This document shows positions 1 through 64,000 of a stretch of DNA of 64,000 nucleotides, piece by piece. The stretch is from Candidatus Poribacteria bacterium (GTDB taxonomy: Bacteria > Poribacteria > WGA-4E > PCPOR2b), in NCBI GenBank assembly GCA_965218095.1, contig OZ244587.1, positions 4,032,001 through 4,096,000 of the forward strand, written 5' to 3'. The notes below the pieces were generated by a model. The model had not been told where the DNA came from, searched no databases, and saw only the letters and a list, made by a program, of their open reading frames with translations. A program made the position numbers and the translations under genes. How positions within the stretch are numbered: the stretch's first letter is position 1; every line of letters begins with the position of its first letter.

Positions 1-483
1 CGCCGTATTCATATTGGCAAAGTAGACGCCTTTGCGTGCGAGGTCTTTCGACAGCGTAGCGTGGGCAGCGATACCATCTTGCTGAACAATTAGTCCGGAT
101 TCTCCATCCAGCGACTGCAATCGCTCTTTCAGAGAATCGGGCAGGGGAGAGTGTTCAGCCGAATCTGCAGGAGAAAGCGCGATCGGGTGATACTGTTGTA
201 ACTTTAGCGTACGCAGGTCTGTCCGACGCCAGTAGTCCTGCACATGCATATCCGTTGTCCGCTTCCACGTATCCTCGTTGGGCGTTTTGGGGATTGGCAG
301 GCTTTCATAAACGTCATAAGCCGCCAACCGCCTTTCGCGCATCCAGCGCGGCTCATCTTGCGCTTTGGATATGTTCTCTACAAATTCTCGTGAAAAATCC
401 CCCACATAAACTTCATAGGAGGGATTGTAGTTTAATTCTAAACTCAATTCCAATCTCCGTCTCGCAAAACGTAACGAGGACAT
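1..483 (-). CDS. sufD: Fe-S cluster assembly protein SufD, N-terminal part (runs off window start)
   Basis: Hand translation gives GDFSREFVENISKAQDEPRWMRERRLAAYDVYESLPIP...YWRRTDL...KGVYFANMNTA, a SufD/SufB-type N-terminus. It lies directly downstream of sufB. Start could be ATG 483, TTG 453 or GTG 405. Confidence 0.85.
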   Translation of the reverse strand, partial: MSSLRFARRRLELSLELNYNPSYEVYVGDFSREFVENISKAQDEPRWMRERRLAAYDVYESLPIPKTPNEDTWKRTTDMHVQDYWRRTDLRTLKLQQYHPIALSPADSAEHSPLPDSLKERLQSLDGESGLIVQQDGIAAHATLSKDLARKGVYFANMNTA

Positions 484-509
484 CTTCCCTTACGTTTTAC
501 GTTTCACGT

Positions 510-1931
510 TTATCCCACCGAACCTTCCATCTGAAGCTGGATCAACCGGTTCATTTCGACCGCATACTCCATCGGGAGTTCCTTAACAAGCGGTTCAATG
601 AATCCGTTGACGATCATCGTCGAGGCTTCCTCTTCGGACAGCCCACGGCTCATCAGATAGAAAAGTTGTTCCTCGCCAATCTTGCTGACACGCGCTTCGT
701 GACCGACGTTCACATCGTCTGCGTCAATTTGGATAACCGGATAGGTGTCGGACCGTGATTCTTCATCGAGGATTAGGGCGTCACATTCGACGTTGGATTT
801 ACACCCTTTCGCACCGTTGAGCACTTTGAGCTCGCCACGGTAGCTGGAACGTCCTCCGTCCTTGCTAATCGACTTGGAGGTAATACGCGAACTGGTGTTC
901 GGCGCACAGTGAATAACCTTGCCGCCGGCGTCCTGATGCTGCCCCTTGGTTGCGAAAGCGATTGAGAGGATTTCTCCGTGGGCACCCGGCTCCATCATAT
1001 AAATGCTTGGGTACTTCATCGTCAGCTTGGAGCCTAAATTCCCATCAATCCATTCCATGTGGGCGTCTTCGTAAGCTATCGACCGCTTCGTGACGAGGTT
1101 ATATACGTTATTCGCCCAGTTCTGAATCGTGGTGTAGCGCACGCGCGATCCTTTCTTGCAGATAATTTCAACAACGGCGCTGTGCAGTGATTCACTGGAA
1201 AAGGTTGGAGCTGTGCATCCTTCGACGTAATGCACCTCCGCGCCCTCGTCCGCAATAATCAGCGTCCGTTCAAACTGCCCCATGTTTTCGGTGTTGATGC
1301 GGAAGTACGCTTGCAAAGGGTAATCGACCTTGACACCGGGCGGCACGTAGATAAAGCTACCGCCGCTCCATACGGAACTGTTTAGTGCGGCAAGTTTGTT
1401 ATCCGCTGACGGAATCACTGTGCCGAAATACTCCCTGAGCAGATCCGGATATTCGCGAACGGCTGTATCGGTATCGACGAAGATGACGCCAATCTTCTCC
1501 AGCTCTTCTTCGATATTATGATAGACAACCTCCGAATCGTATTGGGCACCAACGCCGGCGAGGAATTTTCGTTCCGCTTCCGGGATGCCGAGCCTATCAA
1601 AGGTATTTTTGATGTCGTCGGGGACATCATCCCAGCTCCGCTCGACCCGGTCAGAGGCTTTGACATAGTAGTAGATGTCATCGTAGTCGAGTCCAGAGAG
1701 GTCGCCGCCCCATTTCAGATCCGGCTTCTGCTTGAAGATTTCATAAGCCTTCAGCCGGTATTGGCGCATCCAATCGGGTTCGCCTTTGACATCGCACATC
1801 TGATTGATGACCCCAGTATCCAAGCCCTTTCGCGATTTGAAAACGGGTTTAATATCATCGTGAAATCCGTATTTGTATTCGCTGCTTACGCCGATGTCTG
1901 CCATCTCACTCGGCTTTTGTTGTTCTGCCAT
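510..1931 (-). CDS. sufB: Fe-S cluster assembly protein SufB
   Basis: 473 aa with [47 protein letters not shown] and C-terminal MEGSVG. Confidence 0.97.
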
Positions 1932-1973
1932 TTTCTGTATTTCCTTTCCATTTTCGGTGAATCTGTTCTGTTT

Positions 1974-2804
1974 TTACGCTCTTAAAGAGGGCAATGTCTC
2001 TTCAGCCTCAGTTTCAACAACAGTCTCCGTGAGACCGTGTGCCTCACGAATTGGATCGTACCCTTTCTCCTCCAGCAGCTCAGCGAGCTCCCACCCTCCG
2101 GATTCGACCACCTTTCCGTCAAGCAGAATGTGTATGAACTGTGGACGGATGTAGTTGAGCAGACGTGGATAATGGGTGATAATGAGCACACCGAGGCTTG
2201 GACCAATCAACTGATTGACGCTTTCCCCAACGATACGCACCGCGTCAATATCCAACCCCGAATCGGTTTCGTCAAGGATGGCAATTTTGGGTTCAAGCAT
2301 CGCTAGCTGTAAGACTTCGGCTCTTTTCTTCTCACCCCCGGAGAATCCGTCGTTGAGGTAGCGCCGTCCAAACGATTCATCAACGCCCAGCTGTTTCATT
2401 TTTGCCCGTAACTCTCGCCGGAACTCTCGCATTGGGATGAGTTCGCTTGTTTCTGACCCGTTTGAATTTTCAGAACGCACGGCACTCACGGCCATGCGGA
2501 GGAAGTTCGCCATGCTGACACCGGGGATTGCCGTTGGATATTGAAACGCAAGGAAAAGCCCTAACTTTGCGCGTTCGTTCGGTTCTAGTTCAAGGATATC
2601 CACCCCGCCTATGGTGACTTCTCCAGAATCAACGGTATAGGACGGATTCCCCATTAGTGTGTTGGCAAGGGTACTTTTGCCGGATCCATTCGGACCCATA
2701 AGGGCGTGGATTTCACCCTGTTTGACACTCAGGTTTAAGCCTTTGATAATAGGCTGATCTTCCACGCTGACATGTAAATCTTTGATGACTAATTCGGTAC
2801 TCAT
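1974..2804 (-). CDS. sufC: Fe-S cluster assembly ATPase SufC
   Basis: Walker A GPNGSGKST, LAFQYP, GFSGGEKKR, LDETDSGLDIDA; upstream of sufB. Confidence 0.97.
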   Translation of the reverse strand: MSTELVIKDLHVSVEDQPIIKGLNLSVKQGEIHALMGPNGSGKSTLANTLMGNPSYTVDSGEVTIGGVDILELEPNERAKLGLFLAFQYPTAIPGVSMANFLRMAVSAVRSENSNGSETSELIPMREFRRELRAKMKQLGVDESFGRRYLNDGFSGGEKKRAEVLQLAMLEPKIAILDETDSGLDIDAVRIVGESVNQLIGPSLGVLIITHYPRLLNYIRPQFIHILLDGKVVESGGWELAELLEEKGYDPIREAHGLTETVVETEAEETLPSLRA

Positions 2805-3185
2805 TAATTCTTGTTCGACTCCTTACTTTATAACCTGCGGTGTTAGTTGATGAGGATATCGTTTCCACCTCTTGGTTCATTTATCAGATTAAGTGTCAAG
2901 AAAAAATGCAAAAAAAATGACGTGTGCTCACGGAGTCAGTGTTCATGCAGGTTTGTGGGAGATTACCGTTGAAGAACGGTAATGCGCCCCAAAGCCAATA
3001 GAGACGCAGGTTTCAGGCTATAGAACTCCCATTTTTTTGTGGATTTTTTCACATTAATGAACCAATCAACTAATGAACCGATTAACAAATTGTTTTCACG
3101 TTTCACTGTCGGTCTTTGACCGGAAAGCGTTTCAACAGTTGTAAACTAGCACTATTGGTTCTATATCATGTAATGCACAACGTCC

Positions 3186-4184
3186 CTAACCGCCAATCAT
3201 AGACATGTTTCGTTTCGGTTTGACAAAGTTTACTGCATTAATTTGATGTCCCGGTTCTTTCTGCTTCACCGCTTCAATAATCAGGTCCCCAATAGTTTCA
3301 TCGGAGGCACCGGCACGCAACGGGGTCAACAGATCGGTTTCTGTAATAGAAAACAGACATGTCCGCAATTGCCCGTCGGCGGTGAGGCGGATCCGATTAC
3401 ACTGTTCACAAAACGGTTCAGTTACGGAAGAGATAAACCCGACATCCCCCTTGCCGTCTGCAAACTGATAAAGCTTTGCCGGGTCGTGTTTCGCATTGCC
3501 ATTCACCTTGACTGGCTCCAGGGGATAGATTCCATTGATTTTATTGATAATCTCCTTGCCCGGAATGAACATATTCCGCCCCCAAATGTCATCTGCATCT
3601 AAAGGCATGAATTCAATAAATCGAAGTTGATAAGAATTTTCACGGGAAAACTTCGCCAGATCAACAATCTCATCATCGGTAAACCCCTTCATTGCCACAG
3701 CATTGACTTTGATTGGATTAAACCCACAACGTTGTGCTTCCTGCAGACCCTCTAACACCTTTGAAAGCACCTTTCGACGTGTCATCTGCTCAAATTTCAC
3801 TTCATTCAGTGTATCAAGGCTGACGTTAATTCGGCGAAGCCCGGCATCGTAGAGGTCTTTCGCTTGCTTGATTAAGCCGATGCCGTTTGTCGTTAAACTG
3901 ATGTCCTTTAACCCCTCAAGACTGCGGAGCCGCCTGATAAGTTCTGGAATGCCGCGACGAATTAACGGTTCACCTCCCGTGAGCCGGATCTTATTGACGC
4001 CGAGATCGACAAAGATGCGGGCGAGGCGAATGATCTCGTCAAAGGTCATGATCTGTTCATCTTCCATGAACTCCATGTCTTCCGGCATGCAGTAGATACA
4101 GCGGAAGTTACACCGGTCTGTCACGGAGATGCGTAAGTTTGTGTGTTCTCTGTTGAAGCTGTCAATCAATCGTATTTTCGCCAT
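3186..4184 (-). CDS. moaA: GTP 3',8-cyclase MoaA (radical SAM)
   Basis: LRISVTDRCNFRCIYCMP, LTGGEP, C-terminal CEQCNRIRLTADG...CLF and MSMIGG. ATG 4184 preferred over TTG 4199. Confidence 0.96.
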   Translation of the reverse strand: MAKIRLIDSFNREHTNLRISVTDRCNFRCIYCMPEDMEFMEDEQIMTFDEIIRLARIFVDLGVNKIRLTGGEPLIRRGIPELIRRLRSLEGLKDISLTTNGIGLIKQAKDLYDAGLRRINVSLDTLNEVKFEQMTRRKVLSKVLEGLQEAQRCGFNPIKVNAVAMKGFTDDEIVDLAKFSRENSYQLRFIEFMPLDADDIWGRNMFIPGKEIINKINGIYPLEPVKVNGNAKHDPAKLYQFADGKGDVGFISSVTEPFCEQCNRIRLTADGQLRTCLFSITETDLLTPLRAGASDETIGDLIIEAVKQKEPGHQINAVNFVKPKRNMSMIGG

Positions 4185-4374
4185 TTTTCGTCGTAGCAAC
4201 CCAATAATTCTCTTGGAAAATCAGGGGATAGAACACCATCAACCTGGGTTAAATTCCTTTCCGGGCAGCGTTTTATGATAACATAAGCGGATGAGTTTTG
4301 CAAATTTTTTTATAAGTTTTTTATGTAAAATACCATAAAAAAGGCATTAGGGCTTCGGGGTAGCGAACACCTAA

Positions 4375-4512
4375 CACCTACGGAGAATGCCATATCGAAG
4401 ACGCAACTCTCCACTGCGAATCGATCCGGATTTGGGTCTGAATCCACTCATTCCCGTAGCAGCCGACATGATCGACGCGCCAACTATCCGCCATAATAAC
4501 GATAACGTTCAT
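4375..4512 (-). pseudogene. Sulfatase N-terminal remnant
   Basis: MNVIVIMADSWRVDHVGCYGNEWIQT, then after a 1-nt frameshift NPDRFAVESCVFDMAFS. This is a typical sulfatase start; the rest is missing. Confidence 0.7.
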
Positions 4513-4550
4513 GATTTTCCTTCATTTCTTCTGACTTTTTTCGCTTCACA

Positions 4551-5480
4551 TCACCGAAGGAACCAGTCGATTGTTTGTCGCAAACCGGTTTTGAGATCCA
4601 CTTGCGGTTGGTAACCTAGCAAACGCTGTGCCTTGCGAATATCAGCGCGGGAATGTCGAACATCACCAGGGCGCGGCGATGTATAGACAGGTTTGGCATC
4701 GACCTCCATCAACTCTCCGATAAGGGATGCTAGCTGATTGATTGATGTCTGCCCACCACAACCGATGTTAAAGACTTCTCCTGCAACCCCTTCCGTATGA
4801 CAGGCAAGGAGGTTTGCATGAACAGCGTTCGCAATGTACGTAAAATCTCGCGATTGTTCACCGTCTCCCTCGATCGCTGGGGAGGCACCACGCAGGTAAG
4901 CATAAATAAACTTGGGGATGACCGCGGAATACTGAGAGGTCAGATCTTGGCGCGGCCCAAAGACGTTGAAATATCGCAGCGAAACTGTTTCTAAATCGTA
5001 AATCTGCGTAAAAACACGACAGTAGCATTCGCCCACATATTTGGTAATGGCATAAGGAGAGGCGGGTTGTGGGGGGAGCTCTTCAGATTTGGGAAGTGTC
5101 GGTATATTGCCATAAGCCGATGAAGAACCTGCATAAACAACACGCTTCACCTCCGCATCTCTCGCGGCAACAAGAACGTTCAAAGTGCCGTTGATATTTA
5201 CGGTATTACTCAGAATTGGATCCGCAACGGATCTGGCGACTGAAGGCCGGGCGCCTTGATGGAAGACATAATCGACCCCTGCAACCGCTTGACGTACAGC
5301 CTCGAGCTCTTGCAGGTCTCCACGCATAAACTCGACCCAATCTTTGATGTGCGCGATGTTCTCAGCTTTACCCGTTGAGCAGTTATCGAACACACGTACC
5401 CGCTCACCTTTTTTTACAAGGGCTTCAACGAGGTGGCATCCGATGAACCCAAAGCCGCCTGTAACCAAATAATGTGCCAT
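4551..5480 (-). CDS. NAD-dependent epimerase/dehydratase (UDP-GlcNAc/Glc 4-epimerase-like extended SDR)
   Basis: YLVTGGFGFIG, SSSAYG, YAITK, LRYFNVFGPRQD, SRDFTY. ATG 5480 has an AGGAG RBS. Confidence 0.9.
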   Translation of the reverse strand: MAHYLVTGGFGFIGCHLVEALVKKGERVRVFDNCSTGKAENIAHIKDWVEFMRGDLQELEAVRQAVAGVDYVFHQGARPSVARSVADPILSNTVNINGTLNVLVAARDAEVKRVVYAGSSSAYGNIPTLPKSEELPPQPASPYAITKYVGECYCRVFTQIYDLETVSLRYFNVFGPRQDLTSQYSAVIPKFIYAYLRGASPAIEGDGEQSRDFTYIANAVHANLLACHTEGVAGEVFNIGCGGQTSINQLASLIGELMEVDAKPVYTSPRPGDVRHSRADIRKAQRLLGYQPQVDLKTGLRQTIDWFLR

Positions 5481-5545
5481 TAAAAAAATTCTCCTATAAA
5501 ATCGTGGATATATTCTTCGTAGCTTCTGAGTGAAAATGCAGCTTT

Positions 5546-5830
5546 CTAGCACACACAAGGCGTAGATCGGCACTTGGGACAGCCATTTGCATAGATTTGC
5601 GCGGCGTCAGCAAGGTCAATGCCAAGCAAACTCGTAAGTGTCGATAACCATGCCAACACATCAGCAAACTCAGCGCGGAGCCGCTCCACATCTCTTGGCT
5701 CACGTCGAATCTCTTTAGCCAGTTCGCCGACCTCCTCGACAAACCAAACAAATGTGCGATCCACGCCCCGTTTGGCGTCTCGATCAAAGTAGATTTGTTC
5801 AATCAGATTTTGGAATTCTTGAATGGTCAT
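5546..5830 (-). CDS. MazG-like nucleotide pyrophosphohydrolase
   Basis: EEVGELAKE...EFADVLAW motif and C-terminal CPKCxxxPCxC. Confidence 0.85.
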   Translation of the reverse strand: MTIQEFQNLIEQIYFDRDAKRGVDRTFVWFVEEVGELAKEIRREPRDVERLRAEFADVLAWLSTLTSLLGIDLADAAQIYANGCPKCRSTPCVC

Positions 5831-5865
5831 CAATTTTGTCGTCTTGACCTGATGTACACCCGCTG

Positions 5866-6255
5866 TTACACTTCAACGTCGTAATTCAACTCGATTTCGT
5901 CCCCTGGGGCACCTCGGAAGCCCCAGTTATGCTTGGGCGTCTCAGTGATTGTAATTTCAAGGTCTTGTAGTGAGATATTGAGTTCTTGATGAACTCTTTC
6001 AAAAAGCAGGCAAATCAGGTGTTTCTTCGCCTTTACGGACCGGCCTTCAAACATGCTGATCTCGATAATTGTATACTTCGTCGTTAGCTCGTGGGGATAA
6101 TAAAAATCAGAGGAGTCTAAGGGAAAGAAGCGGTGTGCTCTTTTGTCTTTCGGAAAGTGCAAGGCGTCGACTGCGCACGAATGAATCACATTGGAGAGTT
6201 TCGCTTTGGTAAGGTCAAGACTTTCCCTTAATCCGTAGATTTTAATCTGCGCCAT
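5866..6255 (-). CDS. Tautomerase family protein (YrdN-like)
   Basis: 129 aa, MAQIKIYG...EGRS..AKK...NWGFRG pattern. Confidence 0.8.
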   Translation of the reverse strand: MAQIKIYGLRESLDLTKAKLSNVIHSCAVDALHFPKDKRAHRFFPLDSSDFYYPHELTTKYTIIEISMFEGRSVKAKKHLICLLFERVHQELNISLQDLEITITETPKHNWGFRGAPGDEIELNYDVEV

Positions 6256-6288
6256 TGTATTTCCTCTTGGTTATTCGCCTGATAAGAT

Positions 6289-7146
6289 TTAGGCCGTCAG
6301 AATCTCCACGCCGGTCTCCGTCACACGCACCGTATGTTCCCATTGCGCCGACAGCGAACCATCAACCGTGACCACCGTCCAGCCATCTAACAGCGTCTCG
6401 CACTCATAGTGGCCGGCATTAATCATCGGCTCAATCGTAAACACCATGTTCGATGCTAACCGAGCGCCGCTATTTCTGCGACCATAATGGGGAACCTGGG
6501 GGGGCTCCCAAAATTGCAAACCGGTGCCATGCCCGCACAATTGACGCACGACGGAATATCCGTGACTTTCGGCATGCCACTGGATTGCGTAGCCGATGTC
6601 TCCAATGGTGTTGAAAGGTTTCGCTTCCTCAATGCCAAGATAGAGGCATTCTTTCGTCACCTCAATCAACTTCAAGGCTTCTTTCGACGCCTCGCCGATT
6701 ACAAACATGCGACTTGTATCTCCAAAATACCCATCCAGAATCGGGGTGACATCGACATTGATGATATCTCCGTCCTTCAAGACCGTATCATCAGGAATGC
6801 CGTGACAGATCACATTATTAATCGAAGTACAGCAACTTTTGTGAAACCCCTTTACATCCAGCGTTGCGGGATATGCGCCGTGCTGGATGGTGTATTCGTA
6901 GACCCACCGGTCAATATCAATGGCCGTGACACCGGCCTCGATTCGCTCGGCTACCATATCCAAAGTTTGTCGCGCTAGCTGACTGCTTCTGCGAATGCCT
7001 TCGATTTGTCCCTCTGTTTTGATAATTATCCCCGAAGGCATGCGCGGTTGAGGCGTCCTTGATTTTTTGTCCTGCTTGAGATGGCAATTTTTATATTTTT
7101 TCCCGCTTCCACACCAACAGGGGGCATGTCGCGATAGTTTTCTCAT
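6289..7146 (-). CDS. map: Methionine aminopeptidase type I with N-terminal SEC-C Zn motif
   Basis: CWCGSGKKYKNCH, CHGIPD, DVT...GDTSR, GHG, FTIEPMIN, SAQWEHT. Confidence 0.95.
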   Translation of the reverse strand: MRKLSRHAPCWCGSGKKYKNCHLKQDKKSRTPQPRMPSGIIIKTEGQIEGIRRSSQLARQTLDMVAERIEAGVTAIDIDRWVYEYTIQHGAYPATLDVKGFHKSCCTSINNVICHGIPDDTVLKDGDIINVDVTPILDGYFGDTSRMFVIGEASKEALKLIEVTKECLYLGIEEAKPFNTIGDIGYAIQWHAESHGYSVVRQLCGHGTGLQFWEPPQVPHYGRRNSGARLASNMVFTIEPMINAGHYECETLLDGWTVVTVDGSLSAQWEHTVRVTETGVEILTA

Positions 7147-7322
7147 CGTTTTACCGCCTTGTTAACACCACCTGAATTTGCGAGTCAATCAAGCTGCCTT
7201 TTCGCCGGTGATTTTTAGCAGACAGAATTGAGTCGGTATCGAAATCGCCTTTTCTCCAGCACAACGCAACTCAGCGTTTATTCGGCGCAATCCTGCTTGG
7301 TAATCTGCATCAGAGATGGTAA

Positions 7323-7679
7323 TTAGCTGTGAGCATGTATCCCTTGTGTGCCGAGGACGACATTACCGCCGCGGCCATTGGGGAGGAACAGACGCTGAAA
7401 TCCAGCTTTGGCGATTAATCTCACGATGTTTTTATAATCATTAAGGTGTAGATGTGATTGGGAGCGCTCACAGTGCCGGGGAGATCCAGATGATGATCGG
7501 AGGCACCAAGCCACAGTGCTGGCAGCAGATAGATCTGGCCGCTGAGTTGTTGTTCGACCCCTTGTGCGACTGCCGTCACAAGATAGGTGTCCGTCAGCAG
7601 TGGGGAGTGATGCCCATGTTGTTCCATCGATCCAAGCGGAAGGACGACAACTTTGTTTTTATCTGCTTCCTGAATATCA
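7323..7679 (-). pseudogene. Creatininase family amidohydrolase, frameshifted and truncated
   Basis: LPLGSMEQHGHH..LLTD and GASDHH..PGT in one frame; KNIVRLIAKAGFQRLFLPNGRGGN (canonical NGHGGN) in another; early stop. Confidence 0.8.
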
Positions 7680-7912
7680 CTAAGTTTGGACAATCTTACC
7701 CTCACCAAAATCAGTAATAGCAAGAGTTGTGGATTTTAATCAGAGTTCATAAAATCTCTCGACTCACACAAAATTCTCCCCAATTGTCGGAGGAATGCAG
7801 GGGTCTGATTTTGGGGATTTGTCTGACCAATCTGTTACCATCGATACCGCAGATGGCTCCAAGCAAAGTCTCTTCTCACTTTAGACACTTTAGTACACTG
7901 TCCAAACTTTAG
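7680..7912. mobile_element. Putative MITE of about 233 bp
   Basis: Inverted ends CTAAGTTTGGACA (7680-7692) and TGTCCAAACTTTAG (7899-7912). The right end recurs exactly at 37499-37512. Confidence 0.45.
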
Positions 7913-7991
7913 GAATATCAACCCAGCAGTTGTTTCCATATTGCATGTGAATTTGTTCTCCTGAATGATCGTGTGATTTTTTTGAAAAATA

Positions 7992-9215
7992 CTAAACGGA
8001 TAAACAATCCAAGGCATCTGCCAGACATTGTATCCCCGCGTTGATTGTTTGGAGGCTAACCGCGTATGCAAACCGCAAGTGATCGGAGCACTGAAACTTG
8101 CTCCCCGGCGCCGTTACGACATTTGCATCCCTGAGCAGGTAGTGTGCGAGATCTTCGTCTGTGTTGAGCGCCCGCTCCTCCGGTGTTCGGCGACCAAGAT
8201 AGGCGTGCATATCCGGGAAAAAGTAAAACGCGCCAGATGGAGACTCCCAAACCGCATCCTTCACCAACTCGCCAAAGCGTCTCAGTAACACATCCCGCCG
8301 GACGCAAAGTTCATCACGAATCTCGTGTCGCAAACGCAGATCTGTATCCTTCCGTAAAAAGTGTGCATATCCTTTCTGCGTCGGCAAGTTGACGCACGAG
8401 GAGGCATTTCCTTCAACATTTGCTATCGTTTGCATCACCGCCTCCGGTCCCGCGATAAACCCTAAGCGGAGTCCTGTCCCTGAAACCTCTTTGGACATAC
8501 CACCAACAAGGAGGGCTTGATCGGGAAGGCTTGATGCAATACCTACGTGTTCAACCCCATCATAGACTATAGTACGGTAGACCTCATCAGATAAGACGCA
8601 GATCTGTTCATGCCGGCGGATGATACTTGCCAATTCCTCTAATAGCGCAGGTGGATAGACGGTCCCTGTCGGATTATTGGGGGAATTCAGTACAATCAAC
8701 GCAATAGTATCGCCCTGGTTCAGGAGATCTGCCAGTTGATTTGGATCAGGGAGGAAACATGTATCGGTCTGCAGAACAATCGGTGGTTTTCCCGTCAGCA
8801 GGATGGGAAGATTTTCATAAGATTCGTAGATTGGGGCAAACGTGACAAGCCGATTCCGCCGAGAGCCTGGATTCAGCATCGCCACGCAGGCTTTGAAGAC
8901 GGCATCTTTGGGGCCGGGACAAACGACAATCTGGGATGGGGAATAGTTCAACCCGAAAAGATGAAAATCTGCGTGAATGGCTTCCAGCAACTCCGGGTCG
9001 CCGGCTGTGGGGGAGTAGTGCGTGGCATCATTCATTACGGCTTCGGCAATCGCGGTTTTCAGAAGGTAGGGCACCGGAATCTCCGGGTTCATTTCACCGA
9101 TGCCGAAATCGTAGATCTGTTTCCCTTCCTGTCTTGATTTTTCTGCAATTGACTTGATTTCCAGTGTCGGTGATGGCTTTACCTGTTGCGCCCAGGTCGA
9201 GAGAGTTAGGCCCAT
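7992..9215 (-). CDS. PLP-dependent aminotransferase class I/II (aspartate aminotransferase-like)
   Basis: KPSPTLEI, LNSPNNPTG, SDEVY, GMSK...GLRLG, GAFYFF, LRFAYA. Likely start MGLTLS at 9215. Confidence 0.88.
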   Translation of the reverse strand: MGLTLSTWAQQVKPSPTLEIKSIAEKSRQEGKQIYDFGIGEMNPEIPVPYLLKTAIAEAVMNDATHYSPTAGDPELLEAIHADFHLFGLNYSPSQIVVCPGPKDAVFKACVAMLNPGSRRNRLVTFAPIYESYENLPILLTGKPPIVLQTDTCFLPDPNQLADLLNQGDTIALIVLNSPNNPTGTVYPPALLEELASIIRRHEQICVLSDEVYRTIVYDGVEHVGIASSLPDQALLVGGMSKEVSGTGLRLGFIAGPEAVMQTIANVEGNASSCVNLPTQKGYAHFLRKDTDLRLRHEIRDELCVRRDVLLRRFGELVKDAVWESPSGAFYFFPDMHAYLGRRTPEERALNTDEDLAHYLLRDANVVTAPGSKFQCSDHLRFAYAVSLQTINAGIQCLADALDCLSV

Positions 9216-9711
9216 TTTGTAAAAAATCCTGCTGGTTAGGTGATACCAATTCTTGATCAATCCGCTACTAAAACCTTGCGAAGGTTTCAAATCTTCGCAA
9301 GATTCTACACCTTCGGTCAAGCAAAATAATAGCATGAACTGAACAACGGCGTCAATCCCAAATTTACCGGTATAGAAATTTGCAATTCCCGATCTTCGAT
9401 CGGGGTGCACGATGTTCTAAGCACCAAAGGTGCAACAACACCGGGACAAGCAAATGGACTAGGGGAAGAATGAAATGATGTCAAATTGATGATGAGACAG
9501 GAAAATTGGTCGTCACTTACCCTGTGTAAATCATAAAAAAAAAGAAACAGATCAGCAACATGCACGTAATATTTTTAGACTATACTTTCACATCTGAGGT
9601 TCGCCCATTTTCAGTGGGAAAAATGACAATTGTTAGACTTGGTACGCAAAACGTAATATGAAACGTCTGCGAGAAAGTCACGATAAAATTTGGATTCAGG
9701 AGTTAGTAAAA

Positions 9712-11058
9712 ATGAAATCATTCAGAAACAGAAGCACAGGAAAACAGAGATTGCCCGCAAATTGGGGCAAACATGTTGCGAATACATGGATGCTCCTTCT
9801 GCCAATACTCATCATCGCCTGTGGCAGCTCGCTTGGGAAGATCCAAATGGAAAATGTTGATGCCGTTATCACAAAATCTGAAACTATCATTGAACAGGCG
9901 CGCCTTGGCAACGCTCAAGCCCTTGTCCCGCAAACGTTGCAGGGGGCAGAAAGCGCTCTTGAAAGTGCAAAGGAGGCAGTGAAAACGAAGGACGAAATGG
10001 AGGCGATCCGTCTGGCTTATGATGCACTGACTCAGGCACGAATTGCGGAGCAAGAGGCGATGTACAAATCGCAAGAGGAAGGGCTGAATGCCATCATTCA
10101 ACGAAAGAAAGCGGAAATCTCTGGGCTTCAAGCAAACCTGAGAACAGTGGATGCAGAACTCGGAAAGACTCGAACTGAGATGCAGCAACTGGATATGCAG
10201 AAGAGTCAGTTGCAAGCCGAGATGGATGGGAAAATTCGGGAAGTTGAACATGAGCACCAGAAGGCATTACACGATTATAGTACAACGAAAACCGAACTTG
10301 AACAACTTCAGTCAAAGTTGGATACCACCAAAACACAACTCCTCCAGGCGCAAAATAAGGCCGAGGCGCACGAGCGTCAGATTTACCAATTGCGTCGTGA
10401 GCTTGCGCTTGCGCAATCGATGGTAAAAGAGGCTCGGAAAGAAGCGGAGGAAGCGCAGACGAAGGCAACTGCGCAGGCACAGAGCTACTCAAAGCAGATT
10501 GAACAACTGGACCAATCCAACGTGCTTAAACGAAGGAAAGATATGCTGGCTCGGAAAAGACGGGAAGCACAGGCTTATGTCCAGCGTCAGAAGGCACGAG
10601 AACCTGCTCGAACCGGAAGCACCTCACTAACCGACGAACAGATTGCAAAGGGCAAAGCGGTAATCAACGATTGGGCGCTCGCATGGGCGGCAAGAGATAT
10701 AAACCAACATTTGAGTGAGTATACCCAGGATGCAACCGTAGAGCAGATTGTTATTCGCTCAAGTAGCGAGGAGTGCACCTATCTGAACCGCATACAGCTA
10801 ATTGATGCCCTCAAAAGGATGGTAGATGCACAGTGGAAAGAAACAGATTCCGAGTTTAATGCCGATCGGGAGAGTGTTATTGGCACATATCGGTTCAATC
10901 GTCTTTCACAAGATGCGACGGGTGGAGAGCTCCCTGTCTTGTACGATGTATGGACACGGGAAGTCTGGGTCGGTCAAGTTGGCAATCAGTGGAAGATCCT
11001 TCGTGAAGTCTGGCGCATCTACGAAGATGTTCCCAAGTATGCAACTATTTTCAACTAG
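9712..11058 (+). CDS. Putative lipoprotein: DUF4398-like helices, long coiled coil, C-terminal NTF2-like domain
   Basis: AGGAG RBS; hydrophobic stretch with LIIAC; heptad-rich middle; C-terminal WALAWAARD...Y...WKILREVW. Confidence 0.6.
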   Translation: MKSFRNRSTGKQRLPANWGKHVANTWMLLLPILIIACGSSLGKIQMENVDAVITKSETIIEQARLGNAQALVPQTLQGAESALESAKEAVKTKDEMEAIRLAYDALTQARIAEQEAMYKSQEEGLNAIIQRKKAEISGLQANLRTVDAELGKTRTEMQQLDMQKSQLQAEMDGKIREVEHEHQKALHDYSTTKTELEQLQSKLDTTKTQLLQAQNKAEAHERQIYQLRRELALAQSMVKEARKEAEEAQTKATAQAQSYSKQIEQLDQSNVLKRRKDMLARKRREAQAYVQRQKAREPARTGSTSLTDEQIAKGKAVINDWALAWAARDINQHLSEYTQDATVEQIVIRSSSEECTYLNRIQLIDALKRMVDAQWKETDSEFNADRESVIGTYRFNRLSQDATGGELPVLYDVWTREVWVGQVGNQWKILREVWRIYEDVPKYATIFN

Positions 11059-11877
11059 GTTCTGTTGACATTTCAACGGAGCCATAGTAAGAGTGGAGAC
11101 AAAGCTGAGAAATCCAAAATAACGGATAGCTAACTTCTCGAACCGAGAGAAGATGCGGCGATACCATTTTATCTTGTTAATGAAACATTCAACCAGATGT
11201 CTCTCTTTGTACAGATGTTTGTCGTAATCTCTTTAATCCACACGATGACTTTTGGGCGGTATCACCGCAATCGCTCCATTCGCCTCAATAACAGCGATAA
11301 AATTGTCGGAGTCATATCCCTTGTCTCCAATCACATACTCGCTTTTATATCCAAGTATCAACCCTTCTGCTTCTGCTATGTCGTTTCTTTGACCGGGTGT
11401 CAGATGTATTCTTAGGGGATTACCCAGGCCGTCAACTGTGATGTGAATTTTTGTACTGAATCCCCCGCGAGAGCAGCCTAACGCTTGGTTTTCAGTGCCA
11501 CCCTTTTTTTTCGGCACCCGCCGCACACGGGTGTGCTCGAATGATTGTACTGTCCACAATAAGCGACTCGATATCGGGGTCGGCGGCGAAGTGGGGGTGC
11601 ATCTGTGTGAAGATACCTTTGTCGCACCACCGTGCAAAACGCTTATAGAGGGTGTTCGATTTACCATAGGTGTCTGGCAGAATCCGCCATTGAGCACCGC
11701 TACGGGTCGCCCAGAGAACCGCTTCGATAAAGCGGCGTATTGTCGCTTCGTTGCCAACATAGATATTGGGACAAGTTAGAAGAAACGAGTATATCTTTTT
11801 CCATTGGTTATCGGGTAAGGTTATTGGCATCATTCTTCTATTATGCCACAACCTTATACTCAAATGTCAACAGAACC
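11058..11877 (-). mobile_element. IS5-family element (IS427-like), 820 bp, inactive transposase
   Basis: Perfect 16-bp TIRs GGTTCTGTTGACATTT / AAATGTCAACAGAACC with flanking TA duplication. orfA and orfB join by a -1 frameshift at A8G3 (11501-11511). In-frame TAA at 11233-11235 precedes YKERHLVE. Confidence 0.93.
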
Positions 11878-11930
11878 TAATATCATTTCGATTTGAAATA
11901 ACGCATTACTGTCTACCGTATGCGACCTCA

Positions 11931-12072
11931 TGTCATCTTGAGGGAGTCTAAGCGACCGAAGCATCTCTATCTTGAGATGCTTCGCAAAGCGCTCAGCATG
12001 ACAGTATAAATCTAATAGAGCAAAGCGAAGGCTCTCTCCGACAGAGACTCTTCGCTTCGCTCAGAGTGACAT
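11931..12072. repeat. Two REP-like palindromes (TGTCATCxTGAG...TTCG...CTCAGxxTGACA family)
   Basis: TGTCATCTTGAG...GAAGCATCTC-TATCTT-GAGATGCTTC...CTCAGCATGACA and ...CTTCGCTTCGCTCAGAGTGACA. Related partial copies near 13406-13460 and 55768-55830. Confidence 0.7.
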
Positions 12073-12097
12073 CTTACGTACTTAGGAGGATAGATCG

Positions 12098-13195
12098 ATG
12101 CGTACATTCGGTTCCACAAAACAAATGATTCAATCGGGCAAAACGGAATTTATACGCCTGTATCACAATCCGAACACCCGCTTTGCCATGATCGGCATTA
12201 TCGGCGCGTTCATTATCATCTTGGGCATGATCCTCGGGCTGAAGGTCTTTGAGAAGGAGGATTCGATTGAGATGCTCGTCCAACGGTGGAAGGAAGCTAT
12301 CGAATCGAAAAAGCCGGCGTTGTATCAGGGGCTGTGGGATTCGACCGCACAAAGCAAAAATTGGAATCAGTACAAGCGGGCGTTGAAACTCTTTAGCAAG
12401 GAAAAGGTCGAAGCGGATATAAGCGGCCTCGTCCCCCGAAAAGATTTCAGGAATGAGAATCGCCAGCGGATTGAACGCATCCCCGTAACGCTCTATCAGG
12501 ACGGTGAGGTACTCGTCACGCTCTACCGCGATTTGATCGTTGAGAAGAAGGGAATGTGGCAGCGTTGGAAGCTAATAAACGACAAAATTCGCAATGAGCT
12601 TGAATACCCTGAGGCCACCGAGGAACCGCTCGTTCAAGAAACGCCTGTTCGCTCCGCCGACCTGATAGCTTCAAGTACCCCATTTCAGCGCGTCAATGAT
12701 CCAGCAGTACCCAGAACCGTTACGCCAGATATATCTTCGCCAATTGCTGGTGGAGCGCCTCTTGATATAAAACTCAAGTTGAACCAGATTTTGGGGGAAT
12801 GGCAGGAGGCGTGGCAGGGAAAAAATCTCAAGAGATATATGTCGAAATATGCAGAGGAGGCGGAGATTACGCGGGTCACTGTTAGCGGTGGCAAGGAGTA
12901 TCCGACCCGATTGAACAAAGGACAGTTGCGAGAGAAGATGAAAATCCTCAATAGAAGGTATAGCAAAATCGAGGTGTACGTCTCCAATTTGCAGATCAAC
13001 GGGGATAATGCGGTGGCGGATGTCGGTTTTCTGCAGGAGTTCATCAGCGCCCTTGCAGCCGGCAGTCAACCAGCTTATTCAGATTACGGTACGAAGAAGC
13101 TGACTTTCATGGTCGACCCTGCTGACGGTCTCTGGAAGATTTACTCGGAAAGCTGGAAGCTTTATAAGGACGTTCCCAAGTATCCGAAGCTCTAA
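12098..13195 (+). CDS. Membrane-anchored protein with two NTF2-like domains
   Basis: N-terminal TM helix; VQRWKEAIESK and LGEWQEAWQGKN..RYMSKY; C-terminal WKIYSESWKLYKDVPKY similar to the upstream gene. Confidence 0.6.
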   Translation: MRTFGSTKQMIQSGKTEFIRLYHNPNTRFAMIGIIGAFIIILGMILGLKVFEKEDSIEMLVQRWKEAIESKKPALYQGLWDSTAQSKNWNQYKRALKLFSKEKVEADISGLVPRKDFRNENRQRIERIPVTLYQDGEVLVTLYRDLIVEKKGMWQRWKLINDKIRNELEYPEATEEPLVQETPVRSADLIASSTPFQRVNDPAVPRTVTPDISSPIAGGAPLDIKLKLNQILGEWQEAWQGKNLKRYMSKYAEEAEITRVTVSGGKEYPTRLNKGQLREKMKILNRRYSKIEVYVSNLQINGDNAVADVGFLQEFISALAAGSQPAYSDYGTKKLTFMVDPADGLWKIYSESWKLYKDVPKYPKL

Positions 13196-13229
13196 TTGCT
13201 CCGGATGGAATTGATATGAACTGTCTACG

Positions 13230-13271
13230 AAAATCCCCTAACGCCTCAATGGGTGTTAGGGGATTTTTTTT
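13230..13271 (+). terminator. Rho-independent terminator
   Basis: Stem AAAATCCCCTAACGCC / GGTGTTAGGGGATTTT followed by a T run. Confidence 0.85.
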
Positions 13272-13672
13272 AGAATTTTGAGATTAATCTTTTATCTAAG
13301 CTGTGATACAATTTTTTGCTTACGGTTAAAACGGGTCAAATGTGAGAGGTTGAATGCCTCGTTAGATCAGCCCCTAAGGCATGGTATCAAATAACTTGGA
13401 CATCTTGTCACTCTGAGGTGCCGCGAGGGGTCTGGCGTCACTGAGATTCTTCGTAAAGCCTCTATTAGACATGTGTTGGTAGAAAATGCCGCCAAGTTGC
13501 TTTGAATCCCGATCCATCAGGGCTTGTCCGGCGTATTGATGGAACAAGCGAGCAGTGCTCGTCCGAGAATCGGACACGTTCTACCTGGGCAATTGTAGAA
13601 TCAGTTCGCCAATCCATAATACCAAACATTAACGTTTTGCAGCAGTCAATGCTGTAAGGAGGTTCTTTCAAA

Positions 13673-13999
13673 ATGAGAAGTCAGTTTCATCTAAGAAATT
13701 CCCTACTGGCCGTTGTGCTCTTTCTGATCATTCTGAACACAAGTGTTCAGGCAGATCCGGAGGGCATCGTCGGGGCCCCCGTCCAATCCCACATTACGCC
13801 GGCGGTAAGGGATTTGCCGCGGCATAAGCTTAAAGGCGCCGCCGCTCCAGTTGACCTTCCACCCCAGCAGACATATGGCAAAATCAATTTGAATCGCTCT
13901 GAGGGTGGGTTAGATCCCTTGTTGCAAGTTCAGGCCAATGTGCAGCTTTCAGTCCATGGCAATGCGCAAAGGACGTTTGCACCACCTTATCTGCATTGA
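13673..13999 (+). pseudogene. Secreted protein, probably a truncated N-terminal remnant
   Basis: AGGAGG RBS and signal peptide (VQA-D), then a short Pro-rich segment and stop at 108 aa. Confidence 0.45.
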
Positions 14000-14270
14000 G
14001 AAAAACTAGCACAAGTCGTTATGGCTGGTATTTTGTAGTCATCAAGATGATCATAGATACTATCGGTGTCCCGATCATCTACGGTATAAATCCGTTCGTT
14101 CGGATTATTCGTGCTATATCCCATCCGAGCACCTCTCCTCCCGTCAATAGGTAGCAACTTGGGGCCATTATGTTGACCACGAACCGGCTTCACTACACTA
14201 TAGTGGGTATTTGTAAATAAGTATTTGCTTTGTCAGGGAAAATGGGTTATACTTTCAAAAAATCGCCACA

Positions 14271-14300
14271 GGAATCCCCTGGCTTCAGCTATGGAGAGGA
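14271..14300. repeat. IS200/IS605-like terminal hairpin remnant
   Basis: GGAATCCCCTGGCTTCAGCTATGGAGAGGA resembles IS605-type end palindromes; no tnpA or tnpB nearby. Confidence 0.45.
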
Positions 14301-14405
14301 ATACAGCATTTTCCGATTGTCTGAATTTGATTCGTTGGTTATAATCAATTTAATCCGTCGAACGGACAGCCAACGTTATATTTTAAACAGGAGGTTTTTT
14401 TCATC

Positions 14406-15254
14406 ATGGGAGACTATGTTCACCCTGAAGTGTTAGTGACTACCGACTGGGTTGCGCAGCACGGCAGCGACGCGGGTATTGGCTTGTTGGAAGTGGATGT
14501 GGATACGACAGCTTACGACGAAGGACACATTGAAGGGTCTATTGGACTCAACTGGCAGACCCAACTTTGCGACCAGGTGCGGCGCGACATTTTAACGAAG
14601 GATCAGTTCGACCAGTTGTGCAGCGAGTCTGGCATCAGCAATGACACCACCATTATCTTCTATGGCGACAATAACAACTGGTTCGCCACGTACGCCCTCT
14701 GGCAATTCCGTTACTATGGGCATGACGAGAGCAAGCTGAAGGTGATGGATGGTGGACGCCAGAAATGGATTGATGAAGGCCGTGAGTTAGTAACGGACGT
14801 GCCTTCATATCCTGCCACGAACTACAAAGCGAAATTCCCTGACGACAATGTGCGGGCGACGAAAGACCACATTCTGCCAACGCTCAATCTGGGGGTCATC
14901 AACCTTGTGGACGTGCGCTCTCCGGCGGAGTTCACCGGTGAGATCATTGCACCTCCGGGATTGCCCGAAACCGCGCAGCGCCCCGGACGCATCCCCGGCG
15001 CAGCAAACATTCCGTGGGCGACAGCGGTCGCTGAAAACGGCACCTTCAAGTCTTACGATGAACTCAAGGAGATCTACGAAGGGGCGGGTGTCGATCCGGA
15101 CAACGAGACGATTGCCTACTGCCGCATTGGGGAGCGTTCTTCGCATACGTGGTTTGCCTTGAAGTATCTGTTAGGCTATGAAAAAGTGCGCAATTACGAT
15201 GGTAGCTGGACAGAGTGGGGGAACCTCGTCGGTGCGCCTATCGCCAAAGGTTAA
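14406..15254 (+). CDS. Tandem-rhodanese sulfurtransferase (CysA/SseA/TtuD-like)
   Basis: YDEGHI, DVRSPAEFTG, active site YCRIGERS, YDGSWTEWGN. Confidence 0.93.
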   Translation: MGDYVHPEVLVTTDWVAQHGSDAGIGLLEVDVDTTAYDEGHIEGSIGLNWQTQLCDQVRRDILTKDQFDQLCSESGISNDTTIIFYGDNNNWFATYALWQFRYYGHDESKLKVMDGGRQKWIDEGRELVTDVPSYPATNYKAKFPDDNVRATKDHILPTLNLGVINLVDVRSPAEFTGEIIAPPGLPETAQRPGRIPGAANIPWATAVAENGTFKSYDELKEIYEGAGVDPDNETIAYCRIGERSSHTWFALKYLLGYEKVRNYDGSWTEWGNLVGAPIAKG

Positions 15255-15259
15255 TCGAT

Positions 15260-15312
15260 CGTGAGTTGGTGAGCTCCCGTTTATTTGCCATTTTTGAACT
15301 CACCAACTCACG
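15260..15312. repeat. Perfect 14-bp inverted repeat
   Basis: CGTGAGTTGGTGAG ... CTCACCAACTCACG immediately after the sulfurtransferase stop. Confidence 0.7.
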
Positions 15313-15336
15313 CTTCATCTGAGGTTGGAGTTTGCG

Positions 15337-15615
15337 ATGCCCAAATTTGTTTCCGCCCATATTATCGCCTGCATGACACGGCAGCAAGTGGAAAGATTGG
15401 CCAAGCAGTTTATGGAGGAGGAAAGCGACGGGGTCAAGAGCTTGCGGGTGCAATGTGACACGATGCTTGGTCGGATGGTCTGTGAGTGGGAAGCTCCGGA
15501 TCGAAATACACTCGTCGAGTGGCTGAAAAAGCGTCATGTGCATTTTCGCGGTGGTGGGGAGTGGGTGATGCACGTGCAGATTGAGGCCGTGGAGGGGGAT
15601 GTTGTCCGGCTGTGA
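15337..15615 (+). CDS. DUF4242-like small protein
   Basis: 92 aa, MPKFVSAH...CEWEAPD pattern; GGAG RBS. Confidence 0.6.
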   Translation: MPKFVSAHIIACMTRQQVERLAKQFMEEESDGVKSLRVQCDTMLGRMVCEWEAPDRNTLVEWLKKRHVHFRGGGEWVMHVQIEAVEGDVVRL

Positions 15616-15811
15616 TACCGGCTCATCGATTAACAGGACACAAAACAATGAGATAAATCTGCAGTTCGGAGATCCGGGACTGTTCCCACTTATGGAGGGC
15701 GGATACATAGTGTCAATGGTTAGGGAGAGTGAGTCCTACTTCTTTTTAGGGCTGCGCTTTCAAACAGGTGATTGACCACTCAAACATACAAGCAACCTTT
15801 GAAATGAGCGC

Positions 15812-15877
15812 ATCATCGATTTATACTGTCCAGATCCAGCGAAATGGATCGATTGGAAAATCCGAAAGGTGACCTGA
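15812..15877 (+). pseudogene. C-terminal remnant of a DUF4258-like toxin
   Basis: IIDLYCPDPAKWIDWKIRKVT*, directly upstream of a YgiT-type gene. Confidence 0.55.
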
Positions 15878-15879
15878 AA

Positions 15880-16113
15880 ATGACAGAATGTTACTTTTGC
15901 CGAGGTGCAATCCGTCCTCAAAAGATTGATCGCGTTCATCGCTAGGGTAGTCAGATTCTTTTTTTGAAAGAGCTCCCAGCGGAAGTGTGCGAAAACTGCG
16001 GTGAAATCTATTTTGGTCCCGAAGCCTTAAATCTCATGGACGACACAGTGAAAGAAAAAATGCCTGTTATTGAAACCATCCAAATCCCTGTTGTTTCCTT
16101 CGCGTCCTCGTAG
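15880..16113 (+). pseudogene. YgiT/MqsA-type zinc finger protein with internal stop
   Basis: MTECYFCRG...VHR*GSQ...PAEVCENCGEIYF; TAG at 15943-15945. Confidence 0.8.
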
Positions 16114-16170
16114 AATCAGCGAACCAGCGAATTGTCTTACGTTTCACGCATCACGCAAAGGAACTTCACC

Positions 16171-17040
16171 GTGCATTACCTAACACGCCAGATTGCTTTT
16201 GAAGCCTCACACCATTATCGTATTCTTGAACTCAGCGGTGAGGAGAATTACGCACTTTTTGGATCTCCTGCAAATCCAAACGGTCATGGGCATAACTATG
16301 TCCTTGAGGCAACGGTCAAAGGAAAAGTGAACCCCGAGAATGAGATGGTTATCAATATCACAGATCTGGACAAGGTTCTCAAAGAACAGGTTGTTGCCTA
16401 CTATGATCACAAGCATATCAACATACAGCACCCTACCTTTGTCAATAACCCACATTTGCAACCCACGAGCGAGAACTTAGTGATTCAGATCTGGTACGCG
16501 ATCGAGCCGCATCTGAAGGTTGAACGAAGTGAAATCCTCGATCGAAGATCGGGGAGGACAATCCTGCACTGTATCAGGCTGTATGAAGATTCAACCCTGT
16601 TTGCTGACTATTATGGAGAACGGCAAATGGTCTATCTCACGAAAGTGTACGAATTCAGCGCATCACATCGGTTGCACAGCCCACAACTCAGCAATGAGGA
16701 AAACCAGGAGATCTTCGGCAAGTGTAACAATTTTTACGGTCACGGACACAACTATATACTTGAGGTGACCATTAAGGGTGAGGTTGATCCAAGAACCGGG
16801 ATGATTGCTGATCTGAACTTTCTCGATGAAACGATTCAGAAGCAGGTCTATGGGCGATTCGATCACAAGCATCTTAACCTTGATACCCCTGAGTTTGAGC
16901 ACCTCAACCCGACTTCTGAGAATTTTGTCCGGGTGCTCTGGGATGTTATTGAACCGAGCCTCAAACCCATCAAGTTGCATCGCCTTCGATTGAAGGAGAC
17001 GTCTAAGAACTATTTTGATTACTACGGAGACGCAGTTTAG
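16171..17040 (+). CDS. Tandem-domain 6-pyruvoyl-tetrahydropterin synthase (PTPS-II type)
   Basis: Two T-fold units: FEASH...GSPANPNGHGHNY...PTSEN and FSASH...GKCNNFYGHGHNY...PTSEN. GTG start at 16171. Confidence 0.9.
   Translation: MHYLTRQIAFEASHHYRILELSGEENYALFGSPANPNGHGHNYVLEATVKGKVNPENEMVINITDLDKVLKEQVVAYYDHKHINIQHPTFVNNPHLQPTSENLVIQIWYAIEPHLKVERSEILDRRSGRTILHCIRLYEDSTLFADYYGERQMVYLTKVYEFSASHRLHSPQLSNEENQEIFGKCNNFYGHGHNYILEVTIKGEVDPRTGMIADLNFLDETIQKQVYGRFDHKHLNLDTPEFEHLNPTSENFVRVLWDVIEPSLKPIKLHRLRLKETSKNYFDYYGDAV
16517..16554 (+). repeat. Double-hairpin mini-repeat inserted in frame in PTPS
   Basis: AGGTTGAACGAAGTGAAATCCTCGATCGAAGATCGGGG; matches the intergenic copies at 17656 and 22045. 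Confidence 0.85.
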
Positions 17041-17043
17041 CCG

Positions 17044-17646
17044 ATGAAGATTTATACTGCCGAATCACTAGAGGATGAAACAATTACCGCCGATCCAAAA
17101 CTTGAATACATCTACGCTCAAATGCTGGAAAGTATCGGCGAGGATCCGACGCGGCAAGGCCTACTTAAAACGCCTCATCGTGCGGCGAAAGCCCTTCACT
17201 TCTTGACGCAAGGCTACCACCAAAATGTCGAGGCAATTTTGAACGGTGCAATCTTTGACGAGGAATACGATGAGATGGTCATCGTTAAGGATATCGAGTT
17301 TTATAGCCTCTGTGAGCATCATATTTTACCATTTTTTGGCAAGTGTCATGTTGGGTATATCCCCCACGAAAAAATCATTGGACTCAGTAAAATCCCGCGG
17401 ATTGTAGATATGTTTTCTCGCCGACTGCAAATTCAAGAAAAGCTGACCCGACAGATTGCGGAAGCGCTGCAAGAAGGACTAAATCCGCTTGGTGTCGCTG
17501 TAGTCATGGAAGCGCGGCACATGTGCATGATGGTTCGTGGTATACAAAAGCAGCACTCGAAAGCGACGACCAACGTGATGCTCGGCGCGTTTCGAGACAA
17601 AAGTTCAACTCGCGCGGAGTTCATGAGATGTATTCAGATCTCATAG
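17044..17646 (+). CDS. folE: GTP cyclohydrolase I
   Basis: [42 protein letters not shown]. Confidence 0.97.
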
Positions 17647-17655
17647 GTAGAGCCG

Positions 17656-17688
17656 CCCCGTTGCGGGGGATTTCGCTATGCTCAACTT
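17656..17688 (-). repeat. Double-hairpin mini-repeat, intergenic copy
   Basis: Reverse complement AAGTTGAGCATAGCGAAATCCCCCGCAACGGGG. Confidence 0.8.
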
Positions 17689-17695
17689 GAAGGGA

Positions 17696-18415
17696 ATGGA
17701 AACGCTGAAGGACAAAGTTGCAATTATTACAGGGGCATCACGCGGCGTTGGTCGAGCAACAACTCTAGCTTTTGCGCAGGCAGGTGCGAAGGTTGTCCTC
17801 GCATCACGCACACGGAAAGAGCTCGAAACGGTTGCAAATCTCATACGCACGAACAGTGGGGAAGCCCTCGTTGTGCCGACAGATGTGACACAGGAAGACG
17901 CGGTGGAAGCCCTGATTGAGCAAACTCTGGAGGCATATCAGCAAATCGATATTCTTGTGAACAACGCGGGAATCGGAATCTTCGAGATGGTAATCGATTC
18001 TGATTCGGAGACGTGGGATCAAGTAATTGACTCAAACCTCAAAAGCGTCTATCTTTGCTCAAGGTATGCACTGCGCTCCATGCTTACGCGTCAATCCGGT
18101 CAAATTATCAATGTGCTGTCGATTGCCGCGAAAATTCCGTTCAAAGCATCGAGCGCGTACTGTGCGGCAAAGGCGGGCGCCCTGGCATTTACGAAGGTTT
18201 TGTCGGAGGAGGTCAGGGATAAGAATATTCGGGTTACGGCTGTTTCCCCCGGATCGATCAAAACTTCATTCTGGGATGACATTGAGCAACACCCAGGTTT
18301 TGAACTGATGTTGAAACCAGAGCATGTTGCGGAAACGATCCTCTTCGCTACGACTCAGCCGGTTGGCATGGTCACTGAAGAAATCGTCGTCACCCCGCCA
18401 CTCGGAATTTTGTAG
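17696..18415 (+). CDS. SDR oxidoreductase, candidate sepiapterin reductase
   Basis: TGASRGVG, NNAG, YCAAK; third gene of the PTPS-folE operon. Confidence 0.75.
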   Translation: METLKDKVAIITGASRGVGRATTLAFAQAGAKVVLASRTRKELETVANLIRTNSGEALVVPTDVTQEDAVEALIEQTLEAYQQIDILVNNAGIGIFEMVIDSDSETWDQVIDSNLKSVYLCSRYALRSMLTRQSGQIINVLSIAAKIPFKASSAYCAAKAGALAFTKVLSEEVRDKNIRVTAVSPGSIKTSFWDDIEQHPGFELMLKPEHVAETILFATTQPVGMVTEEIVVTPPLGIL

Positions 18416-18453
18416 TGGACAGTGCCCCCCGATCTTTGATCGGGGTTAAACCA

Positions 18454-19833
18454 TCACGTGCCACGTCTGATAAAACTGCCAAACTTATTGCGGATGCATA
18501 CCCTGCGAATGCTACGCATATCGGCGTCGGAGATAGTGATATAGAAGGTGTCCATTTCAACCGTCTCCCCCGGTTTGGGAATTGTGCCTGCCTGCTCAAG
18601 GATGTAACCCGCAATTGTTTCGTAATCGCCTGACGGAATTTGCAAGCCGAACTGATCGTTTAATATATCAATTTCCGTGCGTCCCTCGCATTCGAGGATT
18701 CTTGGGCTGATGACGCGGATAAGATGGACTTCATCGCGTTCATCCGAGACCTCACCGACAATCTCTTCGACCAGATCTTCAACGGTGACAAGTCCGACAA
18801 TACCACCATACTCATCGACGACAAACACCATTGTGTGGTGACTTTGTTGAATCTCTTTCAGAAGAACATTGATGTTCTTTGACTCAGGGACGAACTGGAT
18901 GTCCGTGCGGATAAATGTCTGGATGGTTTGCGTGTTCCCGTTTGCATAGATGACATCCAACACATTAACGATTCCGATGATATTATAGATCTGTTCATCG
19001 TAAATCGGTATACGAGAAAAACCGGATTCCGACGTAACCCTGTAGAACGTTTCAATATCCGTCTCCTTCTCTACAGCAACAATATCAACGAGAGGCGCCA
19101 TCACTTGTTCAACAGTGCGGGTTTGCAGGTCGAGGACGCTATGAATCATTTGGCGCTGATCTCTCAGGATTTCGCCGGACTGTTCTCCCATTGTCGCCAA
19201 CAGACGTAATTCATCGCGCCGGGCATCTGGCGAAGTAGATTCAGTGTTTTTGCCGACAATCTTTACGAGAAAATCTGTCAAGTATGTCACAACATTTACG
19301 ATAACGCCTAAGATGATTTCAGAGATTCGTAGCGGATAGGCATAGCGTAAGGTAAGGGCGTTCGCTTTGGCACGGAAGATGGTTTTGGGTAGAAGCTCAC
19401 CAAAGATTAGTACGAGCACTGTTGTGACGCTTGTTGCAACCTGTGTTCGTGTTGCCTCTGATGCATCTAACAGCACGATCACAAGCAATAGCACAAGTTG
19501 TGCGACAATGACGTTCGCCAGATTGGTTCCGACAAGCGTCATTCCAAGCATCTTTTCAGGTCTTTTGAGGAGATCTCTGATAATTTTCGCCCTTTTATTG
19601 TCTTCTTCAGCAAGCCGATTCATCTTGATCTTATCAACGGAGACTAATGCCGTTTCAGATCCGGAGTAGAAAGCAGATAATATTAGGAAAACAACTAGGC
19701 CGAGCGTGAGGAAGGCAATCCAAATGAGACTGGCCACTGTGAGTGAGACGAGGGAATCCAGTGGGGAAGTCGCACCCATTAGAAAACAGCAAAAAATCAA
19801 TAATATGAGGAATTTCAGACGGGGTACTCTCAT
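18454..19833 (-). CDS. CNNM/DUF21-CBS-CorC membrane protein (HlyC/CorC family)
   Basis: FYSGSETAL, FGELLPK, FSRIPIY, VDEYGG, YETIAG. Confidence 0.92.
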   Translation of the reverse strand: MRVPRLKFLILLIFCCFLMGATSPLDSLVSLTVASLIWIAFLTLGLVVFLILSAFYSGSETALVSVDKIKMNRLAEEDNKRAKIIRDLLKRPEKMLGMTLVGTNLANVIVAQLVLLLVIVLLDASEATRTQVATSVTTVLVLIFGELLPKTIFRAKANALTLRYAYPLRISEIILGVIVNVVTYLTDFLVKIVGKNTESTSPDARRDELRLLATMGEQSGEILRDQRQMIHSVLDLQTRTVEQVMAPLVDIVAVEKETDIETFYRVTSESGFSRIPIYDEQIYNIIGIVNVLDVIYANGNTQTIQTFIRTDIQFVPESKNINVLLKEIQQSHHTMVFVVDEYGGIVGLVTVEDLVEEIVGEVSDERDEVHLIRVISPRILECEGRTEIDILNDQFGLQIPSGDYETIAGYILEQAGTIPKPGETVEMDTFYITISDADMRSIRRVCIRNKFGSFIRRGT

Positions 19834-19835
19834 TT

Positions 19836-21191
19836 TTATTGTCCTAACGTGACGCTATCTGTGCTTTGAGGAAGAGTCATAATCACGGCGCCAATAAGAT
19901 TTCCCTCCATTGCAGCAACCTCAAATCGGAGGCCGTGCTCGTCGATCTGATATTCGCCGACCAATGGGATACGCCCAAAAAGCCCAAAGACATAACCGCC
20001 GATCGTATCTGCAATTCCCTCATCAATTTTCAGGTTAAACTGCTGATTTATCTGTCGCACGCTGACTCGTCCGAAGACCTCAATCACAAAGGAATTATCA
20101 GGGTGCGGAATGATCTCAGGATAAGCCAATGATGTATCATGTTCGTCGATGATGTCCCCGACGACTTCTTCGATAATATCTTCAATGGTGACGAGTCCGG
20201 AAATACCACCATACTCATCTAAAAGAATTGTCATTTCTGTTTTCTCATAGGTGAACTCCGATAGGAGATCGGCAATTTTTTTGGTTTCGAGAACAAAGAA
20301 AGGCGGACGTATAAGATTCGGTTCAGATTGTGTCTGTCTGAAAGCGTGACGTTTGATGAGAAAATCCTCAACTGTCACGTTTCTAATGTCTGTGTCTCGC
20401 CATAGGGGAATATCTTTGACGTGGAAAACGCCACAGATATTGTCGATCTGTTTCCGGTAGAGCGGGATACGGGAGAGACCAGCTTCCCTTGCTTTATCTA
20501 ATACTTCCTGGATTATGGTAGAGGACTCCATCGCGACCATTTCGGTTCGCGGCACCATAATCTCTTTGGCTTCAATCTCACGGAGTTCGAGGATGTTGCC
20601 TAAGATTTCACGCTCATCGGCTTGCAACGTTCCTTCCTCATGCGTATTGACAATTGCCTTGAAATCTTCTGCGGTGATACGGTCTTCTCTGGGAATATGA
20701 CTTCCGCCAAATAGTGGTATTAAAAGATTGGTGATACCCCGTAGAACGGTGCGTAAAGGGGAAATTAGCACGGAAAAGTTCCAAAGTGGACGTGCTGTGA
20801 TTCTGGAAAACCCTTCTGCGTATTTAATCGCATACGTTTTGGGAGTAATTTCCCCAACAATCAACAGCAGTAATGTAATGAGGACGGTTGCGGTAACAAT
20901 GGCGGGCACCGAAGGTCCTTGACCGAACAAATTGTAAATAAGGGAGGCGAAGATTGTCGCAAAGCCGGTGTTAATGAAGGTGTTTCCAAGCAGGATGGTG
21001 ATGAACAATCGGCGAGGATTGTCTACGAAATTGACGATCGCAGCGGCGCTTTTTCTCTTTTCGTTGCGGAGACGTTCAATCTGCACCTTGTTCAGGGCAC
21101 ACAGAGCCGTCTCAGAACCAGAGAAAAAACCAGATAAAAATAGGAGCAGCCCCAATCCAATTAAATGGGGCAAAAGCTGGTCAACTTCCAT
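19836..21191 (-). CDS. CNNM/DUF21-CBS-CorC membrane protein (paralogue)
   Basis: FFSGSETAL, GEITPK, IMVPR, LSRIPLY, LDEYGG, DTIGG. Confidence 0.92.
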   Translation of the reverse strand: MEVDQLLPHLIGLGLLLFLSGFFSGSETALCALNKVQIERLRNEKRKSAAAIVNFVDNPRRLFITILLGNTFINTGFATIFASLIYNLFGQGPSVPAIVTATVLITLLLLIVGEITPKTYAIKYAEGFSRITARPLWNFSVLISPLRTVLRGITNLLIPLFGGSHIPREDRITAEDFKAIVNTHEEGTLQADEREILGNILELREIEAKEIMVPRTEMVAMESSTIIQEVLDKAREAGLSRIPLYRKQIDNICGVFHVKDIPLWRDTDIRNVTVEDFLIKRHAFRQTQSEPNLIRPPFFVLETKKIADLLSEFTYEKTEMTILLDEYGGISGLVTIEDIIEEVVGDIIDEHDTSLAYPEIIPHPDNSFVIEVFGRVSVRQINQQFNLKIDEGIADTIGGYVFGLFGRIPLVGEYQIDEHGLRFEVAAMEGNLIGAVIMTLPQSTDSVTLGQ

Positions 21192-21307
21192 TTTGGCTTG
21201 ACGCTTGAGGAGACCTTGAAATGTAATAAAGTTGAGTTAGGGCTGGGTTCTGTTGTTAGATTGTGAAGCCCACCATCACACAACACCACCCAGGAGAGTT
21301 AGCTAAA

Positions 21308-21336
21308 ATTGTAGCACATAAATAGACAAACAGCAA
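21308..21336 (-). promoter_or_regulatory. Sigma70-like promoter of the CNNM operon
   Basis: TTGCTG-17 bp-TACAAT with extended TG on the minus strand. Confidence 0.5.
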
Positions 21337-21362
21337 CAGAAAATCAAATATAATAGAGGTAG

Positions 21363-22016
21363 ATGATGACGAAACTGGAACAGATGCAACGGATTGAATC
21401 GTGTGGCGTTGTCGCCATCATCCGTGCGAATAGTTCCGCTGAACTGATTGAAGTCGCCGCAGCAATCAAAGAAGGGGGAGTCGATCTGATTGAAGTAACG
21501 ATGACCACCCCAAATGCATTAAACGTTATCAGTGATGTTGCTGCGCAGTATAGCAACCAGGTGCTTGTAGGGGTTGGATCTGTCCTTGATGCAGAGACAG
21601 CGCGGGCAGCCATGCTCGCAGGTGCAGAGTTTGTTGTCAGTCCCGTGACAAAACCTGATGTTATTGAGATCTGCAACCGATACAGTAAAGTCGTGATGCC
21701 GGGCGCATTTACGCCAACCGAGATTTTGAGTGCTTGGGAAGCCGGAGCGGACTATGTAAAGGTCTTCCCGTCAAGCGGTGTAGGGCCAAGCTACATCAAA
21801 GATGTGAAAGCACCAATGCCGCATATTCCACTGATTCCAACCGGTGGCGTCAATGTAAATAATGCCGGGGAATTCATCAAGGCGGGCTCAGCAGCACTTG
21901 GTGTTGGCAGCACACTCGTCAATAATAAGGTGATTGCCGAAGGCCGATTCAATCTCCTGACGGAGACAGCGAGAAAATTGGTGGAAGCTGTGCGGGGCGC
22001 CAAGGAAAACCAATGA
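21363..22016 (+). CDS. eda: KDPG/KHG aldolase
   Basis: VVAIIR, IEVTMTTP, GAEFVVSP, TPTEI, VKVFP, IPTGGV. Confidence 0.92.
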   Translation: MMTKLEQMQRIESCGVVAIIRANSSAELIEVAAAIKEGGVDLIEVTMTTPNALNVISDVAAQYSNQVLVGVGSVLDAETARAAMLAGAEFVVSPVTKPDVIEICNRYSKVVMPGAFTPTEILSAWEAGADYVKVFPSSGVGPSYIKDVKAPMPHIPLIPTGGVNVNNAGEFIKAGSAALGVGSTLVNNKVIAEGRFNLLTETARKLVEAVRGAKENQ

Positions 22017-22044
22017 GTTCAAAGGTACATCAGTTCATCGAACT

Positions 22045-22082
22045 TCCCGATTCTTGGATCGGGATTTCGCTTCGCTCAACCT
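22045..22082 (-). repeat. Double-hairpin mini-repeat, intergenic copy
   Basis: Reverse complement AGGTTGAGCGAAGCGAAATCCCGATCCAAGAATCGGGA. Confidence 0.8.
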
Positions 22083-22145
22083 GCACTAATGAACTCTTGA
22101 ATTTACCACGCTTCAATCATCACGTTCCGCGCTCGAAATTGACAG

Positions 22146-22174
22146 TTGACAGTTTACGTGTTTTGTGCTAATCT
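22146..22174 (+). promoter_or_regulatory. Sigma70-like promoter of the kinase gene
   Basis: TTGACA-17 bp-TAATCT with extended TG. Confidence 0.6.
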
Positions 22175-22207
22175 CTCAGGCGGCAATACTCAGCACCATA
22201 ATTAAGG

Positions 22208-24187
22208 ATGATGCAGATGCAAATAAACGGACTCGTTTTAGGAAAATATCGTATTGAGAAACTGATTAACAACGGCAGTTTTGCCTCTGTTTTTCGGGCG
22301 AAAGAGGAGCTTACCAACCGTACAGTTGCCATCAAAACGCTGCCCAAATCCATCTACCCCGCAGGGCGGATGCGTTACCTGCTTACCGAACTGAGTGCGA
22401 TGGGGAGGAATTGGGGGCATCCGAACATCGTTTCCATCCATACCGTTGAACCCGGCGATGGCGAATACGTTGCGTATATTGTCATGGAGTACATTGATGG
22501 TCCCAGCTTGCGACGGTTGATGACAATGAAGCCTCCTGTTCCTCATTTGGCGATCAATATTGCCTTAGATATTTGCCGGGGGCTGATTGCGGCTCATGAA
22601 CATAACATTATCCACCGAGACATCAAGCCGCAAAATATTTTGCTGACTTCTGACCAAACAGCGAAGATCGCTGACTTCGGGGTAGCACGTATCCTTGAGG
22701 CAACCGGCGACTATGCTGGAACAATTACCGGGACACGGAAGTACATGGCGCCTGAGCAGTATGAAGGAAGTTACGATTATCGGGCGGACCTCTATTCAGC
22801 GGGGCTGATTCTCTATGAAATGCTCATGGGGAGATTTCCATTTCGAGGGAAAACGCATGATGAGGTCCAGATGAGGAAGCGATGCGAAGAGCTCGTGCTC
22901 GTATTCAACAGCGAACTCTTCGACGGTTTATGCGAACTTTTACAAAAGGCGTTGCATCGAGATGTGGAAGCGCGGTATCAAACGGCTACGGAGATGTATG
23001 ATGACTTAGATCATATTCGTAAAAAACGGTATACAGACACCGTATGGAAAACAATGACCGGTTACTCGAACCCGGCCCTACAGCGTGCAACGTTATCTGA
23101 ATATAGAGAGAATTTACGGCTCTCCACCGAAGTTGCGGAGAAAATCGAATTGGAAACACGCCACAAGCAGGAGGCGGAAGCAGAGCAACGGGAGCAGCAT
23201 AAACTGAAAAAGCACGTCAATGTGCACTATGATCAGGCAATTCAATATGTCCGCTCAACTCAGCCGCAGACGGCATTGCAGGAGATGCAACAAGCGCACC
23301 GTCTCTACTTGAGTGATGTCCAAGCAACGAAGAAAGCGGATTGGATATTCCGGAATTTATCCGATTTGATTGTTCCCCCCAAATCTCCCTCTACAGCAAA
23401 AGATCTGATCGATTTAATCGATCAATTGCCGGTTGACGAAATGTCGGCGCTCAAAGCATGGTTTTATGATCAATTTTTCCTCAGTGAACCGAGCGAACCT
23501 TCTTCTATCTTGGACTCGGATGTGGATGACACAGACAGTCATACCAGTTCCGGTTTGACGCCTCAAACCCTCAATCCGGAAGAGCCTGTTCCGGAATTCG
23601 TTTTGCAGAAACTTCATGAGGTGGTTCAAAATCCCCATGAGATGATTGCCGCCCAGATCCGTCAATCAGCTGAAGAATGTGCACAAGGCGGAAAAAGTAG
23701 ACGAGCCCGTGCGGAGTACAAAAAGCTTGGGGAATTTTATAGGAAATCCGCTGCGAACTTTATTGAATCGGGGGATTGGGGGTTGATTGCAGATTGTCAT
23801 GCGCGAGCACGGCTTGCCTACACAGCGGCTTGTCGTTCCGGTCGTGCGCGGCAGAGCGCACGGGAGGCGGGCAACTACTATGTGATGCTGGCAGACCTCC
23901 TTGAAAGACAACAGGATTGGGCGGAAGCCGGCAGGTTGTACGCACTTGCGGCAGAACATTACGCCCACGCCGGCCTGTCGGAGGAACCTGATGAAAGTCG
24001 GTTGCGTGCAACGATCTGCTATTTCAATGTCGCCGAAAATGCGCGTGCCGCAGGGAATCTCAATCTGGCTTACGATTATTGTGATAAAACGTTGATGATC
24101 TCGGAAGAGATGCAAAGAGCTTCCAATGCTGTGACGGGTGCACGAAAACTGATTCAGGAAATTGAAGGGCTTTTTACTGCAAGCTAG
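22208..24187 (+). CDS. Hanks-type Ser/Thr kinase with helical-repeat (TPR/SNAP-like) C-terminus
   Basis: VAIK, HPNIV, HRDIKPQN, DFG, YMAPEQ; no TM; Ala/Tyr-rich helical repeats. Confidence 0.88.
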   Translation: MMQMQINGLVLGKYRIEKLINNGSFASVFRAKEELTNRTVAIKTLPKSIYPAGRMRYLLTELSAMGRNWGHPNIVSIHTVEPGDGEYVAYIVMEYIDGPSLRRLMTMKPPVPHLAINIALDICRGLIAAHEHNIIHRDIKPQNILLTSDQTAKIADFGVARILEATGDYAGTITGTRKYMAPEQYEGSYDYRADLYSAGLILYEMLMGRFPFRGKTHDEVQMRKRCEELVLVFNSELFDGLCELLQKALHRDVEARYQTATEMYDDLDHIRKKRYTDTVWKTMTGYSNPALQRATLSEYRENLRLSTEVAEKIELETRHKQEAEAEQREQHKLKKHVNVHYDQAIQYVRSTQPQTALQEMQQAHRLYLSDVQATKKADWIFRNLSDLIVPPKSPSTAKDLIDLIDQLPVDEMSALKAWFYDQFFLSEPSEPSSILDSDVDDTDSHTSSGLTPQTLNPEEPVPEFVLQKLHEVVQNPHEMIAAQIRQSAEECAQGGKSRRARAEYKKLGEFYRKSAANFIESGDWGLIADCHARARLAYTAACRSGRARQSAREAGNYYVMLADLLERQQDWAEAGRLYALAAEHYAHAGLSEEPDESRLRATICYFNVAENARAAGNLNLAYDYCDKTLMISEEMQRASNAVTGARKLIQEIEGLFTAS

Positions 24188-24258
24188 CAAGATCGGTCTC
24201 TTCGACGTTCCTTACAAATCGTTGAGAGTTGGGGTGGGGAATGAAAGGAGTCGATAAC

Positions 24259-24386
24259 ATGGCTTATTCATGGATGAATCCGGTGACAATGGTTTAGTCG
24301 AAGGAAGTTCTGATTTTTATATCTTGGCAGGGATTTCAATTGAAGATCGGTATTGGAAAAAATATTTCTGGAAGATACAAGCATAG
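24259..24386 (+). pseudogene. DUF3800 N-terminal remnant
   Basis: LFMDESGDNG....SDFYILAG..., out of frame with the RBS-linked ATG, with an early stop. Confidence 0.55.
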
Positions 24387-24515
24387 AAAAAGGGCTTCAG
24401 GAAAAATCCCGAAGCTCCATAGTCATGTCGTTATTAGCGCGCCCTATTCCGCCCTATATGAACGGATCAGCCGTGCATTGATAATATATCATGTGTCAAG
24501 GAAATTTATCGAAAA

Positions 24516-25304
24516 ATGAGAGCAAAGCAAATTAAATCAACCTTACGAAGCGGAGAAATTTTAGTTGGCACCTTCGTGATGGAATTTGCGGCTCCGTCAA
24601 TTGCGACCATCTTATCAAGCGCAGGTGCGGATTTCATCATTGTGGACATGGAACACACCACCTTTACGATGGAAACGGTCGGGCATATCGTCAGAGCAGC
24701 GAGGGGATCAGATCTCCCCAGTATTGTCCGTGTGCCAGAAATCGAGCGGCATTTTATCTCCAGAGCCCTTGACGCGGGCGCTTCCGGGGTGATGCTCCCG
24801 CGCATCGAATTCCGCGAAGATGTCGAAAAGGCCCTCAAGTGGGCGAAATACGCGCCAGAGGGCGACAGAGGAGTTGCATTCGGCATTGGGCACACCGATT
24901 ACGGCGACTTTCGGAAGTTGGATGGCGTGAAATACACCCATCAGGCGAATGAAGAAATCTTCGTCGTCGGACAGATCGAAACCGCGAAATCTGTGGAAAA
25001 TATCGACGAAATCCTTTCCAGCGGTGGACTAGACGCGATTTTCATCGGTCCCTATGACCTATCGACGTCGCTCGGTGTCTCAGGACAACTTGACCACCCG
25101 TTGGTTGTCGATGGCATCGAAAAGGTCATTTCCAAAGCGAAGGAACACCAGATTATCCTCGGAAGCTACGTCAACGATTTTGAGAGCGGAAAACAGTGGT
25201 TGGAGGCGGGCGTCCAGTTGATTGCCTGTGGGAACGACGCCTTTCTGATTACCTGTCGGTTTGCAGAGGAAAATCAGAAGTTTAAGGATTACGTATCACG
25301 GTGA
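24516..25304 (+). CDS. HpcH/HpaI class II aldolase
   Basis: VDMEH, VRVP, LDAGASGV, QIET, FIGPYDLS. Confidence 0.9.
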   Translation: MRAKQIKSTLRSGEILVGTFVMEFAAPSIATILSSAGADFIIVDMEHTTFTMETVGHIVRAARGSDLPSIVRVPEIERHFISRALDAGASGVMLPRIEFREDVEKALKWAKYAPEGDRGVAFGIGHTDYGDFRKLDGVKYTHQANEEIFVVGQIETAKSVENIDEILSSGGLDAIFIGPYDLSTSLGVSGQLDHPLVVDGIEKVISKAKEHQIILGSYVNDFESGKQWLEAGVQLIACGNDAFLITCRFAEENQKFKDYVSR

Positions 25305-25308
25305 ACCG

Positions 25309-26322
25309 ATGAGCGAACAAACGTATGATATTTTAGCAATCGGACGCAGTTCGATTGATTTGTATTCCAACGACATCGGCGCGCCGTTTCCCGAAATTAC
25401 CAGCTTTGAGGCGTTTGTCGGCGGCTGTCCGACGAACATCAGCGTCGGCGTGCGAAGGCTTGGACTCCAATCCGCTGTCCTCACCGCGCTGGGCGAAGAT
25501 CCGGTAGGCGATTTCATCCTCAAATTCTTAAACGATGAGGGCGTCGAAACAAGATTTGTCCCTCGCAAGCCCGGGCACCGAACCAGCGCTGTTGTGCTTG
25601 GGATCGAGCCTCCCGATCGATTTCCGCTGGTCTACTATCGTGACAACTGCGCCGACATCGAACTCACGATTGACGATGTCCTCGCCGCACCGGTCGCCGA
25701 TAGCAAAGCACTGCTTATCTCCGGGACCGGACTCAGCAAAGAGCCGAGTCGAAGCGCGAACCTCTTTGCTGCTGAGTACGCCCGATCGATTGGGACCACT
25801 GTGTTTCTCGACCTCGACTTTCGCGCAGACCAGTGGGATGACTCCCGCGCTTTCGGCGTCGTCGTCAGGTCTGTGTTGCGGTTGGTTGATATCGCACTCG
25901 GAACGGAGGAAGAAGTCAAAGCCGCAAGTCTCACCGATGTCTCACAACTTTCTATCGAACACTCCCAGATATCGAACCCAAATATCAAAGGCGATGTCGC
26001 GGCGGCAATCGAGACGATTCTGAGTGGTGGACCGGGGGCATTGGTGATGAAGCGCGGTATTGAAGGTGCTAATGTTTATCTGTCTAGTGGAGAGGTTATT
26101 AACGCAGCCCCATTTCCCGTTGAGGTCTACAACACCCTCGGCGCGGGGGATGCCTTCGCCAGCGGTTTTATTTACGGACACTTGAAGGAGTGGGGTTGGG
26201 AGAAATCAGCGCGTTTGGGCAATGCGACCGGCGCGATTATCGTCACCCGGCACGGTTGCGCGAACTTTATGCCGACGATGCGTAAGGTTGCGGATTTTGT
26301 TGAGAAACGGGGTGGATGGTAA
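25309..26322 (+). CDS. iolC: 5-dehydro-2-deoxygluconokinase
   Basis: IGRSSIDLY, VGGCPTN, FPLVYYRDNCAD, PfkB motif LGAGDAF; iolD nearby. Confidence 0.92.
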   Translation: MSEQTYDILAIGRSSIDLYSNDIGAPFPEITSFEAFVGGCPTNISVGVRRLGLQSAVLTALGEDPVGDFILKFLNDEGVETRFVPRKPGHRTSAVVLGIEPPDRFPLVYYRDNCADIELTIDDVLAAPVADSKALLISGTGLSKEPSRSANLFAAEYARSIGTTVFLDLDFRADQWDDSRAFGVVVRSVLRLVDIALGTEEEVKAASLTDVSQLSIEHSQISNPNIKGDVAAAIETILSGGPGALVMKRGIEGANVYLSSGEVINAAPFPVEVYNTLGAGDAFASGFIYGHLKEWGWEKSARLGNATGAIIVTRHGCANFMPTMRKVADFVEKRGGW

Positions 26323-26478
26323 GCAAGCGGCAGGGGCGCCCATCTGTAAAAGAACGCTACAATTTTTTTGAAAAAACTTTACATTTGATTTTTGTGGCAT
26401 ATTTAAAAAAACAGTGCGGAAATCGTTTGTACGTATGCCACAGATGGCGACCAACTTCCCAAAAAGGAAAACTTCATC

Positions 26479-29400
26479 ATGAAAACAACCTTGACGTTAC
26501 TTGTTCTTTTAACCCTGTTTTCACGAAACACCTTCGCCCAAGATTCCCCACAATGGCACCTACCCGAAGGTGTCAAAGCGCGCCTCGGCAAAGGCTGGAT
26601 AAGAGAAATAACGTATTCCCCGGACGGAAATCGCTTGGCGGTCGCCAGCAATATAGGGATTTGGATATACGATGCGCGCAGCGGTGAAGAACTTGACCTC
26701 CTCACGGGGCATACGTCCTGGGTCAATAGTGTCGCGTTCAGCCCTGATGGTGGCACGCTGGCGAGTGGGAGTCGGGACAATACGGTGCGGCTATGGGATG
26801 CCGTCACGGGGCGGCACAAAGCCACACTCACGGGGCATATATACTCGGTCTTGAGTGTTGCGTTCAGTCCCGATGGCGGCACGCTGGCGAGTGGGAGTGG
26901 GGATAAAATGGTGCGGCTGTGGGATGCCGTCACGGGGCGGCACAAAGCCACACTCACGGGGCATACGGACTCGGTCAATAGCGTATCGTTCAGTCCCGAT
27001 GGCGGCACGCTGGCGAGTGGGAGTGGGGATAAAATGGTGCGGCTGTGGGATGCCGTCACAGGGGGGCAAACCACACTCACGGGGCATACGGGGAGGGTCA
27101 ATAGTGTCGCGTTCAGCCCCGATGGCGGCACGCTGGCGAGTGGGAGTGACGACCATACGGTGCGGCTATGGGATGCCGTCACGGGGGGGCAAACCACACT
27201 CACGGAGCATACGGGGAGGGTCAATAGTGTCGCGTTCAGCCCCGATGGCGGCACGCTAGCAAGTGGGAGTGACGACCATACGGTGCGGCTATGGGATGCC
27301 GTCACGGGGGGGCAAACCACACTCACGGGGCATACGGGGAGGGTCAATAGTGTCGCGTTCAGCCCCGATGGCGGCACGCTGGCAAGTGGGAGTGACGACC
27401 ATACGGTGCGGCTATGGGATGCCGTCACAGGGGAGCAAACCACACTCACGGAGCATACGGGGAGGGTCAATAGTGTCGCATTCAGCCCCGATGGCGGCAC
27501 GCTGGCAAGTGGGAGTGACGACCATATGGTGCGGCTATGGGATGCCGTCACGGGGCGGCACAAAAAAACACTCACGGGGCATACGGGGAGGGTCAATAGT
27601 GTCGCGTTCAGCCCCGATGGCGGCACGCTGGCAAGTGGGAGTGACGACCATATGGTGCGGCTATGGGATGCCGTCACGGGGCGGCACAAAAAAACACTCA
27701 CGGGGCATACGTACTGGGTCTTGAGTGTCGCGTTCAGCCCCGATGGCGGCACGCTGGCGAGTGGGAGTCGGGACAATACGGTGCGGCTATGGGATGCCGT
27801 CACGGGGCGGCACAAAAAAACACTCACGGGGCATACGTCCTGGGTCAATAGTGTTGCGTTCAGCCCCGATGGCGGCACGCTGGCGAGTGGGAGTTCCGAC
27901 ACGGTGCGGCTATGGGATGCCGTCATGGGGGGGCACAAAGCCACGGAGCATACGAGGAGGGTCAATAGTGTCGCGTTCAGCCCCGATGGCGGCACGCTGG
28001 CGAGTGGGAGTTCCGACGGCACGGTGTGGCTGTGGGATGCCGTCACGGGGCGCAAAACCATACTCACGGGCACGGGGCGGCACAAAGTCAAACTCACGGG
28101 GCATACGAGGAGGGTCAATAGTGTCGCGTTCAGCCCCGATGGTGGCACGCTGGCGAGTGGGAGTTGGGACGAGACGGTGCGGCTATGGGATGCCGTCACG
28201 GGGGGGCACAAAGCCACACTCACGGGGCATACGTACTGGGTCTTGAGTGTCGCGTTCAGTCCCGATGGCGGCACGCTGGCGAGTGGGAGTTTCGACGGTA
28301 CGGTGCTCCTGTGGGAGCTCACACCGTCTGCCACCACGAACGCCGTTGTGAGTATCTCTCCCGCCTCGGTACAATCTCCGGCTATCGGAGAACCACTCAC
28401 ACTTGCCCTGAATATCGCAGATGGGGAAACCGTGGCAGGGTATCAGGCAACCGTGGGGTTCGATAAGACAGCACTCCGCTATGTGGAGAGCGCCAACGGT
28501 GATTATCTGCCTGATGGCGCGTTTGCGGTGCCCGCGGTTGTCTCAGGGACCGCGGTTGTCTCAGGGAATAGAGTAACGCTCGCGGCAACATCTCTCGCCG
28601 GAGAAAGCAACGGGGATGGCACGCTTGCCACCCTCACCTTTGAGGTTGTCGCCGTCAAGGCATCCACCTTGATCTTATCCGAAGTCATCCTCTCTGACAG
28701 CACTGGTGAAGCTTCGTGGCCTCGCGTTAAAAGCGGGCGGGTGGTCGAACCGCCACAGGTTGTTGGGGATGTCAATGGGGATGGGGTTGTGAACATTTTG
28801 GATTTGGCGCTCGTTGGCTCAAGTTTCGGGCAGACGGGGCAGAATGATGCGGATGTCAACGGGGATGGCGTTGTCAATATCGTTGACCTTGTCCTCGTTG
28901 CCAGCGCCTTCGATGCGGGGGCAGCCGCGCCTTCCGCACATCCACAGACACCGGCGATGCTCACCGCAGCAGACGTGCACCAGTGGCTCACCCAAGCGCA
29001 GCAAATGGCGCTGACAGATTCTGACTATCAGCGTGGCATTGCCGTGCTGGAACAACTCCTCGCGGCGTTGACCCCGAAAGAGACGGCACTATTGCCAAAC
29101 TACCCGAATCCGTTCAATCCGGAGACGTGGATACCATATCGCCTCGCTGAGGCTGCCGATGTAACGCTCACGATTTATGACACAAAAGGCGCGACGGTGC
29201 GTCGGTTGGAGCTTGGTCATCAGCCGGTGGGCTTCTACACCGCTCGGGCAAAGGCGGCGTATTGGGATGGCTGCAACGAAAGTGGGGAATCGGTGGCAAG
29301 CGGTTTGTATTTCTATCAACTCCGGGTGGGGCGCTCTGGACTCTCGGTGCCTCACCGGAGGGATTATACCGCGTTACGGCGGATGGTGATTCTAAAATAA
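26479..29400 (+). CDS. Secreted WD40-repeat protein with cohesin-like, dockerin-like and FlgD/T9SS-like C-terminal domains
   Basis: Signal peptide; 14 WD40 blades; YQATVGFD...GTLATLTFEV; two DVNGDGVVNI; LLPNYPNPFNPETWIPY. Confidence 0.92.
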   Translation: MKTTLTLLVLLTLFSRNTFAQDSPQWHLPEGVKARLGKGWIREITYSPDGNRLAVASNIGIWIYDARSGEELDLLTGHTSWVNSVAFSPDGGTLASGSRDNTVRLWDAVTGRHKATLTGHIYSVLSVAFSPDGGTLASGSGDKMVRLWDAVTGRHKATLTGHTDSVNSVSFSPDGGTLASGSGDKMVRLWDAVTGGQTTLTGHTGRVNSVAFSPDGGTLASGSDDHTVRLWDAVTGGQTTLTEHTGRVNSVAFSPDGGTLASGSDDHTVRLWDAVTGGQTTLTGHTGRVNSVAFSPDGGTLASGSDDHTVRLWDAVTGEQTTLTEHTGRVNSVAFSPDGGTLASGSDDHMVRLWDAVTGRHKKTLTGHTGRVNSVAFSPDGGTLASGSDDHMVRLWDAVTGRHKKTLTGHTYWVLSVAFSPDGGTLASGSRDNTVRLWDAVTGRHKKTLTGHTSWVNSVAFSPDGGTLASGSSDTVRLWDAVMGGHKATEHTRRVNSVAFSPDGGTLASGSSDGTVWLWDAVTGRKTILTGTGRHKVKLTGHTRRVNSVAFSPDGGTLASGSWDETVRLWDAVTGGHKATLTGHTYWVLSVAFSPDGGTLASGSFDGTVLLWELTPSATTNAVVSISPASVQSPAIGEPLTLALNIADGETVAGYQATVGFDKTALRYVESANGDYLPDGAFAVPAVVSGTAVVSGNRVTLAATSLAGESNGDGTLATLTFEVVAVKASTLILSEVILSDSTGEASWPRVKSGRVVEPPQVVGDVNGDGVVNILDLALVGSSFGQTGQNDADVNGDGVVNIVDLVLVASAFDAGAAAPSAHPQTPAMLTAADVHQWLTQAQQMALTDSDYQRGIAVLEQLLAALTPKETALLPNYPNPFNPETWIPYRLAEAADVTLTIYDTKGATVRRLELGHQPVGFYTARAKAAYWDGCNESGESVASGLYFYQLRVGRSGLSVPHRRDYTALRRMVILK
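26701..28314 (+). repeat. 13 near-identical coding tandem repeats of mostly 123-126 bp (WD40)
   Basis: Recurrent GTCGCGTTCAGCCCCGATGGCGGCACGCTGGCGAGTGGGAGT core. Confidence 0.95.
29320..29360 (+). repeat. Palindrome inside the last codons of the WD40 gene
   Basis: CTCCGG-GTGGGGCGC...GTGCCTCAC-CGGAG stem with two G-T pairs. Confidence 0.65.
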
Positions 29401-29411
29401 AGGAGACAACT

Positions 29412-31277
29412 ATGAAAACCCGAAAATTGACGATGGGTCAAGCTGTCGTCGAATTTCTCAAAAACCAGTATGTTGAACGCGATGGCGTCGAACATCAGTT
29501 TTTCGCGGGTATGTTCGGCATCTTTGGACACGGTAACGTTGCTGGAGTTGGTCAGGCGTTGCATCAATACGCGGACTCGTTCCGGTTCTATCAGACGCGC
29601 AATGAGCAGGCGATGGTGCATACCGCTGCGGCGTTTGCGAAGATGAGCAACCGCCTACGCACCTTTGCGTGTACCACTTCGATCGGGCCGGGGGCGACCA
29701 ACATGATTACCGCCGCTGCCGGTGCGACAATCAATCGGATACCGGTGCTGCTGCTGCCAGGTGACATTTTCTCGACACGCCTCGTTGCTCCGGTTTTGCA
29801 ACAACTTGAGTCGCCCAGTTCGCAGGATATTTCGGTGAACGATTGCTTCAAGCCGATTTCGCGCTACTGGGATCGGATCAACCGCCCTGAACAGATCATC
29901 ACCGCGCTGCCAGAGGCGATGCGCGTGTTGACCTCACCGGCGGAAACCGGCACCGTTACGTTGGCGTTGCCGCAGGACGTGCAAGCCGAAGCCTTTGATT
30001 ATCCGTCCGCGCTATTTGAGAAGCGTGTCCACACGATTCCACGCCCACGTGCCGACATGGATGTGCTGAAAAAAGCCGCTGAATGGATTCGTGCCAGCAA
30101 ACGACCGCTCATCATCGCAGGCGGCGGCGTCAAATACAGCGAGGCAACCGATCAACTTGCGCACTTCGCCGAGCAGACCGGCATCCCTGTCGCCGAAACA
30201 TTTGCAGGCAAAGGATCGCTGCGTTATGACCATCCACAATGCCTAGGCGGGATGGGGGTCTCCGGCACACTCAGCGCGAATATCATCGCTCACGATGCAG
30301 ACCTTGTCATTGTGGTCGGTTCCCGCTTGAGCGATTTCACAACCGCTTCAAAGACAGCGTTCCAGCATCCGGACGCCCGCTTCGTCAACATCAACGTCGC
30401 GGAGTTTGACGCCGCCAAGCACACGGCACTGCGGCTTGTCGCAGATGCACGCGTCACGCTTGAGGAACTTGGGGAAGCGGTGCAAGGCTATCATGTTGAT
30501 GGAGACTATAGCGCGCAGATCGTCAGGTTGCGTGAGGAATGGGCAACTGAAGTGGATCGAATCTATCACCTCGGTCACGGCCCAATTCCCAGCCAAGGGG
30601 AAGTTATCGGGTTGGTGAACGAGTTCTCCAACCCGGCGGATGTTCTTGTCTGTGCGGCAGGCAGTATGCCTGGCGACCTTCAGAAGCTCTGGCGAACCCG
30701 CGACCCCAAAGGGTATGACCTGGAATTTGGCTACTCGTGCATGGGCTACGAAGTCGCGGGTGGGTTGGGCGTCAAGATGGCAACCCCAAGCCGCGAAGTC
30801 TACGTGCTGGTCGGCGATGGCTCTTACCTGCTGATGGGACAGGAGATTATGACTTCGGTTCAGGAAGGGTATAAGCTCATTATCGTCCTGGTCAATAACT
30901 ACGGCCACAGCAGCATCGGCGGGCTGTCTGAGGCGACAGGCACCCAGACTTTTGGCACAAAATTCTGCTACCGCAATGACGTAACAGGACAACTTGATGG
31001 AGATGTGCTACCTGTCGATCTGTTTGCCAATGCTGCGAGTCTCGGTGCACACGTCATTGAGGCGGACTCGGTAACGAGTCTAAAGGCCGCACTCGGGGAG
31101 GCGAAGGAACAAGATCGCACGACGGTTATCAAGATTGATGTCGATTTCGATCAGCGCGTCCCCGGCTACGAGTCGTGGTGGGATATGCCCATTGCCCAGG
31201 TCTCTGAGGTAGATACCGTGCAGCAGACTTACAAAGAGTATGAGGTTGCAAAGCGGAAGGAGCGTTATTTTCTGTAG
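29412..31277 (+). CDS. iolD: 3D-(3,5/4)-trihydroxycyclohexane-1,2-dione acylhydrolase
   Basis: IFGHGNV, RNEQAM, TSIGPGATN, GYSCMGYE, VGDGSYL, YESWWD; ATG 29412 with AGGAG RBS. Confidence 0.96.
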   Translation: MKTRKLTMGQAVVEFLKNQYVERDGVEHQFFAGMFGIFGHGNVAGVGQALHQYADSFRFYQTRNEQAMVHTAAAFAKMSNRLRTFACTTSIGPGATNMITAAAGATINRIPVLLLPGDIFSTRLVAPVLQQLESPSSQDISVNDCFKPISRYWDRINRPEQIITALPEAMRVLTSPAETGTVTLALPQDVQAEAFDYPSALFEKRVHTIPRPRADMDVLKKAAEWIRASKRPLIIAGGGVKYSEATDQLAHFAEQTGIPVAETFAGKGSLRYDHPQCLGGMGVSGTLSANIIAHDADLVIVVGSRLSDFTTASKTAFQHPDARFVNINVAEFDAAKHTALRLVADARVTLEELGEAVQGYHVDGDYSAQIVRLREEWATEVDRIYHLGHGPIPSQGEVIGLVNEFSNPADVLVCAAGSMPGDLQKLWRTRDPKGYDLEFGYSCMGYEVAGGLGVKMATPSREVYVLVGDGSYLLMGQEIMTSVQEGYKLIIVLVNNYGHSSIGGLSEATGTQTFGTKFCYRNDVTGQLDGDVLPVDLFANAASLGAHVIEADSVTSLKAALGEAKEQDRTTVIKIDVDFDQRVPGYESWWDMPIAQVSEVDTVQQTYKEYEVAKRKERYFL

Positions 31278-31438
31278 GCTTTCGCCTGTGCAAAACCGAC
31301 TGAAAGACATAGACACAGTGGCGTGGTGCGTAAACCGTAAGACATAACCATAATTTGAAAGCTCACTCGCCTGGGAGTGAAACGCCCCCAGGGGAGACAA
31401 ATATTCTTCTCGGCAATACGCTAATGTTGCCTTTGGGT

Positions 31439-31789
31439 CTATGTCGGATCGAACGTTGGCACGGTGCGTGGTGTGTCATGGGCGGTGTCGCCATCTACAG
31501 CTTCATCTATCCTCTGGATAAGTTGACGGATTGAATTGGTAAATCGCTTTTGCTTTTCGCACATTTGCGCTGCAATGTTTAGCGCAACCATGATCGCGAC
31601 ATCAGACTTATCGTGTGCGCTTTTTCGACTTACTTCATGCAACCGTCGATCTACATAAGCGGCTAACTCGCGAATTTCATCTTCCGTCAAATTCTCAGTC
31701 GGTTTAACGAAATATTGCGAATTAAAGATATTGACCTTAATCGGCGAGGACGGTAGAGATGCTGAAGGAATAGAATTTGGAGTTTTCAT
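31439..31789 (-). CDS. zapA: Cell division protein ZapA
   Basis: IKVNIFNSQY...ELAAYVDRRL...AIMVALNIA. Confidence 0.8.
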   Translation of the reverse strand: MKTPNSIPSASLPSSPIKVNIFNSQYFVKPTENLTEDEIRELAAYVDRRLHEVSRKSAHDKSDVAIMVALNIAAQMCEKQKRFTNSIRQLIQRIDEAVDGDTAHDTPRTVPTFDPT

Positions 31790-31810
31790 AGTCACCTTGC
31801 GAGAATGATA

Positions 31811-32683
31811 TTAAAAGGTATTGTACGTCTGCTTCAATGCTTGTTGAAGTGCTTGCCGCATCGTCTCAACAGGCGGATGAAGGTGTGTCCATTCCTCAAA
31901 CGCAATTGCTCCCTGATGAACAAGCATGCCCAAACCACCGATTGTGTGACATCCCCTTTCAGCCGCAGCTTGCAGCAGACGGGTTTCCGGTGGTGTATAG
32001 ACAATATCGTAAACAATGGATTGTGGCGCTAACCACTCGGGGCGAATCAGCAGTGGATGCGAGACATCCATACTGGCAGATGCCGTATTGACGATTAACT
32101 GACTAGTGGCTACCGCGTCCGATAACCTGGGGTCATCAAGCCCCATCCCACAAATTGACACGCCTGTTTTCTCCGAAAGATTTGTGGCAAGCGTGACGGC
32201 CCTCGAAACGGTACGATTTGTGAGTACAATAGACCGCAAGCCAGCGAGTGCGAGAGCTACGACAATTGCACGCGCTGACCCGCCTGCCCCGATCACGACG
32301 GCTGAACCTCCTTGAGGTGCATCACACCCGGCTTCCTGCATCGCTCGTAAGAAGCCGGGCGCGTCTGTATTATCGCCCGAGATTTTTCCTTCCCGGATGA
32401 TTAGTGTGTTGACGGCACCAATCAACGCCGCCTCTCTCGAAATCTCATCAAGGAGCGGAAGCACGCTTTGTTTGTGCGGAATGGTCACGTTAATTCCGAC
32501 GACGTTGATTGCTTTGAACCCTTCGATGGCGGCGTGCAGATCATCAGACCGGACGTGAAAAGGCACATAAACATAGTCCATACCTGATGCCGCAAAAGCC
32601 GCATTGTGTATCTGTGGAGAGTGGCTGTGTTTGACCGGATCGCCGATAATTCCCACGATTTTAGTTTGACCCGTGATCTGCAT
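31811..32683 (-). CDS. aroE: Shikimate dehydrogenase
   Basis: GDPVKHSHSP, NVTIPHK, GAVNT, NTD, GAGG, GLGMLVHQ. Confidence 0.95.
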   Translation of the reverse strand: MQITGQTKIVGIIGDPVKHSHSPQIHNAAFAASGMDYVYVPFHVRSDDLHAAIEGFKAINVVGINVTIPHKQSVLPLLDEISREAALIGAVNTLIIREGKISGDNTDAPGFLRAMQEAGCDAPQGGSAVVIGAGGSARAIVVALALAGLRSIVLTNRTVSRAVTLATNLSEKTGVSICGMGLDDPRLSDAVATSQLIVNTASASMDVSHPLLIRPEWLAPQSIVYDIVYTPPETRLLQAAAERGCHTIGGLGMLVHQGAIAFEEWTHLHPPVETMRQALQQALKQTYNTF

Positions 32684-35600
32684 TGCGTAACAGCCCTTCG
32701 ACCTTCTTTCTGGCGGCTTCCATCTTCGGATAGCGCACCTCTCGATACCCACGAACCTCTTCAGGGGCTTCTAGCGCGAGAACGTGATTCGCATAACTCT
32801 TAGCATCATGTGGCGCGAAGGTACCAACCACTTCAGTAATATACCAATCTCGAAATGCTTTTTCGTTTATGTGCCACTGCGAAAGCCAACGTCTGAGGAA
32901 CTTCATCCGTTTCATCAAATTCAGTTGCCAGTTCATGGTATCAATATCCCACTGAAAGTCTTTGCCCATGATGGTGAAACGAGGACGGTTGAGGTGAACA
33001 TACTTGATCTTATCTCCATTCGATTCATCAATATTGTAGTGTTCTTTGTCACGCCTCAACTTCTCTTCGCTGGTCAACAGGTGAGCCACATAAACTTCGT
33101 CCTTGATAAGCATGACCTTATGCAGGTATTTAATGGCGGTTTTTGTCGCCCGGTAGCCCTGTTCAGGAAAGTCTTGAGCATGGGCCCCCTTAATCGTATT
33201 GATGTACAAGCGTGCATAATCCAAATTTTCGAATTGGATCAGGTCATATACGCGCAGCGCCAGCCCCCGGTTTGTTTCATCATCCAATCCTAGCATATCT
33301 ACAGTCTGTTGAACGAGCGCCTCATACCCGTGAGCCAGGGCTTCGCCGCGCCGCTTTCTGGCTAAGATTTCGCATTTTTCTCTGAGCAATGCTTTGTACG
33401 TCTGCCACCGTGGCACCGCTGAATAAGCGTCCGGATTGATAGCGAGCCATCTGCCGATTTCAAAAGCGCGTTGGTTAGACTCTAAGTCAGCAGGCCTCAC
33501 AGCCAGTTTCAATGCCGATTGAATCACCTCCAGCTCAAGCGGCAAAAGCCCACGCTGAAACGCAACACCGAGCAGCATCATATTGGCATAAAGCTTGTTT
33601 TTCAGGAGCCTCTCAGAAATCTCAAACAGGTCCACGCCGAAATATTCCTCTGCATTTGTGTAAGTCTGTAGCCATTTCTCCAGATCTTCAACTTCAAAAT
33701 GTTCTTTGCCGATGAGAGTGGTTATGGTATCCGTTCTCGCGGTGTTGACAACAGCCACCGTCTTGTCCGGCATAGCGATACGGAATGTCGCATTCGTATC
33801 GACGCCTCGCACCGCTTCCAAAAGATCCATCCCGATGAGCAGATCCGCTTTTCCGTAGGGGATGATTGGAGACAGCCCAGCCGCTGTCTTTGAGTAAGTC
33901 ATGTGGGTGTAGACCCCGCCGTTACGGATTGCCAAACCTTTCTTATCACAAAACTGCACATGATACCCTTGCGCCTGTCCTGCAAGCACTAGGACTCGGG
34001 AGATTGTACCAATCCCCATCCCCCCGACGCCTGCGGCATAAGCACTCCACGTCCGACTAAAATCGTATGACGGTGGCGGCGGCAGAGATTCAGCGCCACC
34101 AACTAGCATCATCTGCAAATCCGCTTCCTGGCGGGGCAGACGCTTACGGGTGATAATCACTTCCTCAAAAGAGGGACACGCCCACTTGATTCGCGCACAA
34201 GCCCCATCGGACACGCAGTTAGACTGATCAATGCCGATCTTCGGTCCGTAATCCGTTTCTGTAACTTTCAAGCCGGGACATCCCGTGGCTTTGGTGCATT
34301 CGAGACAAAATTCGCAGACTTCAGGGGTAATGTTGATATGTTTTTCAACCTTCAGAAAACCCTGTTCCTTGATTGTTTTCTGGTATTCACGTCGCAAACG
34401 CCGATGGTAGGTGATTCCGCACTCCTTATCCGCGATGATAATCTTGACGCCCGGCTTGAGGATAGTTTCTTCGACGAGCTTCTTGTACTCGACACGGTTT
34501 TCCGGATTTGTTCGGACGATAAAGAGATCCGAATCGCCTGCAAGCCCATCCACAACTTTTTCAATATCCTGGGCGAAAGTCGGATTGCCGAGGATGTCAT
34601 CTCCTGTCGAGGGCGTGGGTTGATGTCCTGTCATCGCAGTCGTCTGATTGTCCAAAATGACGTAAGTGAGATCTTGTCCATTTTTGATCGAGTCGGAAAT
34701 CGCTGACATGCCGCCATGGAAGAAGGTCGAATCCCCCATAAAAACGATCTGCTTATTTTTGATGAATGGATCAATCCCTGCCCCGGTCCCGCCGCCGAGC
34801 GCCATCGCTGAGAGGTTGTGCATGAGACGCGGATACGGTTCATACTTTAGCATGGAATAGCAGCCGATGTCCCCATGAAAGACCAGATCAACCGTCGGGG
34901 AGGCGTGGTATCTCTCCATGTACCTGGCATCCATGAACTGATCGGCAACCTCTTTGAAAACGCTCGCCGAGTCACGATGAGGACACCCCGGACAGAAAGT
35001 GGGCGTTCGCGCTGGAATTTGAACATGGTGAGAACTGACCTGTTCGATACGTTTTTCCTCACGCGAAAAGACATCCGGATCTATTTCGATACGCTTCGCT
35101 ACTCTACCCAAGCCACTCAATCCAGGGATTCTGATTTTCGCGGAGGACTTATGCCGAAGGAGCGGAATCAGTCGTTGGATCAGGATGGAGGGGTTGAGTC
35201 CGAGTGATTCAGGGATGCCGTCCAGGCCCATCGGGAATTCCTTCCCCCACACCGGCACATATCGATCGATTTCATCATTCTGGTAGAGTTGGCTCACGAT
35301 TGCCTTGACATCCTTCTCAAGCAGTGGACGCTTCTCTTCAATCACGTAGATCTCACGGACACGCCCGGCGAATTGACGCACAATTTCTTCATCAAGGGGG
35401 TGCGTCAAACCGAGTTTAAGGATCGGTATACGCCCCTGGAATTCCAGTTCATGAAGGGCATGTTCGAGATAGGAATAAGCCAGGCCAGAAGTGACAAACC
35501 CCATCTCGTGCTGCGACTCACTTAAATAGTAGATTTGATTCAGGTGATGTTCTCGTGCGATTTTGATAGCATTCGGAAAACGTCCTTCTAAAGTTTCGAG

Positions 35601-36269
35601 CTCCATCCGGGGCGTATCTGGCGGCAAAATGACGCGGTTTGAGCCATTGATCAGTTCCGTGTTGATCATCGTCTGATTTTTCGTGTTGATTTCGGGATAA
35701 CGGTTAGGATGAAGTCGGACATTTCCCCCGCCGTCCGCCTGATTGGTTGAGATTAGGTAGGTCGTATAAAGATTGGACCTCGCCGAGATTTCAAAAGCCG
35801 TACTCAGCCAGTCTTTGACTTCCTGGAATGTACTGGGTTCGACAACGGGCGTGTAAAGATGACGGGCTAAAAAACGCGAGTCCGCAGGCACTTGTGTAGT
35901 ACTCGACCAGGGATCATCTCCGACGACAACAACGGCGCCGCCCGTCGTCCCCGCCAGATTGCTGATTGCCAGTGCATCGGACGCCACATGCATCCCAACG
36001 TTCTTCATAAAAGCAACCCCACGGAGATTCGCCATCTGCGAGCCGTTGAGCCTCGCGACGCTAAGGGCTTCATTGTTTGCGATTTGCGCGAGGACCCCGT
36101 GTTCTTTGAAGATATCTGCATTGCTCCTAATCACCTCGAACACATCCGCAAGGGGGGAGCCGGGGTATCCTGTTAGCAAATTCGCTTGACCTTCAAGTGC
36201 GCCTTTAACTAACAGCTCGCAGCCTGTATAGACATTCATCCCACTTTCTTGTATCAACCTTTTATCCAT
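32661..36269 (-). CDS. Fused alpha/beta indolepyruvate (aromatic 2-oxoacid):ferredoxin oxidoreductase
   Basis: GYPGSP, FCPGCPH, GDIGC, TPP motif GDSTFFH, VCEFCLEC...GCP, GVGGMG, KDEVYVA. Confidence 0.9.
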   Translation of the reverse strand: MDKRLIQESGMNVYTGCELLVKGALEGQANLLTGYPGSPLADVFEVIRSNADIFKEHGVLAQIANNEALSVARLNGSQMANLRGVAFMKNVGMHVASDALAISNLAGTTGGAVVVVGDDPWSSTTQVPADSRFLARHLYTPVVEPSTFQEVKDWLSTAFEISARSNLYTTYLISTNQADGGGNVRLHPNRYPEINTKNQTMINTELINGSNRVILPPDTPRMELETLEGRFPNAIKIAREHHLNQIYYLSESQHEMGFVTSGLAYSYLEHALHELEFQGRIPILKLGLTHPLDEEIVRQFAGRVREIYVIEEKRPLLEKDVKAIVSQLYQNDEIDRYVPVWGKEFPMGLDGIPESLGLNPSILIQRLIPLLRHKSSAKIRIPGLSGLGRVAKRIEIDPDVFSREEKRIEQVSSHHVQIPARTPTFCPGCPHRDSASVFKEVADQFMDARYMERYHASPTVDLVFHGDIGCYSMLKYEPYPRLMHNLSAMALGGGTGAGIDPFIKNKQIVFMGDSTFFHGGMSAISDSIKNGQDLTYVILDNQTTAMTGHQPTPSTGDDILGNPTFAQDIEKVVDGLAGDSDLFIVRTNPENRVEYKKLVEETILKPGVKIIIADKECGITYHRRLRREYQKTIKEQGFLKVEKHINITPEVCEFCLECTKATGCPGLKVTETDYGPKIGIDQSNCVSDGACARIKWACPSFEEVIITRKRLPRQEADLQMMLVGGAESLPPPPSYDFSRTWSAYAAGVGGMGIGTISRVLVLAGQAQGYHVQFCDKKGLAIRNGGVYTHMTYSKTAAGLSPIIPYGKADLLIGMDLLEAVRGVDTNATFRIAMPDKTVAVVNTARTDTITTLIGKEHFEVEDLEKWLQTYTNAEEYFGVDLFEISERLLKNKLYANMMLLGVAFQRGLLPLELEVIQSALKLAVRPADLESNQRAFEIGRWLAINPDAYSAVPRWQTYKALLREKCEILARKRRGEALAHGYEALVQQTVDMLGLDDETNRGLALRVYDLIQFENLDYARLYINTIKGAHAQDFPEQGYRATKTAIKYLHKVMLIKDEVYVAHLLTSEEKLRRDKEHYNIDESNGDKIKYVHLNRPRFTIMGKDFQWDIDTMNWQLNLMKRMKFLRRWLSQWHINEKAFRDWYITEVVGTFAPHDAKSYANHVLALEAPEEVRGYREVRYPKMEAARKKVEGLLRNADHGSN

Positions 36270-36632
36270 GTTTGACCTTCCATTCTATAAGCTCATCCTA
36301 CTCACGGAACTCAAAAATGTGACGCCTTTTTCTTTAGTCGTATAATGTCGATAATGTATCCGCATAAAGCATGAATCAACAATCTTAGTCCTGGCTTGAG
36401 TTGCCGCCTATTGTTGATCCGTCCTGAATTCGGCAAGGAGGTCTTTTCGTTTGCCTCTATAACGCCAAAGCCAGTCAGAAAAATGTTTCCTTTTCGTCAA
36501 AAAAATGGTATTCTATCTCTGAGTTGAAGAAAAGGAAAGATATTCATTTTTTGGGTTAGTAGACTTGATAGCTCTGAGCTATAATTTTAGTTCAAGACAT
36601 TTCTCGCGCCAGCCGCAAATACAAGAACTCTT

Positions 36633-37295
36633 ATGAGGCTTCAAAGACACGGATTCTGGACAGATCGCGCCCTTTATCGTTGGGGCCATCGAATGGTTTG
36701 CTTTCTCATTGATGCGTTTGGGAAACTCAAATCTCATGGTAATGAAAATATTCCCCGACAAGGTGGCGTTCTCCTGTTGTCAAACCATGTCAGTTATCTA
36801 GATCCCTTTATCATTGCAGCCATTGGCATCCGTGATATCCATTTTATGACAAGACACAATGTGTTCCAGATTCCCGTCTTGAGTCGTCTACTAACTGCAC
36901 TCAATGCATATCCAGTGCGGCGTGGCAGCGCGGATCGCGCCGCGCTGAAACATACATTTTCCCTCTTGAAAGCGGGAAATGCCGTCCTAATCTTTCCCGA
37001 GGGTACGCGTAGCGTTGATGGCGACCTGGGCGAAGCCCGTGATGGTGTAAGTTTCATCATCCACAACTCGAATGTGCCTGCCATTCCTCTCTTTATCAAA
37101 GGGGCAGAACGAATGATGCCCCGCGATTCCAAATTCATCCATCCTGCCAAACTCTCCGTAACTGTTGGTCTTCCTATCGATTTCACCGAAGTTCAAAAAA
37201 TAGAAGACAAACGAGAACTGTACCGTTGTATGGGTGAGCAGATCATGCAGGCAATTGCAGACCTGCGGGACGCATCGTTGAAACGTGATACCTAA
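36633..37295 (+). CDS. plsC: 1-acyl-sn-glycerol-3-phosphate acyltransferase
   Basis: NHVSYLD, FPEGTRS. Confidence 0.88.
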   Translation: MRLQRHGFWTDRALYRWGHRMVCFLIDAFGKLKSHGNENIPRQGGVLLLSNHVSYLDPFIIAAIGIRDIHFMTRHNVFQIPVLSRLLTALNAYPVRRGSADRAALKHTFSLLKAGNAVLIFPEGTRSVDGDLGEARDGVSFIIHNSNVPAIPLFIKGAERMMPRDSKFIHPAKLSVTVGLPIDFTEVQKIEDKRELYRCMGEQIMQAIADLRDASLKRDT

Positions 37296-37565
37296 CGCGT
37301 CATGCGTGATACGCGATGGGTGCGGATTAAACAGACGACGCGGATTCAGAACCGATTGAACCTTCCGATAAAAATCGGCGATTCAGACCAGAGAAGATAG
37401 GGAGAAAGTGCATCTTGTTTTTCAACTTTAGAACATTTTAGACACTTTAGATTCGGCGGCACAATCCCGTCCCAACAAGATTCCGTTTTATCAAGAATTG
37501 TCCAAACTTTAGTATCTTATTAAGAGATACATATAAAACGTTTTCTTCATCATCGTAATCAAGAA

Positions 37566-37853
37566 TTAAAGTTGGACTTTATCCATCTCAAGAATCTTCA
37601 TCTCCACGCGGAAAAATTCCTTATTCTGAACAACCAAAGCCTTGAGCGATTTCGGGCTATCAAAAAAGAGCTTGATGACTTCATCGTATACCTTTCCCTC
37701 TACGCCATCTACAATGACCCGTCTTGTGAGATCTTGATCTGCCACACAAGCCAGACGCCTGAGATTTGGGATCACAACGAAATCCACACGATTTCCCTTC
37801 CATTTTCCCAAGGAAACTTCTCTGGTTCTCAATGATGGGAATTTTTGTTCCAT
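37566..37853 (-). CDS. Hypothetical protein or remnant
   Basis: 95-aa ORF with GGAG RBS following recN; no recognised motif. Confidence 0.4.
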   Translation of the reverse strand: MEQKFPSLRTREVSLGKWKGNRVDFVVIPNLRRLACVADQDLTRRVIVDGVEGKVYDEVIKLFFDSPKSLKALVVQNKEFFRVEMKILEMDKVQL

Positions 37854-37875
37854 AATTTAACTCCCTCTCAAAAGA

Positions 37876-39591
37876 TTAAGAGCCTGTCAACAATTCCCGA
37901 GCGTGGGCAAGCGTGGTTTCTGTCGTCTCACCGCCATGCATCCGAGCAATCTCCTCAACCCGTCCTTCCGGTGTCAGTTGCTTTGCCGTGATTATTGTTC
38001 GACCTCCTTCCACATGCTTGTCAACGCGAAAATGCCGATCCGCGAGGCGAGCAATCTGCGGAAGATGCGTGATGCAGATGACTTGACGAAAACGCGACAG
38101 TTCCTTCAATTTACCCCCAACAACATCCGCGGTGTGTCCACCAATGCCAACGTCGATCTCGTCATAAATCATCGTTGGGATGTTATCGATCCGGGCGAGC
38201 ACGGTTTTCAACGCCAGCATCGCACGAGAGATCTCGCCCCCAGACGCGATCTGTGCCAGGGGTTTTGGCTCTGATCCAACGTTAGGAGAGATGAGGAATT
38301 CGATTTCATCCATCCCATCAGACCTCAGTTCATAGCGTTTTCCATCGATCTGCAAGAGAGCATCAGGCGACTCAATGGGAGACACAAGGATTTGGAAAAT
38401 CGCTTTTTCCATGCCCAACGTCTGAAGTTCCTTCTCAATTAAAGATTCAAGCCGGGTTGCGGTTTCTCTACGCTTATTGGAGAGTTCAACCGCGAGCTTT
38501 TGGGCGTGCTGTGTCGCAACACGGATCTGATCTTTCAGATCTTCAATTCGCTCAGAACTAACTTGAAACTCCTGGAGCGTTTGCGATGCCTTTGCTTGAT
38601 AGTCCAAAATTTCAGAGATAGAATCTCCGTACTTCCGCTTGAGTCGATAGATGAGATCTAACCGTTCTTCGACTTCGGCAAGGCGACGCGGATTAAACTC
38701 AATAGTATCGCGATAATCACGGATCTGGTAAGTGATATCCTCTAATTCGTACAGGGCGGACTCTAAACGCTCGCTCAATTCTGACAAACTGCCATCCATC
38801 TGGCAGAGCTTTGAAATCGTGCTATCTGCCTTTTTCAGCCCGTCAAGTATCGAAAAATCCGATTGGATGCCGCCGTAGAGCTGGTCGTAGAGGTGGCTCG
38901 CTGATTCAAAGAGAGTTTCTGTGTTGCTGAGGACGTAACGTTCATTAACGAGTTCCTCTTCTTCCCCCGCTTGAAGCTGCGCTGCCTCCAGTTCTTCAAG
39001 TTGAAATTTCAAGAGCTCCCTCTCACGCATTGCGTCGCGCAATTTTTGGGAAAAATCAGCAAGGCGTCCCTGGGTGGCGTGGATCTCATCGTATTTTTTG
39101 TGGACTCGCGACTTGAGTGCTTCAAGCCCACCGAACGCATCAAGGAGATTTAGATGGGTCTTGGATCGAAAGAGGGATTGGTGCTCATACTGTCCGTGAA
39201 TATCAACCAGCGGATCGCCGATGGCGCTCAGGAACGTCAAGTTGACCATCTGTCCATTGATATGGCAACGACTACGCCCGCTTGTATTGATCCGCCGGGA
39301 TAAGAGCAACGTTTCTTCCGCATCCAAAACTTCACCCAAATCCGAATCGATAAAGGCACCCCACACAGGGTGCTCGGGAGGCGGTGCAACCGCAATCTGA
39401 ATTTTGGCGTTGCTTTCTCCATCTCTGACAATCCTGGAGGTACTGCGTTCGCCGAGTACAAGTCCCACGGCGTTTAAGATGACAGATTTGCCTGCACCCG
39501 TTTCGCCGGTGAGGACATTGAGGCCGGGAGAAAACGCCAATTGGAGCTCATCAATAAGCGCAATATTGCGGACATAAAGTTCTTCGATCAT
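37876..39591 (-). CDS. recN: DNA repair protein RecN
   Basis: TGETGAGKS, DIHGQ, ASGGE, DEID, CITHLPQIA. Confidence 0.97.
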   Translation of the reverse strand: MIEELYVRNIALIDELQLAFSPGLNVLTGETGAGKSVILNAVGLVLGERSTSRIVRDGESNAKIQIAVAPPPEHPVWGAFIDSDLGEVLDAEETLLLSRRINTSGRSRCHINGQMVNLTFLSAIGDPLVDIHGQYEHQSLFRSKTHLNLLDAFGGLEALKSRVHKKYDEIHATQGRLADFSQKLRDAMRERELLKFQLEELEAAQLQAGEEEELVNERYVLSNTETLFESASHLYDQLYGGIQSDFSILDGLKKADSTISKLCQMDGSLSELSERLESALYELEDITYQIRDYRDTIEFNPRRLAEVEERLDLIYRLKRKYGDSISEILDYQAKASQTLQEFQVSSERIEDLKDQIRVATQHAQKLAVELSNKRRETATRLESLIEKELQTLGMEKAIFQILVSPIESPDALLQIDGKRYELRSDGMDEIEFLISPNVGSEPKPLAQIASGGEISRAMLALKTVLARIDNIPTMIYDEIDVGIGGHTADVVGGKLKELSRFRQVICITHLPQIARLADRHFRVDKHVEGGRTIITAKQLTPEGRVEEIARMHGGETTETTLAHARELLTGS

Positions 39592-39667
39592 GGCGTTGAA
39601 TTAGGGAATCTGGGAATAGGCGAATAAGTAAATCAGCAAAAGGCGGCTTTGCACACCACATACCCTA

Positions 39668-40540
39668 TCACGTTTTACGCTTCGTTCCTTCTCCAAGCAT
39701 TAATTTCGTTTGCAAAACCTCATAGTAGCTGCGGTGCTGCGATCGAATCAATTTGATCGTCTTATCTGCCTTACGAACACGAATCAAGGAATCTGGCGCG
39801 AGGCAGTGTGTTTCACGCGGTCCGTCGACAAACAGGTTGACGCTGCTGTAATCGGATTGCATAATCACCGTAATTTCTGAATCTCCGTGCGCGATAAACG
39901 GTCGAACTGTTAATGAATGGGGAGCAATTGGCGTCAAGAGAATTGCGTTAAGATGGGGTTCAACAATCGTGCCGCCGCTTGACAAGGAATAGCCTGTTGA
40001 ACCACTTGGTGTGGCGATAATCAACCCATCTGCGTTGTAGGTGATGAATCGCTTGTTATCGATGTAGGTGTCCAACTCAATGAGGCTCGCATAGTGGCGA
40101 ATCACAACTTCATTCAGCGCAAAAGAGCTAGAATGCTCCTGATTATTGTGGTTGTCTACGCGGACCTCTAGCATCATCCGCTGATCGATTTCATATTCAC
40201 CATTAAAAATGTTAGTCAAAGCCGAGTAAAGCTGGTCGAGCGAAACGTCGGTGAGGAAACCGAGATAACCAATATTCACAGCGAGGATTGGGACGTTCTC
40301 AATCTGGGGCGTATGTGCGGCATCTAATAGCGTTCCATCACCGCCGAGCACCAGCAACAGGTCAGATCGCGCAACAACTTCATTCCGATTACATTTTGCG
40401 CCGGATATACCAAGGATCGCCGCTTGCTCATCAGGAACTAACGGATTCGCGCCATGACCCTGGAGCCAATCGTGAGCTGCGGTAACGACTTGGGCAGCTT
40501 TGGGTTTAGAGGTATTGACAAAGAAACCAATTGTTTTCAT
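39668..40540 (-). CDS. nadK: NAD kinase
   Basis: GGDGT, LGFL, NE, DGLIIATPSGSTGYSLS. Confidence 0.95.
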   Translation of the reverse strand: MKTIGFFVNTSKPKAAQVVTAAHDWLQGHGANPLVPDEQAAILGISGAKCNRNEVVARSDLLLVLGGDGTLLDAAHTPQIENVPILAVNIGYLGFLTDVSLDQLYSALTNIFNGEYEIDQRMMLEVRVDNHNNQEHSSSFALNEVVIRHYASLIELDTYIDNKRFITYNADGLIIATPSGSTGYSLSSGGTIVEPHLNAILLTPIAPHSLTVRPFIAHGDSEITVIMQSDYSSVNLFVDGPRETHCLAPDSLIRVRKADKTIKLIRSQHRSYYEVLQTKLMLGEGTKRKT

Positions 40541-40553
40541 AATCTTTTACACA

Positions 40554-40886
40554 GTAGGCTTCAACAGTGGCAGCCTACTGTTAGGTTAAGTTTTCTTTCG
40601 TGTCTTGTGCGCGTTCATTAAATTTCACCCTTCAGTTTTCATGCAGAACAGTGTGAGGCAGGAGGGTCACATTGAACTGATCCTCCACTTCAACCGAGAG
40701 GTCTGCTACGCGGCTCAAAGTTGAATAATCGCGGATTGAAGCATCATTTAATCGCGCATGGATAATTCCATTTGTCGCAAAAGCATCCAAAATTTTAGCT
40801 TCTGGCAGAGTATCAGCGAGTTGCTAGCGGTAGGCTTCAACAGCAGCAGCCTGAAGTTCGGTTAAGTTCTCTTTCGTGTTCTTGTT
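40554..40886. repeat. Imperfect direct repeat of about 56 bp flanking an orphan gene fragment
   Basis: GTAGGCTTCAACAG..GCAGCCT...GGTTAAGTT.TCTTTCGTGT at 40554 and 40830. Between them is a 63-codon start-less frame (40632-40823, minus). Confidence 0.75.
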
Positions 40887-40891
40887 TTGCA

Positions 40892-41445
40892 TCAAATATC
40901 ACCATGACCAGCCTTGATAGCATCCGCCTCCACCCGTTTCCGTGCTCCGCTCACCAAATCGTTGAAGATCGTCAGCGCAGTCAGTTGACGCGATTTAAAG
41001 AGGGGCTGGTGTTGCGTCATGCCGTAGAGTTGGACGCGAAAACCGAGTGCTTGTTCGGGCAAATCCGTTTCGGGTACACCGTGAGGCGCTGCCTTATCTG
41101 CAATTGCAACATGTTCATCGGATGGGGCGAGATAAACCCGCTCTCTATTCCCTTCCGCAACAGTTGCCATGAGTTGTGCACCCATTCGTCCCGCTTTTCC
41201 TTTGGCACGGACATAGTCGAATGGAACCGCTTCGTCACAGACGATACACCGCGGACTCCGTCGGTCGACTATGCCTTCGGGCGGGGCACCGTCGTCCCTT
41301 TTCACCGCAAACCGTACGATCTTATTCGTTCTGTCAACAATCGGCTCAACCCACGCCTGCTTACCTTTCTTTTTTGAGAGCCAGAACGATCGGGTAAGCG
41401 GCATCTTTGTGCCACAGGCAGAATTGGGACACTTCATCGTCTGCG
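40892..41445 (-). pseudogene. Internal fragment of a DUF1156-type adenine DNA methylase with Zn ribbon
   Basis: KCPNSACG..MPL..SFWLSKKKGK..., LGFRVQLYGM....LF..RQL.AL; both ends missing. Confidence 0.8.
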
Positions 41446-41533
41446 CCTCAAACCGCAATCGGCCTGGATTTCAAGCGGCATCAAGGCTCTCGCCCTTTTC
41501 AATCTTTATGCTCCTTAATGCTAACGAGTATTC

Positions 41534-41695
41534 TTAATCAAACCTCAGTTGAGTTGTGACCTTGCGAAGTGCCTCGTTTATCCGTTCCAACACCTTATTC
41601 GATGGTTTTTCCCCCTCGGCGGTAATCACGAACCGAAATTTAAAGTCAAGCTCCGGCGCGATTTCAGCCAAATCACCAAGCGTTTCAGTCAGATG
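41534..41695 (-). pseudogene. C-terminal remnant resembling the end of DUF499 ATPases
   Basis: LTETLGDLAEIAPELDFKFRFVITAEGEKPSNKVLERINEALRKVTTQLRFD*; adjacent to the DUF1156 fragment. Confidence 0.5.
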
Positions 41696-41709
41696 GCACC
41701 AGGTCAGCA

Positions 41710-42795
41710 TCAGTTTCTTTTATTTTCCAGACGGTAAAAAAGCAGAATAATCCCACAACCCACCAGAAACACCAGGACCGTGATCAGCAGATTCATGTTA
41801 ATTTGCGGGAGAATATGAGCGATGTCGATGCGCTCGCCGCCAATCATCTCATAACTTCGGAAGGGCCAGAGTCCGTACAGTGAGCCGACCATCAGCCCAA
41901 TTAAGAAGGATACCGTGAAATCGTGATGGCGCTCAAGAACATAGTTTAGCAGTCGGGTGAACGCCAACAGTCCGAGTCCGCAGCCAAAAGCGACGACCAT
42001 TAACACAAGCCAGTCTCTATCGTTAACGGCAGCCAGTATATCGAAGTAGACGTCCAACAGAAGGAAGATAAACGAGCCACTGATGCCCGGAAGGATCATC
42101 GCTGAAATGGCGATGGCTCCGCAAAGGAACAGATAAAGCAGCCGACCAGCGGAGTGATTTGCGCTTGTTGAGGTGTCTGGTAGAGTAACAGTGGAGGCTT
42201 CCGCTCCTGTGACCGTATTGCTGCTATGCAAGTTGGTGGTTGAGCGACTTTCCTTCAGTTCGTGCTTTTTTCGCTCATTTTCCAGTCTTTTTTCTTCACT
42301 CATACTCAGTGCCAGCCCTACCGTCAAAGCCGCGGCAAGGAGAAGGGAGATCAGTTCTTTAGCGGTGAAGTGTCTCACCATTTTAAAGGGAATGATAACG
42401 GAGGTCAGCACCAATCCACAAAAAAAGCCGTAGGTCGGATCATGTTGCTCATTAAGCAGATAAATAATCAGTTTGGCTGACACGACAATCGCAGCCACCG
42501 CGCCAATGGCGATGGCTGTCAAAAATCCAAAATCGATGCGATGTAATTCGGTGCGTGCTTCAGAGATAGCCTCCTTTTTTAGTGTGATAACAGCCAAGAG
42601 TTTTTGAGCCGTTGAAAATCCAATGTGGTGCAAGGCGTGAATCAGGCGCTCATAAATGCCAAGCACAATCGCCATGGTGCCGCCGCTCACGCCTGGAATG
42701 ATGTTTGCGATGCCGATAAAACACCCCTTAACAACGAGATTGAAATAAAGCAAATCTCTTCTCCATTTTTGGCTAAAACTGTATGTTTTCATCAT
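41710..42795 (-). CDS. DUF368 membrane protein (undecaprenyl-phosphate translocase family)
   Basis: IIPGVSGGT and MILPGISGS repeats; multiple TMs. Confidence 0.9.
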   Translation of the reverse strand: MMKTYSFSQKWRRDLLYFNLVVKGCFIGIANIIPGVSGGTMAIVLGIYERLIHALHHIGFSTAQKLLAVITLKKEAISEARTELHRIDFGFLTAIAIGAVAAIVVSAKLIIYLLNEQHDPTYGFFCGLVLTSVIIPFKMVRHFTAKELISLLLAAALTVGLALSMSEEKRLENERKKHELKESRSTTNLHSSNTVTGAEASTVTLPDTSTSANHSAGRLLYLFLCGAIAISAMILPGISGSFIFLLLDVYFDILAAVNDRDWLVLMVVAFGCGLGLLAFTRLLNYVLERHHDFTVSFLIGLMVGSLYGLWPFRSYEMIGGERIDIAHILPQINMNLLITVLVFLVGCGIILLFYRLENKRN

Positions 42796-43546
42796 TCAGC
42801 CAGGCTGTTAATGGCTCGATGAGGTCGTGGGCTGTAAAGTCAAGCTGAACGGGAGTAATCGAAACGCGCTGATTGCGAATCGCATGAAGGTCTGTATCCT
42901 CTCCCTGATCGATTTGGGCGCGTTCACCACCAATCCAGTAGTACAGTCGTCCTCGCTGATCCAGCCGCTTAATCGCATTGGCGCTGTAAGTCCCGAGATC
43001 TTGCCGCGTCATCTCGATCCCTTTAATCTGCGAAAGTGGATAATTCGGCACATTAATATTGAGCAGGATCTGGTCCGGCATCCCACTAGCGATTACCTGC
43101 TTGGCAATGCGACACACAATTGCTGCTGCCGTCTCATAGTGCATTGCAGGGGTCGGTTCCTGTGCCTGCTCTAAGGCAAGTGAAACCGCAATCGATGGAA
43201 TTCCCAAAAAAGTTCCTTTTTTCGCTGCTGCAATCGTGCCTGAAAAGTGAATATCGCTTCCGATATTTTGTCCCTGGTTGATGCCAGAAACCAGTAATTT
43301 TGGACGTTTGGGAAGCAGGGTGCTGATGGCGAGGTCTACGCAATCGACAGGCGTGCCATCAACCGAAAAGGCATGATCTGCAACTTGTGTGGCTCTCAGT
43401 GGACGATGGAGCGTGATTGCCATTCCGATGGCGCTGCGCTCCCGATCTGGTGCCACAACATAAACCTCGTCAAGGCTTCCAAGCACCTCCACCAGGGTTT
43501 TCAAACCCGGTGCTTCAATTCCATCGTCGTTGGTTACAAAGATCAT
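42773..43546 (-). CDS. surE: 5'/3'-nucleotidase SurE
   Basis: TNDDG, GTPVDC, SGINQG, SGT. Confidence 0.95.
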   Translation of the reverse strand: MIFVTNDDGIEAPGLKTLVEVLGSLDEVYVVAPDRERSAIGMAITLHRPLRATQVADHAFSVDGTPVDCVDLAISTLLPKRPKLLVSGINQGQNIGSDIHFSGTIAAAKKGTFLGIPSIAVSLALEQAQEPTPAMHYETAAAIVCRIAKQVIASGMPDQILLNINVPNYPLSQIKGIEMTRQDLGTYSANAIKRLDQRGRLYYWIGGERAQIDQGEDTDLHAIRNQRVSITPVQLDFTAHDLIEPLTAWLNDENIQF

Positions 43547-43747
43547 ATCTTAATACCCAATGATTCGGCATTCGTTGCAGGCAGACAAGAGGCGGCAAGT
43601 TCTCATAGATCTGTGCTCGCCTAAGTAATATGAAAATGCGGCGGAGGATGATCATTATAAAACATCTGAATAATTATTCCGTAAAATCTGCATATTTCAG
43701 GCATCAGTTCCTCTGGCATATCTATCGTCACCAATCGCAACGTAAAG

Positions 43748-44977
43748 CTAAATCACCAGCTTCGCAAACCGCCGCTTCCCGACTTGTAAGATAGTTCCAC
43801 TGCGCAAAGTGACTTCAAAAGACGGATCCGCGACTCTTTCGCCATCGAGGCGAACTCCGCCTTGCTGCACCAATCGTCTAGCTTCGCTGGAGCTTCCGGC
43901 AAATCCGGACTGTTGTATCAGATAGGCAATCCAGATCTTACCATCAGTGAGAGCGGAAGACGGGATAACGACTTCGGGGAGATCTTCGGGGAGTTGCCCA
44001 TCCCGATGAACCCGGTCAAACTCGACTTCAGCCGCGTATGCGGCATCTGAATTGTGGTAGATTGACACGATTTCACGAGCGAGTTTCTGCTTGACCGCCT
44101 TGGGGTGCAGACCTCCATCTGAGAGTCCCGCTTCAAGCTTGTGAATCTCGTCAAGCGGTACATCCGTTGCTAACTCAAAGTAGGTGGACATCAACTCGTC
44201 AGAAATGGACATCAACTTGGCATACATGTCATCAGGAGGTTCGTCAATTCCAACGTAGTTCCCTAGTGATTTGCTCATTTTTTCAACCCCATCAAGTCCG
44301 ACCAGTAAGGGCATCAGCAGCGTAACCTGGGGCTCTTGTCCGTGAGCACGTTGGAGGTCGCGCCCCATCAAGATATTGAATTTCTGATCTGTCCCACCCA
44401 TTTCAATGTCCGCTTCTAAAGCGACGGAATCGTATCCCTGACAGATCGGGTAGAGGAGCTCGTGCACCCCAATCGAAGCCCCAGTTTGAAGTCGATTTGT
44501 AAAATCATCTCTTTCCAGGATTCTTGCGACAGTTGTCCGGGCACTGAGCTTGATGACATCCGCAAAAGACATTTTGTTGAGCCACTCGCTATTGAAAACG
44601 ACACGAGTTTTATCCGCATCCAGGAGCTGACAATATTGTTCTGCATAGGTTCTGGCGTTGTGCTTAACCTCTTCCACTGTAAGCTGTGGACGCGTCTTCG
44701 ATTTGCCACTTGGATCACCGATGGTCGCTGTAAAATCACCAATGATAAGAATCACTTCGTGCCCGAGGTCTTGAAACTGGCGGAGCTTACGTAGAACAAC
44801 TGCAATGCCGAGGTGAATATCCGGCGCCGTTGGATCTAATCCGAGTTTGATACGGAGAGAGCGCTGATGTGCTTTGGCTGTCTCCAGTTTTTGAGAAAGT
44901 TCGGCTTCTGAGATAATCTCTGCGGCCCCTCTGCGGATGAGCGATACCTGTTCTTCTATGCTTAATTTTGTATGCAT
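43748..44977 (-). CDS. tyrS: Tyrosine--tRNA ligase
   Basis: DPTAPDIHLG, GGTDQKFN, KMSKS, C-terminal S4 domain. Confidence 0.97.
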   Translation of the reverse strand: MHTKLSIEEQVSLIRRGAAEIISEAELSQKLETAKAHQRSLRIKLGLDPTAPDIHLGIAVVLRKLRQFQDLGHEVILIIGDFTATIGDPSGKSKTRPQLTVEEVKHNARTYAEQYCQLLDADKTRVVFNSEWLNKMSFADVIKLSARTTVARILERDDFTNRLQTGASIGVHELLYPICQGYDSVALEADIEMGGTDQKFNILMGRDLQRAHGQEPQVTLLMPLLVGLDGVEKMSKSLGNYVGIDEPPDDMYAKLMSISDELMSTYFELATDVPLDEIHKLEAGLSDGGLHPKAVKQKLAREIVSIYHNSDAAYAAEVEFDRVHRDGQLPEDLPEVVIPSSALTDGKIWIAYLIQQSGFAGSSSEARRLVQQGGVRLDGERVADPSFEVTLRSGTILQVGKRRFAKLVI

Positions 44978-45148
44978 GTTGAATTCCCCGATACCTTCTT
45001 TTTTTCTGGGGTGGTTTAGCTCCGTATAGAATTTTGGGGTGCAAGATTGCCCGGAGACCTTACAAAAAGTGGATTACTGGCTCCAGACCCGGGCTGAATG
45101 AAACAAATGAACCAGGATGATGTTGTGTTTTGATCAATGTGTTGGCTA

Positions 45149-45178
45149 ATTATACTACAGATTGAACGATAGAGTCAA
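45149..45178 (-). promoter_or_regulatory. Sigma70-like promoter of tyrS
   Basis: TTGACT-18 bp-TATAAT. Confidence 0.65.
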
Positions 45179-45283
45179 CTGATGATTTCGTTCCAAATTT
45201 GGAAGAGTCACAGGTAGGCGACAACAGTACAGGGGTTAATCAATCATAGCCATCTATGCGCCACATGATGCAAAATTATAGAC

Positions 45284-45312
45284 TTGACAAAAAATCGTAT
45301 CTCCTTTAGAAT
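45284..45312 (+). promoter_or_regulatory. Sigma70-like promoter of the STAS/PP2C operon
   Basis: TTGACA-17 bp-TAGAAT. Confidence 0.7.
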
Positions 45313-45536
45313 AGAGATTACCATAAGAGAACAGGAAATCAACATCCCACTTAACATGACGTCGTTAAATCTGGATTTTCTGCTGACCGGCGCGGTTGTG
45401 TCAACTACGGACTAAAATTGGCGCGCATTAAAGCTGGGGAAATTTCCTGAAAATCATGGTCATGATTATTGCTGTAATCCCCAATCTCCGCAAGATCTAA
45501 TTGCGAAATTGAGATAAACAGATAGGAGGAAAGCTA

Positions 45537-45887
45537 ATGGCTGTCGACATTCGTCAAAGAGATGATGTAGTCATCTTAAAACCCAGTGGCAAAATTATTG
45601 GAAGGGCTGTCCGCGATCTCAGCAAGGCGATTAATGAGGAAAGTGCAAAGGCCTCCGATTCGCCGAAATTTTTATTTGATTTTGCCGATGTTTCAATGAT
45701 GGACAGTTCCGGACTTGGAACGCTAATGGGAGCGCACGTATCCATTGCGAAGAAAGGTGGGCGGATTGCCGTCATCAACGTTGGCGAGAAGAACATCAAG
45801 AACCTCATTATTCGGAGTCGATTGATCTCTACCTTTGAACATTTCGATAGTGAGGACGAAGCAATTGCCGCGCTTACCAGCGGATAG
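45537..45887 (+). CDS. STAS anti-anti-sigma factor
   Basis: 116 aa, MMDSSGLG. Confidence 0.92.
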   Translation: MAVDIRQRDDVVILKPSGKIIGRAVRDLSKAINEESAKASDSPKFLFDFADVSMMDSSGLGTLMGAHVSIAKKGGRIAVINVGEKNIKNLIIRSRLISTFEHFDSEDEAIAALTSG

Positions 45888-45932
45888 CAATTGACGTTCT
45901 CAAATGTGAAGCATAATGAGTGATGAGTAAAA

Positions 45933-46053
45933 TTAAGTAATTTTCAGGATTAAACTATATATTCCGTTTGTAGTAGCGCAATTCATTGCGCGTTTGGGAC
46001 GGCGATGAATCGCCTCACTACAAACCATTACTTTCTTTTTGAAAATTACTTAA
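45933..46053. repeat. 121-bp MITE/REPIN-like element
   Basis: Perfect 14-bp outer IR TTAAGTAATTTTCA/TGAAAATTACTTAA; inner GTTTGTAGT...ACTACAAAC enclosing hairpins GCGCAAT-TC-ATTGCGC and GGCGAT-GA-ATCGCC. Confidence 0.75.
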
Positions 46054-46086
46054 CATCTTACTCGTTACTTTAACAAGGGCCTTAAG

Positions 46087-47910
46087 ATGCAGACTGCTTC
46101 TGCTAAAGAAACCATACAGCGGCTGATTCTGAGTTTGTCTGAGATTGGACGGGTTGGTAAAGCCATCGTTTCCGGGCAGAGCAACTTTGGTGCATCAAGC
46201 CAGACCTATCTGCGGATAGTTCTCAAGACATTGCAGGTGACCAAGGGGGCCATGTTGCGCTTCAATCCGGCAGAGAGTCAGCTTGCCATTGAATCATCAA
46301 TTAATATCGCGGATGAGTCTGTGAATGAATCGTTGGTCATTCCGATTACGTCCGATGAAATCAGTATCATGCTTCAATTCTCCCCCCTTGATGTTTCCCA
46401 ACCGCCTTCCCCTCTGAAATCGTTTCTGGCTGAGATTCAGCCACAGTTGCAGGCTCTGAATGCAACCCTCTGGGCACCATTAAAGATTCACGAGGAATTT
46501 CTAGGCGTTATCAGTCTTGGCAAATTTTTCGACGGTTCTGAAGACACAAGGTGGTCTCGAGAGCTATTAAATGTCCTCGCTGACCATATCTCAATCGCTA
46601 TTGCGCATTCACGCTCTCAAGAAGAGATGCACGCCGCCAAATTCCACCTCTTCATGCTTTCCGACACAACCGCCCAACTTGCCAAACTGTTGGACACGGA
46701 AAGGTTGGAGGAAGAGGTGGTCAATCATGCCGTCAGTCTCTTAGACGCCGGTGCAGGCTGCCTGATGCTTATTAATCCAATCACACAGCGGCTTGAGATG
46801 AAAAGCCATTTCGCTCTTGATTCACAACTTCCTCCCGAACTGAAAGACCTCTCAATCCCTCTCAAAGCCGACCGAGAGGTTCACCCAACGCTTCCTATGC
46901 TTTGCAAGGTGGCGGCCGAGGGCAAAACGCAGATCCGCAACGATGACACGGCCGCACTGTTCGGCAGAAAGAATCTTATAGCAGCGCCAATTTTCGGACG
47001 TGACATTCTTGGGGTGTTAGTTGTATGCGATAAGGAGGGAAAGGGTGGCGTAACACTGGTGGAATTTGCCGAAGAAGATGGAATCCTGCTTGAAGCCTTC
47101 GCCACTCAAGCGGGGGTAGCCATTGAAAATGCACAGCTTTACCAGGAAGCCATCGAGAAGCGCCGATTACAAGCGGAGTTGGAAGAAGCGGCAAAAATTC
47201 AGGAGAATCTCCTCCCAGAGGCGCCGCCCGAGATCCCGGGCTACGAGATCGCCGGGATGAGCATACCTCGCCGCGATGGGGTTGGCGGGGACTACTTCGA
47301 TTACATTCAGGAGCCAGATGGTTCGTGGGGATTCGTCATCGCCGATATTGCCGGCAAAGGTATGCAGGCGGCATTGTTGGTAGCGACGTTGCGTGCGGGC
47401 TTGCGCTCAGAGATAATCAAACAAAACGACTTATCGAGTATGGCGATGGCGCTGAATTCCCTTATTCATGAAAGCAGTCCAGTCGATAGATACGCAACGC
47501 TCTTCTACGCGCGGTTGCATCCAGAGACAGGCGCACTCACCTCACTGAATGCGGGGCACAACTTTCCACTGGTCATGCGGCAGGATGGCAGCTTACAACA
47601 GTTGGAGGCTGGCGGCTTGATGGTCGGCATGTATCCTGACGACATGCTCCGTCAGATTGTGGAATATGAACAGGAAACTACTCAACTTTGCAGTGGGGAC
47701 ACGGTTCTGTTTTACACCGATGGCGTGACCGAAACGATGAATATCGGCGGCGAGACATATGACGAAGAGCGCTTGGAGGAACTCGTGAAGCAACTGCGGC
47801 ATGCAGACGCCAGCGAAATCTGCACGGAAATTTACAACTCGGTGATAGAATTTCAGGGAGAAGCCCAGCGGTTTGATGATCTGACGCTGGTGGTGCTAAA
47901 GAAAAAATGA
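46087..47910 (+). CDS. GAF-GAF-PP2C (RsbU/SpoIIE-type) phosphatase
   Basis: VGGDYFD, IADIAGKG, NAGH, YTDG, DDLT; two GAF ends (ISIAI, AGVAIENA). Confidence 0.92.
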   Translation: MQTASAKETIQRLILSLSEIGRVGKAIVSGQSNFGASSQTYLRIVLKTLQVTKGAMLRFNPAESQLAIESSINIADESVNESLVIPITSDEISIMLQFSPLDVSQPPSPLKSFLAEIQPQLQALNATLWAPLKIHEEFLGVISLGKFFDGSEDTRWSRELLNVLADHISIAIAHSRSQEEMHAAKFHLFMLSDTTAQLAKLLDTERLEEEVVNHAVSLLDAGAGCLMLINPITQRLEMKSHFALDSQLPPELKDLSIPLKADREVHPTLPMLCKVAAEGKTQIRNDDTAALFGRKNLIAAPIFGRDILGVLVVCDKEGKGGVTLVEFAEEDGILLEAFATQAGVAIENAQLYQEAIEKRRLQAELEEAAKIQENLLPEAPPEIPGYEIAGMSIPRRDGVGGDYFDYIQEPDGSWGFVIADIAGKGMQAALLVATLRAGLRSEIIKQNDLSSMAMALNSLIHESSPVDRYATLFYARLHPETGALTSLNAGHNFPLVMRQDGSLQQLEAGGLMVGMYPDDMLRQIVEYEQETTQLCSGDTVLFYTDGVTETMNIGGETYDEERLEELVKQLRHADASEICTEIYNSVIEFQGEAQRFDDLTLVVLKKK

Positions 47911-47985
47911 AACGTGAGGCGTAATGCGAGCGAATACACGGGTATGACCACCTAATTTTTTGTCTCTTCAAATCCGGAAAATGCT

Positions 47986-48060
47986 CGGCGTGGATTGCCA
48001 AATCCACGCCAGAACCGTCGGATTTGGCAATTTCGGCTTCGCAGAATTCTCGGCGAAGCC
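47986..48060. repeat. Cluster of REP-like palindromes
   Basis: GGCGTGGATT-GCCA-AATCCACGCC and GGCTTCGC...GCGAAGCC. Confidence 0.6.
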
Positions 48061-48111
48061 CGAACTAACGGGAGCCTTGAAGGCGGAAATGTACTTCTCA
48101 GATAGGCTCTT

Positions 48112-48458
48112 AATGAAGGCGCCGCACAGTTTTTGAGAATCTATCTGACAGAGGCCGGCTATCACGTTGAATATGCCAAAGATGGAGAGGAAGCCGTTGC
48201 CAAAGGCTGACTCAAACGCCTTCTTTAATCATTCTTGATCTGATGATGCCTCAGGTAGATGGGTTCCAGGTCATTAAACATCTAGCCAGCGAACCTAAAG
48301 CCCGTGACATCCCGATTATTATCTGCACGGCGATGGACCTCAGTGATGAAGCAAGAGATCAACTCAATGGTCAAATTCAGTCGGTTATTCAAAAGACAGA
48401 TCATGTCAAAGAAGAATTGTTAGCGGCGATTAAACGAATCGAGCGCTTTCGACACTGA
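48112..48458 (+). pseudogene. Internally deleted remnant of the receiver domains of a hybrid-kinase paralogue
   Basis: 48115-48207 aligns with 50410-50500 and 48225-48458 with 50885-51117 of the next gene. Confidence 0.85.
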
Positions 48459-48480
48459 AAATGATAGGAGATGAACAACC

Positions 48481-51147
48481 ATGACTATTCCTGCCAACAC
48501 CACTGAGCGCGACCGTTTTTTTACCCTCTCGCTGGATATGCTGTGTATCGCCGGTTTCGACGGTTACTTCAAGGAACTGAACCCAATGTGGGAAAAAACG
48601 CTCGGCTTCACAGTTGAGGAACTTAAAGCAAAGTCCTTCATCGAGTTTGTTCACCCTGAAGACCAGGAAGCGACAATTGCTGAAGCCCAGAAGGTCATGA
48701 CAACCGGCAAAGACGTCGTTTCCTTTGAAAATCGCTACCTGTGCAAAGACGGTTCGTATAAGTGGATCTTATGGAGTTCAACGGTATCCGTCGAAGAGCA
48801 GTTGTATTATGCCGTTGCACGAGACATTACCGAACGTAAGCAAGCAGAAGCCTACTACCGTGACCTGTACGAAAACGCGCCGGATATGATGGCAGTCGTT
48901 GATTTAGTTACCGGAAAGATTTTAGAATGTAACCAAACCCTTGCGGATGTTATAGGTCGCGGCAAAGAGGAGATTACGGGCAGTTCCTTCTTGGATCTGT
49001 ATGCCCCTGTCTCGAGAGAGGCTGCGCGACAAACGTCCTTGGCCTTCGTTGAAACAGGCAAAATTATCAGGCAGGAACGGATCCTTCGCCGGGCGGATGG
49101 CAGCACGATTGACGTGCTTCTGCAAGCGACACCGATGCGCGACGAAACCGGCAAGATTGTCGCGAGTCGGTCAACGTGGCGGGACGTCACCAAACAGAAG
49201 CAGACGGAAAAGGCACTGGCTTCCCAAGAAGCGCTCTATCGTACGCTCATTGAAGCAGCACCACAGGTAATTTGGGTTGCAGACGCTGATGGTCAGGTTA
49301 CCCTTCTAAACAAAGCCTGGCATGAATTTTCCGGGCGCACAGCGAAGGAATCATTAGGAACCCGGTGGGCAGAAGCATTGCACCCGGACGATCTTCCGGC
49401 GGTAATCGCAAAATGGAAATGCGCATACAAGCACGGCGAGACATACAGCGGTGAGTGCCGGTTTCGAGCCAAAGATGGTTCCTATCAAACTTTTATTTTT
49501 ATTGGCACCCCTGTTCGGGACAATTCGGGGAACATTATCAATTGGGTCGGTATTAACACTGACATCGCCGATCGGGTGAAAACTGAGATGGCATTGCAGG
49601 AAGCCAAAGAAGCCGCTGAGTACGCAAACCGCACCAAGAGCGAATTTCTCGCCACCATGAGTCACGAACTCCGCACGCCGTTAAACGCGATTATTGGATT
49701 TTCACAGATCCTGCGTGATGAAATCCTGGCCTCCATTACCAACGAGCAGAAAGAACTCGTTCTCGATATCCATACCAGTGGACAACACCTGCTCAACATG
49801 ATTAACGATATCCTGGATCTGTCAAAAATCGAGGCGGGTAAAATGGAGTTACAGATCGAGACCTTCTCCGTTGAGGAGGCGTTGGAAGAAGTCAATACGA
49901 TTATTAACACCCTCGCAAACCAAAAACAGATTCAACTCTCTCTTGAATTTGATCAAGATGTCACAATGGAAGCGGATAAGGTCAAGTTCAAGCAGATTCT
50001 CTACAATCTGCTTTCCAATGCCGTCAAGTTCACCAGTGAAGGCGGGGAGGTCACCACAAAATTTGAGGTTTCTGGTTCGGAGTTGTTGGGCCGTGTGACT
50101 GATACAGGCGTAGGCATTTCGCCGGCAGACCAGGAGAAGTTATTTCAACCCTTCACACAACTTGACGCTTCAAAGGGCCGCACACACAGCGGTACTGGCT
50201 TGGGACTTGCGTTGACCAGGCGACTGGTTGAATTGCATGGGGGAAAAATTTGGGTTGAGAGTGAGGAAGGAAAAGGGAGTATCTTCCTGTTCACATTCCC
50301 GTTACGCCAACAGGGGTATGCGGCTGAGGTGACTGCGCCAGAGACTGTGACCTCCGAAATCGCTTTGTCTCTTGGTAATAACCGCACCATCCTAGTTGCT
50401 GAAGACGACGAAGGTGCCGCACAACTTCTGGGAATTTATCTGACAGAGGCAGGCTATCAGGTGGAATATGCCACAGATGGGGAGGAGGCCATAGCCAAAG
50501 CCACGGAAATTCGTCCATTTGCAATTACTCTCGACGTTCTACTGCCGAAGAAAGATGGCTGGCAGGTTCTCAAGGAACTGAAAACGAGTCCAAATCTTCA
50601 ATCAATTCCGGCGATCATCGTTTCGGTGACAGAAGACCGTCAATTGGCGTTTGGACTAGGGGCGGTTGACTATCTGGTCAAACCAATTGATAAGGAAGCG
50701 CTTCTGGCTTCACTCGCATCCCTGAGACTGCCCGGGCGGGGTGGGGTGCCTCGCATCCTCATCGTCGATGACGATCCGCAGACAGTTCGATTGTTATCCA
50801 CTGTGCTGACGCATGAGGGATATGAGGTGCTCAAAGCCTATAGTGGAGATGAAGCGATTGAAAAAGGGATCTGTCAATCGCCTGATCTGATCATTCTTGA
50901 CATGATGATGCCTCAGATGGATGGCTTCCAGGTCATTAAGCGTCTAGCCAGCCACCCACAAGCCTGTGAGATTCCAATTATTATCTGCACGGCGATGGAC
51001 CTCAGCGACGAAGAGAAAGATCGGCTCAATGGTCAAATTCAGTCAATTATTCAAAAGACCGGGCGTGTCAAAGAAGAATTGTTAGCGGCGATTAGAAGGA
51101 TCGAGCGTTTTCGAGCGCTAACACAGAAAGAGGAGGTCCACGCATGA
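48481..51147 (+). CDS. Cytoplasmic hybrid histidine kinase (3 PAS, HisKA, HATPase, 2 REC)
   Basis: MSHELRTPL, NLLSNAVKFT, DTGVGI, GTGLGL; two receiver domains. Confidence 0.95.
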   Translation: MTIPANTTERDRFFTLSLDMLCIAGFDGYFKELNPMWEKTLGFTVEELKAKSFIEFVHPEDQEATIAEAQKVMTTGKDVVSFENRYLCKDGSYKWILWSSTVSVEEQLYYAVARDITERKQAEAYYRDLYENAPDMMAVVDLVTGKILECNQTLADVIGRGKEEITGSSFLDLYAPVSREAARQTSLAFVETGKIIRQERILRRADGSTIDVLLQATPMRDETGKIVASRSTWRDVTKQKQTEKALASQEALYRTLIEAAPQVIWVADADGQVTLLNKAWHEFSGRTAKESLGTRWAEALHPDDLPAVIAKWKCAYKHGETYSGECRFRAKDGSYQTFIFIGTPVRDNSGNIINWVGINTDIADRVKTEMALQEAKEAAEYANRTKSEFLATMSHELRTPLNAIIGFSQILRDEILASITNEQKELVLDIHTSGQHLLNMINDILDLSKIEAGKMELQIETFSVEEALEEVNTIINTLANQKQIQLSLEFDQDVTMEADKVKFKQILYNLLSNAVKFTSEGGEVTTKFEVSGSELLGRVTDTGVGISPADQEKLFQPFTQLDASKGRTHSGTGLGLALTRRLVELHGGKIWVESEEGKGSIFLFTFPLRQQGYAAEVTAPETVTSEIALSLGNNRTILVAEDDEGAAQLLGIYLTEAGYQVEYATDGEEAIAKATEIRPFAITLDVLLPKKDGWQVLKELKTSPNLQSIPAIIVSVTEDRQLAFGLGAVDYLVKPIDKEALLASLASLRLPGRGGVPRILIVDDDPQTVRLLSTVLTHEGYEVLKAYSGDEAIEKGICQSPDLIILDMMMPQMDGFQVIKRLASHPQACEIPIIICTAMDLSDEEKDRLNGQIQSIIQKTGRVKEELLAAIRRIERFRALTQKEEVHA

Positions 51148-51515
51148 GCGCCAAACGGATTTTAGTAGTCGAGGACATAGAAATGAATCGAAAGGTTGTG
51201 CGAATTGTACTAAAGGCGAAGGGGTACGAAGTGCTTGAAGCGGCTAATGCGGAAGAGGCGCTCGCGATATTACAAGCAGAGCCGCCGGATCTGATTCTGA
51301 TGGATATCGCCCTTCCCGGCATAGGTGGGGCAGACTTAACCCGGCAGATTAAAGCCAGCCCCCAATGGCGTCATCTGCCAATCATTGCTTTAACCGCTTC
51401 GGCGATGAAAGGCGATCGGGAGCAGTTCCTCAACGCAGGCTGTGATGATTATATCAGCAAGCCAGTGGATACCCGCGCACTTGTAGAGTTGGTCGCACAG
51501 TATGTTTCACCATAG
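51144..51515 (+). CDS. Single-domain response regulator (DivK-like)
   Basis: VVED, LMDIALP, ALTA, SKP. Confidence 0.92.
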   Translation: MSAKRILVVEDIEMNRKVVRIVLKAKGYEVLEAANAEEALAILQAEPPDLILMDIALPGIGGADLTRQIKASPQWRHLPIIALTASAMKGDREQFLNAGCDDYISKPVDTRALVELVAQYVSP

Positions 51516-51571
51516 TGTTGAAGGATTTTGGCGTTCAGGGTACCAGTAGTAGTTTCTGTTGATTAAAGTTA

Positions 51572-51601
51572 TTGACTTCCGGTCAAATGCGGTGATAAAC
51601 T
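51572..51601 (+). promoter_or_regulatory. Sigma70-like promoter
   Basis: TTGACT-18 bp-TAAACT with extended TG. Confidence 0.5.
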
Positions 51602-51628
51602 GTCTCAATTTCAAGCAGGGAGTAGATT

Positions 51629-51967
51629 ATGGAGATTTCAGTCAAGTATCAAAAAGACAACGCCATCCTCAGAGTTTCCGGTAGTATTCTTGGTGATGAT
51701 CGAATCAAGTTGAACGAGAAGATTCAGGGATTGGTTGATGGAGGCGCCAAAAACATCCTGCTGAATCTCAAGGATGTTGGATTGATGGATAGTGTGGGGT
51801 TAGGAATGCTGGTTGCGTTGCGTGCTTCGTTGATACGGCGTGAGGTGCGGCTTGTGCTCTCAAACGTTGACAAATCTGTCAAATCACTATTACTCATTAC
51901 CAAGCTCAATAATGTTTTCGATCTGTACGATACCGAAGATAAGGCGTTAGCTGATCTGTCATCATAA
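51629..51967 (+). CDS. STAS anti-anti-sigma factor
   Basis: LMDSVGLG. Confidence 0.92.
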   Translation: MEISVKYQKDNAILRVSGSILGDDRIKLNEKIQGLVDGGAKNILLNLKDVGLMDSVGLGMLVALRASLIRREVRLVLSNVDKSVKSLLLITKLNNVFDLYDTEDKALADLSS

Positions 51968-52000
51968 AATGTGTTGCGTTTCCGTAAAGGAATGAGAAAA

Positions 52001-53188
52001 ATGGATGAGCATTCTAGCCCCAAAATCCTTGTCGTCGATGACGAGCCGAAAAACATCCGAGTGCTTCAAATCCAACTTAAAGCGAATGGATACACAGTTC
52101 TCACGGCGACCAGCGGTCAAGAGGCGCTTGAACAGGTCAAGGCTGATGTGCCCGATCTGATTCTGCTCGATATTATGATGCCGAAAATGGATGGATTTGA
52201 GGTCTGCCGGCGAATTCGTGGGGATGAGTCTACGCAATTCATCCCGGTGGTGATGGTGACAGCGCTCTCAGACAAGGAGGATCGGATTAAAGCGATTGAG
52301 GTGGGTGCGGACGATTTTATCTCCAAGCCATTTGACAGCCATGAAGCGCTTGCGCGTGTCCGTTCATTAGTGCGTATCAAACAATACCACGATGATCTCG
52401 GACAAGCCTACCAGGAGCTCCGGGCGCATAATGCTCGTTTGGAAGAAGAGTTACAGATGGCGCGTGAGGTCCAGGATAGCTTGATGCCTCAAGGAATCAC
52501 TGATTTATTGGGATTCCGGATTGTTTCACACTATACACCCGCAATCATCGTGGGAGGGGATTTCTTCGATTTGTGGGAGGTTGAACGGGCGCGATTAGGA
52601 GTCTTCATCTCCGATGTGATGGGCCATGGGGTTTCCGCTGCCTTCATCACTGTATTCATTAAGACGATTGTCGAGGAGATGAGCACCCGAACAGATGATC
52701 CTGGCCACTTACTAAAAGAGTTAAACGCACGTTTCAACAAGATGATTAGCTCTCAGCAATATATGTTCGCGACAGCGTTCTGCGCCATTCTAGATCATTC
52801 CAACCAAACACTCCAGTATGCAAACGCGGGACATCCCCATCCATTCTTAGTCCAACGTCGGCGCAATATTTGTGAACCCATCGGAAATCAGTCCATCGGA
52901 AAAGGATTAGGACTCCTTCCAGACTCAACATATCAAACAGTCCATTGCCCTTTCGATCCATCGGATGGGTTATTTCTTTATACCGACGGTGCCTATGAAC
53001 TCCAAAATTCAGATGGGGAAGAATTTACCCCCCAGGGGCTTCAGAACGTCATTACGCAACAGATGTCTCAACCCGCGCCCGTCCTCGTCGAAAGCGTCCT
53101 TGACGCAACCAATCAATTCAGTGACGGAAGACCGAAAGACGACGATATTACGATTGTCGCCATTGATGGATGTGCACCAAGGTGGTAA
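52001..53188 (+). CDS. REC-PP2C phosphatase
   Basis: N-terminal receiver; VGGDFFD, SDVMGHG, NAGH, YTDG, DDIT. Confidence 0.92.
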   Translation: MDEHSSPKILVVDDEPKNIRVLQIQLKANGYTVLTATSGQEALEQVKADVPDLILLDIMMPKMDGFEVCRRIRGDESTQFIPVVMVTALSDKEDRIKAIEVGADDFISKPFDSHEALARVRSLVRIKQYHDDLGQAYQELRAHNARLEEELQMAREVQDSLMPQGITDLLGFRIVSHYTPAIIVGGDFFDLWEVERARLGVFISDVMGHGVSAAFITVFIKTIVEEMSTRTDDPGHLLKELNARFNKMISSQQYMFATAFCAILDHSNQTLQYANAGHPHPFLVQRRRNICEPIGNQSIGKGLGLLPDSTYQTVHCPFDPSDGLFLYTDGAYELQNSDGEEFTPQGLQNVITQQMSQPAPVLVESVLDATNQFSDGRPKDDDITIVAIDGCAPRW

Positions 53189-53301
53189 TCCGGGAAATGT
53201 GGGAGCCGGTGGGCGAAGGATTGACAATCGACAAAAAGCACCGTTGCGTTCAGCTTATCCTTGAGTGCTGCAAGGTGATAGTCGTCACGGAGGGTTACGG
53301 G

Positions 53302-53643
53302 TTAGAAATTGGAAAGTGCGCTATCTTCTGAGTCATAAATTTCAACAATGCTAGAAGCCCCGATTAAATCAAAGGTCCGCCTGATATTATCGGCCAGACC
53401 GAAAACCTTGAGATCTCCATCTTTGAGACGAAGCTGTTTCGCAGTACCAGCTAAGGCGCCGATAGCCACACTGTTGATATGCTGAACCTGACTCAAATTC
53501 ACAACAATCTTCTGAATGTTTCGACCGACAAGATCTGCGAGGGTTTTGCGTAACTCAGCAACCGCGTAGCTTCCCAAGTATTCGTTGACATCAATAATTG
53601 TGACATCTGCGCTTTGGCGGATGCACATCAATTCTTCTGGCAT
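53302..53643 (-). CDS. STAS anti-anti-sigma factor
   Basis: HINSVAIG (Ser58), GDLKVFGL. Confidence 0.88.
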   Translation of the reverse strand: MPEELMCIRQSADVTIIDVNEYLGSYAVAELRKTLADLVGRNIQKIVVNLSQVQHINSVAIGALAGTAKQLRLKDGDLKVFGLADNIRRTFDLIGASSIVEIYDSEDSALSNF

Positions 53644-53816
53644 AAGATTTCTACCTCTCTACAATGATTTGACAGAAAGTGTATTCGTCATGTCTATGTT
53701 GGACAGCTTTCGCTCGTATGCCATCGCAGGACGTTGACTCAAAACCTGCTCTCCTTTATGGGATCGGGTGAATCCAGTAGTTGAGCGCCTCACATCTAAC
53801 ATGGAGGAGGAGCCAA

Positions 53817-54257
53817 GTGAAGCAAACTATTGAGCAGGTCATTTGCCTGGATCTCCCTAGCTCATTGCAGTGGGTTCACCTCCTGCATGTTGTCATCTCA
53901 GAAATTCTTACGGAGACGCAGTTGGATGAAGAAACAAGCGATCAAGTGAATCTCGCAGTGATTGAAGCCGGTACCAATGCAATAAAACACGGGAATCAGG
54001 GAGATCCGGAGAAACGCGCTTACTTTGAATTCATTATTCATCCAGACAAGTTCACGATTGTCATCCAGGATCAAGGGCAAGGTTTTGACCGAGAGCAAGT
54101 TCCGAATCCGATGCATTCAGAAAATCTCTTCAAGAGTAGTGGCAGAGGGGTTTTTCTGATAGAATTGTGTATGGATGATGTCACTTATGAAAAGTCAGGC
54201 ACAACCATCAGGATGGTTAAAAAACTTAAAAAGAAGCCGTCAGATCATAAACAATAG
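53817..54257 (+). CDS. RsbW/SpoIIAB-like anti-sigma serine kinase
   Basis: EAGTNAIKHG, DQGQGFD, GRGVFLI; GTG start after GGAGGAG. Confidence 0.9.
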   Translation: MKQTIEQVICLDLPSSLQWVHLLHVVISEILTETQLDEETSDQVNLAVIEAGTNAIKHGNQGDPEKRAYFEFIIHPDKFTIVIQDQGQGFDREQVPNPMHSENLFKSSGRGVFLIELCMDDVTYEKSGTTIRMVKKLKKKPSDHKQ

Positions 54258-54289
54258 GCACAACTTCAACCCAATTTCTCGGAGCCACT

Positions 54290-54352
54290 TCAATTGGTTA
54301 TCAGCGCAGCAATGGCTTCATCTTCACTTGAGAGATGAACATTGAATTCCAT
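54290..54352 (-). pseudogene. Internally deleted STAS remnant
   Basis: AGGAG RBS then MEFNVHLSSEDEAIAALITN*; the tail matches SEDEAIAAL of the STAS at 45537. Confidence 0.65.
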
Positions 54353-54434
54353 TAGACGCTCTCCTATTCATTGACCCCGATTCTGCAAATCATATCCATT
54401 GCGTCAACCCGGGCTCCAAAAAGAAGTCCCTTTG

Positions 54435-54476
54435 GACGATGGTTTTACGATTGTCGCTATTGATTGGAACCCGTAA
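54435..54476 (+). pseudogene. PP2C C-terminal remnant
   Basis: DDGFTIVAIDWNP* versus DDDITIVAIDG at the end of 52001-53188. Confidence 0.5.
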
Positions 54477-54523
54477 GAGGAACGCGCGCTCGTAAAAACG
54501 GTCAATCGGAGACTTGACAACGG

Positions 54524-54986
54524 TCAAGAAGCGTTAGGCGGGGAAAGGTAGAAAACAACACGAACATCAGTTCCCCCGAAGGGAATTGGGCCATATTTCC
54601 AAATGATCGGAGAGCTTTTCGGTGAGATAGATGCCGTGTCCACGTTCGCTATCGGGAGTCATCTTCTGAGAGACTTCATCCAGCCGTCCCGTTGCCAACC
54701 AATTATCTCGCATTCTGTTCCCTTTGTCCCGAACATGGATTTCTAATTTACCTGAATCGAAAATGAGGGTCAAATCAATCCCTGAAGCAGGGCTTTCTGA
54801 GCCGTGTTCGATCGCATTACTACAAACTTCATCGAGAATAAGTTCGATGTCATAAATACGTGCCTGGCAAAACCCCAGTTGTTGCACCAATTGCCCGATA
54901 AATACCTGAATTGGATGGACATACTCAAGACGGCTAGGCACTTTGAGATCGAAAATTTCCTGTTCCGTTTTTTGCTCTCGAGTCAT
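54524..54986 (-). pseudogene. RsbW-like anti-sigma kinase with a frameshift near the C-terminus
   Basis: DEVCSNAIEHG, RDKG, RGHGIYL. The ORF stops at 54567, but FGGTDVRVVFYL continues in a shifted frame to 54524. Confidence 0.75.
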
Positions 54987-55127
54987 TCCAGAATACCAAC
55001 CTGACAAAGTTAAGGGCTTGGCGCGGAAATTATACTGTGATGCCTGTATGCCAAGCCCTGGAGAGGTTTGAAGCGTTTTTTGATGAAAGATTCAGCGCCT
55101 TACATCGCTGTCTGTCTAAATGGGGAT

Positions 55128-55469
55128 CTAGAAAGCGGCAAGTGCGCTACTTTCTGAGTCATAAATTTCGATAACGCTTGAGGCTCCTACCAAATCAAAG
55201 GTCCGTTTGAGGTTATCTGCTAGACTGTAAACTTTGAGATCCCCATCGCTCTGGCGCAGCCTTTTTGCAGCGCCAACCATCGCGCCAATGGCTGTACTAT
55301 TAATATGCTGGACTTGACCTAAATTCACAACAATCTTCTGAGTTCTTTGGTCAACCAATTCGTCAATTGCTTTTCGTAAATCGGCAGCCGCATAACTTCC
55401 GAGATCTTCGTTCACATCGACAATTTTGACATCCGCGCTTTCACGGATGGTCATGGATTCGTTTGCCAT
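55128..55469 (-). CDS. STAS anti-anti-sigma factor (paralogue of 53302-53643)
   Basis: HINSTAIG; ungapped 113-aa alignment, 77 identities by hand count. Confidence 0.9.
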   Translation of the reverse strand: MANESMTIRESADVKIVDVNEDLGSYAAADLRKAIDELVDQRTQKIVVNLGQVQHINSTAIGAMVGAAKRLRQSDGDLKVYSLADNLKRTFDLVGASSVIEIYDSESSALAAF

Positions 55470-56167
55470 AACAACTTTTTCTCCCAATCGTTAGAAATTA
55501 GTAAATCTGTATCGAAGCCTTATCCAGATGTGCCTTCTTGCTTGCGCTTTGAATGAAGCCCTCCTCAAGGATTTTCGTCTCATCTGGAATCAGTGGTAGT
55601 ATCTCATACCAAATCTGGATCAACCGGCTACTAATACGAAGACGGTATCGTCTATCACTGATCCTCGGAAAAGGGTTAGTAGTCTTTAGATTTGGAACTG
55701 GTATCAAAAGATATCAAGGTTTTATGTCCTTATGAACTTATAGCGAGTAAAATGCGCGCTTCTCCCGTCATCCTCAACGAAGTGAAGCATCTCTTGCACC
55801 TTAACGAGGAGATTCTTCGCTGCGCTCTATTAGACTTCCAAGAAACTACCCGCAATGAATTCTATTATATCCAAAGTATGGACAAAACACAAGCAGAATA
55901 TAGTAACCTCCGCGGAATTGAACTCCCTTCTTTTTTCCTGATTTCAGAAACATTTCCCCAAACAAGGTCCTTCCTTCCAGAAATGGAGCGGAGTCTAGCT
56001 AGGCACACCTTTGATCCGAGCTCCCTTTTGAATAAATTGTCGCACGACTCGAACTGTGTCCCATTGGGACTGAATTTCTCTCACTTGTGTGGTATAATAA
56101 CTTTGTTCAGGAAAACCGGTTAAGATTGAGAAAATATAGCCTTTACGGATGCCTTCAAGGATTGTTA

Positions 56168-56989
56168 ATGACGACGCTTCAGATTTTTCTTGTGATCTTT
56201 ATCATTTTTCTGGGTTGCCAGCCCACTGATGAAAAAACACAGCGAAAAGAAGAATTGAAACGTGAAGCGACCAAACTCCGGCTGGGGATGATGCTCACGC
56301 CAGAGGATGTGACAGGGTATCTGCAACTCGGTGAAGTCTACCACGAAATGGAGGAATATGAGAAAGCGATTGAGCAGTTCCGAGAGGCGCTGATACTCGA
56401 TGAGGAGAACGCGCGAGTGCATGACGCGCTCGGTTTAGTTTACACAGATCTGCAACTGACCGATCCGGCGATCAGGGCATTTCAAAAAGCGATCGAACTT
56501 GAACCCGATAATCCGACCTATCATAACAACCTTGGCTATACTTATGACACGGATGATCAGTTTGGCAAGGCACTCGAAGCATATCGCGCAGCTATCGAGG
56601 CAGATGCAATGTTCCAGGATGCATACTTCAATCTGGCTGCAGCTTATCATGCCCGTGAGCAATTTGAAGAAACTATCAAATATTACCAGCAAGCCATTGC
56701 TCTGGATGAAAACGATCCGGATGCCCATTATAACCTCGGAGACGTCTATCAAGAAACAGAGAAATTTGAACTGGCAATCCGTGCATACGAAAAATCGCGG
56801 TCACTTAACCCAAATGATCCGGAGGTTTACTACCAACTCGCGCGGATGTATCAAAAAAAGGGCGATTACCTCACGATGAAACGCTATGTTGAACTTTTCT
56901 TAGAACGCGCTGCGGATTTGCCACAATTCCAAGATGAGATTGAGACCGCTAAACAGATGCAGCGAGGCGAAAGTGCGGCGCACGAATAG
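56168..56989 (+). CDS. TPR-repeat lipoprotein
   Basis: Lipobox FLGC; about six TPR units (NNLG, FNLA, YNLG). Confidence 0.85.
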   Translation: MTTLQIFLVIFIIFLGCQPTDEKTQRKEELKREATKLRLGMMLTPEDVTGYLQLGEVYHEMEEYEKAIEQFREALILDEENARVHDALGLVYTDLQLTDPAIRAFQKAIELEPDNPTYHNNLGYTYDTDDQFGKALEAYRAAIEADAMFQDAYFNLAAAYHAREQFEETIKYYQQAIALDENDPDAHYNLGDVYQETEKFELAIRAYEKSRSLNPNDPEVYYQLARMYQKKGDYLTMKRYVELFLERAADLPQFQDEIETAKQMQRGESAAHE

Positions 56990-57101
56990 TGAAACTACCG
57001 ATACGGGTAAACGAGTTCAGGAGTTCATTTACGCATCAGACATTACGTTTCACGCATCACGCAATAGCCATCATGTATCACATAATTTTCCTTTTCAAAA
57101 A

Positions 57102-58067
57102 ATGAGCGAAAGAAAGTATATCATCGGCATTGATGGCGGTAGCACGAAAACAGTTGGACTTCTCGCAGATCTTGATCGAGTAATCCACGCGAAGGGCGAA
57201 TCAGGTCCCTCCAATTACCACGTCGTCGGAGAGGCGCAAACCAAAAGGGTACTGGCCGATCTGATCTTGCAGTTACTGGATGGGGCGAACACCACGCTAG
57301 AGAATTGCGCTGGTTTCTGCCTGGGGATGGCAGGGCTCGCACGCCCGGCGGATCAAGAAGTAATTGGGCAGATTTGCGATGAGATTGGTATCGGCAGAAG
57401 CCGTATTCTGACGCATGATGCACAGATTGCGTTGGTGGGTGGAGCTGGTAAGTTGACCGAAGGGAAATCCCACGTAGCGGGGCTAGAGGGAATCATCGTG
57501 ATTGCCGGGACAGGTTCAATTGTCTACGGGGTCAATGCCGAAGGCAGTGAAGCACGCGCTGGTGGTTGGGGGCACCTACTCGGCGATGAAGGCAGCGGCT
57601 ATGATATCGCGCTGCGTGGACTTCGAGCAGTTGCACGGGCAGCAGATGGACGTGGCATCCCCACACAACTGACCTATCTGATGCTAGACGAAATCGGGTT
57701 GAAACAACCAAGCGATCTCATACGCTGGGTCTACACTGCGAGCAAAGATCGGGTGGCCGGACTTGCACGGTGGGTTTTTATCGGCAGGGATGCCGGCGAT
57801 CGGGTCGCCCGACAGATTGTTGAATATGCTGCCGATGAGCTAACGCTCGCTGCCAAAGTTGTCATTGACCAATTGCGCTTCGATAATCAGTTTGATGTGG
57901 TTTTCAGCGGTGGAATTTTTGCGCATCAATCGGGATTTGTTGACCTGCTGCGGGCTCGCCTGCAAGCCGTTGCGCCAAAGGCGCAGATCGGTTTAGCCAA
58001 GCATGAGCCGGCTTATGGAGCAGTGTTGTTGGCAAAATCCATCCTGAAACAGAATGAAAACTGGTAA
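57102..58067 (+). CDS. BadF/BadG-family GlcNAc/MurNAc kinase (MurK-like)
   Basis: GIDGGSTKT, IAGTGS, GGWGHLLGDEGSG; adjacent to murQ. Confidence 0.9.
   Translation: MSERKYIIGIDGGSTKTVGLLADLDRVIHAKGESGPSNYHVVGEAQTKRVLADLILQLLDGANTTLENCAGFCLGMAGLARPADQEVIGQICDEIGIGRSRILTHDAQIALVGGAGKLTEGKSHVAGLEGIIVIAGTGSIVYGVNAEGSEARAGGWGHLLGDEGSGYDIALRGLRAVARAADGRGIPTQLTYLMLDEIGLKQPSDLIRWVYTASKDRVAGLARWVFIGRDAGDRVARQIVEYAADELTLAAKVVIDQLRFDNQFDVVFSGGIFAHQSGFVDLLRARLQAVAPKAQIGLAKHEPAYGAVLLAKSILKQNENW
57452..57482 (+). repeat. Double-hairpin mini-repeat inserted in frame in the kinase
   Basis: GTTGACCGAAGGGAAATCCCACGTAGCGGGG. Confidence 0.75.
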
Positions 58068-58076
58068 ACAGAAACA

Positions 58077-58982
58077 ATGTCAGAAAATCTTTCCAAACTC
58101 ATCACTGAGCAGCGAAATCCAAACTCAATCGATATTGATCTCAAGTCAACAGAAGAGATCGTGCAGATTTTCCACGAAGAAGATCGGAAAGCGTTTGCTG
58201 CGGTTGAGGCAGAATCTACATCGATCGCACGGGGCATCGATCTCATCACGAGAGTGTTTCGACGAGGAGGACGGCTTTTCTACATCGGCGCGGGGACAAG
58301 CGGCAGGCTCGGCGTCCTCGATGCCTCCGAATGCCCACCCACTTTCAGCACTGAGCCTGACATGGTACAGGGTATCATTGCCGGCGGGGATAAGGCGTTG
58401 CGGAGATCGGTTGAGACGGCGGAAGACCAGCCCGAAGCCGGCGCACAATCCATCCGTGAACACGAGGTCACCGATCGAGATGTGGTCGTCGGCATCGCCA
58501 GCAGTGGGCGCACGCCCTACGTACTTGGCGCATTGGAGGAAGCCCATCGAATCGGCGCAAAAACAATCCTCCTCTGCTGCACTCCACCGGCTGACAATTT
58601 GAAGGCGTTTGTGGATATCTTTATTGCACCGATTGTGGGTCCCGAGATCATTACGGGTTCAACGAGATTAAAGGCTGGGACAGCAACAAAACTCGTGCTA
58701 AACATGCTCACCACCGTCTTGATGATCAAGATTGGGAAAATTTACAACAACCTGATGGTGGATATTCAGTTGTCCAACGCAAAGATGATTGACCGGGGAA
58801 CGCGGATTATCATGGAGGTCGCAACGACGGATTACAGGACGGCACGAGCGGCGTTAGGACGCACCGGTGGCAGCGCGAAGATCGCCATTGTCATGCTGTT
58901 GAAGGGCATCGATCAGATGGAAGCCGTTGCCCTCTTGGAGCAAAACGATGGCTTTCTCCGGCGTGTCTTAGAGCGTGTGTGA
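58077..58982 (+). CDS. murQ: N-acetylmuramic acid 6-phosphate etherase
   Basis: TEQRNP, GAGTSGRLGVLDASECPPTF, GPEIITGSTRLKAGTA. Confidence 0.96.
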   Translation: MSENLSKLITEQRNPNSIDIDLKSTEEIVQIFHEEDRKAFAAVEAESTSIARGIDLITRVFRRGGRLFYIGAGTSGRLGVLDASECPPTFSTEPDMVQGIIAGGDKALRRSVETAEDQPEAGAQSIREHEVTDRDVVVGIASSGRTPYVLGALEEAHRIGAKTILLCCTPPADNLKAFVDIFIAPIVGPEIITGSTRLKAGTATKLVLNMLTTVLMIKIGKIYNNLMVDIQLSNAKMIDRGTRIIMEVATTDYRTARAALGRTGGSAKIAIVMLLKGIDQMEAVALLEQNDGFLRRVLERV

Positions 58983-59088
58983 AAAGTGGTTCTTTGCTAA
59001 CGTTCGGAAGGTTACAAAACCGATTTGCAAGGAGAGGTATGGCGTATAGAAGTATTTGAAACTGAGGCGCTTACCGGGAGGCATGAAA

Positions 59089-59853
59089 ATGGAAAATATC
59101 ATTGCATGTAATTTGAATAGCTATCGACAATTTCGTGAAGGCGCGTATCAGCACCTAGCGAAAATTGGTTTGACGAACGTCGAGATCGGCGTGCCTGCAC
59201 CAGCGGACGTCGATAAGGTTATGGCTGAACTGAAATCATACGGACTTACAGCGACCAGTGTATCCGCTCCCTGTAATGTTCAGGATGAAAATGTCGTCTC
59301 GGAATTTCAGACCACGCTGGAAGTTGGGAATCAGATGGGCGTCAAGGTCATCTTTACCAGTGTCCACGCCGGCGATCACGATCGGAACGTAATCTATGAC
59401 CGTCTGAGACAGATTGGGGAAAACGCCGCGCCGTTGGGAATCAAGGTCTGCTTGGAGACGCACCTCGATCTGGCGCACAACGCGGAGGTCGCACTCGAAA
59501 CCATGCGGGGCGTCAATCATCCGAACATCTGCATTAACTTCGACACCGGCAACGTCTATTTCTACAACCATAACGTCACCGCTGAGGGAGAGCTCAGGAA
59601 GATCATCAACCACGTCGGATCCGTCCACCTCAAGGATACCAATGGTGGCTATCAGACGTGGCACTTTCCCGCGCTTGGTGAAGGCGTGGTTGACTTCAAA
59701 GAAGTATTTCAGATCCTGAACGATATGGGGTTCTATGGGCCGTGCGCGATGGAATTGGAGGGCATTGAGGGCGAGGAATTAGACGAGGCGGGTGTGCAAA
59801 CACGAGTGGCGAAGTCTGTGGATTACCTCAAAAGCATTGGTGTGATGGATTAA
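59089..59853 (+). CDS. Sugar phosphate isomerase/epimerase (xylose-isomerase-like TIM barrel)
   Basis: LETH, NFDTGN, VHLKD, LGEG.VDF, MELE. Confidence 0.85.
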   Translation: MENIIACNLNSYRQFREGAYQHLAKIGLTNVEIGVPAPADVDKVMAELKSYGLTATSVSAPCNVQDENVVSEFQTTLEVGNQMGVKVIFTSVHAGDHDRNVIYDRLRQIGENAAPLGIKVCLETHLDLAHNAEVALETMRGVNHPNICINFDTGNVYFYNHNVTAEGELRKIINHVGSVHLKDTNGGYQTWHFPALGEGVVDFKEVFQILNDMGFYGPCAMELEGIEGEELDEAGVQTRVAKSVDYLKSIGVMD

Positions 59854-60016
59854 ATGATGTGTGATATGTCATGGTAAAACGGAACAACAATCTCTTCTCT
59901 TACCTTTTGTGCAATACGTAACACGAAATACGCGTCATCTGGAAAGTGTGGACTTAACTGAGTCAGGAAATGAACTATCCCATAGTGCGCGACAAACTTC
60001 AGGGTTGGAAAAACGT

Positions 60017-60736
60017 ATGAAACGCCTGAAAGGAAAGATTTCGATTGTGACGGGGAGCAGCAGCGGAATTGGGAAAGCGATCGCCCTCAAATTCGCAGCG
60101 GAAGGATCAAGCGTTGTCGTCACCGCACGGCGAAGCGAGTTGTGCGATCGGGTTGTCGCACAGATTCGGAAGCGAGGTGGCGAGGCCATTGCTATTCCGA
60201 CCGATGTCTTGGACGAGTCACAGGTGGAACGGCTTTTTTCGGAGACACACCAGCACTTTGGACGGCTCGATATTCTTGTCAACAACGCCGGAATTGGCGA
60301 CGGCGGCAGAATCGTTGAGGCAAGTACGGAAGTATTTGACCGGGTGATGAACACTAATTTGCGGGGCGTATTTTTCTGCTGTCGCGCCGGCTTTCGTCAG
60401 ATGATGCAAAACGAAGGCGGGACAATTATTAACATTTCCAGTGTGTGCGGCGTTGACGCATGGGCGGGTACGGGTATCTACAGCATGTCGAAATACGGTA
60501 TCATAGCCTTGACGAAGACACTGGCAGATGAAGGGCGAGAGTATAATATCAAAGCGTGTGCAATCTGTCCCGGCGGCGTTGCATCCTCCCTTGTTGATTC
60601 CCCACCCGAAGAAGTTGAGCGCAGCCAGTCCATTAGCCCGTTTGACATCGCGGAGGCGGCTGTTTATCTCGCAACGCTTGGACCAAATGCAATCGTTCAT
60701 CAGATTGTCGTGGATCGCCTCTGGGCGGACTGGTAA
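60017..60736 (+). CDS. SDR oxidoreductase
   Basis: TGSSSGIG, NNAG, YSMSK. Confidence 0.88.
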   Translation: MKRLKGKISIVTGSSSGIGKAIALKFAAEGSSVVVTARRSELCDRVVAQIRKRGGEAIAIPTDVLDESQVERLFSETHQHFGRLDILVNNAGIGDGGRIVEASTEVFDRVMNTNLRGVFFCCRAGFRQMMQNEGGTIINISSVCGVDAWAGTGIYSMSKYGIIALTKTLADEGREYNIKACAICPGGVASSLVDSPPEEVERSQSISPFDIAEAAVYLATLGPNAIVHQIVVDRLWADW

Positions 60737-60753
60737 ATAGTGATTGAACATAA

Positions 60754-61773
60754 CTAACCGGTCCGATACTTCGCCACCGCTTTCTCATCCAGCTCAATCC
60801 CCAGCCCGGGGCCTTCCGGCACGGCAATGTGGCCGTCCTTAATCTCCAACGAGTCGCCTACTAGGCTATCCTCGCGCAAGAACGGTAGCTCCCCACAGGC
60901 CCGGAGATCATTGGGCAAAGTGGACTGCAAATGAGCTGAGAAGGCCGCTTGGACCCCCAGACACAAGCCACCGGTTTGCAGCCAGATGGGACACTGCGCG
61001 ACTTCGGCGATCGCCGCTGCCTTCTTAACAAAGTTCACGTTTCCGCTCAAGTTGAAAAGGTCCGCCGCCTCCGCTCGCACCGCGTTTAGTACCACTTGAG
61101 CATCGATCAGGTGGAGCGCCTGCGGGATATCAGTTTTCTGCCGCAACAGCGGATACCAGGTCAGATTCTGCCAGGAGACCGGATTTTCAAAACAATCAAT
61201 GTTGTAGGGTTCCAACTGGCGGGCTAATTTCACGGTATCGGCCACGGAGCGAAATTTGCCTTCGGGGTCCAGGCGGATGGCATAGTCGACGCCTGCGGTC
61301 GCGCGGGTAATCGCGTCCACCTGCCGCACGACATCCTCGGGGAACGCTTTGAGCTTGTGAATCTTGAAACCCTGTGCCGCCGCCCGTTCTGCTTCCTTGG
61401 CCGTTTCCTCCGGCGGCATGTGGCAAGACCAGTAGGAGACGGGAATGCGATTACGGATTTTGTCTCCCAGTAGCCGCCAGACTGGCACACCCAATCCCTG
61501 TGCCACAATGTCGTAGCAGGCGGACTGGAAGGGGCGATCTAGGTGGGCGAGATCCATCGTCAGGAGGTCGCCCCCGATGAGCGCCTCCACCTGCGCCGCC
61601 AGAGTTTCCTTTCTTTGCCAGCGTTCCCCTAATCCCGTAAGTCCGGCGTCGGTGTGGACCTTAGCGATCGTTGTGTAACTCCGCGCCTGGAAATCGACAG
61701 CGCGAATCGCGTCGATGTAGGGGACGAGGACTTCGATGAGGTCGATGGAAGTGATCTTCATAGGTCGTGTCAT
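60754..61773 (-). CDS. Mandelate racemase/muconate lactonizing enzyme family
   Basis: GVPVWRLLG, HKLK, RLDPE, FENP, PEGPGLGIELDE. Confidence 0.88.
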   Translation of the reverse strand: MTRPMKITSIDLIEVLVPYIDAIRAVDFQARSYTTIAKVHTDAGLTGLGERWQRKETLAAQVEALIGGDLLTMDLAHLDRPFQSACYDIVAQGLGVPVWRLLGDKIRNRIPVSYWSCHMPPEETAKEAERAAAQGFKIHKLKAFPEDVVRQVDAITRATAGVDYAIRLDPEGKFRSVADTVKLARQLEPYNIDCFENPVSWQNLTWYPLLRQKTDIPQALHLIDAQVVLNAVRAEAADLFNLSGNVNFVKKAAAIAEVAQCPIWLQTGGLCLGVQAAFSAHLQSTLPNDLRACGELPFLREDSLVGDSLEIKDGHIAVPEGPGLGIELDEKAVAKYRTG

Positions 61774-61805
61774 AAATGTGTTGACTGGCTCTAAATCTGC
61801 AAGCC

Positions 61806-61940
61806 GAATTCATAGTGGTGCGTCCATGGGTCTGGATTGTCGAACGGACATTTGCGTGGCTCGGTCGTTATTCGACGATTGAGTAAGGATTACGAATGCC
61901 TCACGGACACCAGTGAGGCGCTTATTTGGGCATTCCTCCA
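61806..61940 (+). pseudogene. IS5-family (IS1031-like) transposase C-terminal remnant
   Basis: WIVERTFAWLGRY then frameshift to RRLSKDYE..TDTSEALI. Confidence 0.8.
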
Positions 61941-62419
61941 TTTCTCCACTTCCACAACTAAATTCTATCCTTGACGTCACTTACTTTATTATACTGCTAC
62001 AATAATCTAATATTTTACCTGATTTATAGGCAAGATTCAACCTTTTACTGGCAGGTTAGGGCAATCGCATCTATAAAATTGGTGACATCTGGCACGATTT
62101 TGGGCTGCCCCGTCAAATCTGGCATCCCACTGATGAGCGTGCGGTTTTCCTCGCCTCCCCTACTGTCTGGGAAAATCCAGTCACGAACCGTCGCATTTCA
62201 GTACCATGTCATCAAGAAATTCCTGATTACACCACAAGGTGAACCTGTAATATGATAACCTAAGTTGCTACCTACGAAACCTTGATGAACTCGGATCTCG
62301 GTGCTTGGAACTAGGCGCCGTGGGCTTTGGTGCCGATTAGCGATGCGTTGCCAGTTCCAAGATCCCAGTGCCCAGTACCCGACAGGGTTAGCTGATAGGT
62401 AGCAACCCGGGTTATGATA

Positions 62420-62448
62420 TTGACAAAAGTAGACTTCTCGAGTAAAAT
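62420..62448 (+). promoter_or_regulatory. Sigma70-like promoter
   Basis: TTGACA-17 bp-TAAAAT. Confidence 0.65.
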
Positions 62449-62581
62449 TTTTGAAAGAAGTCGGTGAAAGTCACCGGCAACATTCAAAATATAGATTAGG
62501 TATCAGACCATAAGGTCACGGCATTTAAGGCACCCAGGATATTGAATCGTTGCCATCTGCGACGCCGCTTTTCTAAATCCC

Positions 62582-62728
62582 CAAGGCGTGCCCGGCATCG
62601 TGTACGGTCCCGGCAGCCTGTTGGTGACTCATGCTGCAGATGAGTACATCAACATTGATGAGTTGATGGTGGTGACCAAGACCTACGCCCTGGCGACAAT
62701 GGATTGGTGTGAACGAGGCAACTGGTGA
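62582..62728 (+). pseudogene. M20 (ArgE/DapE-like) peptidase C-terminal remnant
   Basis: GVPGIVYGPGSLLVTHAADEYINIDEL..TKTYALA..DWC; no start. Confidence 0.75.
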
Positions 62729-62749
62729 AAAACCAAAAGGAGGAAGCCC

Positions 62750-64000
62750 ATGCTCAAGCCACGCATCATGTTCTACCACGATGGACGTCATCCGCTGCTC
62801 TACATGTACGAGCCACCTATGCAGAAGGAGGAGTGCGAGGCAGCGGTCGACGAACTGGTCGGTACGCCCGTAGAGGCACTCATGTTCTGCCTGGGGGATG
62901 GGCGTACCGTCCTACATGATACGAAAGTCGGCGAACTGTGGGGGCACAATGTGAAAAAGTGGCCCCATCTCATCTTTCGCCGGGCCCACCAGAATGCTTT
63001 GCATCTGATCAAAAACGGTCGCGATCCCTTGCGGCTGATCTGCGACCGCGCCCACGCCAAGGGGCTTTTGGCCTATCCCACACTGCTAGTGCAGTTGGAA
63101 AGCGGCGAGCGAGGCGGCGGTGGGTATAACATTCGCAGCTCGGACTTTCGCCTAGACAACAAGCATCTCGAGATCGGCGCCAGGGGCGACTTAGACCCCA
63201 ATTTTCCTGGCATCCACTGTGCCGATTTCATGCACCAGGAGGTCCGTGATGAGCGATTTGCCCTCATCTCCGAGGTCCTGACCAACTATGAGGTAGATGG
63301 GTTCGAGCTCCAATTCAACTTCTGGCCCTACTACTTCCACCCGGATGAGGTTGATGCGGGGCGTCAGATCATGACCGAGTGGGTGGAACGCGTCTGTGAA
63401 GCGGTCAAAAGGAGTGGATCCGAGAGGGAACTGGCCATCAGTATCCCGTCCAACGTCGAGGACTGCATGTCCCGGGGGCTGGACCCGCAGGAGTGGATGC
63501 GGCAGGGGATTGTGGACGTTCTCATCGCCCAGGCAATTTCACGTCCGGAGCTGCGAGATCCGAACGGCACCTCTCTGACATACGAACCGCCGCTGCTGGC
63601 AGACCTCCGTTTCCTGGTGGAGGCTGCCAGCGGGTCGGACTGCCGCATCCACGCTGCCATCGACAGCAACATTGACTCTGACCGTTTGGGTGAGGCGTCT
63701 ATCGAAATGGCCCGTGCTGCGGCCTGCAACTATTGGTCGCAGGGCATCGACGGACTTTACCTCAGTCAGTGGTTCGGTAACTGGCCATACGGGGCGTCGT
63801 TCTACGAGAAGCTCCGCGAGTTGCCCCATCCGGACGTTATGGCGCCCAAGGACAAGTTCTACCATATCCCCACCGAAACCGGTCGCTTGCCGAAACCCGA
63901 ATCTGGAGAAGGGCTCACGTCGCAACTGCCGGCTATCCTGGAGGTAAATCAGCCTGTTCAGTTGGTGGTCACAATCAGCGACGACCTTCCCCGGTGGGAC
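62750..64000 (+). CDS. Glycoside-hydrolase-like TIM-barrel protein (GHL10/DUF187-like), partial
   Basis: AGGAGG RBS, MLKPRIMFYHDGRH...DRAHAKG...YEVDGFEL...; open to the window end, so absent from the ORF track. Confidence 0.7.
   Translation, partial: MLKPRIMFYHDGRHPLLYMYEPPMQKEECEAAVDELVGTPVEALMFCLGDGRTVLHDTKVGELWGHNVKKWPHLIFRRAHQNALHLIKNGRDPLRLICDRAHAKGLLAYPTLLVQLESGERGGGGYNIRSSDFRLDNKHLEIGARGDLDPNFPGIHCADFMHQEVRDERFALISEVLTNYEVDGFELQFNFWPYYFHPDEVDAGRQIMTEWVERVCEAVKRSGSERELAISIPSNVEDCMSRGLDPQEWMRQGIVDVLIAQAISRPELRDPNGTSLTYEPPLLADLRFLVEAASGSDCRIHAAIDSNIDSDRLGEASIEMARAAACNYWSQGIDGLYLSQWFGNWPYGASFYEKLRELPHPDVMAPKDKFYHIPTETGRLPKPESGEGLTSQLPAILEVNQPVQLVVTISDDLPRWD

Follow-up and report, generated by a model that had tools for sequence, protein, structure and literature searches.

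A very small two-hairpin DNA repeat with in-frame copies inside housekeeping genes of a probable poribacterial sponge symbiont

How does an enzyme gene come to carry a 36-nt segment made of two hairpins in the middle of one of its domains? The window analyzed here, a stretch of 64,000 nt from the genome of a sponge symbiont that probably belongs to Poribacteria (the source genome, G000), encodes at positions 16171 to 17040 of the plus strand a two-domain 6-pyruvoyl-tetrahydropterin synthase (PTPS; Pfam PF01242, E = 1.5e-57, in two stretches), whose GTG start is inferred from its orthologues. Domain 1 of this protein reads ..EPHLK-VERSEILDRRSG-RTILH, whereas domain 2 reads ..EPSLK-PIKLH. At positions 16519 to 16555, inside the open frame, the DNA consists of GTTGAACGAAGTGAAATCC and a CGATC-GAA-GATCG hairpin. 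The original prediction interpreted this segment as a minimal selfish repeat that enters genes in frame, giving housekeeping enzymes additional peptide loops, an interpretation supported by the 12 Pfam-confirmed host genes described below.

PTPS orthologues are present in 40 of the 41 genomes searched. None of the 29 orthologues compared contains a counterpart of the 12 extra residues, whose presence there would have refuted the original prediction; 28 of 29 relatives are free of any insert at this site, and the PTPS of the sister genome, G001, has an unrelated insert of ~30 nt at the same loop. The predicted length of 36 nt is correct, but the predicted position, 16519 to 16554, has to be shifted one base to the right: the boundary that requires no substitution is 16520 to 16555 on the plus strand (TTGAAC...CGGGGA). 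This copy combines the core TTGAACGAAGTGAAATCC with the hairpin TCGATC-GAA-GATCGGGGA and encodes the peptide (V)ERSEILDRRSG(R). In the AlphaFold2 (AF2) model, residues 118 to 127, out of the 117 to 128 spanned by the insert, form the sole stretch with pLDDT below 50, and the 12 inserted residues are predicted to make up a disordered loop that separates a helix from a strand in domain 1, consistent with the expectation that it would map to a loop. Contigs assembled from two RNA libraries, which can contain DNA, span the insert intact and without a joint. The contigs from DNA runs X4 and X5 end at 16380 and restart at 16582 to 16618, on either side of the insert, and are therefore uninformative on filled/empty polymorphism. 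PTPS is adjoined by folE (17044 to 17646, plus strand), a GTP cyclohydrolase I-like member of the open reading frame (ORF) list that was named from its sequence and is mentioned here for context only; its conserved end, ..TRAEFMRCI.., is found in relatives.

The pattern GTTGANCRWAGNGAAATCC has four matches in the window, at 16519 (+), 17686 (-), 22080 (-), and 57452 (+), in line with the near-identical copies predicted at these four places; in 100 shuffles, the pattern matched 0.05 times on average and never as many as four times. An intergenic copy of 30 nt (TTGAGCATAGCGAAATCC plus CCCGCAACGGGG) occupies positions 17656 to 17685 of the minus strand, between the folE stop at 17646 and the start of an SDR gene at ~17696. 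In relatives, this gap holds an unrelated spacer of ~28 nt that already ends with ..CAAGTTG on the minus strand. Another intergenic copy, of 35 nt (TTGAGCGAAGCGAAATCC plus CGATCCAAGAATCGGGA), lies at 22045 to 22079 of the minus strand and, when read on the plus strand, resembles an intrinsic terminator. The fourth copy, 30 nt at positions 57453 to 57482 of the plus strand, sits inside a gene for a BadF/BadG/BcrA/BcrD-type ATPase (Pfam PF01869, E = 6e-41), where it is translated in the second reading frame as (K)LTEGKSHVAG; exactly these 30 nt are missing from the G001 orthologue, which reads GGCAAA^CTGGAT (here and below, ^ marks the point of insertion). Rfam 15 gave no match in the window at gathering thresholds. 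A search of positions 16400 to 17800 with E values up to 10 returned nothing relevant, and the surroundings of the copies yielded just three matches, all at chance level (E = 1.4 to 6.4). The only match to the core sequence in print was in an unrelated paper (PMC12735256).

In the source genome as a whole, an nhmmer search with an E-value limit of 0.05 recovers 44 copies, and the strict pattern has 14 matches. The reversed pattern has none in any of the 41 genomes searched, so the motif is far more frequent than in either the shuffled or the reversed controls, as had been anticipated. The sister genome encodes at least 67 copies (67 to 70 by the strict pattern), 57 of which share the same 19-mer, while the stems of their second hairpins differ yet stay paired. 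Across the phylum, matches occur in 28 of 176 genomes, including 22 of 28 in a single family (f1), and the reversed controls again give none; match counts in this family extend from 67 or more in G001 through 15 in G000 down to zero in several genomes. Most copies are intergenic, with an intragenic share of about one-quarter to one-third; in the source genome, 12 of the 44 lie deep inside housekeeping genes confirmed by Pfam and the remainder are intergenic or at gene ends. The core is also found fused to GCTTGCATC-hairpin units, an instance of modules recombining with other hairpin families.

The 5' module of the unit, TTGA-N-CGAAG-N'-GAAAT, is a mini-hairpin with two plus three standard pairs; its triloop has the form GNA, and its closing pair covaries. 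Across an alignment of 38 copies, the N/N' pair is GC in 26, AU in 7, CG in 1, GU in 1, and some other combination in 2. The complementarity proposed for these two positions is reflected in eight double changes, compared with 2.1 in shuffles, none of 500 of which reached the observed value; the GC and AT versions may nevertheless reflect just two or three subfamilies and not a large number of independent compensatory changes. The second hairpin, (T)CCCG-loop-CGGG(A/G), varies in stem sequence but keeps its pairing. It too had been predicted, and a perfect stem of at least 4 bp is present in 25 of the 44 copies versus 174 of 1,858 other GAAATCC sites; perfect stems are of 6 bp in 12 copies, 5 bp in 11, 4 bp in 2, and 3 bp in 14, with none in 5. 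Folding energies of single DNA copies, one of them folded in a shortened form, were no better than those of shuffled sequences (z from -1.7 to +1.1), a measure that is uninformative for sequences this short. The 5' tetranucleotide in the alignment of 38 copies is GTTG, with T5 invariant and T6 and G7 in at least 90% of the copies; GTGG occurs in a single copy and GTAG in none.

The ends of the unit can be read from six clean empty sites, namely those of PTPS (AAGG^GGACA), the CCA-adding enzyme (CAAG^TT), Obg (TAA(A/G)^CG), the BadF-type ATPase (AA(A/G)^CT), GlnE (CA(A/G)G^CA), and a gene of G001 compared with its G000 counterpart (TATG^CC). The moved unit is TTGA...GGG(A/G), 36 nt long in PTPS and 30 nt at the five other sites, and a target duplication is absent from all six. 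Immediately to the left of the unit, CAAG or CAGG is found at 25 of the 44 copies in G000 and 21 of 30 copies in G001, against a genome background of 0.8%; in the two genomes together, CAAG precedes 30 of 74 copies and CAGG 16 of 74, and GAAC/GTTC is absent among the flanks. For the CCA-adding enzyme and GlnE genes, the alleles without an insert already contain CA(A/G)G. The G of GTTG, together with the frequent CA(A/G) before it, belongs to the target and is outside the moved unit, which begins with TTGA and not, as originally proposed, with GTTGA. Some sites have been hit more than once: a decayed 30-nt insert is found at the same position of the CCA-adding enzyme gene in three genomes of family f3, and a diverged insert at the same position of Obg in G005. 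RecQ and an N6 methylase had no close orthologue that aligned at the insertion sites and so provided no empty site. The site in an Lpd-like gene is a variable loop, for which genus g4 has a possibly decayed look-alike, and no clean boundary can be drawn there. Taken together, these between-species comparisons suggest that the repeat is mobile. Copy orientation is not associated with either local GC skew or the gene-strand majority (Fisher's exact test, P = 0.12 to 1); the GC skew of the single G000 contig is too noisy for the origin to be located.

All 12 host ORFs match Pfam families, and the host proteins, which include Obg, the CCA-adding enzyme, RecQ, GlnE, PTPS, and two NtrC-type regulators, are unrelated to one another. 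In each of the six genes with clean empty sites, the insert is absent from the orthologues and has a length of 30 or 36 nt, a multiple of three, as predicted. When the Pfam coordinates are read against the insert positions, several inserts fall between domains, and the host proteins thus decorated probably still work. The four stop-free readings of the unit are used in a ratio of 9:2:1:0 in G000 and 7:2:1:0 among 30 copies from G001. The sense frame, used by most of the surviving intragenic copies, encodes the hydrophilic peptide (Q)VERSEIPxxG. In these respects, the repeat is like the Rickettsia palindromic elements (RPEs), selfish palindromes that lie in frame in housekeeping genes and add surface peptides, but it probably has a different sequence, and its host has a large, free-standing genome, in contrast to the reduced genomes of the intracellular rickettsiae. 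RPE-1, at 100 to 150 bp, is longer than the repeat described here. The expectation that RPEs in general are longer holds only for RPE-1, because RPE-4 and RPE-6 of Rickettsia conorii are short and, in the description given by Di Nocera 2013 (PMC3733652), are CGTC-tagged REPs.

A mobilizing enzyme was sought in the vicinity of the copies. The source genome encodes four Y1_Tnp genes, and the core was scanned within ~1.5 kb on either side of these and of 30 further Y1_Tnp loci from G001, G013, G014, G015, and G018. At none of the 34 loci does the repeat occur on both sides; a core-like match on one side only was seen at three, one of them with three mismatches. All four G000 genes are flanked by other hairpins, e.g., GCTCC-GTA-GGAGC, GGTGGGGC-CAT-GCCCCACC, and AGAAACCGAGTTTT.., and no copy adjoins any of the five Y1 loci of G001, which has the most numerous and most uniform copies. 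Searches of G000, G001, G013, G014, G015, and G018 for the IS91-type transposase (PF04986 and NF033538) gave no matches, and the control genomes likewise gave none. Clustering of the ORFs from 148 repeat-carrying loci yielded a largest cluster that touches only 14 loci and therefore no candidate partner gene. Pairs of copies 0.9 to 1.2 kb apart in G001 and G013, with L346 not included, have no convincing gene between them.

The repeat was originally supposed to be confined to its lineage, but the core with its second hairpin recurs in several other phyla. A form with GT(A/G)G, stem, and core accounts for 21 of 125 cross-phylum matches, and the 18-nt core is identical to the tip of canonical GTAG-tagged REPs and REPINs on either side of a RAYT-like gene (a REPtron, locus L262). 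A Bacteroidales contig (L225) carries a copy of core plus hairpin ~250 nt from a Y1 homologue, and in two Poribacteria genomes the unit sits inside the loop of a GTAG REP, in one of them (G014) ~370 nt from a Y1_Tnp gene. Of the 125 matches, 19 are in long open frames; several of these have no second hairpin or come from high-GC DNA, and for that reason no claim is made from cross-phylum coding copies.

The interpretation that we favor, with a probability of roughly 60%, is that a very small, nonautonomous mobile DNA repeat, moved as single-stranded DNA by an HUH enzyme, has placed one of its copies in PTPS. Under this scheme, the unit would be cut and pasted in trans by an HUH-type tyrosine transposase, possibly a RAYT/IS200-like Y1 enzyme or an IS91-like one, and would integrate directly 3' of a G, mostly that of a pre-existing CA(A/G)G, without duplicating the target. 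It would enter genes as well as intergenic DNA, and a genic copy would survive only where its length is divisible by three, no stop interrupts the frame, and a tolerant loop or linker receives the peptide. The layout resembles that of HUH single-strand transposition as known from IS200/IS605, IS91, and REP/RAYT. IS608 and ISDra2, for example, insert without duplication on the 3' side of a fixed tetra- or pentanucleotide, as is the case here. The IS200/IS605 group and its PATEs (background in parts of PMC6006769) share single-strand hairpin ends with the repeat, and Y1_Tnp genes are present in G000; however, the repeat is much smaller, shows no detectable strand bias, and, unlike a PATE, has ends that do not adjoin any Y1 gene, the four G000 genes bearing other hairpins. 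IS91, as portrayed in the relevant parts of PMC13181058, makes no duplication, has a 5'-CTTG target abutting one end, and has subterminal palindromes at both ends. The repeat is similar in its palindromes and lack of duplication, and CTTG is the complement of the CAAG to its left. It differs in being 30 nt long, compared with the IS91 ends of 82 and 89 bp used as sufficient, and in its second commonest target, CCTG, whereas the IS91 targets given in that source keep T at position 2.

The most serious alternative, possible though clearly less probable, is that we are dealing with an ordinary REP of a REPtron, mobilized by one cognate RAYT, with the REPtron missed in or lost from these genomes. 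Like the repeats of REP/REPIN-RAYT systems (Di Nocera et al. 2013; Quentin et al. 2018), the unit forms dispersed palindromes of 20 to 40 nt in tens of copies, many of them scattered and mostly intergenic (44 in G000), some in frame within known genes and tolerated in loops. The identity of the core with the REP tip at L262, the 21 tagged cross-phylum matches, and the copy near the Y1 homologue on L225 all favor this explanation, and passages of Di Nocera 2013 (PMC3733652) indicate that REPtrons can disappear by deletion and describe intragenic GTAG/CGTC REPs in frame within genes. However, REPs as defined in the corresponding part of PMC6006769 have a 5' GT(A/G)G 0 to 2 nt from the foot of a hairpin, a fully paired stem of 7 to 20 nt, and a loop of 2 to 5 nt. 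The repeat has no such tag at its hairpin foot, its tetranucleotide being GTTG with GTGG in 1 of 38 copies, and the six empty sites assign the G of GTTG to the target; instead of one stem of 7 to 20 bp, it has two short tandem hairpins, with stems of 3 to 6 bp in G000. The nine Y1 loci of G000 and G001 include no REPtron, and none of their Y1 genes is flanked by the repeat. About one-quarter to one-third of its copies are intragenic, and it has defined unit ends and a target 3' of CA(A/G)G without duplication. In-frame REP insertions have thus been published before, and the repeat described here is a new, very small two-hairpin variant.

It is unlikely that the repeat is a functional cis-element, such as a terminator/attenuator, an mRNA stabilizer, or a protein-binding site, that is kept between genes and enters them by accident. 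Such roles are stated for published REPs in parts of PMC3733652 and PMC6006769. Read from the opposite strand, the unit is a GC hairpin with TTTCGCTT behind it, and in a scan for terminator-like sites the one at 22045 to 22064 (+) ranked at the top; five intergenic copies lie within ~50 nt past a stop codon in terminator orientation (by our gene calls), and at the covarying pair G-T combinations outnumber A-C ones 12 to 4, as expected of RNA pairing. Nevertheless, crude ORF-based calls give 9 sense versus 11 antisense copies in gaps between codirectional genes and 4 versus 5 just past stops, and therefore no preferred orientation. The sizable intragenic share and the lack of an Rfam family match also speak against this explanation, which does not account for the precise insertion of 30 nt at a preferred tetranucleotide. 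Spread through an RNA intermediate, or by host repair or template switching, would dispense with a transposase, none of which was linked to the repeat in the searches made, and would be compatible with G-U-compatible variation at the covarying pair and with the recombination of modules with other hairpin families (core plus GCTTGCATC-hairpin). Spread of this kind has reportedly been proposed for the small dispersed repeats (SDRs) of cyanobacteria. These SDRs, which Elhai et al. are said to have described in 2008, are reportedly mobile repeats of 21 to 27 nt with hairpin potential, nested in other elements; they are mentioned in parts of PMC5861425 and PMC3116915. We consider this route improbable, given that exact ends and a preferred 4-nt target are typical of site-specific nucleases and that, outside genes, orientation is unbiased relative to transcription. 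Finally, the strong frame skew in both genomes might suggest selection of the peptide (Q)VERSEIPxxG itself, as a docking or modification site for which the DNA repeat is the vehicle. This is hardly credible: most copies are intergenic, disorder is predicted for the peptide, its host proteins are not related to one another, and the skew has a simpler explanation in that an antisense reading would put a terminator-like hairpin into the mRNA.

A bolder version of the favored interpretation, in which a small repeat is moved by an HUH enzyme, would make this unit the smallest site-specific transposable element yet defined. Its 30 nt would hold an "origin-like" and a "terminus-like" hairpin served by an unrecognized HUH enzyme distinct from both a flanking RAYT and a classical IS91 transposase, with the nearly invariant 18-nt core spread across many phyla and, in some lineages, (Q)VERSEIPxxG loops rewriting protein surfaces. 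We regard this version as doubtful. The six filled/empty pairs define a minimal bacterial mobile unit with unusual clarity, including its ends, its target, and the lack of duplication. Essential enzymes are decorated by the unit, probably without being destroyed. The combination of a CTTG-type target, identity of the core with a REP tip, and no neighboring transposase makes the question of what moves REP-like repeats testable with oligonucleotides and a few HUH proteins. For annotation, the finding carries a warning: "lineage-specific loops" of 10 to 12 residues in Poribacteria proteins can be repeat insertions rather than adaptations, and the same probably holds for several other phyla.

The gene for 6-pyruvoyl-tetrahydropterin synthase (PTPS; 16171 to 17040, plus strand) encodes two PTPS domains (Pfam ID PF01242, two stretches), and 12 residues in domain 1 are missing from domain 2. 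PTPS orthologues were detected in 40 of 41 related genomes, and a codon-wise alignment covered the 29 relatives with retrieved loci. In 28 of these, CTGAA(A/G) is directly joined to GGGACA at this site; in the remaining one, the sister genome G001, the loop is occupied by a different insert that is pyrimidine/purine-rich and ~30 nt long. This confirms that the extra residues are an insertion, as originally predicted. If the ancestor is assumed to have had CTG AAG GGG ACA, a synonymous variant of the relatives’ sequence, adding 36 nt after CTGAAGG gives the exact filled allele; the insert (16520 to 16555) reads TTGAAC...ATCGGGGA. The unrelated ~30-nt insert in the G001 orthologue (locus L011, G001:C2:103445-104302) encodes HSPPLSPPTWEGGRG and, judging from its sequence, looks like another repeat family, with polypyrimidine/polypurine hairpins like the CCCCTCCCC..GGGGAGGGG ones found in locus L274. 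The PTPS loop seems to be a recurrent landing site for repeats. In the AlphaFold2 model, based on an alignment of 24 sequences and confident overall (mean pLDDT 90.3, pTM 0.86), the insert (residues 117 to 128) is placed between helix 100-115 and strand 131-140, and the only stretch with pLDDT below 50 (residues 118 to 127) lies inside it, in line with the proposed added loop. Metatranscriptome contigs from two libraries of one study run through the insert without a joint (0 and 1 differences), which speaks weakly against its removal from RNA, as DNA carry-over is possible in such contigs and rare forms are hidden by assembly.

The sequence pattern proposed for this repeat matches all four window sites named in the original prediction (shuffles predict 0.05) and has 14 matches genome-wide, whereas the reversed pattern has none in 41 genomes. 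An nhmmer profile made from near-consensus copies detected 44 copies at E<0.05 in the source genome, whose contig is a single sequence of 6.35 Mb with 50% G+C; the repeat is also present in the chromosome of a named Candidatus Poribacteria (locus L167). Its consensus is CA(A/G)G/TTGAGCGAAGCGAAATCC CG(ATCYAT or CGYAG)CGGGG, with the slash marking the left boundary. The pair closing the CGAAG mini-hairpin of module 1 covaries (GC 26, AU 7, CG 1), and the observed level of double changes was reached by none of 500 shuffles. A perfect second-hairpin stem of at least 4 bp is found in 25 of the 44 copies versus 9% of other GAAATCC sites. In G001, a 19-mer is letter-perfect in 57 copies, and the second stem is variable (CGC/GCG, CGAT/ATCG, CGT/ACG) yet paired.

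The CCGATCYATCGG hairpin recurs in related subfamilies and in many other families across the source genome. Written as CCGAT(C/T)(C/T)AT(C/T)GG, it has 160 occurrences in many flank contexts, window copies included (e.g., C1:4269390, 2420277, and 127766), and its conserved contexts include CAGAGCCTGCC-hairpin, GCTTGCATC-hairpin, TTGCTTTGAATC-hairpin, GTGCTCGT-hairpin-CAACTGAAC, and CTGTAGTTGC-hairpin-CGTC. A whole set of modular hairpin repeats is therefore present in the genome, and modules appear to have been swapped among its families. At the G001 locus L050, a second hairpin element (GTGCTCGT-CCGATCCTATCGG-ACA) is nested within the second-hairpin loop of one copy, so this loop is able to take cargo.

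Six clean comparisons of filled and empty alleles define the boundaries. The insert always begins with TTGA and finishes with GGGA or GGGG, and target duplication was seen in none of the six. The empty sites are AAGG/GGACA in PTPS (36-nt insert) and, with 30-nt inserts, CAAG/TT in the CCA-adding enzyme, TAA(A/G)/CG in Obg, AA(A/G)/CT in the BadF-type ATPase, CA(A/G)G/CA in GlnE, and TATG/CC in a gene that is filled in G001 and empty in the source genome. CAAG or CAGG lies directly left of 46 of the 74 copies scored in the two genomes, versus 0.8% expected, and was already present in the empty allele at both such sites where that allele is known (CCA-adding enzyme and GlnE). We are highly confident that the sequence is a repeat that has been copied and inserted.

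Some sites have been hit more than once, namely, those in the CCA-adding enzyme, Obg, an NtrC linker, and the loop of a GTAG REP. The CCA-adding enzyme site is empty in most genomes of family f1, and three genomes of family f3 (G029, G032, and G026; loci L131, L134, and L136) have a diverged or decayed insert of 30 nt (10 residues) at precisely the site occupied in the source genome; these are either separate insertions at a CAAGTT hot spot or remnants of an old insert that was lost repeatedly. A diverged insert is found at the Obg site in G005, an antisense copy in one NtrC linker is common to the source genome and G001, and in two Poribacteria genomes the unit is placed after ACAAG within the loop of a GTAG REP. 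Small repeats in general accumulate at the folE-SDR operon junction: in three relatives (G007, G018, and G015; loci L012, L013, and L014) the spacer holds 90 to 130 nt of other hairpin repeats, e.g., GTAG-type GGTGCGGTTTGCAACCGCACC. At window positions 17653 to 17700, the ATG of the SDR gene start that reads ATGCTGAAGGACAAA in relatives is now ACG, and the start has probably moved two codons upstream, to the ATG at 17696; another ATG, at 17678 within the repeat, opens a longer ORF that is misleading.

Twelve of the 44 copies in the source genome are intragenic, i.e., at least 25 codons from both ends of an open frame of at least 200 codons, and all 12 frames match Pfam families, in line with the predicted in-frame insertion into housekeeping enzymes. 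The other hosts are a histidine kinase, an Lpd-type flavoprotein, two NtrC-type regulators, RecQ, GlnE, a BadF-type ATPase, a CCA-adding/poly(A) polymerase-type enzyme, a pseudopilin, an N6 DNA methylase, and Obg. Nine copies read (Q)VERSEIPxxG, two read (K)LxExKSxxxG, and one is read from the opposite strand. Of the 30 copies examined in G001, 10 fall within long open frames (ORF level), with a 7:2:1 split. Between co-directional genes, 9 copies are sense and 11 antisense (crude ORF-based gene calls), so the intragenic bias reflects which copies survive, not how they insert. Read from the opposite strand, the unit is a GC hairpin with TTTCGCTT after it, and a terminator scan flags 22045 to 22064; this terminator-like reading may be one simple cause of the bias.

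The 18-mer core is found in 28 of 176 genomes of the phylum: 22 of the 28 f1 genomes and 6 of the 147 from other families. A scan of species genomes (596 Gb) returned at least 118 stretches, but ~139 matches are expected by chance (our own arithmetic), so the match count alone proves nothing. Among the matches listed, a perfect hairpin directly 3' of the core has at least 4 bp in 56 of 125 and at least 5 bp in 45 of 125, against 9% and 2.5% in the control; the structured ones come from Ignavibacteria, Bacteroidota, Desulfobacterales, Zixibacteria, one Peribacteria genome, and others. Contigs of Lentimicrobiaceae, Sphingobacteriaceae, and Alkalitalea carry head-to-tail arrays of the unit whose periods are 38 and 49 nt (L159, 2652 to 2783; L204, 5383 to 5449; and L211), whereas Poribacteria copies are dispersed.

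The unit bears the signature of HUH single-strand transposition: its ends are exact, one side has a preferred tetranucleotide, and the target is not duplicated, with a small hairpin at either end. The IS91 family is described as inserting beside 5'-CTTG or 5'-GTTC with no duplication and as having subterminal palindromes (PMC13181058); CTTG is the complement of the CAAG flanking the repeat. RAYTs cut REPs, recognizing the hairpin and a 5' tetranucleotide (PMC6006769). At locus L262, GTAG-CCCGGA-TTGAGCGGAGCGAAATCCGGGA repeats and their inverted doublets flank a RAYT-like gene, a direct link between the core and REP/RAYT systems; this form makes up 21 of 125 cross-phylum matches listed, among which the records with titles shown are mostly Alphaproteobacteria. 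The repeat does not flank any of the 34 Y1_Tnp loci scanned across six genomes, IS91-type transposase models, which had no positive control, gave no match, and no strand bias of copies was detected; we therefore infer the enzyme class and give an HUH-type mobilizer roughly even odds. The best Y1_Tnp gene (L001, G000:C1:4366294-4369635) is ringed by its own repeats, GCTCC-GTA-GGAGC then ATG, and adjoins an IS-like ORF pair; its YIRNQEQHH motif recalls the little-studied subclass 1.2 of Quentin et al. 2018.

A literature search found no paper giving the core sequence; the small dispersed repeats of cyanobacteria, reported in 2008, are probably the nearest analogue by size. Intragenic and in-frame REPs have already been published: REPs are reported inside genes in several species, with RPE-4 and RPE-6 equated with CGTC REPs (Di Nocera et al. 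2013, PMC3733652), and in frame inside tnpA-REP genes (Quentin et al. 2018, PMC6006769, whose REP definition we used for membership testing). The observation is real, and its first interpretation is right in essentials. The phenomenon itself is of a known kind; the novelty lies in the particular architecture, which combines two short tandem hairpins without a GTAG tag, a 30-nt unit with a CTTG-type target, no adjoining transposase gene, a core common to several phyla, and a large intragenic share of copies.
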